Source of the DNA: a virus | Taxonomy: Duplodnaviria > Heunggongvirae > Uroviricota > Caudoviricetes | IMG/VR virus record: IMGVR_UViG_2778261314_000004 | DNA: 32,919 bases | Reading direction: 5' to 3' (one strand) | Part shown: piece after piece, positions 1-32,919 of the stretch | Layout: every line of letters begins with the position of its first letter | Numbering within the stretch: position 1 is the first letter of the stretch | The notes under the pieces: generated by a model | What the model saw: only the letters and a program-made list of their open reading frames with translations | Database searches by the model: none | Told to the model about the DNA's origin: nothing | Program-made: the position numbers and the translations under genes

Positions 1-1053
1 TTACGGGGTAATGCCAACCGCTGCCGCCACTTTGTCGCCACTTGGCAGCGTTGCCAGAGGATTGAAACGGAGCGCCGTTTCCAGATGATCCGGTGCTAGA
101 TGTGCGTAACGCATCGTCATTTTTATATCGTGGTGTCCGAGAATTTTTTGTAAGGCCAGAATGTTTCCACCCGACATCATGAAGTGCGCCGCAAACGTAT
201 GGCGCAGAACGTGTGTGAGTTGACCGCGAGGGAGCACGATAGACGTTTTTTCCATCACGGATAAAAATTGAAAATAGCAGTCTGTGAAGAAATTGAACCC
301 ATCAAGCGCCATGATCTCTTCGTAAAGCTCTTTACTGATAGGGATGCTTCTGTTTTTCTTCCCTTTCGTTCTGACAAAGGTAATTCGGTATTTGGTCACC
401 TGTGAGCGGGTAAGATTTACGGCTTCACGCCAGCGTGCGCCTGTGCTTAAGCATATCTTAACTACCAGTGCCAGAATTGGGTCCTGACGTTTGCAATCAG
501 CCAGCAATTCAACAATCTGCTCATGGGTAAGCCATGCCATCTCTTTTTCTGCGATGGTGAATTTTCGCATGTTCTCCAGTGGGTTCGGATACGACCATTC
601 GCCCAGACGGGATAGTTCGCTAAAAACACTACTTAGATAGCTTTGCTCCAGGTTAATGGTGACCGGGCTGGCTCCTTTCTTCCATTTCTCGCTGAAGTAG
701 ATCTCACCTGTCAGTCGTTTATCTCGATAATGGGCAAACATTTTAGATGTGAGATCGGTTGCAAGGGGATTGCCCAGAGCGTCAACCATCAGCAGCAATT
801 TGTCATAGACATGCTGCCCAGCAGTCAGAGATTTACCATGTAGTTTGAACCATAGTTCAACCACGTCTTTCAGTGTTCGACGATCCACTGATTCACCCAG
901 CCAGGGCTTTGCTTCGGTTTCTTCCATCGTGTGGCGCTCAAAAGCCAGAGCTTCGCCTTTGGTGGCGAATTGTTTACGCACACGACGCCCACTGCGTCCG
1001 GCGGGGTAACATTCGCAAAGCCATTTTCCTGTGGTGAGTTTTCGTACTGCCAT
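1..1053 (-). CDS. int: Tyrosine integrase (P2/186-family), 350 aa
   Basis: Full minus-strand ORF whose stop codon is the first triplet of the window. C-terminal region has tyrosine-recombinase signature residues (LSTGARWREA; HVLRHTFAAH...RYAHL). Sits at the prophage end next to the repressor operon. Confidence 0.9.
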   Translation of the reverse strand: MAVRKLTTGKWLCECYPAGRSGRRVRKQFATKGEALAFERHTMEETEAKPWLGESVDRRTLKDVVELWFKLHGKSLTAGQHVYDKLLLMVDALGNPLATDLTSKMFAHYRDKRLTGEIYFSEKWKKGASPVTINLEQSYLSSVFSELSRLGEWSYPNPLENMRKFTIAEKEMAWLTHEQIVELLADCKRQDPILALVVKICLSTGARWREAVNLTRSQVTKYRITFVRTKGKKNRSIPISKELYEEIMALDGFNFFTDCYFQFLSVMEKTSIVLPRGQLTHVLRHTFAAHFMMSGGNILALQKILGHHDIKMTMRYAHLAPDHLETALRFNPLATLPSGDKVAAAVGITP

Positions 1054-1131
1054 AAAAAATGCCCTCCAGTGGAGAGCATTTTTACTGTATGTATAACCAG
1101 TGTCAATGTATGATGCTTGAGGTTACATACA

Positions 1132-1515
1132 TCATAAGTACCGATATGATTGCGGGGCCGTTATGTTATCACCTAATGAACTTAGATGAAGCGGTTGATC
1201 ATAGATTTTTAGATTGCCAATTTCTATAGCAAAGGCTTTTTCTTTGCTATGAAAATATGAGTCAAAAAATTGTTTGCTGATACCTGCGTATTGGCTTGTT
1301 TTTTCCCATACAATACTTGGCTTGTCTTCTATAACATCTGCAATGTCAAATTCAGCAACAACTTTACCGACAGGCATTGTTGAATAAATAACCACAGATT
1401 TTACATCCGGTTTTTTGAAAATTCCTTTTCGGAATTCAAATTTCTTTGTTCCATTAAGGATTTTTTCTACATGCTCTGGGTTAATTGACAATAATACTTT
1501 CATTGACGCCACCAA
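1132..1515 (-). CDS. Standalone ASCH-domain (PUA-like fold) protein, ~123-127 aa; alternative start at 1503
   Basis: Translation MKVLLSINPEHVEKILNGTKKFEFRKG...VVIYSTMPVGKVVAEFDIADV...AFAIEIGNLKIYDQP follows the pattern I recall for ASCH family proteins. AT-rich codon usage. Overlaps the upstream gene by 23-35 nt. Confidence 0.7.
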   Translation of the reverse strand: MVASMKVLLSINPEHVEKILNGTKKFEFRKGIFKKPDVKSVVIYSTMPVGKVVAEFDIADVIEDKPSIVWEKTSQYAGISKQFFDSYFHSKEKAFAIEIGNLKIYDQPLHLSSLGDNITAPQSYRYL

Positions 1516-2551
1516 GTTTAATAATGCTATTAAACTGTTCGTTTGTTAACTTCATGATCCCCCAGTAAGCTCGCGGGGATAATCCTACTTCAGAAATAAG
1601 TTTAGCACGATTTAGTCTTTTGGGCAAAGCAAGGTTATATGTAAAGCTTATAATATATGGGTATTTTTTTGTTCTATAAAAACTTTTAAGCTCAGATTCT
1701 GTAAAAACAGAATATCTAGAACAGTAATTTAGAAATTCTTTCTCTGTAACGAAAGAGTTTATATTTCTAACTTTTTCTACTACACATAAAGAAGTAGCAA
1801 CAGAACGGTAATATGCAGGCCCTTGATTATCGGATGTTCGGTATATAACGATTATATCGTTTGGCTTCATTAATTCAACATCTGACATGCCACAAATATA
1901 TACTTTTCTAATGCTATTTGCATATGATACATCAGCAACAACATCTGGTGACTCTGTAATTAATTTTGAGTCAGGGAATAAACGAGTATGAAATACGGGG
2001 TATATTGAAAGCAAGAATTTATTTTCACTGCCTCTGTTATTAATAAATGGATAATCTGACAGTATATCGCCCGTAAGAGCATTACTATTCATTTCTTTTA
2101 TTAGTACTCGCTCTACACCATTTTCAGATTCTTTTACTCCAATATCTATAAAGCCATAGATTTTGAATAGTCTAATTAAGTAGTCATGTTTTTCAAAAAC
2201 AGTCACATATATATTGTTAGCATTATTATCTAGAGCGTGATCGAATATTTTTTTTAAAAATCGTTGACCACGAAGAGTTCCTTTTGGATTAAATTTAAAT
2301 GTTCCAACTTTTAGATGAATACCATCAGGAATATTTGGTTTTGTATCTTCAATGATACCTACTTCTGTTTTTAGATACAAAAAACCATCAATTTTATTTT
2401 GTTCATCATAAAGGACATATGCATAATCATTTGATTTACATTTAGAATGGAACCAATCAATAAACCCATGAGCATAATCGGATTTTAAAGAGTCAAAAAA
2501 AACATCAGAAAAATCTACTTGATTAAAAGGTATGTATTTTAAGTTTTCCAT
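1481..2551 (-). CDS. Two-domain protein: N-terminal GNAT-like acetyltransferase fold (degenerate), C-terminal ASCH/PUA-like domain, 356 aa
   Basis: Long ORF in the AT-rich island. N-terminal half has GNAT-like secondary-structure rhythm (HLKVGTFKFNPKGTLRGQRFLKKIFDHALDNNANNIYVTVFE...LFKIYGFIDIG). C-terminal half resembles the ASCH pattern (IIVIYRTSD...SLCVVEKVRNI...FTESELKSFY...YIISFTYNLALPKRL). Start codon lies 2 nt after the stop of the upstream gene. Domain calls are by eye only. Confidence 0.55.
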   Translation of the reverse strand: MENLKYIPFNQVDFSDVFFDSLKSDYAHGFIDWFHSKCKSNDYAYVLYDEQNKIDGFLYLKTEVGIIEDTKPNIPDGIHLKVGTFKFNPKGTLRGQRFLKKIFDHALDNNANNIYVTVFEKHDYLIRLFKIYGFIDIGVKESENGVERVLIKEMNSNALTGDILSDYPFINNRGSENKFLLSIYPVFHTRLFPDSKLITESPDVVADVSYANSIRKVYICGMSDVELMKPNDIIVIYRTSDNQGPAYYRSVATSLCVVEKVRNINSFVTEKEFLNYCSRYSVFTESELKSFYRTKKYPYIISFTYNLALPKRLNRAKLISEVGLSPRAYWGIMKLTNEQFNSIIKLGGVNESIIVN

Positions 2552-2553
2552 GT

Positions 2554-3336
2554 TTACAATCCTATTTTAAAATCACATGATAAGCAAATTGATTTAGTTT
2601 TAGATATGACGGCGAGTGTTTTCCCCGGAGTTTGACAATTAGTACAAACATTCCAATTTTTCGGTTTTCCATCAATCTTATATATGTTGGCTAAAATATC
2701 ATCTAAAGGAAAAAATGTTTTCATCATGTCTATAATGCTTGCTGCATAGTTTTTCTTTGCCTCGACTAATTTTTGTTCAGGCATGTTTTTATCATTTATC
2801 AAGCAATGAACCAGGTTATTAAGAGGCTCTTGATATATCTCCTCTCGAAAAATTAGAAATGCACTTAAAAAGTCTTTACGTATTTCTTTATTATTACTTT
2901 TACCTAAGTGAATTACTTTATTTCTTTCTTTGCGCAAAATATCATAAATTTCATTAAAGCGCGGTGAAAGATTTCGCCCACTGATACTTTGTGCTATTCT
3001 ATGTAGCTCGGTTGCGTCTAATGTTGAACATTCGAAAAATGATTTGTTTTTATAGCAGTCTTTTACTTCTTTTAAAAGTAAATAAACACTATGCTCAGCA
3101 ATTATAGACTTTAGATATATTTCAGCAGAATTAAAGAGTATTACTAAGCCAGATTGAAAGAAACTCTCTTTTTCGGATATTAAGCGTTTCAGTCGTTGTT
3201 CTTCTGTTTCAGGTTGAGCTGGGGCTTGCAATAACTCAATGTCAGAATAAAAGTGTAAGTAGAATGTTTTAATGAAAAACTCAAGGTTCCTTTTGGCATA
3301 AAGAAGCATCTCTTCATTGTTAGGAAGGTCTGTCAT
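2554..3336 (-). CDS. HEPN-like protein (R-N-x3-H motif) with C-terminal CxxC...CxxC zinc ribbon, 260 aa
   Basis: ORF start ATG directly abuts the cI stop codon (TAA-ATG at 3334-3339) with AAGGA Shine-Dalgarno inside the cI 3' end. Contains LRKERNKVIHLG, matching the Rx4-6H HEPN catalytic motif. C-terminus has CTNCQ...CLSCDF. AT-rich. Confidence 0.5.
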   Translation of the reverse strand: MTDLPNNEEMLLYAKRNLEFFIKTFYLHFYSDIELLQAPAQPETEEQRLKRLISEKESFFQSGLVILFNSAEIYLKSIIAEHSVYLLLKEVKDCYKNKSFFECSTLDATELHRIAQSISGRNLSPRFNEIYDILRKERNKVIHLGKSNNKEIRKDFLSAFLIFREEIYQEPLNNLVHCLINDKNMPEQKLVEAKKNYAASIIDMMKTFFPLDDILANIYKIDGKPKNWNVCTNCQTPGKTLAVISKTKSICLSCDFKIGL

Positions 3337-4293
3337 TTAAATATCCTTATATATACCAAAACATTTTGCTATTACATTAATATCCGCTAATAGACATTCA
3401 AAAGTTGTACTTTCATTAGATACTTTTACTTTTGCAATTGGAATTCTGGTTAGATCTCTAACACTAAATTTTCCTTCGATTTCAACTAACCATTTTCCAT
3501 CGGTTACTTCATCAAATGCTTTGTCTGCAAGATATACATTTCCTTCATCTACTATAGATATGGGGTTTTTCACCTTGCTGGGTAACATGGTTTTATCAAA
3601 AGGGAGATAATTTGTATCAAACAACATACCATTTATAACTTTTTTCCGTGTGATAGCAATAATATCGCTCTTAGCGTCTTCAAAGACGGGACCATTACCG
3701 GTTGTTAGCCACATTAATGAAGCTCCGGTTTCAAGTGCGCACTGGATGATCCAATCAGCTGGAAAGGTATCTCTCATGTAACGATTGGCTAATGTGCTTT
3801 TTGAAACACCAATGTGATCCGCTAGAGCTTGCCTTGTCTTAAATCCATAGGCGATAACTATTCGCTCGATTGCCGCTTTTCCTCCTTGATTAACCTCAAT
3901 GAGGCTCTCGTTCTTTCGGTGAGTATTGTTCTCATTTGGGGATTTTGTGTCTAAAGTGAGAGAATGAATCTCCTTACCATCTTTATGGTGGTTCTGTTCT
4001 GTATTATGTGTGACAGCCTCTACTGTGTTATCGGTACCAAATGCCAACCATTCAACCGACACGCCAGTTTCCATGCTGCAGATTATGACCCAGTCGGCAG
4101 GGAAGGTATCACGAGCATATCTGTTCGCCATTGTGCTTTGGGATATCCCTAAGTGGTTACAGAATGCTTGACGTGAAGTGAAGCCATAAGCTTTCAAAAT
4201 TCGGTCAATGACCTGTTGCCCTCCACGATTCTGCATGATTACAGTTTTCATTGCATCATCAACATGGCGAAATGTGATTTTGTGTGTTGACAT
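3337..4293 (-). CDS. cI: 186-type CI immunity repressor with tandemly duplicated N-terminal HTH domain, 318 aa
   Basis: Two successive copies of an HTH module (RILKAYGFTSRQAFCNHLGISQSTMANRYARDTFPADWVIICSMETGVSVEWLAFG and RIVIAYGFKTRQALADHIGVSKSTLANRYMRDTFPADWIIQCALETGASLMWLTTG) followed by a C-terminal domain. Lies divergent from an apl/cII pair, as in phage 186. Confidence 0.8.
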   Translation of the reverse strand: MSTHKITFRHVDDAMKTVIMQNRGGQQVIDRILKAYGFTSRQAFCNHLGISQSTMANRYARDTFPADWVIICSMETGVSVEWLAFGTDNTVEAVTHNTEQNHHKDGKEIHSLTLDTKSPNENNTHRKNESLIEVNQGGKAAIERIVIAYGFKTRQALADHIGVSKSTLANRYMRDTFPADWIIQCALETGASLMWLTTGNGPVFEDAKSDIIAITRKKVINGMLFDTNYLPFDKTMLPSKVKNPISIVDEGNVYLADKAFDEVTDGKWLVEIEGKFSVRDLTRIPIAKVKVSNESTTFECLLADINVIAKCFGIYKDI

Positions 4294-4381
4294 ATCCGTT
4301 TTGCGATCCTATTCTCCGATTTGTGAAGTTGAAGTCACGATTAAAACCTGCTTATCACAAGACAATAGGAGATGTTGCATC
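4294..4381. promoter_or_regulatory. Lysis-lysogeny switch region (expected pR/pL promoters and operators) between divergent cI and apl
   Basis: 88-bp intergenic region between the divergent repressor and apl starts. Contains a short direct repeat tgaagttgaagt and AT-rich promoter-like hexamers. Individual promoters were not resolved. Confidence 0.4.
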
Positions 4382-4603
4382 ATGACCCCTAACATTTCAA
4401 TAACTCTGAATACGCCACACGTCACAATTGAGCGTTATAGCGAACTTACTGGTCTTTCGATCGACACAATCAACGATATGCTGGCTGACGGTCGCATCCC
4501 TCGGCATCGCCTTCGGAAAGACAAGAAAAGAGAAAAGGTGATGATCAACCTTGCTGCCCTTACCGTTGATGCACTTACTGATTGCAATGTTGTATTCAAC
4601 TAG
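4382..4603 (+). CDS. apl: Apl/Cox-like excisionase and transcriptional regulator (small HTH protein), 73 aa
   Basis: First rightward gene of the early operon, immediately upstream of cII. HTH-like segment [26 protein letters not shown]. Start taken at the internal ATG at 4382 of the longer tool ORF. Confidence 0.6.
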
Positions 4604-4635
4604 TTCCATTTTGGGATACATCAGGGGTGTCGACC

Positions 4636-5145
4636 ATGTTTGATTACCAAGTTTCCAAACATCCACATTTTGATGAAGCCTGTCGTGCATTCGCATTGCG
4701 CCACAACCTAGTGCAACTGGCAGAACGTGCTGGCATGAATGTGCAGATTCTGCGGAACAAGCTGAACCCAGCTCAACCTCATTTATTAACCGCACCAGAA
4801 ATCTGGCTGCTTACCGATCTGACTGAAGATTCAACGCTGGTAGATGGTTTTCTGGCTCAGATTCACTGCCTGCCATGCGTACCGATTAATGAGGTGGCAA
4901 AAGAGAAACTGCCACATTACGTCATGAGTGCAACCGCAGAGATCGGGCGTGTTGCTGCAGGTGCGGTATCTGGCGATGTAAAAACCAGTGCAGGTCGTCG
5001 TGATGCTATCAGCAGCATTAACTCTGTAACACGACTGATGGCGTTGGCTGCTGTTTCATTGCAGGCCCGTTTACAGGCTAACCCTGCGATGGCGAGTGCA
5101 GTTGATACCGTGACTGGCCTCGGTGCTTCATTCGGTTTGCTGTGA
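4636..5145 (+). CDS. cII: CII-like lysogeny establishment regulator (phage 186 CII family), 169 aa
   Basis: Translation from the internal ATG ([45 protein letters not shown]...) matches my recollection of 186 CII in sequence and length. Position after apl. Confidence 0.8.
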
Positions 5146-5152
5146 GGTGCTT

Positions 5153-5449
5153 ATGCTGACGAAAGAACCATCATTTGCATCGCTGCTGGTAAAGCAAAGT
5201 CCGGCAATGCACTACGGTCACGGCTGGATCATGGGTGAGGATGGAAAACGCTGGCATCCATGTCATTCACAAGATGAATTGCTGTCTGAATTGACCACGA
5301 GGAAACGGAGAAAGTCAAAATGTATGCAGCGGAAAGTGAAGTGGTTTATCAGTTTCGTTACAGAGGGGAGAGTTATTCAGTACCTGAAGATGATTTGCTC
5401 TGTTGTTATCCGTCGTTGTCGGGCGATGGCAGTTACTTTTTCACGCTAA
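5153..5449 (+). CDS. Hypothetical early protein (position of 186 fil); 3' half overlaps the next ORF and may be over-extended
   Basis: ORF beginning MLTKEPSFASLLVKQSPAMHYGHGW... directly after cII. The C-terminal third is Arg/Cys-rich and looks less protein-like. Confidence 0.4.
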   Translation: MLTKEPSFASLLVKQSPAMHYGHGWIMGEDGKRWHPCHSQDELLSELTTRKRRKSKCMQRKVKWFISFVTEGRVIQYLKMICSVVIRRCRAMAVTFSR

Positions 5450-5544
5450 AGGATGGGACGTTTTTACGGGGAGAGCAGGTTAAAGAGACGATACGAAAAA
5501 ATGTATCTCCTCTTGAACGTTACCGTAAGAACAAAGAACGATAG
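5320..5544 (+). CDS. Hypothetical small early protein, 74 aa
   Basis: ATG preceded by GGAGAAAG Shine-Dalgarno. Protein-like composition (MYAAESEVVYQFRYRGESYSVPEDD...). Overlaps the preceding ORF in another frame. Confidence 0.45.
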   Translation: MYAAESEVVYQFRYRGESYSVPEDDLLCCYPSLSGDGSYFFTLKDGTFLRGEQVKETIRKNVSPLERYRKNKER

Positions 5545-5566
5545 TTGCGTTTTGGGGATATGAATT

Positions 5567-5908
5567 ATGGCAATTAATGGCGCTGCGGCGACTGTTCCAT
5601 TAAGCCCCGGTGAACGCCTGAATGGACTTAATCACATTGCGGAGTTAAGGGCGAAAGTTTTTGGTCTGAATATTGAGTCAGAGCTTGAGCGGTTTATTAA
5701 AGATATGCGTGATCCACGCGATATTAATAGCGAACAAAATAAACGGGCACTGGCTGCCATATTCTTTATGGCAAAAATTCCAGCTGAACGTCATAGCATC
5801 AGCATTAATGAGCTGACCACTGACGAAAAGCGGGAGTTGATTAAAGCAATGAATCATTTTCGTGCAGTAGTGAGCTTATTTCCCAGACGGCTAACCATGC
5901 CGAATTAA
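5567..5908 (+). CDS. Hypothetical early-region protein, 113 aa
   Basis: ORF with GGGGA Shine-Dalgarno about 8 nt upstream, in the early operon between cII and the replication genes. Confidence 0.55.
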   Translation: MAINGAAATVPLSPGERLNGLNHIAELRAKVFGLNIESELERFIKDMRDPRDINSEQNKRALAAIFFMAKIPAERHSISINELTTDEKRELIKAMNHFRAVVSLFPRRLTMPN

Positions 5909-5975
5909 CCAACTAATGAAATTAATGGCGTAAACCCGCCGGGCATCCCTTTATCTAAATTCAGGAGAATTGATT

Positions 5976-6209
5976 ATGCGTAATATTGAAACCCTCTCGA
6001 CCAAAACCGGACCGGATGACGCAGGGCTTAATATTTTACTGACAGAGGCTCGTCTGGAAGAACGCCGGGCAAGGGCTGAAGCAATGGCTGCTCGCCTCGA
6101 TAGCCTGGCGTGTCATATCACATCCCGCCAGCTAAACCACGTCGAAGCGGCAGAACTGCTGCGTGTGACTGCTGAAGCAATCCAGAACGAAGCGCAGGAG
6201 ATCCACTAA
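5976..6209 (+). CDS. Hypothetical early-region protein, 77 aa
   Basis: AGGAG Shine-Dalgarno 8 nt upstream of ATG at 5976. Its stop overlaps the next start (TAATG). Confidence 0.5.
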   Translation: MRNIETLSTKTGPDDAGLNILLTEARLEERRARAEAMAARLDSLACHITSRQLNHVEAAELLRVTAEAIQNEAQEIH

Positions 6210-6436
6210 TGGCTGATGCAATGGATCTCGTACAGCAGCGCGTTGAAGAAGAACGCCAGCGCCATATCCGTGCTGTCCGTGCCAAAACACCGGGCGTGTC
6301 ACGCGTACTTTGCATTGAATGTGAAGCGCCAATTCCGCCAGCACGACGCCGCGCCATTCCGGGAGTGCAGCTTTGCATTACCTGTCAGGAAATCGCAGAA
6401 CTGAAAGGCAAACATTACAACGGAGGTGCTGTATGA
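6209..6436 (+). CDS. TraR/DksA-family C4 zinc-finger protein, 75 aa
   Basis: CIECEAPIPPARRRAIPGVQLCITCQ gives CxxC-N17-CxxC, typical of the phage/plasmid TraR-like family. Translationally coupled to flanking genes. Confidence 0.75.
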   Translation: MADAMDLVQQRVEEERQRHIRAVRAKTPGVSRVLCIECEAPIPPARRRAIPGVQLCITCQEIAELKGKHYNGGAV

Positions 6437-7290
6437 GCACCATCCTGAAATGGGCGGGAAATAAAACCGCCATTATGGCAGAACTGAAAAAATACCTTCC
6501 TGCTGGCCCGCGACTGGTTGAACCTTTCGCGGGTTCCTGTGCAGTGATGATGGAGACGGATTACCCCAGCTATCTGGTTGCGGATATTAATCCTGATTTA
6601 ATCAACCTCTATAAAAAGGTTGCCGCTGATTGTGAATCGTTTATATCTCGCGCCAGAGTTTTATTTGAGAACGCAAACAGGGAGATGGCTTATTACAACA
6701 TAAGGCAGGAGTTTAATTACTCAACTGAAATTACTGATTTCATGAAAGCGGTATATTTCCTGTATCTCAATCGTCACGGTTACCGTGGTTTATGTCGCTA
6801 TAACAAGAGCGGGTATTTCAACATTCCCTACGGTAATTATAAAAATCCGTATTTCCCTGAAAAAGAAATTCGCGCATTTGCAGAGAAAGCCCAGCGGGCA
6901 ACGTTTATCTGCGCGAGCTTTGATGAAACGCTGGCGATGCTGCAGGTGGGGGATGTGGTGTATTGCGATCCGCCGTATGACGGTACGTTTTCCGGCTATC
7001 ACACTGATGGTTTCACTGAAGATGACCAGTATCACCTGGCATCCATTCTTGAACATCGGTCATCAGAAGGACATCCGGTCATTGTTTCTAACAATGACAC
7101 ATCCCTGATTCGTTCGCTGTATCGCAATTTTACTCACCACTATATCAAGGCAAAACGCAGCATCGGCGTGTCAGCTGGCGAGGGTAAATCTGCAACAGAA
7201 ATCATTGCTGTTTCCGGGCCGAGCTGCTGGTTGGGATTTGATCCTTCGCGTGGCGTGGATAGTTCTGCCGTGTACGGAGTGTGTGTATGA
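6433..7290 (+). CDS. dam: DNA adenine methyltransferase (Dam-like, N6-adenine), ~285 aa
   Basis: Start at internal ATG with GGAGG Shine-Dalgarno. N-terminal ILKWAGNK...EPFAGSCAV (SAM-binding) and catalytic DPPY motif ([10 protein letters not shown]). Confidence 0.9.
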
Positions 7291-9701
7291 GTCATGACGA
7301 TATGAACAATTGCAGCGGCTTTAACGAGGCCGCCGCAGCATTTTCATGGAACGGCTCGAAAAAGGCCATTAACCCTTATCTGGACCCGGCGGAAGTTGCG
7401 CCGGAGTCTGCACTTTCAAACCTGATCACTCTGTACGCTGCCGATAACGAGCAGGAACAACTGCGCCGCGAGGCACTGAGTGAGCAGGTCTGGGAGCGTT
7501 ATTTCTTTAATGAATCCCGTGATCCTGTCCAGCGCGAAATGGAGCAGGATAAGCTCATTAGCCGGGCAAAGCTGGCGCATGAGCAGCAGCGTTTTAATCC
7601 GGACATGGTCATTCTGGCGGACGTAAACGCCCAGCCTTCCCATATCAGCAAGCCGCTGATGCAACGTATTGAATACTTCAGCAGCCTGGGCAGGCCAAAG
7701 GCTTATTCCCGCTATTTGCGTGAGACGATTAAGCCATGTCTGGAGCGACTGGATTGTGTACGTGACAGTCAGCTATCTGTTTCTTTCCGTTTTATGGCAA
7801 GCCATCAAGGGCTGGAGGGGCTGCTGATCCTGCCTGAAATGAGCCAGGATCAGGTGAAACGCCTGTCCACCCTGGTAGCAGCGCATATGAGCATGTGTCT
7901 TGAGGACGCTTGTGGTGATTTGTATGCCACCGATGACGTTAAGCCAGAAGAAATCCGCAAGACATGGGAAAAGGTGGCAGCGGAAACCCTGCGTCTGGAT
8001 GTTATCCCGCCTGCGTTTGAGAAACTTCGTCGGAAAAGAAACCGCCGCAAACCAGTGCCCTATGAACTCATCCCGGGTTCGCTGGCGCGTATGTTGTGTG
8101 CCGACTGGTGGTATCGGAAATTATGGAAGATGCGTTGCGAATGGCGGGAAGAGCAGTTGCGTGCTGTCTGCCTGGTCAGCAAAAAAGCATCCCCCTATGT
8201 CAGCTATGAAGCCGTGATGCATAAACGTGAGCAGCGCCGTAAGTCGCTGGAGTTTTTTCGTTCTCATGAACTGGTGAACGAAGACGGCGACACGCTGGAT
8301 ATGGAAGATGTGGTAAACGCCAGCAGCAGCAACCCGGCGCATCGCCGCAATGAGATGATGGCCTGTGTTAAAGGTCTGGAGCTTATCGCGGAAATGCGCG
8401 GTGACTGCGCCGTTTTCTACACCATTACCTGTCCGTCACGTTTCCATTCCACGCTCAATAACGGCAGACCCAACCCGACCTGGAAAAACGCGACGGTAAG
8501 ACAAAGCAGCGATTATCTGGTCGGTATGTTTGCTGCATTTCGTAAGGCGATGCACAAAGCCGGGTTGCGCTGGTATGGCGTGCGGGTGGCTGAGCCGCAT
8601 CACGACGGCACAGTTCACTGGCACCTGTTGTGTTTCATGCGCAAAAAAGACCGCCGCGCCATTACTGCATTGTTGCGTAAGTTTGCTATCCGTGAAGACC
8701 GCGAGGAGCTGGGCAATAACACGGGGCCGCGCTTTAAGTCTGAGCTGATTAACCCGCGCAAAGGAACGCCGACAAGCTACATAGCGAAATACATCAGTAA
8801 GAACATTGACGGGCGTGGTCTGGCTGGCGAGATCAGCAAGGAAACGGGTAAATCTCTTCGTGATAACGCTGAATACGTGAATGCCTGGGCGTCTTTGCAT
8901 CGTGTTCAGCAATTCCGCTTCTTTGGTATTCCGGGGCGTCAGGCTTACCGTGAACTGCGATTGCTGGCTGGTCAGGCGGCAAGGCAGCAGGGTGACAAAA
9001 AAGCAGGTGTGCCGGTACTGGATAACCCGCGCCTTGATGCCATTCTGGCTGCTGCTGATGCTGGTTGTTTTGCCACCTATATCATGAAGCAGGGAGGTGT
9101 ACTGGTTCCCCGTAAATATCACCTCATCAGAACTGCTTATGAAATTAACGAAGAGCCGACCGCCTATGGCGATCACGGTATTCGTATTTATGGCATCTGG
9201 TCACCCATTGCAGAGGGCAAGATCTGCACTCATGCAGTGAAGTGGAAAATGGTTCGTAAGGCCGTTGACGTTCAGGAGGCGGCAGCCGACCAGGGCGCTT
9301 GCGCCCCTTGGACTCGTGGCAATAACTGTCCCCTTGCTGAAAATTTGAACCAACAGGAGAAAGATAAATCAGCTGATGGGGACCCCAGAACGGACATTAC
9401 CAGCATGGATGACAAGGAGTTGCACGATTACCTGCACAGTATGAGCAAAAAAGAGCGCCGGGAACTGGCAGCAAGGTTACGCCTGGTGAAACCGAAACGG
9501 CGTAAAGACTACAAACAGCGAATTACAGACCATCAGCGACTGCAGCTCGTGTATGAGCTGAAGTCCAGAGGATTTGATGGCAGCGAGAAAGAGGTCGATT
9601 TACTCCTTCGCGGAGGCAGTATTCCGTCAGGAGCAGGCCTGCGTATCTTCTATCGGAACCAGCGTTTGCAGGAAGATGATCAGTGGCGGAACCTGTATTA
9701 A
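7287..9701 (+). CDS. A: Replication initiation protein (P2 gpA / 186 RepA family rolling-circle HUH endonuclease), ~804 aa
   Basis: ATG overlaps the dam stop (ATGA). Large protein with HUH-type motif ([11 protein letters not shown]) and expected size and position for gpA. Confidence 0.9.
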
Positions 9702-9795
9702 TTACGCGGGTTAACAATTCGTGCTCTTAATAATACCAGGCATATCAGGCTGATGAACGTAAAAAAACGTTTTACATCAGTAAGATTATTATATA

Positions 9796-9811
9796 CTGTA
9801 AATATAAACAG
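9796..9811 (+). promoter_or_regulatory. LexA box (SOS operator) CTGTAAATATAAACAG overlapping a sigma70-like promoter
   Basis: Perfect CTGT-N8-ACAG palindrome with AT-rich spacer. TTTACA (-35-like, 9771-9776) and TATACT (-10-like, 9792-9797) are adjacent. Lies upstream of the 62-aa ORF and the dinI-like gene. Confidence 0.6.
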
Positions 9812-9854
9812 TGGTTATACATACAGTATTGCGTGTGGTGTCATAGGAGGAAAG

Positions 9855-10043
9855 ATGCAGGACTATTTTTTGGAGTCTTTGAAGCTCCAGCGCATTGATT
9901 TTTTTCTTAAGCTTGTAGCGGCTAGTGAGTGTAGTGATGAAGAGAAGGGGCTGGCTCTGCAGTGGGTTTCTGAATTGACTGATGAACTCATGGCAAAAAT
10001 CAGAACCCACGAATACAACCGCTCAATGGATGTCATCAGCTGA
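9855..10043 (+). CDS. Hypothetical 62-aa protein, first gene of the LexA-box-controlled operon (candidate antirepressor/SOS effector)
   Basis: ATG at 9855 preceded by GGAGG. AT-rich. Immediately downstream of the LexA box. Confidence 0.5.
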   Translation: MQDYFLESLKLQRIDFFLKLVAASECSDEEKGLALQWVSELTDELMAKIRTHEYNRSMDVIS

Positions 10044-10053
10044 GGTGACTTTT

Positions 10054-10287
10054 ATGCGCATTGAAATAATGATCGATAAAGAGCAGAAGATTAGCCAGTC
10101 TACCCTGGACGCCCTTGAATCCGAGCTTTACCGCAATCTGCGCCCCCTGTATCCCAAAACGGTAATTCGCATTCGCAAAGGTAGCTCTAACGGTGTGGAA
10201 CTAACCGGACTGCAACTGGACGAAGAAAGAAAACAAGTGATGAAAATTATGCAGAAGGTGTGGGAAGACGACAGCTGGCTGCATTAA
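10054..10287 (+). CDS. dinI: DinI-like protein (DNA-damage-inducible protein I family), 77 aa
   Basis: MRIEIMIDKEQKIS...LDALESELYRNL...KIMQKVWEDDSW follows the DinI pattern (MRIEV...DAL..EL.R...E.W..W) and length. Confidence 0.8.
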   Translation: MRIEIMIDKEQKISQSTLDALESELYRNLRPLYPKTVIRIRKGSSNGVELTGLQLDEERKQVMKIMQKVWEDDSWLH

Positions 10288-10422
10288 GAAACGTTGCTGG
10301 CGTCTGAACTTGCTTCTGGCGTCAGCAAGGTTGAACAACGAGCCCTTGCGAGGCGTTAACTCTGTAGTGCATGTCTATGCCGCATGAGATCGCATGATCG
10401 TTTGAGGATCGTTTTTGCTAAG

Positions 10423-10447
10423 GCCCGCCAGAACTGGCGGGCTTTTG
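10423..10447 (+). terminator. Rho-independent terminator downstream of the dinI-like operon
   Basis: GC-rich inverted repeat gcccgccag..ctggcgggc followed by TTTTG. Confidence 0.5.
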
Positions 10448-10491
10448 CGTAGATTATGCAGGTGCATGAAAACCACTACATAAAGCGGGCA

Positions 10492-10510
10492 GGCGTGGCG
10501 GGGATACGAG
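10492..10510. other. cos: Candidate cos site (cohesive-end sequence)
   Basis: ggcgtggcggggatacgag: the first 13 nt match the 19-nt cohesive end I recall for phage 186 (GGCGTGGCGGGGAAAGCAT; P2 is GGCGAGGCGGGGAAAGCAC). Lies in a non-coding stretch between the early region and the Q side. Based on recollection only. Confidence 0.4.
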
Positions 10511-10599
10511 CGCGCGCTGATGGGGGGCGCAGTGCTTTTGGCATAGTTATGAGGTAGAATTTCAAAATACTTTTTAGCGCTGTTGGAGGTATAGACAAA

Positions 10600-11145
10600 A
10601 TGGACGTTATAACTGGAGTTGCAGAGTTTTTTCGAAAAGTACCTGCAGCATTTCTTGTGGCTATTACATGTGTTTTAGGTCTTATACTTTTTCTGCCAGA
10701 CTCTTTGGCAGTAAAAGTGGCTGTTGATGGCTTTCGTAATGAGTATAGGATTTTTATTGGACCTGCATTTTTACTGTCTGTATCTTATTTAGTTGCAAGA
10801 GTCTATCTCTCTTTCTATGACTTACTTGGTGAAAGGCAGGCTAAGAAGGTACGCACTTCCTACCTTGAGAAGCTAACAGCAGAAGAAAAAGGATATTTAA
10901 AGTCTTATATTACCGAAGGTGTTAATTCACTTATGTGTGGGCCTGAGGATGGGGTCATGGGGGGACTTGTGGCTAAGGGGATTACTTATAGAGCCACCAG
11001 TGTTGGGGATATGATCTACGGTTTTGCTTTCAACTTACAGCCATGGGCGCGTGAACATTTAGAGAAAAATAGTCATTTATTAGATGGGGCTATTGGGCGT
11101 GCAATGACTCCAAGAGAAAAATTAAACTTTAGATTGGGACGCTAA
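10600..11145 (+). CDS. Membrane protein, 181 aa, with N-terminal transmembrane segments; possible superinfection-exclusion (SieB-like) cargo protein
   Basis: Hydrophobic stretches AAFLVAITCVLGLILFL and GPAFLLSVSYLVARVYL. Lower G+C than flanking phage genes. Located between the cos-like site and Q, where P2-like phages carry accessory genes. Family assignment is tentative. Confidence 0.45.
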   Translation: MDVITGVAEFFRKVPAAFLVAITCVLGLILFLPDSLAVKVAVDGFRNEYRIFIGPAFLLSVSYLVARVYLSFYDLLGERQAKKVRTSYLEKLTAEEKGYLKSYITEGVNSLMCGPEDGVMGGLVAKGITYRATSVGDMIYGFAFNLQPWAREHLEKNSHLLDGAIGRAMTPREKLNFRLGR

Positions 11146-11175
11146 CCAGTCACACATTACCAATGTGTGACTGGT
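11146..11175. terminator. Hairpin between convergent genes (possible bidirectional terminator)
   Basis: Inverted repeat ccagtcacacatt-acca-atgtgtgactgg followed by a T-rich run, between the membrane-protein gene (+) and Q (-). Confidence 0.4.
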
Positions 11176-11189
11176 GGTGGTTATTTCTT

Positions 11190-12227
11190 TTATTCAATGT
11201 CAAATTTATATGGTTCAAAAGAAATAACCTTTTCCCCCAACCACTCATTTAGTTCTTCGAGTCTTTTTTGTAGCGGTATTAACTCATTACGGACAAAGAC
11301 GCGGCTGGCTTTTTCCACATCACCAAAGCCGCCGGTATTGTTGGGAATAATGCCCATCATCTGCGGCGGTACGCGGTGTGCTGCCATCATGTCATCGCGG
11401 CTCACGTTCTTAATGTTCAGAAATTCATCCTTTGCTGCAACCTCAGACAGTGGGATGATCTGGATGCCGTCTTTTTTACCGTTGGGCGAATACATAAACA
11501 GGTTGCGGAAGTTGCCCGGACCTTTGGCGCTTTTCATCGCGTTGCGGAGGTTGTTCACATCCTCCTGGTTCTGCGCGGCGTCAGTCATATACATGATGAA
11601 GCCTGCATGGCTGCCGTTGATGTAATACTTACGGCGGAACAGCGTGGCGGACTCGTTGAGCAGGGCTGACGGAATGGCAGAAAGATAACCGGGCAGGCCG
11701 TAGATCTCCTGATTAATATCCGGTTCCATCAGATGAAAAATGCTGCCTTTCGTGAACTGATACGGCTGGGTTGTCATACCGTATTGCACAAACCAGTAGG
11801 TATCCAGGTCTAATCCGCGTCGGGTGTATTTTGCCAGCGCAGGTTCAAGGGCGATCACTTCACCGAAGCGGTTCGTGCGTTTCTCCAGATAGGCATTGCC
11901 AAATACCAGATAGTCCTGCACAAAACGCGAAAAAGCCTGCTGGCTGAGCAGAGGATGAGGGATATAGGTACTGGTCAGAATGTTACACTTTACTGCAATC
12001 GGGGAACTGTGATGCACGGCAGCGCGGAAGGTGCGCGCCAGTCCGTTAAAGCTGACGGGAGGCTCATACCAGCGGTCCATCTGTACGCATTCCACATAGT
12101 CCAGCAGTTCACGGCGGTCCAGAACAGGAACGGGATCGCCGAAGCTGAATGCTTCGGCTGTAGTTTGACTTTTAAGCTGGATCTGATTCGTCGCCGCAGC
12201 GCGGTTCTTCTTACTCTTTCCCATCAA
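11190..12227 (-). CDS. Q: Portal protein (P2 gpQ family), 345 aa
   Basis: Size and position match P2 Q (344 aa), convergent and adjacent to the terminase large-subunit gene, overlapping its end by 4 nt. Confidence 0.9.
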   Translation of the reverse strand: MMGKSKKNRAAATNQIQLKSQTTAEAFSFGDPVPVLDRRELLDYVECVQMDRWYEPPVSFNGLARTFRAAVHHSSPIAVKCNILTSTYIPHPLLSQQAFSRFVQDYLVFGNAYLEKRTNRFGEVIALEPALAKYTRRGLDLDTYWFVQYGMTTQPYQFTKGSIFHLMEPDINQEIYGLPGYLSAIPSALLNESATLFRRKYYINGSHAGFIMYMTDAAQNQEDVNNLRNAMKSAKGPGNFRNLFMYSPNGKKDGIQIIPLSEVAAKDEFLNIKNVSRDDMMAAHRVPPQMMGIIPNNTGGFGDVEKASRVFVRNELIPLQKRLEELNEWLGEKVISFEPYKFDIE

Positions 12228-13990
12228 AAAATCTCCACAATATTGCTGGTATTGGCGGATTCGCCCTGCAGCGGTTCGTTAAACAGTGCGTGCATCGTTG
12301 CCCAAGCCAGATCGGCGTGGCTGGCTTCTTCGCTGCGGCTGGCTTCATAGGTCGGGCGGTTGCCACTGGCGGTGGTGGCGCGACGGATTGCCATGAATGA
12401 CTGCGCAATGTCGGTGTGCCCGGCGTCAAACTCCAGACGGCGGTGGCTGATAATGTCGTAGGCCTTGAGTACCAGGGCGTTTTTAACGTTGGGGTTGTAG
12501 ACAAACTCCCGGACGGCAGGAAAGAACGCTTTCACGTTCTCATAAACCCCGTGACCAACGCCGGTTGAGTCGATACCGATGTATGTCACGTTGTACTGTT
12601 CAGTCAGTTTTTTGATGGCGTTAGCCTGGGCGCGGAAGTCCATCCCGCGCCACTGGTGACGCTCAAGAATGCGGAACTTACCGCCCGGCACGGCTGGCGG
12701 TGCCACCACCACGCACCCGGCGCTGTCGCCGTTTTGCGTACCTTTTGCCGGGTCATAACCGATCCACACTTCGCGCCAGCCAAACGGGCGCAGGGCCAGT
12801 GCATGAAAGTCGGTCCAGACTTCCCAACTGTCCACCATGCACGCCTGCAGCTCGCTGAGCGGGAACACGGACGCGAGATCGTCAACAAACTCGCACATCA
12901 GCAGGTTCTGGTATTCGTCCGGGCTGTACTCCAAGCGTAGCTGGTCGAGGTCGAACAGGTTACAGCCGCCGCGCACCGCATCTTCCACGGTGACTATCTG
13001 GCGGTATTGCCCGTCTGCGCACAGCAGGCCGGGGGCCAGATTGCTGTGGGACAGGTCGATGTCCACCTTATCGGCTTTGTTGCGCCCACGGTTGAACAGC
13101 GCACCGGACCAGAACGGATAAGCACTGTGTGTCAGGCTGGATGGCGTGGAAAAATAGGTTTGTCGCCATTTTTTGTGAATAGCCATACCGGAAGCCACTT
13201 TGCGCAGCTCCTGGAATTTCGGTATCCAGAAATATTCATCCAGATACAGGTTGCCGTGGTAACTCTGGGCCGTGCGGGCATTGGTGCCGAGGAAATACAG
13301 TGTGGCTCCGTTAGGAAGCACCATCGGATCGCCTTTCAGCTCCACCTCGACTTCTTTGGCGAAGTCGATGATGTACTGTTTAAAGACGTGAGCCTGTGCC
13401 TTACTGGCAGAAAGGAAAATCTGGTTACGTCCGGTAAGCAGGGCGTCAATCAGGGCTTCACGGGCAAAGTAAAAGGTCGCACCGATCTGGCGTGACTTCA
13501 GCAGGTTGCGGATGCGGTTGGTTTTTCCGGCTTCCCACCAGTGGCGCTGGTAGTTGAACATGGAGGAATGGAAGATTTCTTCCAGCTTCTCAATCTGTTC
13601 ATCGGTGAAAACATTCTTTTCCGGCTGACGGCGCGGGCCTTTGTTGCGGTTGGCGACGTTAGGGTTTAAGTCGGCTTCGTTGCCGCCATTGTTAAACTTG
13701 CCGATCCGCGCATGGCGCTCCGACTGGCGCGCCAGCAGGTCAATTTCTTTAAAGTCTTTCCCTTCTTTGTGCTCCTTCATGATGAGCTGGCAGTAGCGTG
13801 CGGCGGTGGTGAGCTGCATCTGATCCAGCGGCCCATAGTCACCCCACTTGTCGCGTTTTTTCCAGCTGTGAACGGTTGCAACTTTCTCGCCCAGCATTTC
13901 AGCAATGCGGGCTACGCGGTATCCCTGAAAGTACAGCAGCATGGCCTGTCGACGGGGATCGAGATCTGCGGGTGTCAGTGTGGTGTTCAT
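12224..13990 (-). CDS. P: Terminase large (ATPase) subunit (P2 gpP family), 588 aa
   Basis: Size and position match P2 P. Divergent from the O-N-M-L late operon. Confidence 0.9.
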   Translation of the reverse strand: MNTTLTPADLDPRRQAMLLYFQGYRVARIAEMLGEKVATVHSWKKRDKWGDYGPLDQMQLTTAARYCQLIMKEHKEGKDFKEIDLLARQSERHARIGKFNNGGNEADLNPNVANRNKGPRRQPEKNVFTDEQIEKLEEIFHSSMFNYQRHWWEAGKTNRIRNLLKSRQIGATFYFAREALIDALLTGRNQIFLSASKAQAHVFKQYIIDFAKEVEVELKGDPMVLPNGATLYFLGTNARTAQSYHGNLYLDEYFWIPKFQELRKVASGMAIHKKWRQTYFSTPSSLTHSAYPFWSGALFNRGRNKADKVDIDLSHSNLAPGLLCADGQYRQIVTVEDAVRGGCNLFDLDQLRLEYSPDEYQNLLMCEFVDDLASVFPLSELQACMVDSWEVWTDFHALALRPFGWREVWIGYDPAKGTQNGDSAGCVVVAPPAVPGGKFRILERHQWRGMDFRAQANAIKKLTEQYNVTYIGIDSTGVGHGVYENVKAFFPAVREFVYNPNVKNALVLKAYDIISHRRLEFDAGHTDIAQSFMAIRRATTASGNRPTYEASRSEEASHADLAWATMHALFNEPLQGESANTSNIVEIF

Positions 13991-14036
13991 GGCACAAACC
14001 TACAGCCTTGAATGACGGCTTTCCCCGCCTGCGGTT

Positions 14037-14054
14037 TGTGTGGTTGTCGGTACA
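14037..14054. promoter_or_regulatory. Ogr/Delta-type late-promoter activator site TGT-N12-ACA in the divergent P/O promoter region
   Basis: tgtgtggttgtcggtaca lies about 80 bp upstream of the O start codon in the P-O intergenic region, as expected for P2 late promoters. Confidence 0.55.
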
Positions 14055-14132
14055 AATACCGCGCATTGTTTCACTGCCCCCATCACCGCAACCATAAGGC
14101 TCCAGTAAGTTTTTTCTAACGGAGCACGGCTC

Positions 14133-14966
14133 ATGACAGTGAAAGCAAAGCGTTTTCGCATCGGGGTGGAAGGTGCCACTACCGACGGACGTGAAATCCA
14201 GCGTGAATGGCTGGAACAGATGGCAGCCAGCTACAACCCGGCGGTGTATACCGCGCTGATTAACCTTGAGCACATTAAGTCTTATCTGCCGGACAGCACC
14301 TTTAACCGCTACGGCAAGGTGACGGCGCTGTTTGCTGAAGAAATCACGGAAGGTCCGCTGGCGGGCAAGATGGCGCTGTATGCCGACGTTGAGCCAACGG
14401 AGTCCCTGGTGGAGCTGGTGAAAAAAGGCCAGAAATTATTCACCTCTATGGAAGTCAGCCCGAAGTTTGCTGATACGGGCAAAGCCTACCTGGTCGGCCT
14501 GGCTGCCACTGATGATCCCGCCAGTCTGGGTACGGAAATGCTGACATTCAGCGCCAGTGCAGCCCATAACCCGCTGGCAAACCGCAAGCAGAATCCCGCC
14601 AATCTTTTTACCGCTGCAGAGGAAACGGTGATCGAACTGGAAGAAATCCAGGAGGACAAGCCGTCCCTGTTTGCCCGCGTCACGGCACTGTTCACCAAAA
14701 AAGAGCAGTCCGACGATGCCCGGTTCTCTGATGTGCATAAGGCCGTGGAGCTGGTCGCCACTGAGCAGCAAAGCCTGAGCGCACGCACCGAAAAATCCCT
14801 GTCTGAGCAGGAAGAACGTCTGTCTGAGCTGGAGACTGCCCTGCAGGCACAGCAGACAGCCTTTAACGAACTGGTGAATAAGCTGAGTCATGAAGACAGC
14901 CGCCAGGACTACCGCCAGCGTGCAACAGGCGGTAACGCCCCCGCTGACACTCTGACCAATTGCTGA
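14133..14966 (+). CDS. O: Capsid scaffolding protein (P2 gpO family), 277 aa
   Basis: First gene of the rightward late operon opposite P, with GGAG Shine-Dalgarno. Size close to P2 O. Confidence 0.85.
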   Translation: MTVKAKRFRIGVEGATTDGREIQREWLEQMAASYNPAVYTALINLEHIKSYLPDSTFNRYGKVTALFAEEITEGPLAGKMALYADVEPTESLVELVKKGQKLFTSMEVSPKFADTGKAYLVGLAATDDPASLGTEMLTFSASAAHNPLANRKQNPANLFTAAEETVIELEEIQEDKPSLFARVTALFTKKEQSDDARFSDVHKAVELVATEQQSLSARTEKSLSEQEERLSELETALQAQQTAFNELVNKLSHEDSRQDYRQRATGGNAPADTLTNC

Positions 14967-14982
14967 TGGAGCACAAAACCCG

Positions 14983-16041
14983 ATGAAGAAGAATACCCGC
15001 TTTGCTTTTAACGCTTACCTGCAGCAGCTGGCGCGTCTGAACGGTGTGGCCGTTGAAGAACTGTCCAGCAAGTTCACTGTAGAGCCGTCTGTGCAGCAGA
15101 CGCTGGAAGATCAGATCCAGCAGTCCGCCGCATTCCTGACGCTGATTAACGTCACGCCAGTGACTGAGCAGTCTGGTCAGTTGCTGGGGCTGGGTGTTGG
15201 CAGCACCATTGCCGGAACCACTGATACCACAGCTAAAGAGCGTGAGCCTGTCGATCCGTCGCTGATGGTCGATGTGGAATACAAATGCGAGCAGACTAAC
15301 TTTGACACGGTGCTGACCTACGCGAAGCTGGACCTGTGGGCGAAGTTTCAGGATTTCCAGGTGCGTATCCGTGACGCCATCGTAAAACGTCAGGCACTGG
15401 ACCGCATCATGATCGGCTTTAACGGCGTGAAGCGTGCGAAAACCTCCAACCGTAGCGAAAACCCGCTGCTGCAGGATGTGAACAAAGGCTGGCTGCAGAA
15501 AATCCGTGAAGATGCACCGGATCACGTCATGGGCAGCACCACCACGGGCGGTGAAACCACACCGGGTGCGGTGAAAGTCGGTAAAGGTGGCGAATATGCC
15601 AACCTGGACGCAGTGGTGATGGATGCCGTCAATGAGCTTATCGACGTGGTCTACCAGGACGATGACGATATGGTGGTGATTTGCGGTCGTGAACTGCTGT
15701 CTGACAAGTATTTCCCGCTGGTCAACAAAGAGCAGGAAAACAGTGAAAAACTGGCTGCCGATATGATCATCAGCCAGAAACGCATGGGTGGCCTGCAGGC
15801 CGTGCGTGCGCCGTTCTTCCCGCCGAATGCGCTGCTGATCACCCGTCTGGATAACCTGTCCATCTACTGGCAGGAAGACACCCGCCGCCGTTCAGTTATC
15901 GACAACCCGAAACGTGACCGGATTGAAAACTTTGAATCCGTTAACGAAGCCTATGTGGTTGAGGACTACCGCTGCGCCGCACTGGTGGAAAACATCCAGA
16001 TTGGTGACTTCAGCGCCGCCGCAGCAGAAACCGGAGCGTAA
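14983..16041 (+). CDS. N: Major capsid protein (P2 gpN family), 352 aa
   Basis: Position after O; size close to P2 N (357 aa). Confidence 0.9.
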   Translation: MKKNTRFAFNAYLQQLARLNGVAVEELSSKFTVEPSVQQTLEDQIQQSAAFLTLINVTPVTEQSGQLLGLGVGSTIAGTTDTTAKEREPVDPSLMVDVEYKCEQTNFDTVLTYAKLDLWAKFQDFQVRIRDAIVKRQALDRIMIGFNGVKRAKTSNRSENPLLQDVNKGWLQKIREDAPDHVMGSTTTGGETTPGAVKVGKGGEYANLDAVVMDAVNELIDVVYQDDDDMVVICGRELLSDKYFPLVNKEQENSEKLAADMIISQKRMGGLQAVRAPFFPPNALLITRLDNLSIYWQEDTRRRSVIDNPKRDRIENFESVNEAYVVEDYRCAALVENIQIGDFSAAAAETGA

Positions 16042-16044
16042 TTC

Positions 16045-16695
16045 ATGAGCCTGAGTCCCGCACGGCAGCATCGCCTGCGCGTTCAGGCTGAACAGGCCGC
16101 TCGCGAGGGTGGCAGTGTTCGCCACGCGTCGGGCTATGACCTGATGCTGCTGCAACTGGCGGAAGACCGCCGCCGTCTCAAGGGCGTTCAGTCCACGGTC
16201 AAAAAAGCGGAAATCAAGGTGGAGCTGCTGCCGAAGTACGCCGCCTGGGCGGAGGGCGTCCTGGCTGCCGGAGGCGCTCAACAGGATGACGTGCTGATGT
16301 ACGTGATGCTGTGGCGCATTGATGCCGGAGATTATGCCGGGGCGCTGGAGATCGGGCGTCATGCCCTGCGTCATGGCTGGGTGATGCCGCTGGGTAACCG
16401 CAACGTGCAGACCGTGCTGGCAGAGGAAATGGCAGATGCAGCGCAGAGCGCAATGCTTGCCGCCACCGACTTTGATGCCGATCTGTTGCTGCAGACGCTG
16501 GAGCTGACAGACGGTCTGGATATGCCGGACCAGTCACGGGCGCGTCTGCATAAAGCGATTGGCGCTGTCCTGAGTGAAAGCAATCCGGCTTCCGCCCTTA
16601 ATCATCTCAACCATGCGTTACAGCTCGATCCCCGCTGTGGCGTGAAAAAAGACAAACAGCAGCTGGAGCGCAGACTGCGCAATGACAGCCGCTGA
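16045..16695 (+). CDS. M: Terminase small/endonuclease subunit (P2 gpM family), 216 aa
   Basis: Position after N in the P2 gene order. Confidence 0.85.
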   Translation: MSLSPARQHRLRVQAEQAAREGGSVRHASGYDLMLLQLAEDRRRLKGVQSTVKKAEIKVELLPKYAAWAEGVLAAGGAQQDDVLMYVMLWRIDAGDYAGALEIGRHALRHGWVMPLGNRNVQTVLAEEMADAAQSAMLAATDFDADLLLQTLELTDGLDMPDQSRARLHKAIGAVLSESNPASALNHLNHALQLDPRCGVKKDKQQLERRLRNDSR

Positions 16696-16790
16696 CAGAA
16701 CGTGCCCCCGCGCACGGGCGGCACGGGGTGGCGAAAGGCACTGCCACATCAAAATCCCGTCCACCGCCCTCTATTTCAGGAGAAAGCAGC

Positions 16791-17255
16791 ATGAAGTTTG
16801 TTGCGCCAGAACAGGCACCGGAACAGGCGGAAATCATCAGAAATACGCCGTTCTGGCCTGATGTGGACCTGTCGGAGTTTCGCTGTGTCATGCGCACTGA
16901 CGGCACGGTGACGCAGCCGCGTTTAAAGCAGGTTGCGCTGTCGGCAATTTCGGAGGTCAACGCAGAGCTGTATGAGTTTCGCAGACGTCAGCAGATGCTG
17001 GGATATGCCTCGCTGGCAGAGGTTCCGGCGGAACAGCTGGACGGCAAAAGTGAGCGCATTCATCACTATTTCAACGCGGTTTACTGCTGGGCACGCGCCA
17101 TGCTCAACGAGCGTTATCAGGACTATGACGCCACGGCATCCGGTGTGAAGCGGGGCGAGGAACTGGCGGAAGCAAGCGGTGATTTGTGGCGTGACGCCCG
17201 CTGGGCCATCAGCCGGGTGCAGGATGCGCCGCACTGCACAGTGGAGCTTATCTGA
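16791..17255 (+). CDS. L: Head completion/stabilisation protein (P2 gpL family), 154 aa
   Basis: Start at internal ATG (MKFVAPEQ) with AGGAG upstream. Position after M. Confidence 0.85.
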   Translation: MKFVAPEQAPEQAEIIRNTPFWPDVDLSEFRCVMRTDGTVTQPRLKQVALSAISEVNAELYEFRRRQQMLGYASLAEVPAEQLDGKSERIHHYFNAVYCWARAMLNERYQDYDATASGVKRGEELAEASGDLWRDARWAISRVQDAPHCTVELI

Positions 17256-17458
17256 TGAAAGTGCGTGCGCATCAGTATGACACGGTGGACGCGCTTTGCT
17301 GGCGTCATTACGGGCGCACGCAGGGTGTCACGGAGCAGGTACTGAAGGCAAATCCGGGGCTTGCCGAATACGGCCCCTTTTTACCTCACGGGCTGCAGGT
17401 GGAGCTGCCGGACATTCCGACAACCACCACCGTGCAGACCGTCCAGCTATGGGACTGA
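17255..17458 (+). CDS. X: Tail protein X (P2 gpX family, LysM-like), 67 aa
   Basis: 67 aa, as for P2 X. ATG overlaps the L stop. Confidence 0.8.
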   Translation: MKVRAHQYDTVDALCWRHYGRTQGVTEQVLKANPGLAEYGPFLPHGLQVELPDIPTTTTVQTVQLWD

Positions 17459-17461
17459 ATT

Positions 17462-17677
17462 ATGACGCTTGAGCGAATCAGCGCCTTTATCACGTATTGC
17501 ATCGCCGTCGTGCTGGCCTGGCTGGGCGATTTGTCCATCAAGGATGCCTCAACGCTGGGCGGCCTGATGATTGGTGTACTGATGCTGGCTATCAACTGGT
17601 ACTACAAACACAAAGCCTACCAGCTTCTGCGCGACGGGCAGATCTCGCGGGAGGACTATGAATCCATCAATCGTTAA
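17462..17677 (+). CDS. Holin, class II / pinholin-like, 71 aa
   Basis: Two hydrophobic helices (ISAFITYCIAVVLAWLG and LGGLMIGVLMLAINWYY) and a charged C-terminus. Directly precedes and overlaps a SAR-type endolysin gene. Confidence 0.7.
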   Translation: MTLERISAFITYCIAVVLAWLGDLSIKDASTLGGLMIGVLMLAINWYYKHKAYQLLRDGQISREDYESINR

Positions 17678-18170
17678 ACGCTGCCTTGTCGGGGCCGTGC
17701 TGGCTATTGCTGCCACGCTGCCGGGTTTTCAGCAGCTTCACACCTCCGTGGAGGGGCTGAAACTGATTGCTGATTACGAAGGCTGTCGTCTGCAGCCGTA
17801 TCAGTGCAGCGCGGGTGTCTGGACCGACGGCATTGGTAATACGTCGGGCGTCATTCCCGGCAAAACCATTACGGAGCGACAGGCAGCAGAAGGGCTGATC
17901 TCCAACGTGCTGCGTGTGGAGCGGGCGCTGGAAAGGTGTGTGAAGCAACAGCCGCCGCAGAAGGTGTATGACGCTGCGGTGTCGTTTGCCTTCAACGTGG
18001 GAACGGGCAATGCCTGCAGTTCCACACTGGTGAAATTACTCAATCAGCGGCGCTGGGCGGATGCGTGCCGACAGTTGCCGCGCTGGGTTTATGTGAAAGG
18101 TGTTTTTAATCAGGGGCTGGATAACCGCCGTGCGCGGGAGATGGCCTGGTGCTTACAGGGAGCAAACTGA
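17658..18170 (+). CDS. SAR endolysin (T4/P21 R-type lysozyme with N-terminal signal-anchor-release domain), 170 aa
   Basis: N-terminal Ala/Gly-rich TM segment (CLVGAVLAIAATLPGF) followed by the lysozyme catalytic region (EGLKLIADYEGCRLQPY...GVWTDGIGNT) and C-terminal RRAREMAWCL, resembling phage 21 R. Confidence 0.85.
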   Translation: MNPSIVKRCLVGAVLAIAATLPGFQQLHTSVEGLKLIADYEGCRLQPYQCSAGVWTDGIGNTSGVIPGKTITERQAAEGLISNVLRVERALERCVKQQPPQKVYDAAVSFAFNVGTGNACSSTLVKLLNQRRWADACRQLPRWVYVKGVFNQGLDNRRAREMAWCLQGAN

Positions 18171-18171
18171 A

Positions 18172-18549
18172 ATGAAAAAGAAAGTAATCAGCGGGCTGTT
18201 TCTGATGTTATGGATGGCGCTGTTGATCGCAGCAATTGTGTATCCGCAGGGGATTTTTCCGGTACTGGCAGCGTCCGGTGTCTGGGTAGCCTGTCTGCTG
18301 ACATGGGCGGTAATTCCGGTAGCACTGGCTGCGTTAATTAAGAACGGCCCGCTCTGGCAGGAGTTGAGGGCATCTTTGCTAAAGACCATTACCCGAAAAG
18401 AAAACGTATTTATCAGCTGGGTGATGCGATTGCTGATTGTCGTAAGTTTCGCCTGGACGGGGTGGGCTATTACCCTGGTCTTTTATCTGCTGACCGTTAT
18501 TGCCTTCTGGATGATCCGTAATCAGATTGCGCAACAGGTAGCAGCATGA
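18172..18549 (+). CDS. lysA: LysA-like membrane protein (lysis timing/antiholin candidate), ~125 aa
   Basis: Multi-TM hydrophobic protein right after the endolysin gene, as in P2 (Y-K-lysA-lysB). Confidence 0.6.
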   Translation: MKKKVISGLFLMLWMALLIAAIVYPQGIFPVLAASGVWVACLLTWAVIPVALAALIKNGPLWQELRASLLKTITRKENVFISWVMRLLIVVSFAWTGWAITLVFYLLTVIAFWMIRNQIAQQVAA

Positions 18550-18974
18550 ACCGGTTGCTGCTGGTTGTGCTGGCGTTATTACTGGCGGCGCTGGGCTGGC
18601 AGACGTGGCGGCTGGCTGATGCCAGCCAGACCATCAGCACGCAGGCAGACGAGCTTCGGAGCAAAAGCCAGGCACTGGCAAAGAGCAACAGCCAGCTTAT
18701 CAGCCTGTCCATTCTGACTGAAACCAATAACCGGGAGCAGGCGCGGCTCTATGCCGAAGCAGAACAGACCAGTGTACTGCTGAGACAACGACAACACCGG
18801 ATTGAGGAACTGAAACGTGAGAACGAGGATTTACGCCGCTGGGCTGATACTCCTTTGCCTGCTGACATTATCCGGCTGCGGGAACGCCCCACACTCACCG
18901 GAGGTGCAGCTTACCGTCAGTGGTTGTCCGCGAGTGACGCCGTGTCGGCTGGGGCAGGCAGCGCCGCGCACTAA
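18546..18974 (+). CDS. lysB: i-spanin (Rz / LysB-like), 142 aa
   Basis: N-terminal TM anchor (LLLVVLALLLAALGW), coiled-coil-like charged middle, and an embedded out-of-frame lipoprotein gene. Confidence 0.7.
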   Translation: MNRLLLVVLALLLAALGWQTWRLADASQTISTQADELRSKSQALAKSNSQLISLSILTETNNREQARLYAEAEQTSVLLRQRQHRIEELKRENEDLRRWADTPLPADIIRLRERPTLTGGAAYRQWLSASDAVSAGAGSAAH

Positions 18975-19107
18975 CGGTGACCTGAACGCGTTGCTGGATG
19001 AAACGGAGGCCGCCTGGGCGGTCTGTGCAGACAAAGTGGACATGATTATTGCGTGTCAGGAGCGAAACAGTGAACAAACCACAATCCCTGCGCCACGCCC
19101 TCAATAA
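18817..19107 (+). CDS. lysC: o-spanin (Rz1 / LysC-like outer-membrane lipoprotein), 96 aa
   Basis: Signal peptide with lipobox LTLSGC. Overlaps the 3' part of the i-spanin gene in another frame and runs past it. Confidence 0.6.
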   Translation: MRTRIYAAGLILLCLLTLSGCGNAPHSPEVQLTVSGCPRVTPCRLGQAAPRTNGDLNALLDETEAAWAVCADKVDMIIACQERNSEQTTIPAPRPQ

Positions 19108-19501
19108 AGCGGTGACTTATGTCCGCAATAACCCGGACAAACTGCATCTGTTTGTAGATAACGGTTCGCTGGTTGCCACGGGGGCCAGCTCCATGTCATG
19201 GGAGTACCGCTATACCCTGAACGTGGTGATAGAGGATTTCAGCGGCGACCAGAATCTGCTGATGGCCCCGGTTTTACTGTGGCTTCGGGATAACCAGCCC
19301 GATGCCATCAATAACCCGGCGTTACGGGAAAAGCTATTCACCTTTGAGGTGGATATTTTGCGCAACGATGTCTGTGATATCAGCCTTAACCTGCAACTGA
19401 CGGAACGTGTGCTGGTCAGTACTGACGGCAGTGTGTCGAGCGTTGAAGCTGTAGCAGAACCCGATGAACCTGAAGAAATGTGGACGGTGAAACGTGGCTG
19501 A
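19049..19501 (+). CDS. R: Tail completion protein (P2 gpR family); true start probably GTG at 19070
   Basis: Position after the lysis cassette. Sequence from VNKPQSLRHAL... onward has the pattern I recall for P2 R. The tool ORF begins with TTG. Confidence 0.75.
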   Translation: MRVRSETVNKPQSLRHALNKAVTYVRNNPDKLHLFVDNGSLVATGASSMSWEYRYTLNVVIEDFSGDQNLLMAPVLLWLRDNQPDAINNPALREKLFTFEVDILRNDVCDISLNLQLTERVLVSTDGSVSSVEAVAEPDEPEEMWTVKRG

Positions 19502-19940
19502 ACTGCAGAAGGTGGACGACTGGCTGAGTGCCTTGCTGGCGAATCTGGAACCAGCCACGAGAAGCCGCATGATGCGCCAGCTGGCGCAGGAACTGCGCCG
19601 GACACAGCAGCAGAATATCAGGATGCAGCGCAATCCAGATGGCAGCAGTTATGAACCGCGCAGGGTAACAGCACGCAGCAAAAAAGGCCGCATCAAACGT
19701 CAGATGTTTGCAAAGCTGCGCACCACAAAATACCTGAAAACTGCCGCCAGCGCCGACTCTGCCAGCGTACAGTTTGAAGGCAAGGTGCAGCGTATTGCCC
19801 GTGTTCACCATTACGGCCTGCGTGATCGCGTCAGTCGCAAAGGACCGGAGGTCCGTTACGCAGAGCGCCGCCTGCTGGGTGTAAATGATGATGTTGAGGC
19901 AATGACCCGCGACATGATTCTGCAATGGCTGGCGGGGTGA
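19494..19940 (+). CDS. S: Tail completion / virion morphogenesis protein (P2 gpS family), 148 aa
   Basis: Size matches P2 S (150 aa). Overlaps the R end. Confidence 0.8.
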   Translation: MAELQKVDDWLSALLANLEPATRSRMMRQLAQELRRTQQQNIRMQRNPDGSSYEPRRVTARSKKGRIKRQMFAKLRTTKYLKTAASADSASVQFEGKVQRIARVHHYGLRDRVSRKGPEVRYAERRLLGVNDDVEAMTRDMILQWLAG

Positions 19941-19945
19941 TCTTT

Positions 19946-19963
19946 GTATCAGCACTGATACAA
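19946..19963 (+). promoter_or_regulatory. Ogr-type late-promoter activator site TGT-N12-ACA upstream of V (pV)
   Basis: tgtatcagcactgataca, an extended palindrome, about 55 bp upstream of the V start codon. Confidence 0.55.
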
Positions 19964-20008
19964 GTTGCAGCACTGCCGCCTTTCTTCCCCTGATGGCAAC
20001 CTTTCCCT

Positions 20009-20587
20009 ATGAACGCACAATTAACCGAAATCATGCGCCTTATCACCAACCTGATCCGCACTGGGGTAGTCACCGAAGTGGACAGGGAAAACTGGCTTTG
20101 CCGGGTGAAAACGGGCGAGCTTGAAACCAACTGGATCAGCTGGCTGACGCTGCGTGCCGGGAATGCCCGCACATGGTGGCGACCATCGGAAGGTGAGCAG
20201 GTGGTGCTGCTGAGTCTGGGCGGCAATCTGGAAACCGCCTTTGCGTTACCCGCCATCTATTCGAATCAGTTCGCGCCACCGTCGACGTCGGCGGACGCCT
20301 GCGTGACAGAACATCCTGACGGTGGCTGGTTTGAATACGAACCCGCCACCGGACGCTGGTATGTCAGGGGCATCAAATCAATGGTCATTGAGGCCGCTGA
20401 CAACATCACCATGAAAACCAGTGAGTTTGTACTGGAGGCTGACCGCACGCGCATTAACAGCGAAGTGGTGATCAATGGTGGCGTTACCCAGGGCGGCGGA
20501 GCGATGAGTTCTAACGGGATCGTGGTTGATGCGCATCAGCATACTGGCGTCCTGAAAGGCGGCGATACAACCGGAGGCCCGGTATGA
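20009..20587 (+). CDS. V: Baseplate spike/assembly protein (P2 gpV family), 192 aa
   Basis: First gene after the pV motif in the P2 gene order. Confidence 0.85.
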   Translation: MNAQLTEIMRLITNLIRTGVVTEVDRENWLCRVKTGELETNWISWLTLRAGNARTWWRPSEGEQVVLLSLGGNLETAFALPAIYSNQFAPPSTSADACVTEHPDGGWFEYEPATGRWYVRGIKSMVIEAADNITMKTSEFVLEADRTRINSEVVINGGVTQGGGAMSSNGIVVDAHQHTGVLKGGDTTGGPV

Positions 20588-20943
20588 CGCTTTATAGCGG
20601 GATGAACAATACCAGCGGCAAAGTCATTACTGATATTGACCATCTGCGCCAGTCGGTGCGGGACATTCTGCTGACGCCGCAGGGTAGCCGCATTGCTCGT
20701 CGTGAATATGGTTCCCTGCTGTCGGCACTGATAGACCAGCCACAAAATCCGGCGTTACGCCTGCAGGTCATGTCGGCAGTGTATGTGGCGCTGAGTCGCT
20801 GGGAGCCACGGCTGACGCTGGATTCTATCACCATCAACAGCAACTTTGACGGTTCTATGGTGGTGGAGCTGACCGGGCGGCGTAATAACGGTGTGCCTGT
20901 TTCCCTTTCCGTATCAACAGGAGCAGAGAATGGCAGTGATTGA
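20584..20943 (+). CDS. W: Baseplate protein (P2 gpW / GPW-gp25 family), 119 aa
   Basis: Size and position match P2 W. Overlaps V by 4 nt. Confidence 0.85.
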   Translation: MTLYSGMNNTSGKVITDIDHLRQSVRDILLTPQGSRIARREYGSLLSALIDQPQNPALRLQVMSAVYVALSRWEPRLTLDSITINSNFDGSMVVELTGRRNNGVPVSLSVSTGAENGSD

Positions 20944-21838
20944 CCTTTCGCAGTTGCCTGCGCCGCAGATTGTGGATGTGCCGGACTTTGAGACGCTGCT
21001 TGCCGAACGCAAGGCAGAATTTGTGGCGCTTCATCCGAAAGATGAGCAGGAAGCAGTGATCCGCACGCTGGAACTGGAATCTGAACCCGTCACCAAATTG
21101 TTGCAGGAGAACGCTTACCGTGAGTTGCTTCTGCGCCAGCGCATTAACGAAGCCGCGCAGGCGGTGATGGTGGCTTACGCGATGGGCGGCGATCTGGACC
21201 AGCTAGCTGCCAACTACAACGTGAAACGCCTGACGGTGACGCCTGCTGATGATGACGCTGTGCCGCCCGTTGCAGCTGTGATGGAAAGCGATGAAGCGTT
21301 ACGCCTGCGTGTGCCTGCGGCTTTTGAAGGGCTTTCGGTTGCGGGGCCAACCGCAGCTTATGAATTTCATGCCCGAAGCGCCGACGGTCGGGTGGCGGAT
21401 GCCAGTGCAACCAGCCCGGCACCTGCAGAGGTGGTGCTGACTGTCCTTAGCCGCGAAGGCGATGGAACTGCAGAAAAAGACCTGCTGGACGTGGTGGAAA
21501 AAGCTCTGAACAGTGAGAACGTTCGCCCGGTGGCTGACCGTCTTACGGTTCGCAGCGCAGAAATCATCCCGTATCGCGTGGAAGCCACCATTTTTCTCTA
21601 TCCGGGACCGGAAGCAGAGCCGGTAATGGCAGCGGCAAAAGCCAGTCTGCAGAAGTACATTGCCAGCCAGACGAGGCTTGGTCGGGATATTCGCCGTAGC
21701 GCCATCTTTGCTGCTCTGCATGTTGAGGGTGTTCAACGTGTGGAACTGGCTTCTCCGCTGGCGGATGTGGTCCTGAACAAAACACAGGCGGCATCATGTA
21801 CGCAGTGGAGCGTAACCAACGGAGGAACGGATGAATAG
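20930..21838 (+). CDS. J: Baseplate assembly protein (P2 gpJ family), ~302 aa
   Basis: Start at internal ATG (MAVIDLSQLPAPQI). Size matches P2 J. Confidence 0.85.
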   Translation: MAVIDLSQLPAPQIVDVPDFETLLAERKAEFVALHPKDEQEAVIRTLELESEPVTKLLQENAYRELLLRQRINEAAQAVMVAYAMGGDLDQLAANYNVKRLTVTPADDDAVPPVAAVMESDEALRLRVPAAFEGLSVAGPTAAYEFHARSADGRVADASATSPAPAEVVLTVLSREGDGTAEKDLLDVVEKALNSENVRPVADRLTVRSAEIIPYRVEATIFLYPGPEAEPVMAAAKASLQKYIASQTRLGRDIRRSAIFAALHVEGVQRVELASPLADVVLNKTQAASCTQWSVTNGGTDE

Positions 21839-22436
21839 TCTGCTGCCACTGGGTTCAACTTCACTGGAGCGCCGACTGGCGCAAACCTGTAGCGGGATTT
21901 CTGATTTGCAGGTGCCGCTGCGTGACTTGTGGAATCCGGCTACCTGTCCGGTCAGCTTCCTGCCTTATCTCGCCTGGGCGTTCTCTGTGGATCGCTGGGA
22001 CGAGGGCTGGACAGAAAGCGTCAAACGCCAGGTAGTGAAGGATGCTTTTTATATTCATCAGCATAAAGGAACCACCAGTGCCGTGCGGCGGGTGGTGGAA
22101 CCGTTCGGATTCCTGATCCGCATTATTGAGTGGTGGCAGACCGGAGAAACACCGGGCACGTTTCGCCTGGATATCGGCGTGCAGGACCAGGGCATCACTG
22201 AAGATACCTATCTGGAACTTGAGCGACTGATAAGCGATGCCAAACCATGTAGCCGCCACATGATCGGCATGTCCATCAATCTGCAGACCAGCGGCCCGCA
22301 TTGGGTGGGAGCCGCCAGCTATCTTGGCGAAGAAATCACGATCTATCCGTATATCAACGAAACGATTATTTCCGGTGGCACCGCGCATGAAGGCGGGGCG
22401 GTCCATGTTATTGACACAATGAGAGTGAATCCATGA
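21831..22436 (+). CDS. I: Baseplate / tail formation protein (P2 gpI family), 201 aa
   Basis: Position between J and the tail-fibre gene. Confidence 0.8.
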   Translation: MNSLLPLGSTSLERRLAQTCSGISDLQVPLRDLWNPATCPVSFLPYLAWAFSVDRWDEGWTESVKRQVVKDAFYIHQHKGTTSAVRRVVEPFGFLIRIIEWWQTGETPGTFRLDIGVQDQGITEDTYLELERLISDAKPCSRHMIGMSINLQTSGPHWVGAASYLGEEITIYPYINETIISGGTAHEGGAVHVIDTMRVNP

Positions 22437-23860
22437 GCACAAAATTTTATACCCTGCTGACGGATATTGGCGCGGCGAAACTTGCCAGCGCCGCCGCGCT
22501 CGGTGTGCCGCTAAAAATTACCCATATGGCGGTGGGCGATGGCGGTGGAGTATTGCCAACGCCGGACGCAAAGCAGACGGCACTGGTAAATGAGAAACGC
22601 CGGGCTGCGCTGAATATGCTTTATATCGACCCGCAGAACAGCAGCCAGATTATTGCCGAACAGGTGATCCCTGAAAACGAGGGCGGTTGGTGGATACGTG
22701 AAGTGGGCTTGTTTGATGAGTCCGGGGCATTGATTGCCGTGGGCAACTGCCCGGAAAGCTATAAGCCGCAACTGGCTGAAGGTAGCGGGCGCACTCAGAC
22801 CGTGCGCATGGTGCTGATTACCAGCAGCACGGACAATATCACCCTGAAAATCGACCCTGCTGTAGTGCTGGCAACCCGCAAGTATGTGGATGACAAGGCA
22901 CTGGAGCTGAAGGTGTACGCGGATGATCAGATGGCAAAACATCTTGCCGCACCGGACCCGCATTCACAGTACGCGCCAAAAGCCAGCCCGACATTTACCG
23001 GAACCCCCAAAGCGCCAACGCCAGCGGCGGGGAATAATACCACGCAGGTTGCGACCACTGCGTTTGTACAGGCGGCACTGACGGCCCTTATTAATGGTGC
23101 GCCAGCCACGCTGGACACGCTGAAAGAAATAGCCGCAGCCATTAACAATGATCCGAATTTCAGTACCACCATTAACAATGCGCTGGCACTAAAAGCACCG
23201 TTGTCGAGTCCGGCACTCACCGGAACGCCAACAGCCCCCACGGCGGCGCAGTCGGTCAACAATACACAGATTGCCACTACGGCTTTTGTGAAATCGGCGA
23301 TTGCAGGAATGGTGGGTTCTGCACCTGCTGCACTGGATACACTGAACGAACTGGCGGCGGCACTGGGGAATGATCCGAACTTTGCCACGACAATGCTTAA
23401 TGCGCTGGCAGGTAAACAACCGCTGGACAATACGCTTACCAATTTGAGTGGAAAGGATGTAGCTGGTCTTCTCGCATACCTTGGTTTGGGAGATATCAGT
23501 GCCGCAGGTGTTGCGACAGGTAGTCTTGGTTCAGCGGGATACGCCACATTCCCAATATTAATTAGCGGTGTCCGCCAGACGTTTATTATGCAATGGGGAA
23601 TACTGACACCTCTGAGATCAGGCGGCACTGTGGATATTAATCTGCCGATTGCTTTTCCGACTGCCGCGATGCAGGCATATGCAACACATGATAATACAAC
23701 GCAGATCACCCGCCCGACGGTGTATGCAATAAGTACAACGAGCCGAACCACTATCACTGCTACAGCAATCTGTCTTAATACTGAGTCAGTGGGCGCGGCA
23801 GCAACGCGCAGTAGTGACGAGGTAGCATGTTACGGCCGATATTTTGTAATAGGGTACTGA
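22433..23860 (+). CDS. H: Tail fibre protein (P2 gpH family) with invertible C-terminal variable segment, 475 aa
   Basis: N-terminus MSTKFYTLLTDIGAAKLA...MAVGDGGG and collar repeats (SPALTGTPTAPT...NNTQIATTAFV...LDTLNELAAALGNDPNFATTM) are typical of P2 H-like fibres. A crossover site lies at codons ~346-354. Confidence 0.85.
   Translation: MSTKFYTLLTDIGAAKLASAAALGVPLKITHMAVGDGGGVLPTPDAKQTALVNEKRRAALNMLYIDPQNSSQIIAEQVIPENEGGWWIREVGLFDESGALIAVGNCPESYKPQLAEGSGRTQTVRMVLITSSTDNITLKIDPAVVLATRKYVDDKALELKVYADDQMAKHLAAPDPHSQYAPKASPTFTGTPKAPTPAAGNNTTQVATTAFVQAALTALINGAPATLDTLKEIAAAINNDPNFSTTINNALALKAPLSSPALTGTPTAPTAAQSVNNTQIATTAFVKSAIAGMVGSAPAALDTLNELAAALGNDPNFATTMLNALAGKQPLDNTLTNLSGKDVAGLLAYLGLGDISAAGVATGSLGSAGYATFPILISGVRQTFIMQWGILTPLRSGGTVDINLPIAFPTAAMQAYATHDNTTQITRPTVYAISTTSRTTITATAICLNTESVGAAATRSSDEVACYGRYFVIGY
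23469..23494 (+). repeat. Inversion crossover site 1 (hix/gix/cix-like, 26 bp) inside the tail-fibre gene
   Basis: ttctcgcatacc-tt-ggtttgggagat: 12-2-12 architecture resembling hix (TTCTTGAAAACC-AA-GGTTTTTGATAA). Its right half is repeated in inverted orientation at 24983-24994. Confidence 0.6.
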
Positions 23861-23861
23861 A

Positions 23862-24296
23862 ATGAATATGAAATATTTCTCTGCATCTGAAAATGCGTTT
23901 TATGCCGGAGAGCTTAAAGAAAGCTACATCGCAGCAGACTCATGGCCTTCTGATGCCTTGGAAGTTGATGAAAGTTTGTATCTTGATTTTATTGGTGAGC
24001 CGCCAGCAGGTAAGTATCGCGGTGTAAATGATGCAGGAATGCCATGCTGGCTTGAAATTCCCCCGACCACCCCAGAACAAATGGTATCGAATGCCCAAAA
24101 TATGCGGCAACAGCTCATTGATGAGGCCATTCTCTACATGAATAACAGGCAATGGCCCGGTAAAGCGGTGCTGGGACGTCTGACAGAAGCGGAGAAGGAG
24201 CAATACAATCTGTGGCTGGATTATCTGGGCGCACTGGAGGCTGTAGACACATCCAGCGCACCGGATATCAACTGGCCTACCCCTCCGGCGATGTAG
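23862..24296 (+). CDS. G: Tail fibre assembly chaperone (P2 gpG / Tfa family), 144 aa
   Basis: Directly follows the fibre gene. Shares the Tfa-like N-terminal pattern with the minus-strand paralogue. Confidence 0.75.
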   Translation: MNMKYFSASENAFYAGELKESYIAADSWPSDALEVDESLYLDFIGEPPAGKYRGVNDAGMPCWLEIPPTTPEQMVSNAQNMRQQLIDEAILYMNNRQWPGKAVLGRLTEAEKEQYNLWLDYLGALEAVDTSSAPDINWPTPPAM

Positions 24297-24699
24297 GCCA
24301 GATAACATCAGGAGCTGTTGATACGTCGACGGCTTTCACTGCTTTTTTATACGCCATCCACTCAGACAACCTCTCTTTGTCTTCATCACTGATATCGCCG
24401 AGCATTAATTCAACCCGCCAGTCGACGGTTACTTCGTCAATCTGCTGTAGCCGTTGCTGGCGGTATTGTTCGGCAATCTCAGTCTGTTCCTCATGTGTTG
24501 GTTGGGGAATATCTCCCCAAACTGGCAGCCCATTATCGCCAGGAATACGCATCTGGTTGGTTGGTGGTACCCCCGTAAACTCCGTAAATACAGAGTCGTC
24601 AATATCAATGCAGTCTGTTGGCCACATGCCGTTTTTTTTGTATTCGCCGCGAAGGTGTGTTGGGTAGAATTTATTTTTTAATGCGTAGTAATTGTACAT
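24277..24699 (-). CDS. Alternative tail fibre assembly chaperone (Tfa'), 140 aa, inverted orientation
   Basis: Minus-strand paralogue of the plus-strand tfa (PPTNQMRIPGDNGLPVWGDIPQPTHEEQ... versus PPAGKYRGVNDAGMPCWLEIPPTTPEQ...); convergent with it. Confidence 0.7.
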   Translation of the reverse strand: MYNYYALKNKFYPTHLRGEYKKNGMWPTDCIDIDDSVFTEFTGVPPTNQMRIPGDNGLPVWGDIPQPTHEEQTEIAEQYRQQRLQQIDEVTVDWRVELMLGDISDEDKERLSEWMAYKKAVKAVDVSTAPDVIWPTSPEG

Positions 24700-24700
24700 A

Positions 24701-24996
24701 TTAAAATCCTATTGCTATCCAGTGACAGGCATTTGAACTGGGTGAGCCGCTTTTGAATAGCGTCATGCTCTCGGGGGAGTACGAACCAACGTTAACTGTC
24801 GTTCCGGGCTGAGCGTCCCACGAGGCAAGGCCTAAAAGCAGGCCATTAGGAAACGGAACATTAAACGTTTTCGTGTACGTTGAAGCAGAAAAAAACGGGA
24901 CTACACCGATCTGGATAATCAGTGTCTTTTCACCGATTGGCAGATAAATAACGGAATCCCCGGCGTTGAGGCTTTGTAGCGTTCCTCCCAAACCAA
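24701..24996 (-). CDS. Alternative tail-fibre C-terminal segment (Sv'-like, promoterless; expressed only after inversion fuses it to H)
   Basis: Minus-strand ORF whose 5' end coincides with crossover site 2. It encodes ...GLGGTLQSLNAGDS..., sharing the GLG junction with H (AYLGLGDIS). Confidence 0.55.
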
Positions 24997-25008
24997 CGTT
25001 TAAGAAAA
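24983..25008 (-). repeat. Inversion crossover site 2 (inverted relative to site 1)
   Basis: Reverse complement reads ttttcttaaacg-tt-ggtttgggagga; the left half closely matches the hix half-site TTCTTGAAAACC and the right half matches site 1. Confidence 0.6.
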
Positions 25009-25063
25009 TGCAGAGGTAACGGCTAACTGGCATCATCCCCGGTATTTATTCAGGGGATTGATC

Positions 25064-25621
25064 ATGCTTATTGGCTATGTACGCGTGTCAACAAATGACC
25101 AGAACACCGATTTGCAACGTAATGCACTGAACTGCGCGGGATGTGAGCGGATTTTTGAGGATAAAATCAGTGGCACTAAGTCCGACAGACCGGGGCTGAA
25201 AAAACTGCTCAGGACACTATCGGCAGGAGACACGCTGGTCGTCTGGAAGCTGGACAGGTTGGGGCGCAGTATGCGGCATCTTGTTACGCTGATAGAAGAG
25301 TTGCGCCAGCGTGGCGTGAATTTCCGAAGCCTGACTGACAGTATTGATACCAGTACCCCAATGGGCCGTTTCTTTTTTCATGTCATGGGTGCCCTGGCTG
25401 AAATGGAACGCGAACTGATAGTTGAACGCACTATGGCAGGGCTGGCTGCAGCTCGTGCCAAAGGCAGAGTAGGTGGACGCCGTCCTAAGTTGACCACCGA
25501 ACAGTGGGCACAGATTGGACGTTTACTCGAGGCCGGAGAATCAAGACAGCGTATTGCACTGATTTTTGACGTGGGCGTTGCTACCATTTATAGAAAATTT
25601 CCGGCGAATAAGAGCAATTAA
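25064..25621 (+). CDS. Serine DNA invertase (Hin/Gin/Cin/Pin family), ~185 aa
   Basis: MLIGYVRVSTNDQNTDLQRNAL... with catalytic Ser in YVRVSTNDQ and a C-terminal HTH. AGGGGA Shine-Dalgarno. Adjacent to the invertible segment. Confidence 0.9.
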   Translation: MLIGYVRVSTNDQNTDLQRNALNCAGCERIFEDKISGTKSDRPGLKKLLRTLSAGDTLVVWKLDRLGRSMRHLVTLIEELRQRGVNFRSLTDSIDTSTPMGRFFFHVMGALAEMERELIVERTMAGLAAARAKGRVGGRRPKLTTEQWAQIGRLLEAGESRQRIALIFDVGVATIYRKFPANKSN

Positions 25622-25678
25622 TCGCCCTGAATCAGCATTCTTTTGATTTTTCCTGTAAGCGGACAAATACCGTCATTT

Positions 25679-25696
25679 TGTGTGAATAACGGCACA
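25679..25696 (+). promoter_or_regulatory. Ogr-type late-promoter activator site TGT-N12-ACA upstream of FI (pF)
   Basis: tgtgtgaataacggcaca, about 85 bp upstream of the FI start codon. Confidence 0.55.
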
Positions 25697-25772
25697 ACTG
25701 CGATTAGCTGTTTGTCAGGCACAATCACTTCAACATAGGGCGAAGCCTAATCCAATCAGGAGGTTTGCCACT

Positions 25773-26945
25773 ATGGCTCAGGATTACCACCACGGGGTGC
25801 GCGTTGTTGAAGTCAACGAAGGCACCCGATCCATTACCACGGTGAGCACCGCCATCGTGGGTATGGTCTGCACGGGCGATGATGCCGATGCAAAAATGTT
25901 CCCTCTTAATAAACCCGTGCTGATCACTGATGTGCTGACTGCCAGCGGTAAAGCGGGTGAGTCCGGTACTCTGGCCCGTTCGCTGGATGCCATCGCTGAC
26001 CAGGCAAAACCCGTGACTGTTGTTGTGCGTGTGCCGCAGGGTGAAACGGAAGACGAAACCACGACCAATATCATCGGCGCAGTGACCGCTGAAGGTAAAA
26101 AAACTGGCATGAAAGCCCTGTTATCTGCCCAGTCACAGCTCGGCGTTAAACCACGCATTCTGGGTGTACCTGGTCACGACACCAAGGCGGTAGCTACTGA
26201 GTTGCTGAGCGTAGCGCAAAGCCTGCGTGGGTTTGCTTACCTGTCAGCGTATGGCTGCAAGACAGTGCAGGAGGCGATCACTTACCGCGAAAACTTCAGC
26301 CAGCGCGAAGGGATGCTGATCTGGCCTGACTTTACTGGCTGGGACACGGTGCTGAATGCCGAAGCAACGGCATATGCCACCGCCCGTGCGCTTGGTCTGC
26401 GCGCCAAAATTGACGAGCAGACCGGATGGCACAAAAGCCTGTCCAACGTGGGCGTGAACGGTGTCACCGGAATTTCTGCAGATGTGTTCTGGGATCTGCA
26501 GGACCCGGCAACCGATGCAGGTCTGCTGAACCAGAACGACGTCACCACGCTTGTGCGTAAAGACGGTTTCCGCTTCTGGGGTTCCCGCTGCCTGAGTGAT
26601 GACCCGCTCTTTGCCTTCGAAAACTACACCCGCACGGCGCAGGTGCTGATGGACACGATGGCAGAAGCACACATGTGGGCGGTGGATAAACCGCTTAACC
26701 CGTCGCTGGCCCGCGACATTATCGAAGGTATCCGCGCCAAAATGCGCAGCCTGGTCAGTCAGGGCTATCTCATTGGTGGTGATTGCTGGCTGGATGAGTC
26801 GGTGAACGACAAAGACACGCTGAAAGCCGGAAAACTCACCATCGACTACGACTACACGCCAGTGCCGCCACTTGAAAACCTGATGCTGCGTCAGCGCATC
26901 ACCGATCAGTACCTGGTGAATTTCGCCAGCCAGGTCAGCGCGTAA
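25773..26945 (+). CDS. FI: Tail sheath protein (P2 gpFI family), 390 aa
   Basis: Size close to P2 FI (396 aa). Position at the start of the FI-FII-E-T-U-D operon. Confidence 0.9.
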
Positions 26946-26954
26946 GGGGACAAC

Positions 26955-27470
26955 ATGGCTTTACCACGCAAATTAAAACACATGAACCTGTTTAACGACG
27001 GGAACAACTGGCAGGGGATCGTTGAGTCGCTGACGCTGCCGAAATTTACCCGCAAATATGAGAAGTATCGCGGCGGCGGAATGCCGGGTGCGGTGGATGT
27101 GGATCTGGGGCTTGATGACAGTGCGCTGGACACAGAATTTTCCATTGGTGGTACTGAATTGCTGCTGTTTAAACAGATGGGTAAAGCCACGGTGGATGGC
27201 ATCCAGCTGCGCTTTACCGGCTCTATTCAGCGTGACGATACCGGGGAAGTGCAGGCCGTGGAGCTTGTCGTGCGTGGACGTCACAAAGAAGTGGATTCCG
27301 GCGAGTGGAAGACGGGCGAAAGCAACACCACCAAAGTGACCAGTACCAACAGCTACGCGAAGCTGACCATCAATGGTGAGGTGCTCTATGAAGTGGACCT
27401 TATCAACATGGTGGAAATTGTGGACGGTGTGGACCTGATGGAAGCGCACCGCAACGCCCTCGGCCTCTGA
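26955..27470 (+). CDS. FII: Tail tube protein (P2 gpFII family), 171 aa
   Basis: Size matches P2 FII (172 aa). Follows the sheath gene. Confidence 0.9.
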   Translation: MALPRKLKHMNLFNDGNNWQGIVESLTLPKFTRKYEKYRGGGMPGAVDVDLGLDDSALDTEFSIGGTELLLFKQMGKATVDGIQLRFTGSIQRDDTGEVQAVELVVRGRHKEVDSGEWKTGESNTTKVTSTNSYAKLTINGEVLYEVDLINMVEIVDGVDLMEAHRNALGL

Positions 27471-27481
27471 TATATCTGAAC

Positions 27482-27499
27482 GGCGCGGGATACCGCGCC
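27482..27499 (+). promoter_or_regulatory. GC-rich hairpin between the tube and tail-chaperone genes (possible attenuator / RNA stability element)
   Basis: ggcgcgg-gata-ccgcgcc, a 7-bp GC stem with no trailing U-tract. Confidence 0.3.
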
Positions 27500-27524
27500 A
27501 GAACCCAATTGACAGGACAGCAAA

Positions 27525-27827
27525 ATGAGCGATAAGCAGACTGAAAAGACCATTCAACTGGATACCCCTATCAAGCGCGGTAAAACAGAAATCACCGAAA
27601 TTGTGCTGCGTAAACCGCAGTCCGGTGCGCTGCGCGGTACACGCCTGCAGGCCATTATGGATATGGATGTAAACGCGATGATGACCGTGATCCCCCGCAT
27701 CTCCAGTCCGGCACTGACTGCACAGGAAATTGCAGAGATGGACCCGGCAGATCTCACTGCCATGTCGGTTGAGGTTGTCACTTTTTTGTTGAAGAAGTCG
27801 GTGCTTGCCGGTTTACCGACAGCCTGA
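27525..27827 (+). CDS. E: Tail assembly chaperone (P2 gpE family), 100 aa
   Basis: Small ORF between the tube and tape-measure genes, containing a slippery heptamer near its 3' end. Confidence 0.8.
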   Translation: MSDKQTEKTIQLDTPIKRGKTEITEIVLRKPQSGALRGTRLQAIMDMDVNAMMTVIPRISSPALTAQEIAEMDPADLTAMSVEVVTFLLKKSVLAGLPTA

Positions 27828-27961
27828 CGGTTGACGATCTGGTGGCAGATATCGCCACCATTTTTCACTGGCCGCCATCCGTTACTGACGTTATGCCGCT
27901 GACCGAAGTGCTGGAATGGCGGTATAAAGCGATTCAGAGAAGCGGGGCCAACGATGAGTGA
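27525..27961 (+). CDS. E': E+E' frameshift-extended tail chaperone (-1 frameshift at 27782-27788)
   Basis: After the -1 slip the frame reads VEEVGACRFTDSLTVDDLVADIATIFHWPPSVTDVMPLTEVLEWRYKAIQRSGANDE and stops at 27959-27961, overlapping the T start, as in P2 E/E'. Confidence 0.6.
27782..27788 (+). promoter_or_regulatory. Programmed -1 ribosomal frameshift slippery site T_TTT_TTG
   Basis: Heptamer ttttttg in X_XXY_YYZ register relative to the E frame (codons acT TTT TTG). The -1 frame is open for 57 further codons up to the T start. Confidence 0.6.
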
Positions 27962-30900
27962 TAACAACCTGCGTCTGCAGGTCATTCTTAATGCGGTTGA
28001 CAAGCTCACCCGCCCATTTCGATCTGCGCAGGCCAGTTCAAGAGAACTGGCTGCTGCTGTCAAAAAATCCCGCGATGCAATAAAGCAGCTTGATCAGGCC
28101 GGGAGCAGTCTGGACAGCTTCCGAAAGCTGCAGGCAGAAAATCAGAAATTAGGCGACAGGCTGAACTATGCCCGCCAGCGTGCAAATTTGCTCAGTCAGG
28201 AACTGGGAGCGATGGGGCCGCCTTCGCAACGTCAGGTTGTTGCTCTGGGCCGTCAACGGCTGGCTGTTCAGCGCCTGGAAGAACGCCAGAAAAAGCTGCA
28301 GCAGCAGACGGCGCTTGTGCGTGCTGAACTGTACCGGGCGGGAATTTCTGCGAAAGACGATGCGGGAGCAACTGCCCGTTTAGCCCGTGAAACATCACGT
28401 TATAACCAGGAACTTTCGAAACAGGAGGCGCGGCTGAAGCGACTGGGGGAAGCTCAGCGCAGGATGAATGCAGCGCGTGCCAGTTATGCCCGTTCGCTGG
28501 AGGTGCGTGATCGTATTGCAGGTGCCGGAGCCACCACCACGGCTGCAGGGCTGGCAATGGGTGCGCCAGTGATGGCGGCAGTAAAAAGCTATACCAGCAT
28601 GGAAGATGCCATGAAAGGTGTGGCAAAGCAGGTCAATGGTCTGCGTGACGATAATGGCAACCGCACTGCACGTTTTTATGAAATGCAGGATGCCATCAAG
28701 GCTGCCAGCGAACAGTTGCCGATGGAAAACGGTGCGGTGGACTTCGCTGCACTGGTTGAAGGTGGTGCGCGCATGAACGTCGCAAACCCTGACGACAGCT
28801 GGGAAGATCAGAAACGTGACCTGCTGGCCTTCGCCAGTACGGCAGCAAAGGCGGCAACAGCCTTTGAGCTGCCAGCGGATGAACTGTCAGAAAGTCTGGG
28901 GAAAATCGCCCAGCTCTACAAAATCCCCACCCGCAATATTGAACAGCTCGGTGATGCGCTGAACTATCTGGATGATAACGCCATGTCGAAAGGGGCAGAC
29001 ATCATTGATGTGATGCAACGTCTGGGCGGTGTGGCTGACCGTCTGGATTATCGTAAAGCGGCGGCGCTGGGTTCCACCTTCCTGACACTGGGCGCTGCGC
29101 CAGAGGTTGCAGCCAGTGCAGCAAACGCGATGGTGCGTGAATTGTCCATTGCCACCATGCAAAGCAAGAGTTTCTTTGAAGGGATGAATCTGCTGAAACT
29201 CAATCCTGAAGTGATTGAAAAGCAGATGACGAAGGATGCGATGGGAACCATCCAGCGCGTGCTGGAGAAGGTAAACGCGCTGCCGCAGGACAAGCGCCTG
29301 TCTGCCATGACTATGTTGTTTGGTAAAGAGTTTGGCGATGACGCGGCGAAACTGGCAAACAACCTGCCGGAACTGCAGCGTCAGTTAAAACTGACAGCGG
29401 GCAATGATGCGCTTGGCTCCATGCAGAAAGAATCCGACATTAACAAGGATTCACTTTCTGCGCAGTGGTTGCTGGTCAAAACCGGAGCGCAGAACACCTT
29501 CAGCAGCCTGGGCGAAACGCTGCGCCAGCCGCTGATGGATATTCTGTACACGGTGAAAAGCGTCACGGGGGCGTTGCGTCGCTGGGTGGAAGCTAACCCG
29601 GAACTGACAGGCACACTGATGAAAGCATCGGCTGTTGTGGCTGCGGTTACCGTCGGCCTCGGCACCTTAGCGGTGGCGCTAGCTGCAGTGCTGGGGCCGC
29701 TGGCAGTGATCCGTCTGGGATTCTCTGTGTTGGGTATCAAAACGTTATCTTCCGTTACGGCAGCAGTAACTCGAACCAGCAGCGCGTTGTCCTGGCTGGC
29801 TGGCGCACCACTGGCACTGCTGCGACGCGGGCTTGCTTCATCGGGCAACGCCGCAGGTTTACTTACTGCGCCGTTGTCGTCTTTGCGCCGCACGGCATCA
29901 CTGACGGGAAATGTCCTGAAAACTGTAGCAGGTGCGCCGGTTGCACTTTTGCGGTCTGGATTATCCGGTTTACGTGCTGTTGCTGTGATGTTTATGAATC
30001 CTCTGGCGGTACTGCGCGGTGGACTGGCCGCCGCAGGCACGGTGCTGCGAGTACTGGCATCTGGTCCACTGGCGATGCTGCGCGTTGCCCTGTATGCCAT
30101 ATCTGGTCTGTTAGGTGCTCTGCTCAGTCCGATAGGTCTTGTGGTTACTGCACTGGCGGGCGTGGCGCTGGTTGTCTGGAAATACTGGCAACCCATCACC
30201 GCATTTCTCGGTGGCGTGGTGGAAGGATTCAAAGCGGCGGCAGGTCCCATCAGTGCAGCGTTCGAACAGCTTAAGCCCGTGTTCCAGTGGATTGGCGACA
30301 AAGTGCAGGCGCTGTGGGGCTGGTTTACTGATCTGCTGACGCCCGTTAAGTCGACCTCTGCCGAACTGCAGAGCGCAGCGGCAATGGGGCGGCGATTCGG
30401 GGAGGCACTGGCGGAAGGGCTGAATATGGTCATGCATCCGCTGGACTCCCTGAAATCCGGAGTTTCCTGGTTGCTGGAGAAGCTCGGCATTGTCAGTAAA
30501 GAGGCCGCAAAGGCAAAACTGCCGGAAATCGTGACGCGTCAGCAACCTGCGACGGTGAATGCAGACGGTAAAGTGATGATGCCATCGGGTGGTTTTCCAT
30601 CATGGGGATATGGCTTTGCGGGGATGTATGACAGCGGCGGGTATATCCCGCGCGGGCAGTTTGGCATCGTCGGTGAAAACGGGCCGGAAATTGTTAACGG
30701 CCCGGCAAATGTGACCAGCCGGAGAAATACAGCTGCACTGGCTGCCGTTGTTGCCGGAATGATGGGCGTTGCTGCCGCGCCAGCAGAGCTTCCACCGTTG
30801 CACCCCTTGGCACTTCCCGCGAAAGGAGGAGAAGCAATTGTGAGTCGCGCAGCCACTGTGCCGCTCGTTCAACGGATTGAGGCACCGACGCAGATCATCA

Positions 30901-31031
30901 TTCAGACGCAGCCAGGACAAAGTGCGCAGGATATTGCGCGGGAGGTGGCACGCCAGCTTGATGAACGTGAACGCAGGCTGAAGGCAAAAGCCAGGAGTAA
31001 CTACAGCGATCAGGGGGGATACGACGCATGA
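27954..31031 (+). CDS. T: Tail tape measure protein (P2 gpT family), 1025 aa
   Basis: Largest late gene, after E/E'. Coiled-coil N-terminal half and Ala/Leu/Gly-rich periodic repeats in the middle. Confidence 0.9.
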   Translation: MSDNNLRLQVILNAVDKLTRPFRSAQASSRELAAAVKKSRDAIKQLDQAGSSLDSFRKLQAENQKLGDRLNYARQRANLLSQELGAMGPPSQRQVVALGRQRLAVQRLEERQKKLQQQTALVRAELYRAGISAKDDAGATARLARETSRYNQELSKQEARLKRLGEAQRRMNAARASYARSLEVRDRIAGAGATTTAAGLAMGAPVMAAVKSYTSMEDAMKGVAKQVNGLRDDNGNRTARFYEMQDAIKAASEQLPMENGAVDFAALVEGGARMNVANPDDSWEDQKRDLLAFASTAAKAATAFELPADELSESLGKIAQLYKIPTRNIEQLGDALNYLDDNAMSKGADIIDVMQRLGGVADRLDYRKAAALGSTFLTLGAAPEVAASAANAMVRELSIATMQSKSFFEGMNLLKLNPEVIEKQMTKDAMGTIQRVLEKVNALPQDKRLSAMTMLFGKEFGDDAAKLANNLPELQRQLKLTAGNDALGSMQKESDINKDSLSAQWLLVKTGAQNTFSSLGETLRQPLMDILYTVKSVTGALRRWVEANPELTGTLMKASAVVAAVTVGLGTLAVALAAVLGPLAVIRLGFSVLGIKTLSSVTAAVTRTSSALSWLAGAPLALLRRGLASSGNAAGLLTAPLSSLRRTASLTGNVLKTVAGAPVALLRSGLSGLRAVAVMFMNPLAVLRGGLAAAGTVLRVLASGPLAMLRVALYAISGLLGALLSPIGLVVTALAGVALVVWKYWQPITAFLGGVVEGFKAAAGPISAAFEQLKPVFQWIGDKVQALWGWFTDLLTPVKSTSAELQSAAAMGRRFGEALAEGLNMVMHPLDSLKSGVSWLLEKLGIVSKEAAKAKLPEIVTRQQPATVNADGKVMMPSGGFPSWGYGFAGMYDSGGYIPRGQFGIVGENGPEIVNGPANVTSRRNTAALAAVVAGMMGVAAAPAELPPLHPLALPAKGGEAIVSRAATVPLVQRIEAPTQIIIQTQPGQSAQDIAREVARQLDERERRLKAKARSNYSDQGGYDA

Positions 31032-31513
31032 TGATGGTGCTGGGATTGTACGTGTTTATGCTGCGCACCGTTCCGTATCAGGAACTGCAGTATCAACGCA
31101 GCTGGCGACATGCGGCAAACAGTCGGGTAAACCGACGTCCGTCCACGCAGTTTCTGGGACCGGAAAACGACATGCTGACGCTTTCCGGTGTTCTTATGCC
31201 GGAGATAACAGGCGGCAGGCTGTCGTTGCTGGCACTGGAGCAGATGGCAGAACAGGGGAAAGCATGGCCCCTGATTGAAGGCAGTGGCACGATTTACGGT
31301 ATGTATGTGATTGAGGGACTGAATCAGACTAAAACGGAGTTTTTCCGCGATGGTATGCCGCGCCGGATTGAGTTTACCCTGTCGCTCAAACGGGTGGATG
31401 AATCCCTGTCCGATATGTTCGGTGATCTCAGTGCGCAGCTGAATAATTTGCAGGATACGGCAACGTCTGCCTTAAGCGATATCAGTAAAACGGTGGGAGG
31501 GCTGCTGTCGTGA
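31028..31513 (+). CDS. U: Tail protein (P2 gpU family), 161 aa
   Basis: Size close to P2 U (159 aa). Overlaps the T end by 4 nt. Confidence 0.85.
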   Translation: MMMVLGLYVFMLRTVPYQELQYQRSWRHAANSRVNRRPSTQFLGPENDMLTLSGVLMPEITGGRLSLLALEQMAEQGKAWPLIEGSGTIYGMYVIEGLNQTKTEFFRDGMPRRIEFTLSLKRVDESLSDMFGDLSAQLNNLQDTATSALSDISKTVGGLLS

Positions 31514-32610
31514 ATTTCAGCTCTGAACTGCTTAACAAAGGCAACAAAACTCCGGCATTCAGCATCAGTATTGAAGGCAGGGATATCACTACTGTGCTGG
31601 ACAACCGCCTGATGGGGCTTACGCTGACGGATAACCGGGGCTTTGAAGCGGACCAGCTTGATCTGGAGCTGGACGACGCCGATGGAAAAATCGTGCTGCC
31701 GCGCCGTGGTGCGGTCATTACGCTGGCGCTGGGCTGGAAGGGGCAGCCGCTTTTCCCGAAAGGGGCATTCACGGTGGACGAGATTGAACACACTGGCGCA
31801 CCGGACCGCCTGACTATCCGGGCGCGAAGTGCTGATTTTCGTGAAACACTGAATACCCGCCGTGAAAAGTCGTGGCACAAGACCACCGTTGGGGAAGTGG
31901 TGAAGGAAATAGCTGCGCGGCACAAACTGAAGATGGCATTGGGTAAAGACCTGTCAGATAAACCCGTGGAACATATAGATCAGACCAATGAGAGTGACGG
32001 CAGTTTTCTGATGCGGCTGGCGCGCCAGTACGGTGCTATTGCGTCGGTGAAAAATGGCAATCTGTTATTCATCCGACAGGGGCAGGGTAAAAGCGCCAGT
32101 GGTAAACCACTACCGGTTATCACTATCACACGTAAGGACGGCGACAGTCACCGCTTTACCCTGGCAGATCGCGGAGCTTACACGGGCGTAATTGCCAGCT
32201 GGTTGCATACCCGCGAACCCGCGAAGAAAGAAAGCACCGCGGTGAAGCGTAAGCGCAGGACTAAGAAGCAGAAGAAAGAGCCGGAAACGAAGCAGGGCGA
32301 TTATCTGGTGGGTACGGATGAAAACGTGCTGGTACTTAATCGCACCTATGCTAATCGGAGTAACGCCGAACGGGCAGCGAAAATGCAGTGGGAACGCCTG
32401 CAACGCGGTGTTGCGTCATTCTCGCTACAACTGGCGGAAGGGCGGGCAGATCTCTACACGGAAATGCCAGTGAAAGTCAGTGGCTTTAAACAGCCGATAG
32501 ATGATGCGGAATGGACCATTACGACTCTGACGCATACCGTCAGCCCCGATAACGGTTTTACAACCAGTCTGGAGCTTGAAGTGAGGATTGATGATTTCGA
32601 AATGGAATGA
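31510..32610 (+). CDS. D: Tail protein / late control gene D (P2 gpD family), 366 aa
   Basis: Position after U and before ogr. Size near P2 D. Confidence 0.85.
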   Translation: MNFSSELLNKGNKTPAFSISIEGRDITTVLDNRLMGLTLTDNRGFEADQLDLELDDADGKIVLPRRGAVITLALGWKGQPLFPKGAFTVDEIEHTGAPDRLTIRARSADFRETLNTRREKSWHKTTVGEVVKEIAARHKLKMALGKDLSDKPVEHIDQTNESDGSFLMRLARQYGAIASVKNGNLLFIRQGQGKSASGKPLPVITITRKDGDSHRFTLADRGAYTGVIASWLHTREPAKKESTAVKRKRRTKKQKKEPETKQGDYLVGTDENVLVLNRTYANRSNAERAAKMQWERLQRGVASFSLQLAEGRADLYTEMPVKVSGFKQPIDDAEWTITTLTHTVSPDNGFTTSLELEVRIDDFEME

Positions 32611-32700
32611 TTCTTCGCAATGGAGAACTTTTAAGTTTGCAAAATGGAATAATGCGGTATCATTATTGTGAATTTAGCAAAAATGGGGAGAACTCGAAAA

Positions 32701-32919
32701 ATGATGATTTGCCCACTGTGTGGAAGTGCCGCCCATACTCGCAGCAGTTTTCAGGTATCTTCATTGACCAAAGAGCGTTACAACCAGTGCCAGAACATTA
32801 ACTGCAGCCATACTTTTGTTACCCATGAAACTTTTGTTCGTTCGATTGCAACGCCAAAAGAGTCAAATCCGGTTCAGCCACATCCAATGAAATCAGGACA
32901 GGTGGCGCTCTCTCTTTGA
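32701..32919 (+). CDS. ogr: Late-gene transcriptional activator Ogr (C4 zinc-finger, Ogr/Delta family), 72 aa
   Basis: MMICPLCGSAAHTRSSFQVSSLTKERYNQCQNINCSHTF... matches my recollection of P2 Ogr (CPLC...CQNxNC zinc finger, 72 aa). Its stop codon is the last triplet of the window. Confidence 0.85.
   Translation: MMICPLCGSAAHTRSSFQVSSLTKERYNQCQNINCSHTFVTHETFVRSIATPKESNPVQPHPMKSGQVALSL

Follow-up and report, generated by a model that had tools for sequence, protein, structure and literature searches.

Operons that pair a GNAT-EVE gene with an ASCH gene have been predicted to be a toxin-antitoxin or conflict system, and the GNAT-EVE form without a PIN domain is common in beta- and gamma-proteobacterial prophages (Bell et al. 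2020, PMC7641849). It was speculated in the same work that prophage GNAT-EVE proteins may shield phages from host restriction-modification (RM). PDC-M11 is a "guilt by embedding" phage defence candidate, defined by the location of relatives within BREX, DISARM or type I RM systems (Payne et al. 2024 preprint). In GenBank PV340567.1, a 2025 phage record, two genes that both match the PDC-M11 models are annotated "GevT toxin" and "GevA antitoxin". A literature search for PDC-M11, GevT/GevA and GNAT-EVE revealed no experimental paper; PDC-M11 was mentioned once, in an O157 genome survey. HEC-08 is a validated single-gene defence consisting of HEPN and zinc-ribbon domains, and the histidine of its Rx4-6H motif is required (Payne et al. 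2024 preprint). According to a new report on tRNA N4-acetylcytidine (ac4C), ASCH proteins with a GKER motif deacetylate ac4C, and the Lys and Glu of the motif are essential.

The window analysed here (the whole stretch of 32,919 nt) is a complete 186-like E. coli prophage in which three tightly packed minus-strand cargo genes separate cI from int. The reading frames and junctions were as given in a preliminary description of the sequence. The leftward operon starts with cI (4293..3337, minus strand; 318 aa, 299 aa in the RefSeq call), and the gene string ends with the tyrosine integrase gene int (1053..1, minus strand; Pfam Int_N and Phage_integrase). Between them lie gene 1 (3336..2554, minus strand; 260 aa), gene 2 (2551..1481, minus strand; 356 aa) and gene 3 (minus strand; 1503..1132 and 123 aa from an ATG, the start taken by RefSeq, or 1515..1132 and 127 aa from a TTG). 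As read from the letters, the gene 1 ATG abuts the cI stop codon TAA, and the junction of genes 1 and 2 is TAA, AC, ATG. Gene 3 begins inside gene 2, the two sharing 23 nt if its ATG is the start and 35 nt if the TTG is. No terminator-like site was found on the minus strand from 4293 to 1053, which is consistent with a single cI-to-int transcript without proving one; the cargo genes are presumably co-transcribed. Promoter-like sites were not above shuffled background (19 vs 14.9 +/- 3.2) and give no ground for claiming an internal promoter.

Gene 2 was identified as PADLOC PDC-M11A (PDLC04419, E 2.4e-130; residues 3-356 against model positions 11-357 of 357), and gene 3, adjoining on the same strand, as PDC-M11B (PDLC04425, E 4.9e-48). 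The pair has full-length matches to the A and B models, and shares with PDC-M11 and GevT-GevA the gene order, the 23-nt overlap and the position behind the repressor. GevT and GevA of PV340567.1 were 57% and 61% identical to genes 2 and 3, respectively, which correspond to a GevT-like predicted toxin and a GevA-like predicted antitoxin. The present locus differs from PV340567.1 in having a HEPN-zinc-ribbon gene added between repressor and pair, and in belonging to a 186-like rather than a lambdoid phage. The module had been taken for undescribed and unnamed; this proved only partly right, as genes 2 and 3 correspond to PDC-M11, GNAT-EVE + ASCH and GevT/GevA.

The gene 2 protein has an N-terminal GNAT fold and a C-terminal PUA-like domain (EVE/ASCH-type). 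The latter scored below the Pfam EVE threshold and lacks the ASCH catalytic motif. The fusion had been recognized from the outset; however, the GNAT domain had been called degenerate, whereas its core residues were invariant across 38 homologs. The gene 3 protein is a stand-alone ASCH protein, as first proposed (Pfam ASCH, 25.1 bits vs cut-off 21.2; E 3e-5). Its motif G18-x-K20-x-x-E23-x-R25 (GxKxxExR) is intact, with conservation of at least 90% across 46 distinct homologs.

The M11A/B pair was widespread in temperate phages of Proteobacteria and Firmicutes, and was present also in an archaeal virus; the prophage GNAT-EVE + ASCH family comprised >2,600 protein clusters. M11A was followed by an overlapping M11B in 80/80 IMG/VR loci, and in ~60 of these no cargo gene separated the repressor from M11A (the ORF upstream of the pair proved, for most of the ~60, to encode an S24 or short-HTH repressor). 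A bare pair was found in Pseudoalteromonas, and the pair occurred also in the other P2 hotspot, in phage SopEphi. These findings indicate that the pair is autonomous. M11B could be 97% identical where the partner M11A was only 68% identical, a pattern more readily explained by an enzymatic antidote of generic action than by allele-specific binding. The same fusion of GNAT with a C-terminal PUA-like domain and the same adjoining ASCH gene are found in (PIN)-GNAT-EVE + ASCH operons (Iyer et al. 2013; Bell et al. 2020). The fused PIN and the AAA_17 ATPase of those operons are absent here, and a free-standing HEPN gene lies upstream instead. Distant M11A homologs included a PIN_3-GNAT fusion with ASCH and AAA_17 neighbours, and one EVE-scoring homolog. 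The fused PIN RNase suggests that the system may include an RNase as an integral part. Relatives also adjoined SIR2 and DUF4365 genes.

The gene 1 protein, a putative RNase, has a helical-bundle HEPN fold and a C-terminal 4-Cys zinc ribbon, and the motifs noted in it earlier were borne out. R138-N-K-V-I-H143 (Rx4H, fitting Rx4-6H) did not vary among 21 close relatives or in 22 distant sequences, and C231/C234/C251/C254 (CxxC...CxxC) was invariant among 21 family members; relatives carry a second ribbon. PADLOC profile searches gave matches to DUF3644 (2.4e-5) and, marginally, HEC-08 (E 0.0024, 15 bits). Pfam searches revealed no HEPN or DUF3644 match, and Pfam and NCBIfam gave nothing useful for this protein. 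When PDB sequences were searched with the family profile, only spurious S27 zinc-ribbon matches were obtained. Gene 1 and HEC-08 have in common an N-terminal DUF3644-like HEPN domain followed by zinc ribbon(s), the conserved Rx4-6H motif, and SO_3166 (5YEP) as best solved-structure match. In Foldseek searches of the PDB no match of gene 1 was significant and the HEPN fold was not recovered. In contrast to HEC-08 (about 358 aa), gene 1 encodes 260 aa with one ribbon. The family of gene 1, a HEPN-zinc-ribbon family close to DUF3644/HEC-08, is uncurated. We found 352 distant relatives of the same architecture by profile homolog search, with context look-ups; their alignments had no stretch conserved enough for pattern retrieval. 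They matched HEC-08 (1e-7 to 1e-4), DUF3644 and PDC-S64, and those of ~300 aa were solo genes in the three contexts looked up.

The G+C content was 0.314 for the cargo (1114-3336) and 0.535 for the remaining window (4367-32919), and the lowest value of any equal-size window elsewhere was 0.452. The marked AT-richness judged by eye in the preliminary description was thereby established. However, the three genes are not the whole of the AT-rich unit: low G+C runs on into the 3′ third of cI (3337-3700, 0.321). DNA identity to related E. coli prophages was 96-97% through int, up to window position 1113, and the differing mosaic block (1114..4366; limits from blastn breakpoints against L002, L004 and L005) takes in cI itself, not the cargo alone. 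It replaces the "cI + 63-aa ORF" of these relatives, which elsewhere are 96-97% identical. The CI repressor, in which Pfam detected two tandem Phage_CI_repr HTH domains and a CI_C C-terminal domain, shared only 47-50% identity with the 189-aa cI product of the close relatives; with the product of a second CI gene in E2348/69 it shared 51% identity along its full length. The cassette was present in 28/5426 complete E. coli genomes; 970 had only the int end in common.

Comparison of relatives, which had been suggested as a check, showed that the cI-int junction contains the 63-aa ORF, a PDC-S20 KAP NTPase with a second CI, or the present cassette. With conserved flanks and variable content, the junction is a prophage cargo hotspot. 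The supposed placement in the lysogenic operon, foreign composition and variability of the junction were all supported. In phage lambda, the exclusion/defence genes rexAB lie directly behind the repressor gene and are part of the lysogen transcript; the present cargo is likewise behind the repressor and co-oriented with it. A defence hotspot between cI and int was described in K139-like P2-related Vibrio phages (Rousset et al. 2022, PMC9122126), with variable, repressor-oriented cargo as here. The phages studied here are 186-like and from Enterobacterales, and the described K139 cargo was not shown to include M11A/B. The present data extend the hotspot idea beyond Vibrio K139-like phages, to 186-like prophages of Enterobacterales.

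The gene ahead of the pair was exchangeable. Near-identical backbones differed in this position (slot 1), which was occupied by the HEPN gene, a 355-aa TM protein (K355), an 8xMP membrane protein, a 315-aa TM protein or a 295-aa BRCT-like protein. The swaps were precise: the flanks were 95% identical, with one breakpoint at the 3′ end of cI and the other at the start codon of M11A. Slot types were interleaved in the M11A tree.

Taken together, we consider the locus a good, though not unprecedented, candidate anti-phage locus. Our preferred reading, to which we give an even chance, is that two lysogen-expressed defence modules are stacked in the cI-int cargo slot, rather than forming an obligate three-part machine. 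The first would be the GevT/GevA-type pair of genes 2 and 3, in which the PUA-like domain may aim the acetyltransferase at nucleic acid while the translationally coupled ASCH protein keeps it harmless. The GNAT domain may acetylate RNA, at cytidine N4 or on aminoacyl-tRNA. The ASCH partner, in which the Lys/Glu motif of N4-acetylcytidine amidohydrolases is preserved, could reverse or prevent the modification. Infection would then upset the balance of toxin and antidote, and translation would stop. The second module would be gene 1, a HEPN RNase with a zinc ribbon and the build of HEC-08, acting as a separate abortive-infection RNase. The pair can probably function without gene 1. If this reading is true, the locus adds a further example of a prophage immunity operon with stacked defence cargo.

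The proposed logic is that of writer/eraser toxin-antitoxin systems. DarTG is such a defence system, based on ADP-ribosylation and a macrodomain. The likeness to DarTG is in the proposed logic only, i.e. a transferase that modifies nucleic acid and an eraser of "reader/eraser" fold; the folds are unrelated, the chemistry is different (ADP-ribosylation/macrodomain vs acetylation/ASCH), and M11B is a putative eraser. TacT, AtaT and ItaT are GNAT type II toxins with a small adjacent partner gene, and the present pair resembles them in its GNAT-fold presumed toxin and small adjoining partner. However, the partner in TacAT and AtaRT is an RHH/DUF1778 antitoxin, whereas here it is an ASCH protein.

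The main alternative is that the three genes form a single system, with GNAT-EVE/ASCH as sensor-regulator core, an interchangeable upstream effector, and HEPN as the counterpart of the fused PIN RNase. An obligate trio of ASCH/GNAT sensor and HEPN effector, as first proposed, was not upheld, because the pair mostly occurs without a third gene (including at the locus annotated as toxin-antitoxin) and gene 1 is swapped. The looser form, with an interchangeable effector, we regard as possible but rather unlikely. The 260-aa HEPN clade was followed by M11A/B in 14/14 loci (9/9 in IMG/VR and 5 further), and no member without the pair was found in IMG/VR loci, further loci or the phage collection, whereas HEC-08 is solo. 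This clade diverged in parallel with the pair (35% vs 58% identity in Photobacterium). Such strict linkage and parallel divergence, with the 2-nt gap to M11A, could reflect a functional dependence between gene 1 and the pair. K355 (6/6) and close 8xMP relatives (10/10) were likewise always followed by the pair, and the spacing of slot-1 gene to M11A was 2-28 nt, i.e. operonic. RNases and multi-TM proteins in slot 1 resemble typical abortive-infection effectors, the PIN_3-GNAT fusions of distant homologs are as in Bell et al. 2020, and a decayed Dickeya prophage keeps the trio though int is lost and only a remnant of cI is left. However, M11A and M11B were ~95% unchanged across slot-1 swaps, which indicates no co-adaptation. 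Distant HEPN-zinc-ribbon and 8xMP relatives occur without the pair, HEC-08 functions as a single gene, and shared descent within the immunity module of one phage lineage can account for the strict linkage.

A more specific version is that of a modular abortive-infection system in three parts, in which the pair is the constant core, the upstream plug-in effector is swapped by precise cassette exchange, and the free-standing HEPN takes the place of the non-homologous PIN RNase that is fused to GNAT-EVE in RM-embedded relatives. We consider this version unlikely. The core might signal to the plug-in effector via acetylated nucleic acid or nucleotide. The compact 2.2-kb locus, carried by 28 complete E. 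coli genomes, is a test bed for two open questions: what the prophage GNAT-EVE + ASCH pair does, and whether its ASCH partner is an acetyl "eraser"; and whether the gene ahead of the pair provides defence independently or serves as a plug-in effector.

It is improbable, in our view, that the genes instead serve the prophage, as an addiction (post-segregational killing) module or as counter-defence that modifies nucleic acid against host restriction. The GenBank annotation of the pair is simply toxin/antitoxin, the pair is widespread in temperate phages, and protection against host RM is what Bell et al. 2020 proposed for prophage GNAT-EVE. However, expression during lysogeny comes at the wrong time to help an entering phage escape restriction. 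The location of relatives within BREX, DISARM or type I RM systems, or beside SIR2 and DUF4365 genes, also argues against this alternative, as does another defence candidate, PDC-S20, at the same junction. The site behind the repressor is where exclusion/defence genes such as rexAB sit. That the three ORFs arose by chance or are decaying within AT-rich junk DNA, as their low G+C and the lack of a curated Pfam family for gene 1 might suggest, is hardly credible and was refuted by full-length conservation in Enterobacterales and Vibrionaceae (35% to 100% identity), invariant motifs, confident predicted folds (pLDDT 89-91) and very strong profile matches.

Further possibilities were rejected. An Rfam search of the whole window gave 0 matches, and a non-coding RNA inside the cassette was dismissed. 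The 355-aa slot-1 protein of Klebsiella is not a divergent HEPN protein, since BLASTP showed no similarity. The 78-nt spacer between gene 3 and int (1054..1131, minus strand) has a promoter-like site at 1106..1078 and is the site of an IS4 insertion in strain EC0880B; this insertion is not a natural knock-out, because it lies in the pre-int spacer and leaves all genes intact.

An entire 186/P2-like prophage, from int to ogr, makes up the window; its E. coli insertion site lies between rcdA and ybjL. Three genes lie between cI (4293..3337) and int (1053..1), all on the minus strand: gene 1 (3336..2554; 260 aa), gene 2 (2551..1481; 356 aa) and gene 3 (1503 or 1515..1132; 123 or 127 aa), the last separated from int by a 78-nt spacer (1054-1131). 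Reading of the sequence confirmed the junctions given in the preliminary description: the gene 1 ATG directly follows the cI TAA, genes 1 and 2 are joined as TAA-AC-ATG, and genes 2 and 3 overlap by 23 or 35 nt, depending on the start. The AT-richness described for this cargo was borne out by computed G+C content, which was 31.4% for the cargo and 53.5% for the remaining phage; the lowest value of any equal-sized window elsewhere in the phage was 45.2%. No terminator-like site was found on the minus strand from cI to int, and the sequence thus fits a single cI-to-int transcript. The window gave no Rfam match. In derivatives of E. coli EC0880B, IS4 occupies the gene 3-int spacer (1642-2988 of locus L156; window 1054-1131), parting int from the upstream genes and leaving every gene intact.

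Of the 5426 complete E. coli genomes analysed, 28 contained the full cassette. In 970 further E. coli genomes, the integrase end was common up to window position 1113 and divergent beyond. Compared with relatives having 96-97% identical flanks, the replaced block is 1114-4366; cI itself is therefore inside the block. At the same junction these relatives carry a 189-aa cI and a 63-aa ORF, and E. coli E2348/69 (5141-7607 of that locus) carries a KAP P-loop NTPase and a second, long CI. The NTPase is the PADLOC candidate PDC-S20 (5e-78), with weaker matches to PifA and QatA. A cI-int defence hotspot was already noted in K139-like P2-related Vibrio phages (Rousset et al. 2022, PMC9122126). One IMG/VR contig has the order cI-KAP-int fragment-cI fragment-8xMP-M11A-M11B-int, a hybrid of two cargo sets. 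The sole CI of the prophage (3337-4293, minus strand) has two tandem Phage_CI_repr HTH domains followed by the CI C-terminal domain; it is 318 aa long, versus 189 aa in close relatives, to which it is 47-50% identical. A 51%-identical double-HTH CI is the second CI gene of E2348/69, between the normal cI and the PDC-S20 gene, and locus L028 contains a tandem pair of CI genes. The double-HTH CI may be an immunity variant or a member of the cargo.

PADLOC identified the gene 2 product as PDC-M11A (full-length match, E 2.4e-130) and the gene 3 product as PDC-M11B (E 4.9e-48); both match PHROGs without assigned function. The domain calls of the preliminary description were largely right. Gene 3 encodes a genuine ASCH domain (above the Pfam cut-off), in which the octapeptide GxKxxExR (G18, K20, E23, R25) shows conservation of 90% or more across 46 distinct homologs. 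This motif is absent from the PUA-like domain of M11A, whose C-terminal domain leans by sequence toward EVE: five of 38 homologs gave weak Pfam EVE matches, and a Rhizobium homolog (45% identity), named an EVE protein in RefSeq, is at the EVE cut-off. The GNAT domain, previously called degenerate, is not obviously so; R94, G95, R97, K100, K101 and G133-F134 are invariant in the 38 homologs, and Y132 is nearly invariant. ORFD of Methanothermobacter phage psiM100 (8698-9594) is a 26%-identical M11A homolog in 'inserted fragment IFa', so the GNAT-EVE family extends to archaeal viruses as mobile cargo. In Photobacterium swingsii (L006, 8889-11129), M11A and M11B converge on opposite strands, and after M11B come a stand-alone 185-aa GNAT (weak PDC-M11A match) and an uncharacterised 405-aa protein; the arrangement could reflect a rearranged GNAT/ASCH module or a second one. 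On Rhizobium plasmid pRspNXC24b (L155, 5465-6604), a 379-aa gene without Pfam match stands after, not before, an EVE/ASCH pair, in a defence-island-like setting with SIR2, DUF4365 and DUF6035 genes.

The cassette had been proposed to be an undescribed system. This holds only in part: genes 2 and 3 are a catalogued and named pair whose function is unpublished. (PIN)-GNAT-EVE operons, which almost always encode a separate ASCH protein, were predicted to be toxin-antitoxin/conflict systems, none then having experimental characterisation; of these, proteins with the fused PIN occur alongside type I restriction-modification systems (Bell et al. 2020, PMC7641849, following Iyer et al. 2013). The 145 PADLOC PDC candidates were chosen on the grounds that BREX, DISARM or type I RM loci contain their homologs. 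In lambdoid Escherichia phage PhiR47_2 (GenBank PV340567.1), the homologous pair right after cI is named "GevT toxin" and "GevA antitoxin" and matches the same PADLOC models with equal strength. A literature search found no paper on GevT/GevA and a single mention of PDC-M11, in a genome survey. The combination of HEPN gene and pair, and the exchangeable slot ahead of the pair, appear to be previously undescribed.

The remaining gene, gene 1, represents a new, minor clade within a HEPN-zinc-ribbon type that has a validated relative. Its small family comprises 24 clusters (Enterobacterales and one Photobacterium) and has no Pfam domain. As noted previously, it has an RNKVIH motif (R138-H143) and a C-terminal CxxC...CxxC; the motif, all four Cys and an upstream helix (N69, S70, A71, E72 ... 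K76) are invariant. The protein was compared with MNT-HEPN toxins (5yep_B, 8xdj_A, 7ae2_A), YutE, AF0298, HI0074, sacsin HEPN and Csm6. A profile search of 1.8 billion representatives revealed 352 distant relatives, mostly 280-350 aa, that share its HEPN core and carry a CxxC...CxxC ribbon once or twice; several match PADLOC HEC-08, DUF3644, PDC-S64, CARF-HEPN or Cas13c models (1e-4 to 1e-8). HEC-08 is a validated single-gene defence with DUF3644-type HEPN and zinc-ribbon-like domains, dependent on the histidine of its Rx4-6H motif (Payne et al. 2024 preprint). Gene 1 shares its build and best PDB match (SO_3166, 5YEP); however, its PADLOC E-values are 2.4e-5 for DUF3644 and no better than 0.0024 for HEC-08, and it is therefore called HEC-08-like rather than a member.

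The simplest account of the cassette is that independent cargo genes were captured upstream of a resident pair, within the immunity module of one phage lineage. Alternatively, the three genes may be one system, with the slot-1 gene a plug-in effector of the pair. M11A and M11B followed the gene 1 homolog in every case examined, down to 35% identity (Hafnia, Enterobacter, Dickeya, Photobacterium and 9 of 9 IMG/VR loci); the converse does not hold, however, since an overlapping M11B followed M11A in 80 of 80 viral loci and the HEPN gene preceded it in only nine. About 60 loci had no cargo gene from repressor to M11A, the upstream ORF being mostly an S24 or short-HTH repressor. The bare pair is found in Pseudoalteromonas, and in SopEphi an M11A/B-like pair (orf12/orf13) lies instead at the portal-DinI hotspot. 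The gene 1 family was absent from the cultured-phage collection and gave one weak, partial match in the plasmid collection (27% identity, Agrobacterium), and in Dickeya the trio persists although the prophage has decayed and its cI is reduced to a frameshifted remnant, both in line with linkage; three distant HEPN-zinc-ribbon relatives (Pseudomonas, Acinetobacter, Photobacterium) are solo genes in variable regions. A PIN RNase is fused in distant homologs, such as a 500-aa Sinorhizobium protein with PIN_3 and GNAT domains adjoined by ASCH and AAA_17 genes, and an RNase may thus belong with GNAT-EVE. However, mutually unrelated genes occupy the first position in other 186-like prophages: a 355-aa protein with C-terminal TM helices, an 8xMP membrane protein (PF24838, 1.6e-25), a 315-aa coiled-coil/TM protein and a 295-aa BRCT-like protein. 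The pair accompanies the 355-aa protein (6/6) and close 8xMP relatives (10/10), but not distant 8xMP relatives. In the M11A tree the slot types are interspersed among one another, and the swaps are precise: loci L032 (HEPN) and L030 (315-aa protein) match at 95% identity as far as the cI 3′ end and again from the M11A start codon on, and L028 (HEPN) and L029 (355-aa protein) show the same behaviour.

Known ASCH proteins, among them YqfB and 19 tested members that strip ac4C from tRNA, function as N4-acetylcytidine amidohydrolases; this requires both the Lys and the Glu of the GKER octapeptide. M11B retains exactly these two residues. The 23-nt gene 2/gene 3 overlap suggests translational coupling. 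At two loci M11B can reach 97% identity where the M11A proteins share only 68%; an enzymatic, allele-independent antidote would be easier to reconcile with this contrast than tight toxin-antitoxin binding. The proposed mechanism is therefore that of a writer/eraser pair, with a logic comparable to that of DarTG. Known GNAT toxins acetylate aminoacyl-tRNA. The GNAT, guided by its own PUA-like domain, would acetylate RNA at cytidine N4 or on aminoacyl-tRNA, and the ASCH protein would undo or block this modification. Infection might upset the balance and lead to translation arrest, with the HEPN-zinc-ribbon protein as a putative second, RNA-cleaving abortive-infection arm.

The portal-to-DinI-like/replication region is a classic P2 cargo hotspot; in the window it contains a gene annotated as 'superinfection exclusion B family protein' (~10600-11145). 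A second short region unlike the otherwise 90-97% identical relatives (~5308-5567) surrounds a Fil-family gene, which is 297 nt long in the window and 201 nt in relatives. At ~25064-25621, a recombinase-family (invertase-like) gene adjoins tail-fibre and tail-fibre-assembly genes that are duplicated and oppositely oriented, suggesting an invertible host-range segment.

What the first reader, a model, noticed from the sequence alone, without database searches (positions are those of the whole stretch)
3337..4293. Immunity repressor with tandemly duplicated N-terminal DNA-binding domain
The cI ORF encodes two consecutive copies of the CI-type HTH module (about 60 aa each, roughly 60 % identical to each other by eye), joined by an Asn/Thr/His-rich low-complexity linker, followed by one C-terminal oligomerisation-type domain. 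Phage 186 CI, as I recall, is about 192 aa with a single N-terminal domain. No stop codon or obvious internal start separates the copies. This could change operator spacing or immunity specificity, or it could be a fusion of two ancestral genes.
Basis: partly seen in the sequence, partly recalled or inferred. Interest (0 to 1): 0.55.

Follow-up and report, generated by a model that had tools for sequence, protein, structure and literature searches.

The report
Two-headed phage 186-type CI repressor
The prophage's immunity repressor really does carry two DNA-binding heads on one chain; it is a widespread natural chimera of two repressor lineages that seems never to have been studied, and it may read two kinds of operator.

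Summary
ORF 3337-4293 (- strand, 318 aa) has two Phage_CI_repr HTH domains (aa 21-88 and 134-201; 53% identical, E 3e-32). A disordered 45-aa linker joins them, and one 186-type C-terminal domain follows.

It is not an assembly artefact. The locus is at least 99% identical in 28 complete E. coli genomes. The same architecture occurs in 47 of the 120 closest protein clusters across Enterobacterales, all labelled only "repressor protein CI".

It is a chimera, not a recent duplication. The switch region, a 20-aa leader and copy 1 match one single-headed CI lineage (A). Copy 2, the C-terminal domain and the downstream genes match another (B).

Both heads appear to be under purifying selection (pN/pS 0.12 and 0.21; linker 0.73). 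They differ at recognition-helix position 2 (Gln versus Lys).

The lytic promoter region carries three lineage-A-type repeats (CGWWWTGYGAW) and no lineage-B palindromes. Copy 1 therefore most likely represses pR.

The target of copy 2 is unresolved. Candidates are a relic B-type site inside the gene, or the operators of lineage-B phages (cross-immunity).

Verdict: a new variant of a known kind, of moderate interest. I found no paper describing it.

The parts
3337..4293 (-). cI gene, 318 codons plus stop: leader, NTD copy 1, linker, NTD copy 2, hinge, CTD
   Evidence: ORF. Pfam 2x PF07022 + PF16452. 186 CI (2fjr_A) aligns to aa 141-318, E 3.4e-31.
4234..4293 (-). Leader, codons 1-20 (MSTHKITFRHVDDAMKTVIM). 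The ATG is the complement of the CAT in TTGACAT, the pR -35.
   Evidence: Same ATG/-35 overlap in single-headed relatives. Synonymous divergence is only 0.30 here against about 0.70 elsewhere, so the DNA itself is constrained. The leader is shared with lineage-A singles.
4030..4233 (-). NTD copy 1 (aa 21-88), lineage-A type, recognition helix SQSTMANRYAR
   Evidence: Pfam. Five-helix fold, pLDDT 84-91. pN/pS 0.115. 72-80% mean identity to lineage-A singles. Gln at recognition-helix position 2.
3895..4029 (-). Linker (aa 89-133), N/T/E/H-rich, predicted disordered; contains the remnant of the lineage-B N-terminus
   Evidence: pLDDT below 50 for residues 89-134. pN/pS 0.73. Length 34-50 aa in 46 orthologous clusters. 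Remnant DTKSPNE versus MSTSKYPNE.
3691..3894 (-). NTD copy 2 (aa 134-201), lineage-B type, recognition helix SKSTLANRYMR
   Evidence: Pfam best stretch 140-203. pLDDT 87-92. pN/pS 0.21. 85% identical to the NTD of the single-headed CI of E. coli phage vB_EcoM-813R9. Lys at recognition-helix position 2.
3340..3654 (-). C-terminal domain (aa 214-318), 186 CI CTD fold (dimer/wheel-forming domain in 186)
   Evidence: PF16452 E 6.7e-31. Foldseek match to 2fkd_A, TM 0.92, rmsd 1.4 A over 109 columns. pLDDT about 94.
4287..4315 (+). Candidate lytic promoter pR: -35 TTGACA (4287-4292), 17-nt spacer, -10 TATTCT (4310-4315)
   Evidence: Consensus scan, 10/12 matches. Same position and near-identical sequence in all related loci. 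Corresponds to the annotated pR of 186.
4268..4278 (+). Candidate CI operator O1, CGAAATGTGAT, upstream of the -35 and inside cI codons 6-9
   Evidence: One of only three exact matches to CGWWWTGYGAW in the 32.9-kb window. Conserved at -25 in all 8 two-headed loci and in lineage-A singles. Absent (fewer than two such repeats) in all 66 loci whose first NTD has Lys.
4297..4307 (+). Candidate operator O2, CGTTTTGCGAT, in the pR spacer
   Evidence: Weaker evidence: a similar spacer sequence also occurs in lineage-B phages.
4317..4327 (+). Candidate operator O3, CGATTTGTGAA, at about the pR start site
   Evidence: Conserved at +24 in all two-headed loci and in the lineage-A single L084.
3930..3940 (-). 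Remnant of the lineage-B operator (CCCAAATGAGA) inside the linker-coding DNA, about 355 bp from the cI start. A possible distal site for copy 2.
   Evidence: Only exact match in the window. Identical to the site in codons 6-9 of lineage-B cI genes. Kept in 4 of 8 two-headed loci and decayed in the other 4.
4382..4603 (+). apl/cox-like gene, first gene of the rightward lytic operon
   Evidence: ORF and position. Annotated 'MerR family transcriptional regulator' or 'Cox protein' in relatives. No Pfam hit.
4636..5145 (+). cII-like establishment activator
   Evidence: Pfam Phage_CP76, E 3.2e-42.

Best explanation
This is a genuine, expressed variant of the phage 186-type CI immunity repressor. Each chain carries two different helix-turn-helix heads: NTD-A, a roughly 45-aa flexible tether, NTD-B, then the 186-type C-terminal domain.

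**Origin (shown by sequence comparison).** An in-frame fusion or recombination placed a cassette in front of an essentially complete lineage-B cI gene. The cassette comprises the pR operators, the leader and the NTD of lineage A.

**Mechanism (inferred).**
- The C-terminal domain dimerises and probably forms higher oligomers, as in 186. Each dimer would then display four heads.
- Copy 1 binds the three same-strand CGWWWTGYGAW repeats. These lie just upstream of the -35, in the spacer, and at the start site of pR. Binding there shuts off the lytic operon (apl, cII, replication) and so maintains lysogeny.
- Copy 2 remains a working DNA-binding domain of a second specificity class. It has Lys instead of Gln at recognition-helix position 2, and its cognate sites are CCCAAWTGGG-type palindromes.
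- Copy 2 has no such site at pR. It most likely acts at a distance or on other DNA. That could be the remnant B-type site at 3930-3940 (analogous to FL of 186), or the pR operators of superinfecting lineage-B phages.
- Induction is probably through an SOS-controlled antirepressor, as in 186, not by self-cleavage.
For: **Reality and architecture**
- The domain calls and the internal repeat are strong.
- The AF2 model shows two five-helix domains and a CTD at pLDDT 85-95, with linker 89-134 below 50 and pTM 0.39.
- The CTD superposes on 186 CI CTD 2fkd_A at TM 0.92.
- The locus is at least 99% identical in 28 complete E. coli genomes.
- 47 of the 120 nearest clusters have two NTDs, and the linker is always in frame despite lengths of 34-50 aa.

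**Chimeric origin**
- Copy 1 is 58% identical to copy 2 on average, but 70-74% (up to 88%) identical to five single-headed proteins that share its 20-aa leader.
- Copy 2 averages 73.5% identity to the other singles.
- DNA 4327-4046 matches lineage-A locus L084 at 74%. DNA 3873-338 is colinear with lineage-B locus L086 at 78%.
- A remnant of the B N-terminus lies in the linker.

**Both heads functional**
- pN/pS is 0.115 for copy 1 and 0.21 for copy 2, with synonymous sites near saturation. The linker is 0.73.
- Recognition-helix residues are invariant or nearly so in both copies.
- Copy 2 is no more diverged among two-headed proteins (76%) than NTDs are among singles (75%).

**Copy 1 reads pR**
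- The three repeats are the only exact matches in the window.
- They sit at -25, +4 and +24 relative to the cI start in all 8 two-headed loci, and L084 has the same three. Two other lineage-A singles (L067, L068) keep those at -25 and +4.
- Among loci whose first NTD has Gln, 10 of 13 have at least two such repeats, against 0 of 66 for Lys. B-type palindromes at pR occur in 0 of 13 and 7 of 66 respectively.
- Lineage-B phages carry palindromes at the same two places flanking pR.

**186-like context**
- int, cI, apl, cII, fil and replication genes are in 186 order.
- Tandem LexA-box-like sites lie upstream of a DinI-like ORF.
Against: - No binding experiment exists, and the operator assignments rest on co-inheritance and position.
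- The motif CGWWWTGYGAW was defined after looking at these sequences.
- O2 is also present in lineage-B phages, so it may be only promoter spacer.
- Copy 1 is physically next to pR, so their co-inheritance is partly expected from linkage alone.
- For copy 2 no convincing target exists in its own genome. Matches to CCCAWWTGGG in the window are no more frequent than chance.
- The remnant site has decayed in 4 of 8 two-headed loci.
- The B-like site between apl and cII travels with the apl-cII module whatever the CI type.
- Conservation of copy 2 could partly be borrowed from single-headed genes through frequent recombination. For 11 of 46 copy-2 domains the nearest neighbour is a single.
- The oligomeric state is inferred from fold similarity only. 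The CTD is the fastest-evolving folded part (pN 0.42).
- pL was not identified by the consensus scan.
Confidence: 0.6

Rival explanations
1. Dual-immunity repressor. Copy 1 controls the phage's own pR. The main job of copy 2 is to bind the CCCAAWTGGG palindromes that flank pR of lineage-B phages. The lysogen would then be immune to two immunity groups, while the phage itself answers only to lineage-A-type repressors.
For: - Copy 2 is 85% identical to the NTD of the single-headed CI of E. coli phage vB_EcoM-813R9, with an almost identical recognition helix. That phage has a perfect GTACCCAATTGGGTAC just downstream of the -10 of its pR.
- Its backbone is 96% identical to this window over 67% of the first 12 kb, so such phages circulate in the same hosts.
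- Copy 2 has no cognate site at its own pR.
- Copy 2 shows no relaxation of constraint.
- The tandem architecture recurs with at least four different first heads.
Against: - This is purely inferential; no immunity data exist.
- The recognition helix is very similar across many presumably heteroimmune lineages, so specificity may lie elsewhere.
- Repression of a foreign pR would need copy-2 pairs held in the right geometry, which cannot be tested here.
Confidence: 0.3
2. Copy 2 is mainly a passenger or structural spacer. The lineage-A cassette (operators plus copy 1) re-programmed the immunity of a lineage-B phage. Copy 2 persists only because it holds the C-terminal domain in place, gives non-specific DNA contacts for wrapping, or is the docking site of the antirepressor.
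For: - No enrichment of B-type sites in the window.
- The remnant site is lost in half of the two-headed loci.
- Copy-2/CTD modules seem to be exchanged often with single-headed genes, which could keep copy 2 looking conserved.
- A collapsed single-headed recombinant exists: P0084 has a copy1/copy2 hybrid NTD on a CTD like that of P0012.
Against: - pN/pS is 0.21 for copy 2 against 0.73 for the adjacent linker.
- Base-contacting helix-3 residues S164, S166, T167, R171 and Y172 are invariant across 45 two-headed proteins.
- Among the 47 two-headed clusters none has a partial second head; the only damaged members found are truncated in the first head (P0104) or in the CTD (P0049).
Confidence: 0.2
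3. Single-chain pseudo-dimer. Copies 1 and 2 of one chain sit side by side on a composite asymmetric operator with one A-type and one B-type half-site. This would resemble engineered single-chain repressors or monomeric two-domain mycobacteriophage repressors.
For: - Two heads joined by a flexible tether is the layout of such proteins.
- A natural monomeric two-domain immunity repressor is known in mycobacteriophages (PMC9283540, found; title and abstract only).
Against: - No B-type half-site (CCCAA or TTGGG) lies next to any of the A-type repeats in 4260-4345.
- The pR operator layout is the same as in single-headed lineage-A phages.
- The protein keeps an oligomerisation domain.
- AF2 gives no defined packing between the heads, pTM 0.39.
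Confidence: 0.07
4. Artefact or mis-annotation: an assembly duplication, two genes separated by an undetected frameshift, or translation starting only after the first head.
For: NCBI annotation starts the gene 19 codons downstream of Met1, and no strong Shine-Dalgarno sequence precedes either start (read directly).
Against: - The sequence is identical in many independent complete genomes.
- The two copies are only 53% identical, so this is not an assembly repeat.
- The frame is open in 47 diverged clusters with variable linkers.
- Copy 1 has pN/pS 0.115 with saturated synonymous sites, so it is translated.
- There is no in-frame start codon between codons 84 and 140.
Confidence: 0.02

Closest known systems
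Coliphage 186 CI immunity repressor (192 aa; PDB 2FJR, CTD 2FKD)
   Same: - Same two Pfam families; aa 141-318 align to 186 CI at E 3.4e-31.
- CTD fold TM 0.92.
- Same gene order: int, cI, then apl-cII on the opposite strand.
- Repressor gene abutting pR.
- 186 CI itself uses two kinds of site. Its annotated pR site region contains TCTCTCAATTGGGAGA, and its annotated FL and FR sites read TTCAC-N5-GTGAA. These resemble the B-type and A-type motifs seen here.
   Different: - 186 has one head per chain; this protein has two of different classes plus a 45-aa tether.
- Here the cI ATG overlaps the pR -35, whereas in 186 it lies 15 bp to the left.
- The candidate pR operators are three same-strand repeats, where 186 has the sites annotated at its pR.
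- Wheel formation is untested.
Single-headed lineage-B CI of close relatives (E. coli phage vB_EcoM-813R9, 198 aa; Enterobacter roggenkampii prophage P0035/L086)
   Same: - Copy 2 plus the CTD is 75% identical to P0035.
- The NTD of 813R9 is 85% identical to copy 2.
- Downstream cargo and integrase are colinear at 78%.
- The phage backbone is 96% identical.
   Different: - These have no copy 1, leader or tether.
- Their pR is flanked by CCCAAWTGGG palindromes and lacks the CGWWWTGYGAW repeats.
Single-headed lineage-A CI (Salmonella enterica subsp. diarizonae prophage P0107/L084, 208 aa; nearest sequenced phage Klebsiella phage ST13-OXA48phi12.1 at 61%)
   Same: - Same leader MSTxxITxRH and copy-1-type NTD, 81% identical in the NTD.
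- Same three repeats at -25, +4 and +24 around pR.
- DNA 74% identical over 4327-4046.
   Different: - A single head attached directly to a different CTD lineage.
- No copy 2.
Engineered or natural repressors with two DNA-binding modules in one chain: the lambda-186 hybrid repressor (PDB 7JVT) and the monomeric two-domain mycobacteriophage repressor (PMC9283540)
   Same: - They show that heterologous heads can be mounted on the 186 CTD (7JVT entry title).
- They show that one chain can carry two DNA-reading modules (abstract).
   Different: - 7JVT has a single, swapped head.
- The mycobacteriophage protein is a monomer reading one asymmetric site with unlike domains.
- Here two homologous heads are combined with an oligomerisation domain, and no composite site is seen.

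Membership tests
186-type CI immunity repressor (Phage_CI_repr + Phage_CI_C) | N-terminal CI-type helix-turn-helix domain (PF07022) | tested here: met
   E 9.6e-58, present twice. Five-helix fold predicted for both copies.
186-type CI immunity repressor (Phage_CI_repr + Phage_CI_C) | C-terminal 186 CI domain (PF16452) with the fold of 2FKD | tested here: met
   E 6.7e-31. Foldseek TM 0.92, rmsd 1.4 A to 2fkd_A.
186-type CI immunity repressor (Phage_CI_repr + Phage_CI_C) | One DNA-binding domain per chain, as in 186 CI | tested here: not met
   Two domains at aa 21-88 and 134-201. This is the feature that makes it a variant.
186-type CI immunity repressor (Phage_CI_repr + Phage_CI_C) | First gene of the leftward lysogenic operon, next to int, facing the apl-cII lytic operon of a P2/186-like phage | tested here: met
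   Gene order in the window and in the identical E. coli locus. Compare the 186 annotation.
186-type CI immunity repressor (Phage_CI_repr + Phage_CI_C) | Operators overlapping pR, with a face-to-face pL promoter | tested here: inconclusive
   A pR-like promoter and three conserved repeats over it were found. pL was not found by the scan. Read by eye (not a tool result), a weak TTGAAA-17-CAACAT lies on the - strand at 4400-4372.
186-type CI immunity repressor (Phage_CI_repr + Phage_CI_C) | Dimers assembling into a 14-mer wheel that wraps DNA | not testable with these tools
   Only a monomer model was possible. The CTD fold is conserved, but the sequence is 30% identical to 186 and fast-evolving.
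186-type CI immunity repressor (Phage_CI_repr + Phage_CI_C) | Inactivation by an SOS-controlled antirepressor (Tum), not by RecA-mediated cleavage | tested here: inconclusive
   Tandem LexA-box-like sites at 9794-9828 lie upstream of a 62-aa ORF and a DinI-like ORF. No functional test was possible.
Single-chain or monomeric two-module repressors | Acts as a monomer on a composite asymmetric site read by both modules | tested here: not met
   An oligomerisation domain is present. No B-type half-site adjoins the A-type repeats at pR.

The most novel reading that the evidence does not exclude
The two heads have divided the work, or widened the reach, of a wheel-forming repressor. Copy 1 holds the phage's own lytic promoter. 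Copy 2, on the same oligomer, recognises the palindromic operators of a second immunity group. One repressor gene would then give immunity against two families of P2/186-like phages, and the [operator + head] cassette would act as a portable module that re-programmes immunity. A natural dual-specificity immunity repressor of this kind has, to my knowledge, not been described.
Probability: 0.3. Interest if true: 0.7.

Novelty: new variant of a known kind. Interest (0 to 1): 0.5.

Why it matters
Phage 186 CI is a textbook case of a repressor that works as a wheel of seven dimers wrapping DNA, and of one HTH reading two kinds of site. A natural, widespread form with two different heads per subunit bears on several points.

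- **Valency.** If it forms the same wheel, it would carry 28 heads where 186 CI carries 14. It asks how valency and tether length affect wrapping and cooperativity.
- **Immunity evolution.** It offers a ready-made system for studying how immunity specificity evolves by module shuffling, as opposed to point mutation.
- **Phage competition.** If copy 2 gives cross-immunity, it would be a new competitive strategy among P2-like prophages, which are very common in E. coli and Klebsiella clinical isolates.
- **Annotation.** These genes are all labelled plain "repressor CI". At least one pipeline start codon is probably wrong, and immunity-group predictions that assume one head per repressor would mis-assign them.

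Tried and rejected
1. **Assembly artefact, frameshift or internal start.** Rejected.

2. **Recent intragenic tandem duplication.** Rejected. The copies belong to different lineages, each with single-headed counterparts.

3. **A B-type site for copy 2 between apl and cII (GTTCCATTTTGGGATA, 4604-4619; the position of FR in 186).** Rejected as copy-2-specific. The same sequence is present in phages with single lineage-A CI, single lineage-B CI and class-iv two-headed CI. It travels with the apl-cII module.

4. **CI sites upstream of the late activator gene B/ogr (32611-32700).** No information. That region is identical in phages with different CI types.

5. **Whole-window enrichment of B-type or 186 FL/FR-type motifs.** None above the shuffled expectation.

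6. **The inverted repeat GTGAAGTTGAAGTCAC (4323-4338) as an operator.** Probably not one unit. The right arm is shared with lineage-B phage L085 and so belongs to the apl-side module.

7. **Linker derived from the former upstream (promoter) region of the B gene.** No detectable similarity beyond about codon 3-5 of the B gene. The weak resemblance of 'KDGKEIHSLTL' to the lineage-A hinge 'EDGKDERAVTL' was seen by eye only and is not claimed.

8. **Literature.** Six full-text searches and one paper on P2-like regulatory genes (PMC3448106) gave no description of a two-headed 186-type CI. The library lacks most subscription-journal papers, so this absence is not proof.

9. **Genome collection scan.** It gave mostly single-headed loci, because it holds one genome per species. 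Two-headed loci had to be fetched one by one.
Full report
**1. What is in the sequence**

The - strand ORF 3337-4293 encodes 318 aa. Pfam finds the 186-type CI HTH domain (PF07022) in two stretches, with whole-protein E 9.6e-58. It finds one 186 CI C-terminal domain (PF16452) at aa 214-312.

Aligning the N-terminal 115 aa against the rest pairs aa 16-92 with aa 129-205. The match is 53% identical, ungapped, E 3e-32.

The solved 186 CI (2fjr_A, 189 residues) aligns only to aa 141-318, that is, to copy 2 plus the C-terminal domain.

An AlphaFold2 model built on 45 orthologues gives three features:
- two confident five-helix domains, with helices spanning 13-85 and 138-198;
- a confident beta domain at 211-315;
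- a linker at 89-134 with pLDDT below 50, and overall pTM 0.39, so the domains behave as beads on a string.

The C-terminal domain superposes on the 186 CI CTD at TM 0.92 and rmsd 1.4 A. The linker is rich in Asn, Thr, Glu and His.

**2. Real or artefact**

- The 1.5 kb around the gene is at least 99% identical, full length, in 28 complete E. coli chromosomes from different hosts and countries.
- In those genomes it lies in a 186/P2-like prophage next to rcdA/ybjJ, and the gene is annotated "phage repressor protein CI".
- A search of 5.8 billion proteins finds 791 relatives. Of the 120 best 90%-identity clusters, 47 have two N-terminal domains and 73 have one.
- The two-headed ones come from E. 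coli, Klebsiella, Citrobacter, Enterobacter, Salmonella, Kosakonia and Edwardsiella, and from deposited Klebsiella phage records.
- Among them the linker varies from 34 to 50 aa but is always in frame.
- In a library clustered at 50% identity the whole domain family has only 201 representatives. Of the best 150, 34 match the head more than once. In my re-scan, 22 have two complete heads.

So this is a common, conserved architecture. It is not a sequencing error and not a one-off.

**3. Start codon**

In single-headed relatives and in this window, the first ATG of cI is the complement of the CAT in TTGACAT. That sequence is the -35 hexamer of the rightward promoter. This explains why these proteins begin Met-Ser-Thr.

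NCBI's pipeline starts the gene at Met20. However, several orthologues have Ile or Leu at position 20, so Met1 is the conserved start.

Codons 1-20 have unusually low synonymous divergence, pS 0.30 against about 0.70 elsewhere. This fits the DNA there doubling as promoter and operator.

There is no in-frame ATG, GTG or TTG between codons 84 and 140. A protein with copy 2 alone therefore cannot be made from a canonical start.

**4. Origin**

The two heads are not recent copies of each other.

- Across 46 two-headed clusters, copy 1 and copy 2 of the same protein are 44-66% identical. Copy 1 domains are 71% identical to one another, and copy 2 domains 76%.
- Copy 2 resembles the heads of ordinary single-headed CIs, mean 73.5% and up to 93%.
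- Copy 1 resembles a small separate set of single-headed CIs of 206-208 aa, for example from Salmonella enterica subsp. diarizonae. These share its 20-aa leader MSTxxITxRH. I call these lineages A and B.

At the DNA level the gene is a mosaic:
- Window 4327-4046 (switch, leader, copy 1) matches the lineage-A locus at 74%.
- Window 3873-338 (copy 2 from about aa 141, C-terminal domain, three cargo genes, integrase) is colinear at 78% with an Enterobacter prophage whose CI is single-headed.
- The linker DNA matches neither.

Lineage-B proteins begin MSTSKYPNE. The same motif survives just before copy 2 in the two-headed proteins, as KFPIE, KFPNE or, in the window, DTKSPNE.

The simplest reading is an in-frame junction of [pR operators + leader + head A] to an almost complete lineage-B cI.

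The first head falls into at least four classes, each closest to a different single-headed lineage. The arrangement has therefore arisen or been re-assorted several times. A collapsed single-headed recombinant also exists (P0084).

**5. Are both heads functional?**

Seven two-headed genes for which I had DNA are 52-60% identical to the window in protein. Segment statistics:

| Segment | pN/pS | pN |
|---|---|---|
| Copy 1 | 0.115 | 0.08 |
| Copy 2 | 0.21 | 0.15 |
| Linker | 0.73 | 0.51 |
| C-terminal domain | 0.65 | 0.42 |

Synonymous sites are near saturation throughout (pS about 0.64-0.74, except 0.30 in the leader).

Helix-3 residues are invariant or nearly so in both heads: S51, S53, T54, R58, R61 in copy 1, and S164, S166, T167, R171, Y172 in copy 2.

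The heads differ consistently at helix-3 position 2. It is Gln in copy 1 and lineage A (76-100%), and Lys in copy 2 and the other singles (96-99%). They also differ at several other positions.

One caveat applies. Copy-2/CTD modules appear to be exchanged with single-headed genes. Part of copy 2's conservation could therefore have been acquired outside the two-headed context.

**6. Operators**

Phage 186's record annotates a CI-binding region at pR containing TCTCTCAATTGGGAGA. It also annotates two flanking CI sites, FL and FR, reading TTCAC-N5-GTGAA.

Lineage-B phages have CCCAAWTGGG-type palindromes in two places:
- just upstream of the -35, inside codons 5-9 (KYPNE);
- just downstream of the -10.

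The window has no such palindrome at pR. It has three same-strand copies of CGWWWTGYGAW at 4268-4278, 4297-4307 and 4317-4327. These are the only exact matches in 32.9 kb. They lie upstream of the -35, in the spacer and at about +1.

- All eight two-headed loci have the repeats at the same offsets, and lineage-A single L084 has all three. Two other lineage-A singles (L067, L068) keep the first two.
- Among 82 loci, at least two such repeats occur in 10 of 13 whose first head has Gln, and in 0 of 66 with Lys.
- A second, independent two-headed class (Edwardsiella) likewise has a pR region resembling that of singles with its first-head type.

This is inference from co-inheritance and position, not a binding result. 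The middle repeat is weak evidence because lineage-B phages have a similar spacer.

**7. What copy 2 binds is not settled**

- The window keeps an exact CCCAAATGAGA at 3930-3940, in the linker-coding DNA. It is identical to the lineage-B operator half that lies in codons 6-9 of B-type cI.
- That site is about 355 bp from the cI start, comparable to FL of 186, which lies inside cI about 285 bp from pR.
- It has decayed in four of the eight two-headed loci.
- B-type motifs are not enriched in the window.
- A B-like sequence between apl and cII proved independent of CI type.
- The region upstream of the late activator gene is identical whatever the CI type.

An E. coli phage with a 96%-identical backbone, vB_EcoM-813R9, has a single-headed lineage-B CI. 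Its head is 85% identical to copy 2, and its pR carries a perfect GTACCCAATTGGGTAC. This makes cross-immunity a concrete, testable possibility.

**8. Comparison with what is known**

By domain content, fold and genomic position this is a 186-type CI. It fails only the feature "one head per chain".

It does not behave like a single-chain monomeric repressor. It keeps the oligomerisation domain and shows no composite operator.

I found no paper describing this architecture, but the searchable library is incomplete. I therefore rate it a new variant of a known kind.

It is of moderate interest as it stands. It would be of considerably more interest if the second head turns out to widen the immunity range.

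Noticed in passing
window 1132-2551 (- strand), plus 2554-3336: The genes between cI and int match PADLOC candidate defence system PDC-M11: the 356-aa protein matches PDC-M11A (E 2.4e-130) and the ASCH-domain protein matches PDC-M11B (E 4.9e-48). The 260-aa protein next to cI has only a weak DUF3644 hit. Relatives carry other cargo at this spot: a retron in Klebsiella phage 4LV2017, DUF4747 in L091, an AAA/SMC-like pair in L096. It behaves like a defence hotspot.
   Followed up: partly
window 9794-10288: Two overlapping LexA-box-like sites (TACTGTAAATATAAACAGTG, 1 mismatch, and CAGTGGTTATACATACAGTA) lie upstream of a 62-aa ORF (9856-10044) and a DinI-like ORF (10055-10288; Pfam DinI E 1.3e-22). 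This is probably the counterpart of the SOS-controlled Tum antirepressor module of 186, here split into two ORFs.
   Followed up: partly
window 1083-1102: Another LexA-box-like sequence (TACTGTATGTATAACCAGTG, 2 mismatches) lies between the integrase start (1053) and the ASCH gene. Its meaning is unknown.
   Followed up: no
window 4234-4293: The cI start codon is embedded in the pR -35 (TTGACAT), and codons 6-9 overlap candidate operator O1. The leader's synonymous sites are constrained (pS 0.30). RefSeq starts the gene at Met20, which is probably 19 codons too short.
   Followed up: yes
window 3340-3654 and orthologues: Among two-headed CIs the C-terminal (oligomerisation) domain evolves much faster (pN 0.42) than either DNA-binding head (0.08 and 0.15). 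This is the reverse of what one expects if immunity diversifies through the DNA-binding domain. It may reflect avoidance of mixed oligomers or of antirepressors.
   Followed up: no
proteins P0230 (834 aa), P0260 (460 aa), P0258 and P0262 (about 345 aa): In the 50%-identity representative library some proteins match the CI head 3 to 5 times, so longer arrays of this HTH may exist. I did not examine them.
   Followed up: no
P0084 (208 aa); L005 3001-3690 (Dryocola sp. BD586): P0084 looks like a two-headed CI collapsed back to one head by recombination between copies 1 and 2. In L005 the two-headed gene is truncated to 229 aa and lacks most of the C-terminal domain, so it is possibly a pseudogene.
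   Followed up: partly
window 4604-4619: GTTCCATTTTGGGATA lies between the apl stop and the cII start, the position of FR in 186. It is conserved in 18 of 92 related loci regardless of repressor type. Its function is unknown; it may be part of the pE or cII control region.
   Followed up: partly
L097 2380-2500 (Kosakonia prophage, class-ii two-headed CI): Its pR -35 is flanked by two near-identical direct repeats, AAAATGTGAGAATAAAT and ATTTTGTGAGAATAAAT. Direct TGTGA-type repeats at pR therefore seem general in this family.
   Followed up: no
window 10600-11145: A SieB-like superinfection exclusion gene (Pfam SieB, E 4.5e-25) lies downstream of the replication genes.
   Followed up: no

Follow-up and report, generated by a model that had tools for sequence, protein, structure and literature searches.

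How does an SOS signal reach the lytic switch of a prophage whose repressor carries no recognisable self-cleavage domain? The question is raised by a 32,919-nt stretch of viral DNA (IMG/VR record IMGVR_UViG_2778261314_000004; the whole stretch is referred to below as the window), which is a 186-like (Peduoviridae) prophage of E. coli. The 186-type CI/Apl/CII switch is present. Its CI protein is matched twice by the Pfam model Phage_CI_repr and also by Phage_CI_C, and is 36% identical to 186 CI. The same Pfam search found no self-cleaving peptidase domain in this CI, and SOS induction would therefore need an antirepressor, as in 186. The genes that surround the locus are arranged as follows.

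1-1053, minus strand: int
1132-3336, minus strand: three cargo ORFs
3337-4293, minus strand: 186-type CI repressor, 318 aa, with a duplicated N-terminal HTH; putative target of TumA
plus strand: Apl/Cox-like ORF
4636-5145, plus strand: 186-type CII
plus strand: Dam-type methylase
7281-9701, plus strand: repA (replication protein A)
10600-11145: SieB-like gene, beyond the operon terminator
after the SieB-like gene, minus strand: portal and terminase

The original prediction, made from the letters of the DNA, placed a LexA-controlled small ORF and a DinI homologue at the position where 186 carries its SOS antirepressor gene tum. This position holds, as the module lies directly after repA just as p95-tum lies after gene A in 186. 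The region is also AT-rich relative to repA, as had been noted, with a GC content of 0.36-0.43 over 9600-10100 compared with 0.51-0.555 in repA. We conclude that the region is very probably an SOS-induction operon, in which a LexA-repressed promoter drives the expression of TumA, an antirepressor of CI, and of TumB, a DinI-like protein.

The SOS promoter and the limits of the operon

The elements of the operon, all on the plus strand, are listed below.

9771-9776, plus strand: -35 hexamer TTTACA of the SOS promoter, counterpart of 186 p95
9794-9799, plus strand: probable -10 hexamer TACTGT, at the left edge of LexA box 1 and 17 nt after the -35
9794-9813, plus strand: LexA box 1 (distal), TACTGTAAATATAAACAGTG, 17/20 to the consensus
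9809-9828, plus strand: LexA box 2 (proximal), CAGTGGTTATACATACAGTA, overlapping box 1
9845-9850, plus strand: Shine-Dalgarno sequence AGGAGG of tumA, its GGAGG kept in relatives
9855-10043, plus strand: tumA-like gene, 62 aa, antirepressor half of Tum by homology (phrog_698, E=3.6e-38)
10041-10048, plus strand: TGAGGTGA, in which the tumA stop overlaps the Shine-Dalgarno sequence of tumB
10054-10287, plus strand: tumB/DinI-like gene, 77 aa (PF06183, phrog_189)
10420-10447, plus strand: intrinsic terminator with a GC-rich stem, a 4-nt loop and a TTTT tail, ending the operon

The promoter had been proposed to consist of a TTTACA/TATACT pair. Both hexamers are present (9771-9776 and 9792-9797), but with a spacer of only 15 nt, and a strict sigma-70 consensus scan called no promoter in the region. 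In the annotation of 186 p95, the LexA site begins with the -10 hexamer TACTGT. By analogy with p95, TTTACA followed 17 nt later by TACTGT is probably a better reading of the promoter than the TATACT pair. With either hexamer, TACTGT or TATACT, the LexA box overlaps the likely -10, 15-17 nt past TTTACA. The TTTACA hexamer and its spacing to the LexA box are kept in DuoHS, SopEPhi and Klebsiella phi13.6, and the flanks of the SopEPhi and Klebsiella sequences have diverged.

The exact CTGT-N8-ACAG SOS box that had been reported at 9796-9811, CTGTAAATATAAACAG, was recovered and is the sole occurrence of this pattern in the 32.9-kb window. The pattern is not rare by itself, since 0.51 occurrences are expected and 40 of 100 shuffled sequences contained at least one. 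The description of the LexA box as perfect is accurate for this 16-nt core and not for the full 20-mer, in which TACTGTAAATATAAACAGTG (9794-9813) differs from the consensus TACTGTATATATATACAGTA at three positions; none of 100 shuffles equalled its agreement with the consensus. In a weight-matrix (PWM) scan of the window, performed with a matrix derived from a set of LexA sites, box 1 ranked as the second-best site. The same type of scan gave box 2 a weak score when it was taken alone, its left half-site being GTG and not the canonical CTG. Heterology-index-style scores built on the same sites did not reproduce the published HI values and were therefore used for ranking alone.

The 16-nt cores of box 1 and box 2 overlap by one base and have a central CAGTGG in common. 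A single copy of the combined motif, CTG-N10-CAGTGG-N9-CAG, is found in the window against an expectation of 0.01. ColE1 likewise contains a single copy, located in the operator upstream of its colicin gene cea; this operator is identical to that of the window at 26 of 31 positions, shows the same one-base overlap of the cores and also has a GTG left half-site in its proximal box. By this pattern of bases, the boxes at 9794-9828 are a ColE1-type double SOS operator. The cea gene belongs to a plasmid toxin operon with an unrelated genetic context, and the likeness is one of operator design only. In colicin operons, an overlapping double box binds two LexA dimers, resulting in very tight repression (PMC2994835), and both boxes of the window would likewise be occupied by LexA. 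The double box is kept in DuoHS, SopEPhi and Klebsiella phi13.6, whereas phages 186 and PSP3 and the ESSI-2-type phages have a single box.

Downstream of the operator, the tumA start codon (ATG at 9855) has the sequence AGGAGG in front of it, at 9845-9850, in agreement with the strong GGAGG ribosome-binding site of the original prediction. The gap between tumA and tumB is 10 nt, and relatives have a gap of 10-11 nt with a purine-rich Shine-Dalgarno sequence; the short distance suggests that translation of the two genes is coupled. A hairpin at 10032-10049, which covers the tumA stop and the tumB Shine-Dalgarno sequence, was considered as a regulatory element and dropped because it is not conserved in relatives. 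The terminator at 10420-10447 appears in the MFE fold of 10285-10460 as well as in the centroid fold; it had been missed by a terminator scan because its T-tail has four Ts, and was found by RNA folding. About 70 nt past the terminator, near 10517-10520, the phage-conserved block ends and variable cargo begins. An Rfam scan of 9600-10700 found no RNA family. Neither the second LexA box nor the operon terminator was part of the original prediction.

TumA, TumB and their relatives

The 62-aa ORF that follows the LexA box (ORF62, 9855-10043) had been suggested as the antirepressor, and this assignment gains support from its homology to the N-terminal part of Tum and from its near-identity to the tum gene of the prophage DuoHS. 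A pairwise BLASTP comparison of ORF62 with 186 Tum gave no alignment, and the homology is visible to a profile only. As can be seen with an HMM made from 31 clean members of the ORF62 family, residues 6-48 of 186 Tum are matched with 35.8 bits, compared with at most 7.3 bits for 2000 shuffles of the Tum N-terminus. Since this score is far above those of the shuffles, the 62-aa protein is a homologue of the non-DinI half of Tum. The motif common to the ORF62 family and Tum is approximately (Q/E)R(I/V)-x-h-h-x-(R/K)L-x-A-x3-C-x3-(D/E)(K/R)-x-(L/I)A(L/I)-x-(W/L)-h-(S/A)E(L/I).

Pfam and NCBIfam hold no model for ORF62, and PHROGs places it in phrog_698, of 'unknown function'. A HMMER search of 1.84 billion representative proteins returned 66 short relatives of ORF62 and no Tum-length fusions among them. 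The AlphaFold (AF2) model of ORF62 is a two-helix hairpin with a pLDDT of 87. A Foldseek search of BFVD with this model gave no match at E <= 0.001, a profile search of PDB sequences with ORF62 returned nothing, and the predicted fold adds nothing to the identification. In RefSeq the protein is a 'hypothetical protein'; it could safely be named a TumA-like antirepressor.

The genetic evidence comes from the E. coli HS prophage DuoHS. In the HS genome, its tum gene (ECHS_RS04495) is annotated as a 62-aa 'hypothetical protein' and lies between the replication endonuclease and the DinI-like gene ECHS_RS04500. The DuoHS product is identical to ORF62 at 61 of 62 residues (98%), the promoter and both LexA boxes are identical to those of the window base for base, and the position after repA and the two-gene layout are the same. 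The two prophages differ in CI, which has 189 aa and one HTH in DuoHS compared with 318 aa and two in the window, and in the flanking cargo on both sides. Induction of DuoHS by mitomycin C is abolished by deletion of tum or in a lexA(Ind-) background (PMC12055606), as both MMC-induced lysis and virion foci were lost in the Δtum and lexA(Ind-) derivatives (Phollow paper, PMC12055606). The deletion was in-frame, with the start and stop codons fused, and an SOS reporter still fired in the Δtum strain (PMC12055606). That induction needs tum and a cleavable LexA is thus taken from the literature on a 98%-identical allele with an identical operator, and by analogy with the DuoHS gene the TumA-like protein would be required for SOS induction of the present prophage.

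PSP3, Fels-2 and SopEPhi also have a split tum, in which a small gene precedes a DinI-like one; as in the window, the pair follows the replication gene and has a LexA box in front of it. The PSP3 record describes tumA as 'similar to 5' end 186 tum; UV induction of prophage' and tumB as 'similar to dinI and 3' end of 186 tum'. The upstream gene of the split tum of Fels-2 and PSP3 was reported as the antirepressor (Lemire 2011, PMC3121763); as far as that account goes, its statement on split tum rests on Bunny 2002 and a personal communication, and the PSP3 assignment is second-hand. A literature search for TumA and TumB of PSP3 by name found only unrelated papers. The small ORF of SopEPhi is 88.7% identical to ORF62. 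PSP3 TumA scored 4.2 bits with the ORF62 HMM, which is under the shuffle maximum, and PSP3 further differs from the window in having a single LexA box and in the reading frames of tumA and tumB, which are in one frame with one stop between them in PSP3 and in different frames in the window.

In 186 itself, a LexA-repressed promoter follows gene A and has its -10 within the LexA site, as is proposed for the window. Tum of 186 consists of both halves fused into a protein of 146 aa, expressed from behind a single LexA box; its N-terminal half is homologous to TumA by HMM, and its C-terminal half is 41% identical to TumB. The DinI part of 186 Tum is also made separately from internal start codons, including an internal GTG. 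The two operons differ at their ends, as orf97 follows tum in the p95-tum-orf97 operon of 186, whereas in the window a terminator is followed by the SieB-like gene.

Small SOS-induced proteins that bind and inactivate non-cleavable repressors have been described in other systems, namely GfoA and GftA of the Gifsy phages and AntC of N15 (PMC3121763). The genes of these antirepressors often lie beside a homologue of dinI, and their products can affect other prophages in trans; in Gifsy the gene order is reversed, with dinI first, and the repressor belongs to another family (PMC3121763). We found no sequence relationship between TumA and GfoA, GftA or AntC.

The DinI homologue expected downstream of the small ORF is encoded at 10054-10287. 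PF06183 matches TumB over its full 63-position profile (81.3 bits, E=6.6e-23; cutoff 24.2), and PHROGs places the protein in phrog_189, 'RecA filament binding protein DinI'. TumB is 78% identical to PSP3 TumB and 41% identical to residues 71-145 of 186 Tum. It was rejected as a copy of the host dinI, as it scored 42.7 bits against the NCBIfam chromosomal-DinI equivalog NF007893, under the cutoff of 111, and it is a phage DinI-like paralogue instead. E. coli DinI binds RecA filaments and modulates co-protease activity. In the 186 record, the DinI-only Tum products are annotated with 'modulates SOS induction' and the full-length protein as a CI inhibitor. We consider that TumB probably tunes the RecA filament, and hence the strength or duration of the SOS signal.

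The module is widespread. Matches to the 951-bp module region are present in 1281 of 5426 complete E. coli genomes (about a quarter) and in 60 phage records, which come from Klebsiella, Escherichia, Salmonella, Yersinia and Erwinia. Conservation was assessed in 33 species-representative genomes from ~15 enterobacterial genera, in which related loci were found by the ORF62 protein. A CTG-N10-CAG pattern is present at most 110 nt upstream of the tumA-like start in 31 of the 33 loci, compared with 4.2% of 1635 background windows taken from the same loci; one of the two loci without an upstream LexA box is cut by a contig end. The double box is present in 17 of the 33 loci. The repA gene lies directly upstream of the tumA-like gene in 29 loci, and a DinI-like gene directly downstream in only 20, leaving 13 with tumA and no dinI. 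ESSI-2-type phages also have a LexA-controlled tumA-like gene without dinI. From the 13 loci that lack dinI it follows that the small protein can stand alone, and the retention of SOS control by tumA even without DinI argues for tumA, and not DinI, as the core effector.

The CI repressor and the proposed route to induction

Compared to the CI proteins of DuoHS and 186 (189-192 aa), the window CI is long, at 318 aa, and its HTH is duplicated. Overall it shares 47% identity with DuoHS CI, whose single HTH is similar to each of the two copies (59% and ~78% identical). Among six phages whose TumA proteins are 98-100% identical, the proximal HTH of CI is 65-95% identical and the C-terminal domain 26-44% identical. 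The CI HTH of 186 is 38-45% identical to those of the six phages, and the N-terminal half of 186 Tum is highly diverged. As the HTH is kept and the C-terminal domain divergent, with 186 set apart in its HTH and its Tum, the type of TumA tracks the DNA-binding domain of CI. Such tracking would fit an antirepressor that blocks operator binding, and suggests that TumA could act across prophages with differing CI C-terminal domains. In this prophage, CI is the putative target of TumA, which is predicted to bind its N-terminal domain, with the sensitivity of CI to TumA being assumed. According to PMC7708051, Tum inhibits CI by sequestering it. In the accounts that cite the original work, direct binding of CI is attributed to full-length 186 Tum only (Shearwin 1998, cited in PMC3121763 and PMC7708051), and by extension TumA of this phage would contact CI directly.

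The features of the sequence, both homologies, the conserved synteny and the conserved LexA boxes are direct observations, and the following route to induction is proposed on the basis of these and of the related systems. In the lysogen, two LexA dimers would be bound to the overlapping boxes at 9794-9828, covering the -10 and the transcription start. Upon DNA damage, RecA would become active, LexA would cleave itself and the promoter would fire. The transcript would encode TumA (62 aa) and TumB (77 aa) and end at the terminator near 10447. TumA would then bind the 186-type CI stoichiometrically and reversibly, such that operator binding by CI is stopped, and sequestration of CI would turn on the lytic promoter pR. 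TumB would probably tune the RecA filament in the meantime.

Alternatively, TumB could be the effector of induction, with the Δtum phenotype resulting from lost translational coupling or from polarity on tumB. The two genes are 10 nt apart and the tumA stop overlaps the next Shine-Dalgarno sequence, such that a deletion of tumA could lower the translation of tumB, and in 186 both parts belong to one polypeptide. However, a LexA-controlled tumA-like gene is kept without dinI in 13 of the 33 loci and in ESSI-2-type phages, the DuoHS deletion was in-frame (PMC12055606), the 186 record assigns inhibition of CI to the full-length protein and a modulatory role to the DinI-only products, and the upstream gene of PSP3 was reported as the antirepressor (PMC3121763). 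TumB as the effector is therefore most improbable. A different target for TumA is also very unlikely, albeit with some observations in its favour: the operon would be SOS-controlled as proposed, and TumA would act on LexA, RecA, CII, Apl or the host and not on CI. CI binding is on record for full-length 186 Tum and not for a 62-aa TumA, and the same TumA allele is found with CI proteins that are 43-63% identical to the window CI, which would be unusual for a specific inhibitor. Against this stand the homology of TumA to the N-terminal half of Tum, a protein that inhibits DNA binding by CI, and the CI HTH, which is 65-95% identical among the TumA-sharing phages and 38-45% identical to that of 186. 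In addition, the SOS reporter was normal in Δtum DuoHS, indicating that the SOS response itself does not depend on TumA.

A third possibility, which we consider unlikely, is that the module is intact yet ineffective, because a CI with two HTHs escapes or titrates TumA, leaving the prophage poorly inducible or not inducible by the SOS response. The 318-aa CI with its duplicated Phage_CI_repr is indeed unlike the 189-192 aa CI of DuoHS and 186, and Salmonella BTP5 expresses tum, yet no infectious phage was detected. The resemblance of both HTH copies to the DuoHS HTH (59% and ~78%) speaks against an escape from TumA, as does the operon, which is without decay. Furthermore, the duplicated-CI type recurs in Klebsiella phages with a 100%-identical tumA, which argues for continued selection. 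We thus favour the reading in which TumA, released from LexA repression, inactivates CI.

A possible prophage SOS regulon

A conserved single LexA box is located in the int promoter, at 1083-1102. This raises the possibility, which we put forward tentatively and regard as rather doubtful at present, of a prophage SOS regulon that combines a tight, late tumA-tumB promoter, an SOS-controlled int, cross-induction by TumA and a CI HTH duplication that raises the threshold. If this is the case, the double operator would keep the tumA-tumB promoter tightly repressed and let it fire late, as is seen with colicins, and, after Apl has silenced the cI-int transcript, the integrase needed for excision would come from the single-box int promoter. 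The near-invariant TumA would recognise the conserved CI HTH and may thereby also induce other 186-like prophages of the same cell, in spite of differences in the C-terminal domain of their CI and perhaps in immunity. The duplicated HTH of CI could in turn raise the amount of TumA needed for induction. In a narrow search of the literature, Bunny 2002 excepted, we did not find this reading stated.

The operon itself is a real but ordinary finding and is already known, since a near-identical copy has been characterised genetically. Induction through Tum has been established for 186, PSP3 and Fels-2, and by genetic means for DuoHS. The locus represents a very common type of E. coli prophage in which a split Tum links induction to the SOS response, and as such offers little new biology. 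The SOS box of int, the double operator, the duplication of the CI HTH and the pairing of one TumA allele with many CI types are modest leads on induction thresholds and on cross-talk.

A LexA box at int and the genes beyond it

A LexA scan of the whole window, using a matrix derived from LexA sites, ranked highest a site at the integrase gene, within the spacer of the int promoter. The elements of this region are:

1083-1102, minus strand: second strong LexA box (CACTGGTTATACATACAGTA), directly upstream of int
1109-1104, minus strand: perfect TTGACA, the -35 element of the int promoter
1053, minus strand: ATG start codon of int

The core of the int box (CTGG-N8-ACAG) and the TTGA are kept in DuoHS, an E. 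coli HS prophage, as well as in Kp4860-7, KP12 and 813R9, with diverged flanks. Since a strong LexA box lies in the promoter and its core is conserved together with the TTGA, the sequence suggests that the int promoter is under SOS control. Phage 186 has no counterpart of this promoter region, because its cI and int genes abut.

In the window, the interval between int and cI holds cargo, of which the part at 1132-2551 (minus strand) matches the candidate defence system PDC-M11:

within 1132-2551, minus strand: 356-aa protein, PDC-M11A match (E=2.4e-130)
within 1132-2551, minus strand: 127-aa ASCH-domain protein, PDC-M11B match (E=4.9e-48)
2554-3336: third cargo ORF, 260 aa, no match beyond weak ones to DUF3644 and HEC-08

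The region downstream of tumB

Two features follow the DinI-like gene tumB:

10290-10332, plus strand: strong 11-bp hairpin (GCUGGCGUCUG...CUGGCGUCAGC) without a T-tail
10600-11145, plus strand: SieB-family superinfection-exclusion protein, 181 aa (PF14163, E=4.5e-25)

The hairpin lies directly 3' of the tumB stop codon and 5' of the real terminator. Taken as a whole, 10285-10460 folds better than shuffled sequences (z = -3.3), and an Rfam search gave no match here. The hairpin may serve to stabilise the transcript or to direct its processing.

The SieB-like gene is situated past the tum operon terminator and is followed by a bidirectional-looking hairpin at 11145-11175; searches of PADLOC and PHROGs with its 181-aa product returned no match in either. 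It fills a variable cargo slot with the tum operon on one side and the portal gene on the other, and in other relatives the same slot holds different genes, such as one for an HNH endonuclease or others encoding hypothetical proteins.

Divergence of TumA, TumB and CI

PSP3, a Salmonella phage, is the named member of the family in which tumA and tumB are split. Compared with the window gene at 9855-10043, its tumA (PSP3 record 4135-4317) encodes a protein far more distant from the window TumA than is the N-terminus of 186 Tum: the same TumA-family HMM scored the two at 4.2 and 35.8 bits, respectively. PSP3 TumB is 78% identical to the DinI-like protein of the window. On these sequence comparisons, the tumA and tumB halves of the operon differ in evolutionary history.

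The repressor differs in architecture from that of 186:

3337-4293, minus strand: CI repressor, 318 aa, two tandem Phage_CI_repr HTH domains, then one Phage_CI_C

Both HTH copies (about residues 28-86 and 140-203) are N-terminal to Phage_CI_C, whereas the CI proteins of 186 and DuoHS, at 189-192 aa, have a single HTH. The same duplication is found in full-length CI relatives from the Klebsiella phages ST11-OXA245phi3.1 (63% identical) and Kp4860-7 (52%).

Among the phage records compared, those with 98-100% identical TumA carry CI proteins only 43-63% identical to the window CI. By domain, CI identity among phages with near-identical TumA is 65-95% in the HTH but 26-44% in the C-terminal domain. 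This pairing of a near-constant TumA with a conserved HTH and a divergent C-terminal domain suggests that the HTH domain of CI would be the target of TumA, and that TumA could cross-induce other 186-like prophages.

Follow-up and report, generated by a model that had tools for sequence, protein, structure and literature searches.

Features of the locus

The window, by which we mean the whole 32,919-nt stretch of DNA that was analysed, is a complete P2/186-like prophage running from integrase through ogr, in an E. coli site between rcdA/ybjJ and ybjL; a query spanning positions 10300-11250 showed 100% identity to NZ_AP022120.1 and to further genomes. Around cos, the order of features is gpA, a 62-aa ORF, a DinI-like gene, a hairpin, cos, an ORF of the sieB family, a second hairpin, portal gene Q and terminase gene P. 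The features to which we refer below are as follows.

7281-9701: gpA, the replication endonuclease gene
9855-10287, plus strand: a hypothetical ORF of 62 aa and a DinI-like gene of 77 aa that matches Pfam DinI at E=7e-23
About 10420-10448, plus strand: intrinsic-terminator hairpin GGCCCGCCAGAACTGGCGGGCTTTT, after the DinI-like gene and before cos
10492-10510, no strand assigned: cohesive-end sequence of cos, GGCGTGGCGGGGATACGAG, a homologue of the 19-nt cosL found in P2 and 186
10555-10560, plus strand: TAGAAT, a candidate -10-like hexamer and putative promoter element of the sieB-family gene
10585-10589, plus strand: Shine-Dalgarno sequence GGAGG, 10 nt 5' of the ATG, read from the sequence
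10600-11145, plus strand: sieB-family gene, 181 aa, an ORF with an ATG start
11145-11175, plus strand: terminator hairpin of the sieB-family gene, with a 14-bp stem and a T-rich tail, found by terminator scan
11190-12227, minus strand: portal gene, homologue of P2 Q and 186 W, an ORF annotated as phage portal protein

A preliminary description of this DNA had proposed a 181-aa ORF at 10600-11145, and this ORF is real, with an ATG at position 10600 preceded by GGAGG and with a PGAP start call that is identical to the ATG in the ORF list; the frame is intact and the Shine-Dalgarno sequence is strong. The description had also claimed a G+C content below that of the flanking structural genes, which is indeed the case (0.403 vs. 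0.506 in Q and 0.564 in P, with gpA at 0.53 and the window mean at 0.514), and the same bias is seen in GC3, at 0.30 in the sieB-family ORF vs. 0.58-0.60 in gpA and Q. About 8.6% of equal-sized segments of the window match or undercut the G+C of this ORF, nearly all of them coming from the other cargo island near the integrase.

Hairpins had been predicted on both sides of the gene, and strong ones are found on both sides, the upstream one being located before cos. The hairpin at 10420-10448 (dG -23.7 kcal/mol, z -4.8) is followed by TTTT, with 0 of 200 shuffled sequences being as stable; because it precedes cos and terminates the DinI-like gene, it bounds the module from the outside, and a terminator of this strength would isolate the sieB-family gene from the DinI-like transcript. 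The hairpin at 11145-11175 has a dG of -25.6 kcal/mol (z -6.6) on the plus strand and -21.2 kcal/mol (z -5.6) on the minus strand, occupies the tQ/tW position of P2/186 between convergent genes, and has a counterpart at the same place in diverged copies of the locus. Beyond it lies the portal gene, which is convergent with the sieB-family gene and marks where the cargo slot ends on the right.

In every E. coli prophage inspected, the 62-aa ORF and the DinI-like gene are annotated with identical or near-identical protein accessions; on that account, they seem to be core genes of the lineage and not cargo. In phage 186, the corresponding interval is occupied by tum, an antirepressor gene under SOS control. 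Directly 5' of gpA, and overlapping it, is a DNA adenine methylase gene (6433-7290, plus strand).

No sigma-70 promoter was detected by a consensus scan of both strands over 9700-11400. The hexamer TAGAAT, which we regard as the putative -10 element of the sieB-family gene, is kept in the copies with 78% identity (loci L010 and L015) and reads TACACT in Citrobacter (locus L014); inspection by eye of the region 5' of it revealed no convincing -35 or extended -10 element. An Rfam scan of 9600-11400 at E<=1 returned chance-level matches far below the gathering scores, with no sas-like or other RNA among them.

The cos site and the interval before the portal gene

The window has a single copy of the cos motif GGCGTGGCGGGG, at 10492-10503, where 0 would be expected by chance, and the window cos aligns with the annotated cosL of both P2 and 186. 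In these two phages, 186-195 nt separate cosL from the portal stop codon, and the tQ/tW terminator is the only feature in between, in agreement with the earlier statement that P2-type genomes go from cos straight into Q; in the window, the distance from cos to the portal stop is about 700 nt. Homology to P2/186 past the 19-nt end runs for about 20-30 nt further, to about 10531-10540, so that the similarity on the portal side consists of the cohesive end plus this short stretch (GCGCGCTGA.GG.GG.GC, window 10492-10540). The early end of this similarity suggests that very little portal-side sequence may be needed for cos function in the lineage of the window.

Assignment to the SieB family

The product of the ORF had tentatively been likened to SieB, and the profile search supports this guess. 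The Pfam SieB model PF14163 matched the 181-aa protein with an E-value of 4.5e-25 and 88.4 bits (gathering cutoff 26), the match extending over profile positions 2-146 of 147 and protein residues 20-157. The same model matches lambda SieB (1e-29), P22 SieB (4e-29) and SPbeta YopH (3e-44) as well as 31 of the 31 aligned homologues, and the RefSeq entry for the window protein, WP_021548667.1, is likewise named "superinfection exclusion B family protein". With a length of 181 aa (184 aa for lambda SieB and 192 aa for P22 SieB), the window protein has an identity of 17-22% to lambda and P22 SieB and 27-30% to YopH of the Bacillus phage SPbeta, and its alignment with all three is collinear across both hydrophobic segments and an LTxEE...L motif. 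It differs from lambda and P22 SieB in having an additional conserved C-terminal motif, NLQPWAREHL..N.HLLDG, which is absent from both and which SPbeta YopH shares in the form IQPWAR.YL.KN.HLL. Among 50,697 deposited phage genomes searched with tblastn, matches were confined to SPbeta (two records) and an Akkermansia phage, the best being SPbeta YopH (E=4e-14, 28% identity over 92% of the protein). Judged by these sequence comparisons, membership in the SieB family is secure, with the window protein falling into a distant, YopH-like branch.

Other collections added little to this assignment. The window protein had no match in PHROGs or PADLOC-DB v2 and no model in NCBIfam, where the sole match (TrmB, E=0.13) is meaningless; a scan of 31 members for a second Pfam domain in the C-terminal half gave sporadic weak matches only, and a database search started from a mixed alignment, to which lambda SieB, P22 SieB and YopH had been added, returned nothing but the same close subfamily among its best 120 matches.

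Homologues of about 180 aa with 50-60% identity are common across Gammaproteobacteria, including those outside Enterobacteriaceae. When 1.84 billion cluster representatives, each standing for a cluster at 50% identity, were searched with a profile, 2162 matched at E<=1e-3 and 1078 of these reached E<=1e-10; nearly all were 160-190 aa long. In the 31-sequence alignment of the subfamily, 31 columns are invariant and 37 further columns are nearly invariant; E96, D117/G118, N145 and W149/R151 are among the invariant residues of the C-terminal domain. In Halomonas, Pseudomonas and Vibrio, the homologue is found alone in small variable islands, in the company of genes such as CcdAB, an SLFN-like helicase, an integrase and HipA, and with no neighbour conserved among them; the lack of a conserved neighbour in these islands suggests that the sieB homologue works as a single gene.

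Like the window gene, lambda and P22 sieB are single genes of temperate phages, convergent with or opposite to their neighbours. The loci are different, with lambda and P22 sieB located between N/gene 24 and ral in the early-left operon, in contrast to the window gene, which in its P2-like phage is flanked by cos and the portal gene. SPbeta YopH, in turn, comes from another type of phage with a Firmicute host, where its gene lies among yop genes near the arbitrium locus, and is annotated as a SieB-family protein that is uncharacterised. A functional analogy can be drawn to lambda RexB and other small abortive-infection effectors of the membrane, which are prophage-encoded inner-membrane proteins tied to arrest of the infected cell; they have no sequence relationship to the window protein, and the Rex system requires the sensor RexA whereas the window gene lacks a conserved partner.

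Predicted structure and membrane topology

The claim of two N-terminal transmembrane helices followed by a soluble C-terminal domain agrees with both hydropathy and AlphaFold2 predictions. On a 19-residue Kyte-Doolittle plot, values rise above 1.4 in two stretches. The first, ~7-45, has its maximum of 2.7 at 14-32 and the second, ~50-71, reaches 1.66, which places the two hydrophobic segments at residues ~14-38 and ~50-71. A first AlphaFold2 model built on 31 sequences resolved the N-terminal helices and had a pLDDT of 40-53 in the C-terminal domain; this model was set aside for the low C-terminal pLDDT, and a model built on 122 sequences (pLDDT 86.9, pTM 0.65) was used in its place. The latter predicts an amphipathic helix at residues 2-12, a first transmembrane helix at 16-31, then a short loop helix, and a single long helix at 43-90 that holds the second transmembrane segment and extends beyond the membrane, the loop between the two transmembrane helices being ~10-18 residues. 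Residues 94-161 are predicted to form a compact alpha/beta domain comprising a helix (94-105), a strand (110-113), a second helix (118-125), a beta-hairpin (129-137 and 141-146) and a terminal helix (148-161).

Given two membrane passes and a C-terminal domain of 110 residues, the protein is likely to adopt an N-in/C-in topology, which would leave the C-terminal domain in the cytoplasm. The predicted fold of this domain bears a weak resemblance to MarR-type DNA-binding domains, and the model is suggestive of a membrane-tethered, winged-helix-like domain. A profile search of PDB sequences returned noise only, with Old Yellow Enzyme as the best match (E=0.22).

The cargo slot in related prophages

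Coverage of at least 80% of the module was found in 21 of 5426 complete E. coli genomes, and 1277 E. coli genomes match part of the query; the shared part, in the phage records and in one partial match inspected, is the cos-proximal region. A variant ~78% identical at the nucleotide level is present in three genomes among the matches listed.

Loci L008, L009, L010, L019, L020, L014 and L015 were compared with window positions 10300-10520. Among E. coli prophages encoding WP_021548667.1, it is the gpA side of cos that differs, with nothing extra in the window, an HNH endonuclease in L009, a 141-aa ORF on the opposite strand in L019 and two hypothetical genes in L020; in L010, the ~78% variant lies behind a DUF4145 gene. 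In Citrobacter (67% identity) and in a contig (78%) with a protein cluster that bears the NCBI name Scandinavium, the homologue stands directly against a P2-type portal gene, and loci of these two types harbor a Vgb-lyase-like gene or an AIPR gene between gpA and the SieB homologue. The cos site is 5' of the SieB start in the window, in L009, in L010 and in the Citrobacter and Scandinavium-type loci, with a spacing between cos and the SieB start of 104-108 nt at every locus measured (L009 excluded). In another E. coli prophage, a ParA gene and then a SIR2 family gene are found 3' of cos in place of SieB. The occupancy of the slot varies, then, among related prophages, from empty in P2 and 186 to ParA with SIR2, SieB or the 78% SieB variant, and the view of the gene as cargo is borne out by relatives that hold other cargo or nothing at the portal-side slot.

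Recognizing that the cargo on the gpA side varies while SieB stays 3' of cos, we surmise that the hotspot may comprise two slots split by cos, with SieB in the portal-side one; the portal-side slot may have a stable SieB resident while the gpA-side slot may be home to fast-swapping cargo. The P2 genes old and tin belong to the same gpA-gpQ hotspot as the window gene and encode unrelated proteins. Since the annotated cos-Q interval of P2 holds only tQ, old and tin must be on the gpA side of cos, unlike the window gene, which is on the portal side and hence at the left end of the packaged genome. Cargo of P2-like phages is, in other words, found on both sides of cos.

Analysis of substitutions yielded a dN/dS of 0.07, and of 0.04 for a closer pair, with dS at about 2-2.2 or not computable (saturated); all copies have a G+C of 0.40-0.42. 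The sieB-family gene is under strong purifying selection, and the comparison of loci indicates that it is a long-standing resident of the lineage. The preliminary description had the gene "inserted" between cos and the portal gene, and while this position is correct, the word overstates recency, given that the same position is occupied in several genera and that synonymous sites are saturated; a recent insertion was rejected on the basis of the same arrangement in several genera and the saturated dS.

Earlier annotation and the published hotspot

The window gene is already known, in that its family is named in RefSeq, it lies in a published hotspot and its accession is in the catalogue of that hotspot. 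Rousset et al. 2022 (PMC9122126) described the cos-proximal gpA-gpQ region of P2-like phages as an anti-phage hotspot, entered WP_021548667 as "SieB" in supplementary file 6 and catalogued arrangements that include "hypothetical + SieB + DinI"; the accession is not among the systems which the main text of that study describes as cloned and tested (PMC9122126). Vassallo et al. 2022 (PMC9519451) independently located four defence systems in the interval that the replication endonuclease and portal genes of P2 enclose, and a 2026 preprint treats the gpA-gpQ locus as the main P2 defence hotspot. The order of gpA (7281-9701), cos (10492-10510), the sieB-family gene (10600-11145) and the portal gene (11190-12227) places the window gene within this hotspot. 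The genome annotation is unchanged by our analysis, as the family name was already right and the hotspot already published. In the literature searched, there was no report of any member of the YopH-like SieB subfamily having been tested for function.

Proposed function and alternatives

We propose that the gene is probably a self-contained cargo module of the SieB family in this P2/186-like prophage and that, by analogy with its characterised relatives, abortive infection is its most likely function. P22 SieB, which the prophage produces, brings macromolecular synthesis to a stop partway through the lytic growth of a superinfecting phage (Leavitt 2024, PMC10883804). The gene itself, its family, architecture and position, the variable occupancy of the slot and the purifying selection follow from the data above, whereas expression in the lysogen, membrane topology, the anti-phage phenotype, its trigger and the effector step are what we infer. 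A lysogen would make the SieB-family protein from its own weak promoter, and the protein would enter the inner membrane via a hairpin of its N-terminal helices, its N and C termini probably both lying on the cytoplasmic side. The conserved, winged-helix-like C-terminal domain may then sense a product or an intermediate of the lytic programme of a heterologous phage, upon which the protein would shut down cellular macromolecular synthesis in the manner of P22 SieB, and the infected cell would yield no phage. In such a scheme, the C-terminal domain would act as the sensor and the membrane hairpin as the effector, with abortive infection, and not a block in DNA entry, as the outcome. Because the window protein has just 17-22% identity to the tested SieB proteins of lambda and P22, the function could differ within the family.

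In P22, self-protection against SieB is provided by Esc together with the sas antisense RNA (PMC12197685). P22 sieB has an annotated in-frame internal start at codon 25, from which the N-terminally truncated Esc polypeptide is made, and the sas RNA switches translation. Neither was detected for the window gene: an Esc-like internal start was rejected, as ATG codons after the start are lacking up to codon 112 and the GTG at codon 20 is not preceded by a Shine-Dalgarno sequence, and for a sas-like antisense promoter, a consensus scan of the antisense strand found none and Rfam gave no match. The Esc/sas arrangement is a P22-specific feature and does not define the SieB family.

Foremost among the alternatives, and still an unlikely one, is that the protein prevents DNA injection as an entry-blocking exclusion protein in the manner of P22 SieA or T4 Imm/Sp. 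A small, prophage-encoded inner-membrane protein with a predicted transmembrane hairpin would fit this role, as would a family name that says "superinfection exclusion", and P22 SieA is itself an inner-membrane injection blocker (PMC10883804). The homology, however, is to SieB and not to SieA, and SieB acts after entry, midway through the lytic cycle (PMC10883804). In addition, two-thirds of the window protein consist of a conserved soluble domain which is probably cytoplasmic and suits intracellular sensing, while the ~10-18-residue loop between the helices leaves little for contact with an injection apparatus.

A role in the life cycle of the prophage itself, whether in lysis timing, as a packaging anchor near cos or in regulation by a membrane-tethered winged helix, ranks next and appears improbable to us. 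In its favor are the spacing of 104-108 nt from cos, which is fixed across E. coli, Citrobacter and the Scandinavium-type contig despite saturated dS, and the weak likeness of the C-terminal domain to MarR-type DNA-binding domains. Yet P2, 186 and most related prophages do without the gene, which is dispensable by that measure, and close homologues are found alone in chromosomal islands without phage genes. The foreign base composition, the terminator of its own and the presence of a full P2-type lysis cassette elsewhere in the prophage also speak against such a role.

That the gene is a passenger without present function, neutral or in decay, as might be read from the absence of a promoter consensus in our scan and from its rarity in E. 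coli (21 of 5426 genomes), is the least probable of the three, and very improbable in the light of its intact frame, strong Shine-Dalgarno sequence, dN/dS of 0.04-0.07, 31 invariant and 37 nearly invariant columns in the 31-sequence alignment, and recurrence of WP_021548667.1 in prophages with differing neighbouring cargo. A structural or packaging role, which the position next to cos and the portal gene had brought to mind, was rejected, as no such homology was found, P2 and 186 are without the gene and homologues exist outside phages; the cargo reading, for which clear homology to a structural or packaging protein had been named beforehand as refuting, stands.

Returning to abortive infection as the preferred function, we also entertain a wider and rather doubtful possibility, namely that YopH-like SieB proteins constitute a widespread abortive-infection system that operates with one gene and is not represented in PADLOC-DB v2, along with the two-slot arrangement of the hotspot. 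We speculate that the cytoplasmic MarR-like domain could, at the membrane, bind the DNA or a protein of the phage, with the transmembrane hairpin then becoming a depolarising or toxic effector. Being compact, partner-less and highly conserved, with a confident model and a natural E. coli host, the YopH-like subfamily offers a convenient entry point to SieB.

Other cargo and variable regions of the prophage

A second cargo island is located at 1132-3336 on the minus strand, between the integrase and the cI repressor, and has the lowest G+C in the window (0.27 near 2061). It encodes a 123-aa ASCH-domain protein that matches the PADLOC candidate PDC-M11B (E=4.5e-48), a 356-aa protein without a Pfam domain that matches PDC-M11A (E=2.4e-130) and a 260-aa protein with a weak DUF3644 match. 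From these matches, the island is a plausible candidate for a defence system, placed in the hotspot that P2-like phages have on the int side.

The early operon holds a TraR/DksA-family gene and a Fil-family gene. Elsewhere in the prophage, a gene for a recombinase family protein (about 25064-25621, plus strand) adjoins the tail-fibre genes (about 23250-26900), its neighbours being a tail-fibre gene, a gp53-like fragment and two tail-fibre assembly genes that face opposite ways, a layout that is typical of an invertible host-range segment.

Follow-up and report, generated by a model that had tools for sequence, protein, structure and literature searches.

A very probable Gin/Cin/Pin-type DNA inversion switch in the tail-fibre operon of a P2/186-like E. 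coli prophage

The tail-fibre locus described here lies in a viral sequence of 32,919 nt (IMGVR_UViG_2778261314_000004), referred to below, at its full length, as the window. Judging from its sequence, the element is a complete P2/186-like E. coli prophage. The RefSeq annotation of an identical prophage follows the P2 gene order (Q P / O N M L ... V W J I H G FI FII E T U D ogr), running from int by way of CI, CII, Fil and the replication genes, then portal, capsid, baseplate, fibre, sheath and D, to ogr, with no pseudogenes; this prophage is inserted between rcdA and ybjL, and the nearest phage records are Peduoviridae. The P2/186-type tail module recognised in the preliminary description of this DNA thus lies in a complete prophage of this kind.

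Within the tail module, the 3' part of a fibre gene, H, lies in a 1.5-kb segment bordered by two short inverted sites, and a serine DNA invertase gene follows (Table 1). Residues 1-150 of H match the Pfam Phage_tail_fib N-terminal domain (E 5e-65), while its C-terminus, hereafter tip 1, matches Gp53-like_C (E 2e-10, above the curated cut-off). One nucleotide past the H stop codon starts tfa-1, encoding a tail-fibre assembly chaperone (Caudo_TAP, E 8e-31; RefSeq WP_021548678.1). The minus strand of the same segment carries a second chaperone gene, tfa-2 (Caudo_TAP, E 3e-32; 36% identity to tfa-1), together with a second Gp53-like_C tip (tip 2, E 3e-7), so that all the elements previously proposed to lie between the sites, i.e., a fibre C-terminus with its tfa on one strand and an alternative pair on the other, are indeed present. 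The two tfa genes are convergent, the 3' end of tfa-2 overlapping tfa-1 by 20 nt. RefSeq leaves tip 2 without annotation in the window orientation.

Table 1. Coordinates of the features of the tail-fibre locus, counted from the first nucleotide of the window
Feature	Position	Strand	Description
Tail-fibre gene H, window orientation	22433-23860	+	475 aa
Constant N-terminal part of H	22433-23482	+	353 codons common to both orientations, ending ...AYLGLG
Site L, left crossover site (cix/pix-type, 26 bp)	23469-23494	.	Within fibre gene H
Invertible segment	23483-24994	.	1512 bp, between the two central dinucleotides
Variable tip 1	23492-23860	+	122 aa, C-terminus of the 475-aa H; expressed in the window orientation
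tfa-1, tail-fibre assembly chaperone of tip 1	23862-24296	+	144 aa
tfa-2, chaperone of tip 2	24277-24699	-	140 aa; silent in the window orientation
Variable tip 2	24701-24994	-	94 aa beyond the shared LGLG; promoterless and without constant part here
Site R, right crossover site (26 bp)	24983-25008	.	Reverse complement TTTTCTTAAACG TT GGTTTGGGAGGA
Serine DNA invertase	25064-25621	+	185 aa, intact, outside the invertible segment
Cin-enhancer-homologous region	25082-25153	.	nt 19-90 of the invertase gene

Tips 1 and 2 share no significant similarity with each other. Among deposited phages (50,697 records searched by tblastn), tip 1 has distant relatives only, the best being found in Erwinia phage ENT90 (43% identity), and no match to tip 2 is present. 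In IMG/VR, tip 1 has relatives at 72-79% identity; the sole occurrence of tip 2 in this collection is one contig carrying the same element, and no relative of tip 2 was detected among the GTDB species-representative genomes scanned. When sequences of solved structures were searched, H matched a tail-collar fibre in its constant part only, and tip 2 matched nothing. The comparison with fibres of known receptor that had been suggested as a check yielded no similar characterised fibre, and the tips can therefore not be tied to a known receptor.

Both 26-bp sites lie where they had been placed, in inverted orientation and with an identical TT core. Site L reads TTCTCGCATACC TT GGTTTGGGAGAT, its central TT corresponding to positions 23481-23482; in site R, the centre appears as AA on the plus strand (24995-24996). 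Alignment of the two confirms the common right half-site that had been reported, with 12 nt of exact identity, TTGGTTTGGGAG, made up of GGTTTGGGAG and the central TT, while the outer half-sites are unlike at 4 of 12 positions. No inverted repeat of the 21500-26500 region ranks above this pair (I1, 24 nt, 79% complementary). As a bare inverted repeat it is no better than chance, since 23 of 40 shuffles of this 5-kb region contain one of 24 nt with at least 19 matches; nor is the palindromic core AAACCNNGGTTT significant when one mismatch is allowed (2 matches versus 1.04 expected). In contrast to these generic measures, the pattern TCNNAWACCNNGGTWTNNGA, derived from both P1 cix sites, matches sites L and R only in the whole 32.9 kb with at most one mismatch, and has no match in 100 shuffles. 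The sites are thus significant as recombination sites, though not as a plain inverted repeat. They had been likened to hix/gix sites: their assignment to the invertase type stands, but both sites and enzyme are nearer to the cix/pix (Cin/Pin) type, with its TT core, than to hix. The window contains two tip cassettes and, by either pattern, two sites. A multi-site, shufflon-like system, such as Min of p15B or the three-repeat P2 locus of EPEC, was considered and rejected, as there are only two sites in the whole window. Site pairs at the same position are also found in phages 500465-1, Cartapus and P2-T22 and in strain LT883142, with unlike cassettes between them.

The product of the gene adjacent to site R starts with MLIGYVRVS..., with Ser9 as the nucleophile, and comprises Pfam Resolvase (E 9e-53) and HTH_7 (E 4e-15) domains. 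Its end-to-end matches to the Gin structures 3UJ3 and 4M6F have E values of about 1e-92 (4e-93 for 3UJ3), against 8e-34 for the gamma-delta resolvase, and its identity is 78% to P1 Cin, the closest characterised invertase, and 75% to Mu Gin. Position 114 is occupied by Met, as against Val in the two Gin crystal sequences. Three residues of Hin, Gln151, Arg154 and Leu155, adjoin Fis in a model of the invertasome (PMC3798978), and Q, R and L are conserved at the aligned positions here. By its sequence, the protein belongs to the DNA invertase (Din: Hin/Gin/Cin/Pin) subfamily of small serine recombinases, whose members are about 185-195 aa long with the nucleophilic serine near position 9-10, in agreement with the serine invertase initially described. 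A frameshifted or truncated enzyme, which would have spoken against an active switch, is excluded: the gene is intact, and its product (WP_021548679.1) is identical in genomes of both orientations.

Recombination by Din invertases involves an enhancer acting in cis, about 65 bp long, with a Fis site at each end, and typically located about 100 bp from one crossover site. Inversion in this subfamily depends on Fis and also on negative supercoiling. The P1 record annotates this enhancer at nt 19-90 of cin, and the corresponding region of the window invertase gene contains two putative Fis-like G-N13-C 15-mers (25085-25099 and 25134-25148). It shares 78% identity with P1 and 72% with Mu, versus 66-67% for the rest of the gene; as the same nucleotides code for the conserved N-terminal residues of the invertase, this is not independent evidence for an enhancer and could simply stem from the encoded sequence. 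The centre of site R is 96.5 nt away from that of the first 15-mer, compared with 95.5 nt in Mu, the geometry being taken from PMC3798978 and from the annotation of the P1 record. Binding of Fis to this predicted enhancer is expected from the properties of the family.

Inversion of the segment was simulated at the TT core. This gives an in-frame fibre of 447 aa, H', which has a 353-aa prefix in common with H and in which the 94-aa tip replaces the 122-aa one; tfa-2 then starts 1 nt past the H' stop codon, and the silent cassette is free of stop codons and frameshifts. The proposal that inversion swaps the tip along with its chaperone is thereby upheld. RefSeq annotates both fibre fusions, H' being WP_021548676.1 in genomes with the flipped segment. 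Among these, the E. coli WP5-W18-ESBL-11 genome (NZ_AP022120.1) reproduces the simulated inversion without a single mismatch in 6268 nt; its whole prophage differs from the window by the inversion and only 2 SNPs across 32,919 nt; the natural breakpoints map to 23481-23492, inside site L. In total, the flipped state is found in seven complete genomes and one IMG/VR contig, and the window orientation in four records, all at 100% identity. Public genomes therefore hold the locus in both orientations. The four window-orientation records all belong to one lineage, EC0880B; the EC0880B_R2 record has an IS4 insertion that is absent from the window, and is therefore not the window itself. Furthermore, a single assembly, that of strain 13TMH22, contains both orientations of a related element whose invertase is 98% identical, and the two agree without mismatch once the inversion is simulated. 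Of 5426 complete E. coli genomes, 1747 (about one third) have related loci, and as many as 6 matching places are found in a single genome; the tip 1/tip 2 pair is rare among complete E. coli genomes.

Taken together, these data make it very likely that the locus is a programmed DNA inversion switch of the Gin/Cin/Pin type in the tail-fibre operon of a P2/186-like prophage. From the invertase family, we infer both the dependence on Fis and enhancer and the chemistry of strand exchange, according to which invertase dimers would bind both 26-bp sites and a Fis-bound enhancer, situated within the first ~90 nt of the gene that encodes the invertase itself, would bring the two together. The enzyme would then cut sites L and R at their identical central TT, one pair of subunits would rotate by 180 degrees, and religation would invert the 1512-bp segment. 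In the window orientation, the fixed 353-codon part of H is joined to the 122-aa tip, followed by tfa-1, and in the opposite orientation to the unrelated 94-aa tip, followed by tfa-2.

Tail genes, here fibre and chaperone, belong to the late class when a P2-like prophage is intact. The orientation at prophage induction would therefore set the tip of the progeny, so that a lysate may contain particles with two adsorption specificities and hence a hedged host range. With the receptor of each tip unassigned, a difference in host range between the two orientations is suggested by analogy with Mu and P1.

Switches of this type are already known, as initially stated, in Mu, in P1 and in P2-like prophages of E. 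coli (PMC4272514); only the two tips are uncharacterised here. The locus is collinear with the G segment of Mu (Sc, gixL, Sv, U, inverted U', Sv', gixR, gin), where the start of the invertase gene likewise contains the enhancer-like region, at an equal distance from the nearby site, and where the chaperones are of the Pfam family found here, with 34% identity between tfa-2 and Mu U'. However, Mu is a transposable phage rather than a P2/186-like one, its G segment is about 3 kb (1.5 kb here), the constant part makes up about one third of its fibre (about three quarters here), the core of its sites is TC instead of TT, and its S and S' are unrelated to the small gp53-like tips of the window. In P1, cixL and cixR have the TT core and half-site pattern of both window sites, and the annotated Cin enhancer aligns as described above. 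P1 is made up of the same parts, but with cin at the other end of the segment with respect to the fibre gene; its C segment has other tips and a length of 4.2 kb.

The closest precedent in phage type comes from EPEC E2348/69, whose P2-like prophage loci flip within single-colony cultures (Goldberg et al., 2014, PMC4272514). One of these has the same position, between the fibre and sheath genes, an invertase 79% identical to that of the window, and a near-identical site R, TTTTCTTAAACG TT GGTTTGGGAGAA (Table S1 of PMC4272514), which is unlike that of the window at only 2 of 26 positions (24 and 25). It differs in lying within a truncated prophage remnant and in carrying other tip cassettes. Another EPEC locus, with three repeats, can adopt four states, compared with two sites in the window. 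The repeat of the e14 P segment, the substrate of Pin, is AAACCTTGGTTTGGGAGAAGG (PMC4272514), with the same core as in the window. Salmonella Hin, which belongs to the same recombinase subfamily, also uses 26-bp sites, one of which lies about 100 bp away from a Fis enhancer (PMC3798978). In that system, a promoter is flipped to switch flagellin genes, and hin is inside its invertible segment, whereas the window switch flips a coding cassette and its invertase gene is outside.

Could the switch be a fossil, with sites and invertase as inactive relics and the two orientations in databases as an old event, fixed in separate lineages? The single-lineage origin of the four window-orientation records fits this reading, as does the result of a simple consensus scan, which found no sigma-70 promoter upstream of the invertase gene. 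We nonetheless consider it highly unlikely, as copies in opposite orientation are only 2 SNPs apart in 32.9 kb, both states have one and the same intact invertase ORF, the silent cassette has kept its reading frames, the close relative in 13TMH22 has both states in one assembly and the homologous EPEC locus flips in culture.

Din invertases can stand in for one another. The segment might thus be inverted by an agent other than the adjacent enzyme, for instance by a Din invertase of another prophage acting in trans, such as e14 Pin. In K-12, for example, the P segment of e14 is inverted by PinQ, which the Qin prophage encodes (PMC12529663), and the abundance of related loci in E. coli genomes would provide further candidates. 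Nevertheless, this, RecA-dependent recombination or an assembly artefact are extremely unlikely explanations: the junctions fall exactly within the cix-pattern site pair, the cis-encoded enzyme is intact, and complementation in trans would be the same mechanism carried out by a paralogue; the 12 nt of exact identity are far short of what efficient RecA recombination needs, and the same flipped state in eight independent assemblies argues against an artefact.

Beyond the programmed inversion switch itself, a more far-reaching reading would be that both gp53-like tips recognise receptors new to phages and that the switch might have a further role in the lysogen, which we regard as very unlikely. 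A conserved ATG-initiated ORF (MMPVSRYLCIFLNVGLG...) runs across site R into the silent tip; by analogy with e14, where PinQ and StfE2 are reported to mask a receptor against other phages (PMC12529663), this read-through ORF could give a free tip protein with such a masking function. The product is a predicted one, and an intact P2-like prophage expresses its tail genes late.

These results add nothing new on how inversion switches operate, but bear on how such loci are read. For annotation, the fibre gene has two legitimate 3' ends, one of which is captured arbitrarily by any given assembly, and the promoterless tip is readily missed or mislabelled. For host-range prediction and for the engineering of P2-like phages or tailocins, the 1.5-kb segment should be treated as a two-state cassette. 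Finally, as relatives hold other cassettes between the same sites, the conserved site pair constitutes a natural exchange point for modules of tip and chaperone.

The genes of the tail-fibre locus are listed with other features of the prophage in the table below. According to Pfam, the product of the tail-fibre gene H combines a Phage_tail_fib N-terminal domain with a Gp53-like_C tip (tip 1), and the Gp53-like_C domain is also found in a promoterless frame of the minus strand, corresponding to the silent tip (tip 2). Both chaperones, Tfa-1 and Tfa-2, are Caudo_TAP proteins, and the recombinase carries Resolvase and HTH_7 domains. The 3' ends of tfa-1 and tfa-2 overlap by 20 nt (24277-24296; about 29 nt in relatives), and there is therefore no intergenic spacer in the middle of the invertible segment. 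Of note, an ATG-initiated minus-strand frame, M(M)PVSRYLCIFLNVGLG... (24701-25036), begins in the interval separating the invertase gene from site R and continues via this site into the silent tip. Its N-terminal peptide is kept in relatives with different tips (L006, L007, and L009, the latter being NZ_LT883142.1), and fragments like this frame are sometimes annotated as "gp53-like domain-containing protein" in RefSeq.

Features of the tail-fibre locus and of the prophage around it (locus genes from the ORF list and raw sequence)
Feature	Position	Strand	Length
int	1-1053	-	
CI repressor gene	3337-4236	-	
TGT-N12-ACA dyad	13979-13996		
TGT-N12-ACA dyad	14037-14054		
TGT-N12-ACA dyad	19945-19962		
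Tail-fibre gene H	22433-23860	+	475 aa
Site L	23469-23494		26 bp
tfa-1, chaperone gene	23862-24296	+	144 aa
tfa-2, chaperone gene, convergent with tfa-1	24277-24699	-	140 aa
Open frame without constant fibre part (promoterless)	24701-24994	-	
Site R	24983-25008		26 bp
Recombinase (invertase) gene	25064-25621	+	185 aa
TGT-N12-ACA dyad	25679-25696		

The preliminary description had placed two inverted 26-bp sites at this locus, and was correct in both their coordinates and their description: the pairing of 23469-23492 with 24985-25008 is the top inverted repeat of the region and, read in the same sense, the sites (TTCTCGCATACC TT GGTTTGGGAGAT and TTTTCTTAAACG TT GGTTTGGGAGGA) have 12 exact bases in common, including the central TT. 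As a bare inverted repeat this pair is not above chance, since 23 out of 40 shuffled versions of the 5-kb region also contain one with at least 19 of 24 matches; nor are the two matches to the short core AAACCNNGGTTT significant with one mismatch allowed (1.04 expected). It is the agreement of the sites with characterised ones that marks them as real, namely with cixL (CAATCCTAAACC TT GGTTTAAGAGAA) and cixR (TTATCCAATACC TT GGTTTAAGAGAA) from the P1 record, and gix (TTATCCAAAACC TC GGTTTACAGGAA) from the Mu record. The degenerate pattern TCNNAWACCNNGGTWTNNGA, which cixL and cixR both satisfy, matches only these two sites in the 32.9 kb when up to one mismatch is allowed, and has no match in 100 shuffles.

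Inversion was simulated by reverse-complementing 23483-24994, i.e., the DNA between the two central dinucleotides. H then stays in frame, with residues 1-353 (ending ...AYLGLG) kept and the 122-aa tip replaced by one of 94 aa, giving a 447-aa fibre, H'. The tfa-2 start falls 1 nt past the new stop, as that of tfa-1 does in the window. The chaperones are 36% identical, and the two tips have no BLASTP-detectable similarity.

Both orientations exist in sequenced genomes. When 5,426 complete E. coli genomes were searched by megablast with 22433-25700, four records, all derived from EC0880B, were identical to the window, and others matched at 100% in both flanks only. Among the latter, NZ_AP022120.1 (WP5-W18-ESBL-11) reproduces the simulated inversion without a mismatch over 6268 nt. 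Used in turn as query, this sequence retrieved the flipped state at 100% identity in seven genomes (WP5-W18-ESBL-11, CFS3313, MEI008, Eco_70239, and three pig isolates), and one IMG/VR metagenomic contig also carries it. Over the 32,919-nt prophage, only the inversion and two SNPs separate the WP5-W18-ESBL-11 copy from the window; by comparison with point mutation, the flip is thus very recent. Strain 13TMH22 has a related element that shares the site pair and whose invertase is 98% identical to that of the window; its assembly contains this element twice, on the chromosome and in a circular record of 36 kb (NZ_CP019256.1; NZ_CP019257.1, p13TMH22-1). Over 4204 nt the inversion between the sites is the sole difference between these copies, and the circular "plasmid" may instead be a phage genome that has excised. 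Separately, the EC0880B_R2 genome (NZ_OX460335.1) matches the window at 100% and additionally contains an IS4, absent from the window, next to int (~1063-1074), where a 12-nt overlap of two BLAST segments looks like a target duplication; the window was therefore not taken from this very record.

With sites that match the cix-derived pattern, frames that hold, and both orientations found in genomes, the inversion-switch reading of the preliminary description is supported, and the locus is very probably a programmed inversion switch of the tail-fibre tip.

Among solved structures, the invertase gives full-length alignments to Mu Gin (3UJ3, E 4e-93) that far outscore those to resolvases, and its sequence identity is 78% with P1 Cin and 75% with Mu Gin. 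It has Ser9, and Met at residue 114; the two Gin crystal sequences carry Val at the latter position, presumably an engineered activating change. No sigma-70 promoter for the gene was detected by a promoter scan. In the P1 record, nt 19-90 of cin are annotated as the Cin enhancer; the equivalent stretch here (25082-25153) has 78% identity with P1 and 72% with Mu, against 66-67% for the rest of the gene, a conservation that is not independent evidence because the same DNA encodes a conserved protein segment. It contains two Fis-like G-N13-C 15-mers, the first lying 96.5 nt from the centre of site R (95.5 nt in Mu), which fits the distance of roughly 100 bp given for Hin (PMC3798978). In the invertasome model, Hin residues Gln151, Arg154, and Leu155 adjoin Fis (PMC3798978), and their aligned counterparts in this invertase are Q, R, and L. 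Judging from these sequence features, inversion is likely to be Fis-dependent.

This type of switch is already known. The parts follow exactly the order seen in the Mu G segment and its invertase Gin, and the P1 C segment with Cin is built from the same set, except that cin is on the opposite side. In P2-like E. coli prophages, invertible tail-fibre segments have been documented experimentally, and in EPEC E2348/69 the orientations coexist in single-colony cultures at two P2-like loci (Goldberg et al., PMC4272514). At one EPEC locus (NC_011601.1, 2977580-2979467), site R differs from that of the window at 2 of 26 positions and the invertase is 79% identical. Surveys have also reported an enrichment of genes for tail fibres, phage tail protein I, and tail-fibre assembly at programmed inversions (PMC9881135), and DNA invertases have been reported at the P2 fibre hotspot (bioRxiv 2024.10.15.618418). 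A multi-site inversion system is rejected here, as the window has two sites only.

The window constitutes a whole P2/186-type prophage, int to ogr, between rcdA and ybjL, with full head, tail, and lysis gene sets and no pseudogenes. The four tabulated dyads lie at the P2 late-promoter places, in the divergent region of Q and O and ahead of V and of the sheath gene FI, the last just past the invertase gene. Since TGT-N12-ACA occurs 8 times in the window, against 8.8 by chance, it is their placement alone that is suggestive of late promoters. The placement assigns both H and tfa to the late V-W-J-I-H operon, and the tip would therefore be set by the orientation at induction. Between int and CI, two genes (1132-2551, minus strand) match PDC-M11, a PADLOC candidate anti-phage system (M11A, 356 aa, E 2e-130; M11B, 123 aa, E 5e-48, with an ASCH domain as well), and a third (2554-3336, minus strand) has a weak DUF3644 match; this stretch resembles defence cargo at a hotspot of P2-type phages.

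Matches to the conserved flanks occur in 1747 of the 5426 complete E. coli genomes (about one third). Phages 500465-1, Cartapus, and P2-T22, as well as strain LT883142, have both sites in the places where the window has them, with different tip/chaperone cassettes; the sites being kept while cassettes vary, the segment that they bound thus acts as an exchangeable module. NZ_LT883142.1 demonstrates an exchange of single cassettes among elements, at the conserved sites: its invertase protein is identical to that of the window, and it has a tip-1-like fibre end (74% identity) and a tfa-1-like chaperone (79%), whereas its second cassette, consisting of a tfaE-type chaperone with another tip, is wholly different.

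As had been proposed, the tips were compared with fibres whose receptors are known, and no informative match resulted. Tip 1 has only distant relatives in deposited phages (best, Erwinia phage ENT90, 43% identity) and closer ones in a few IMG/VR contigs (72-79%). Tip 2 has none in deposited phages or GTDB representative genomes and is found in IMG/VR in the same element only; neither tip has a sequence match among solved structures. By analogy with PinQ and StfE2 (PMC12529663), the switch could, speculatively, have a role on the lysogen side. What might be mildly novel in this prophage is limited to the receptors of its two rare tips and to such a lysogen-side role.
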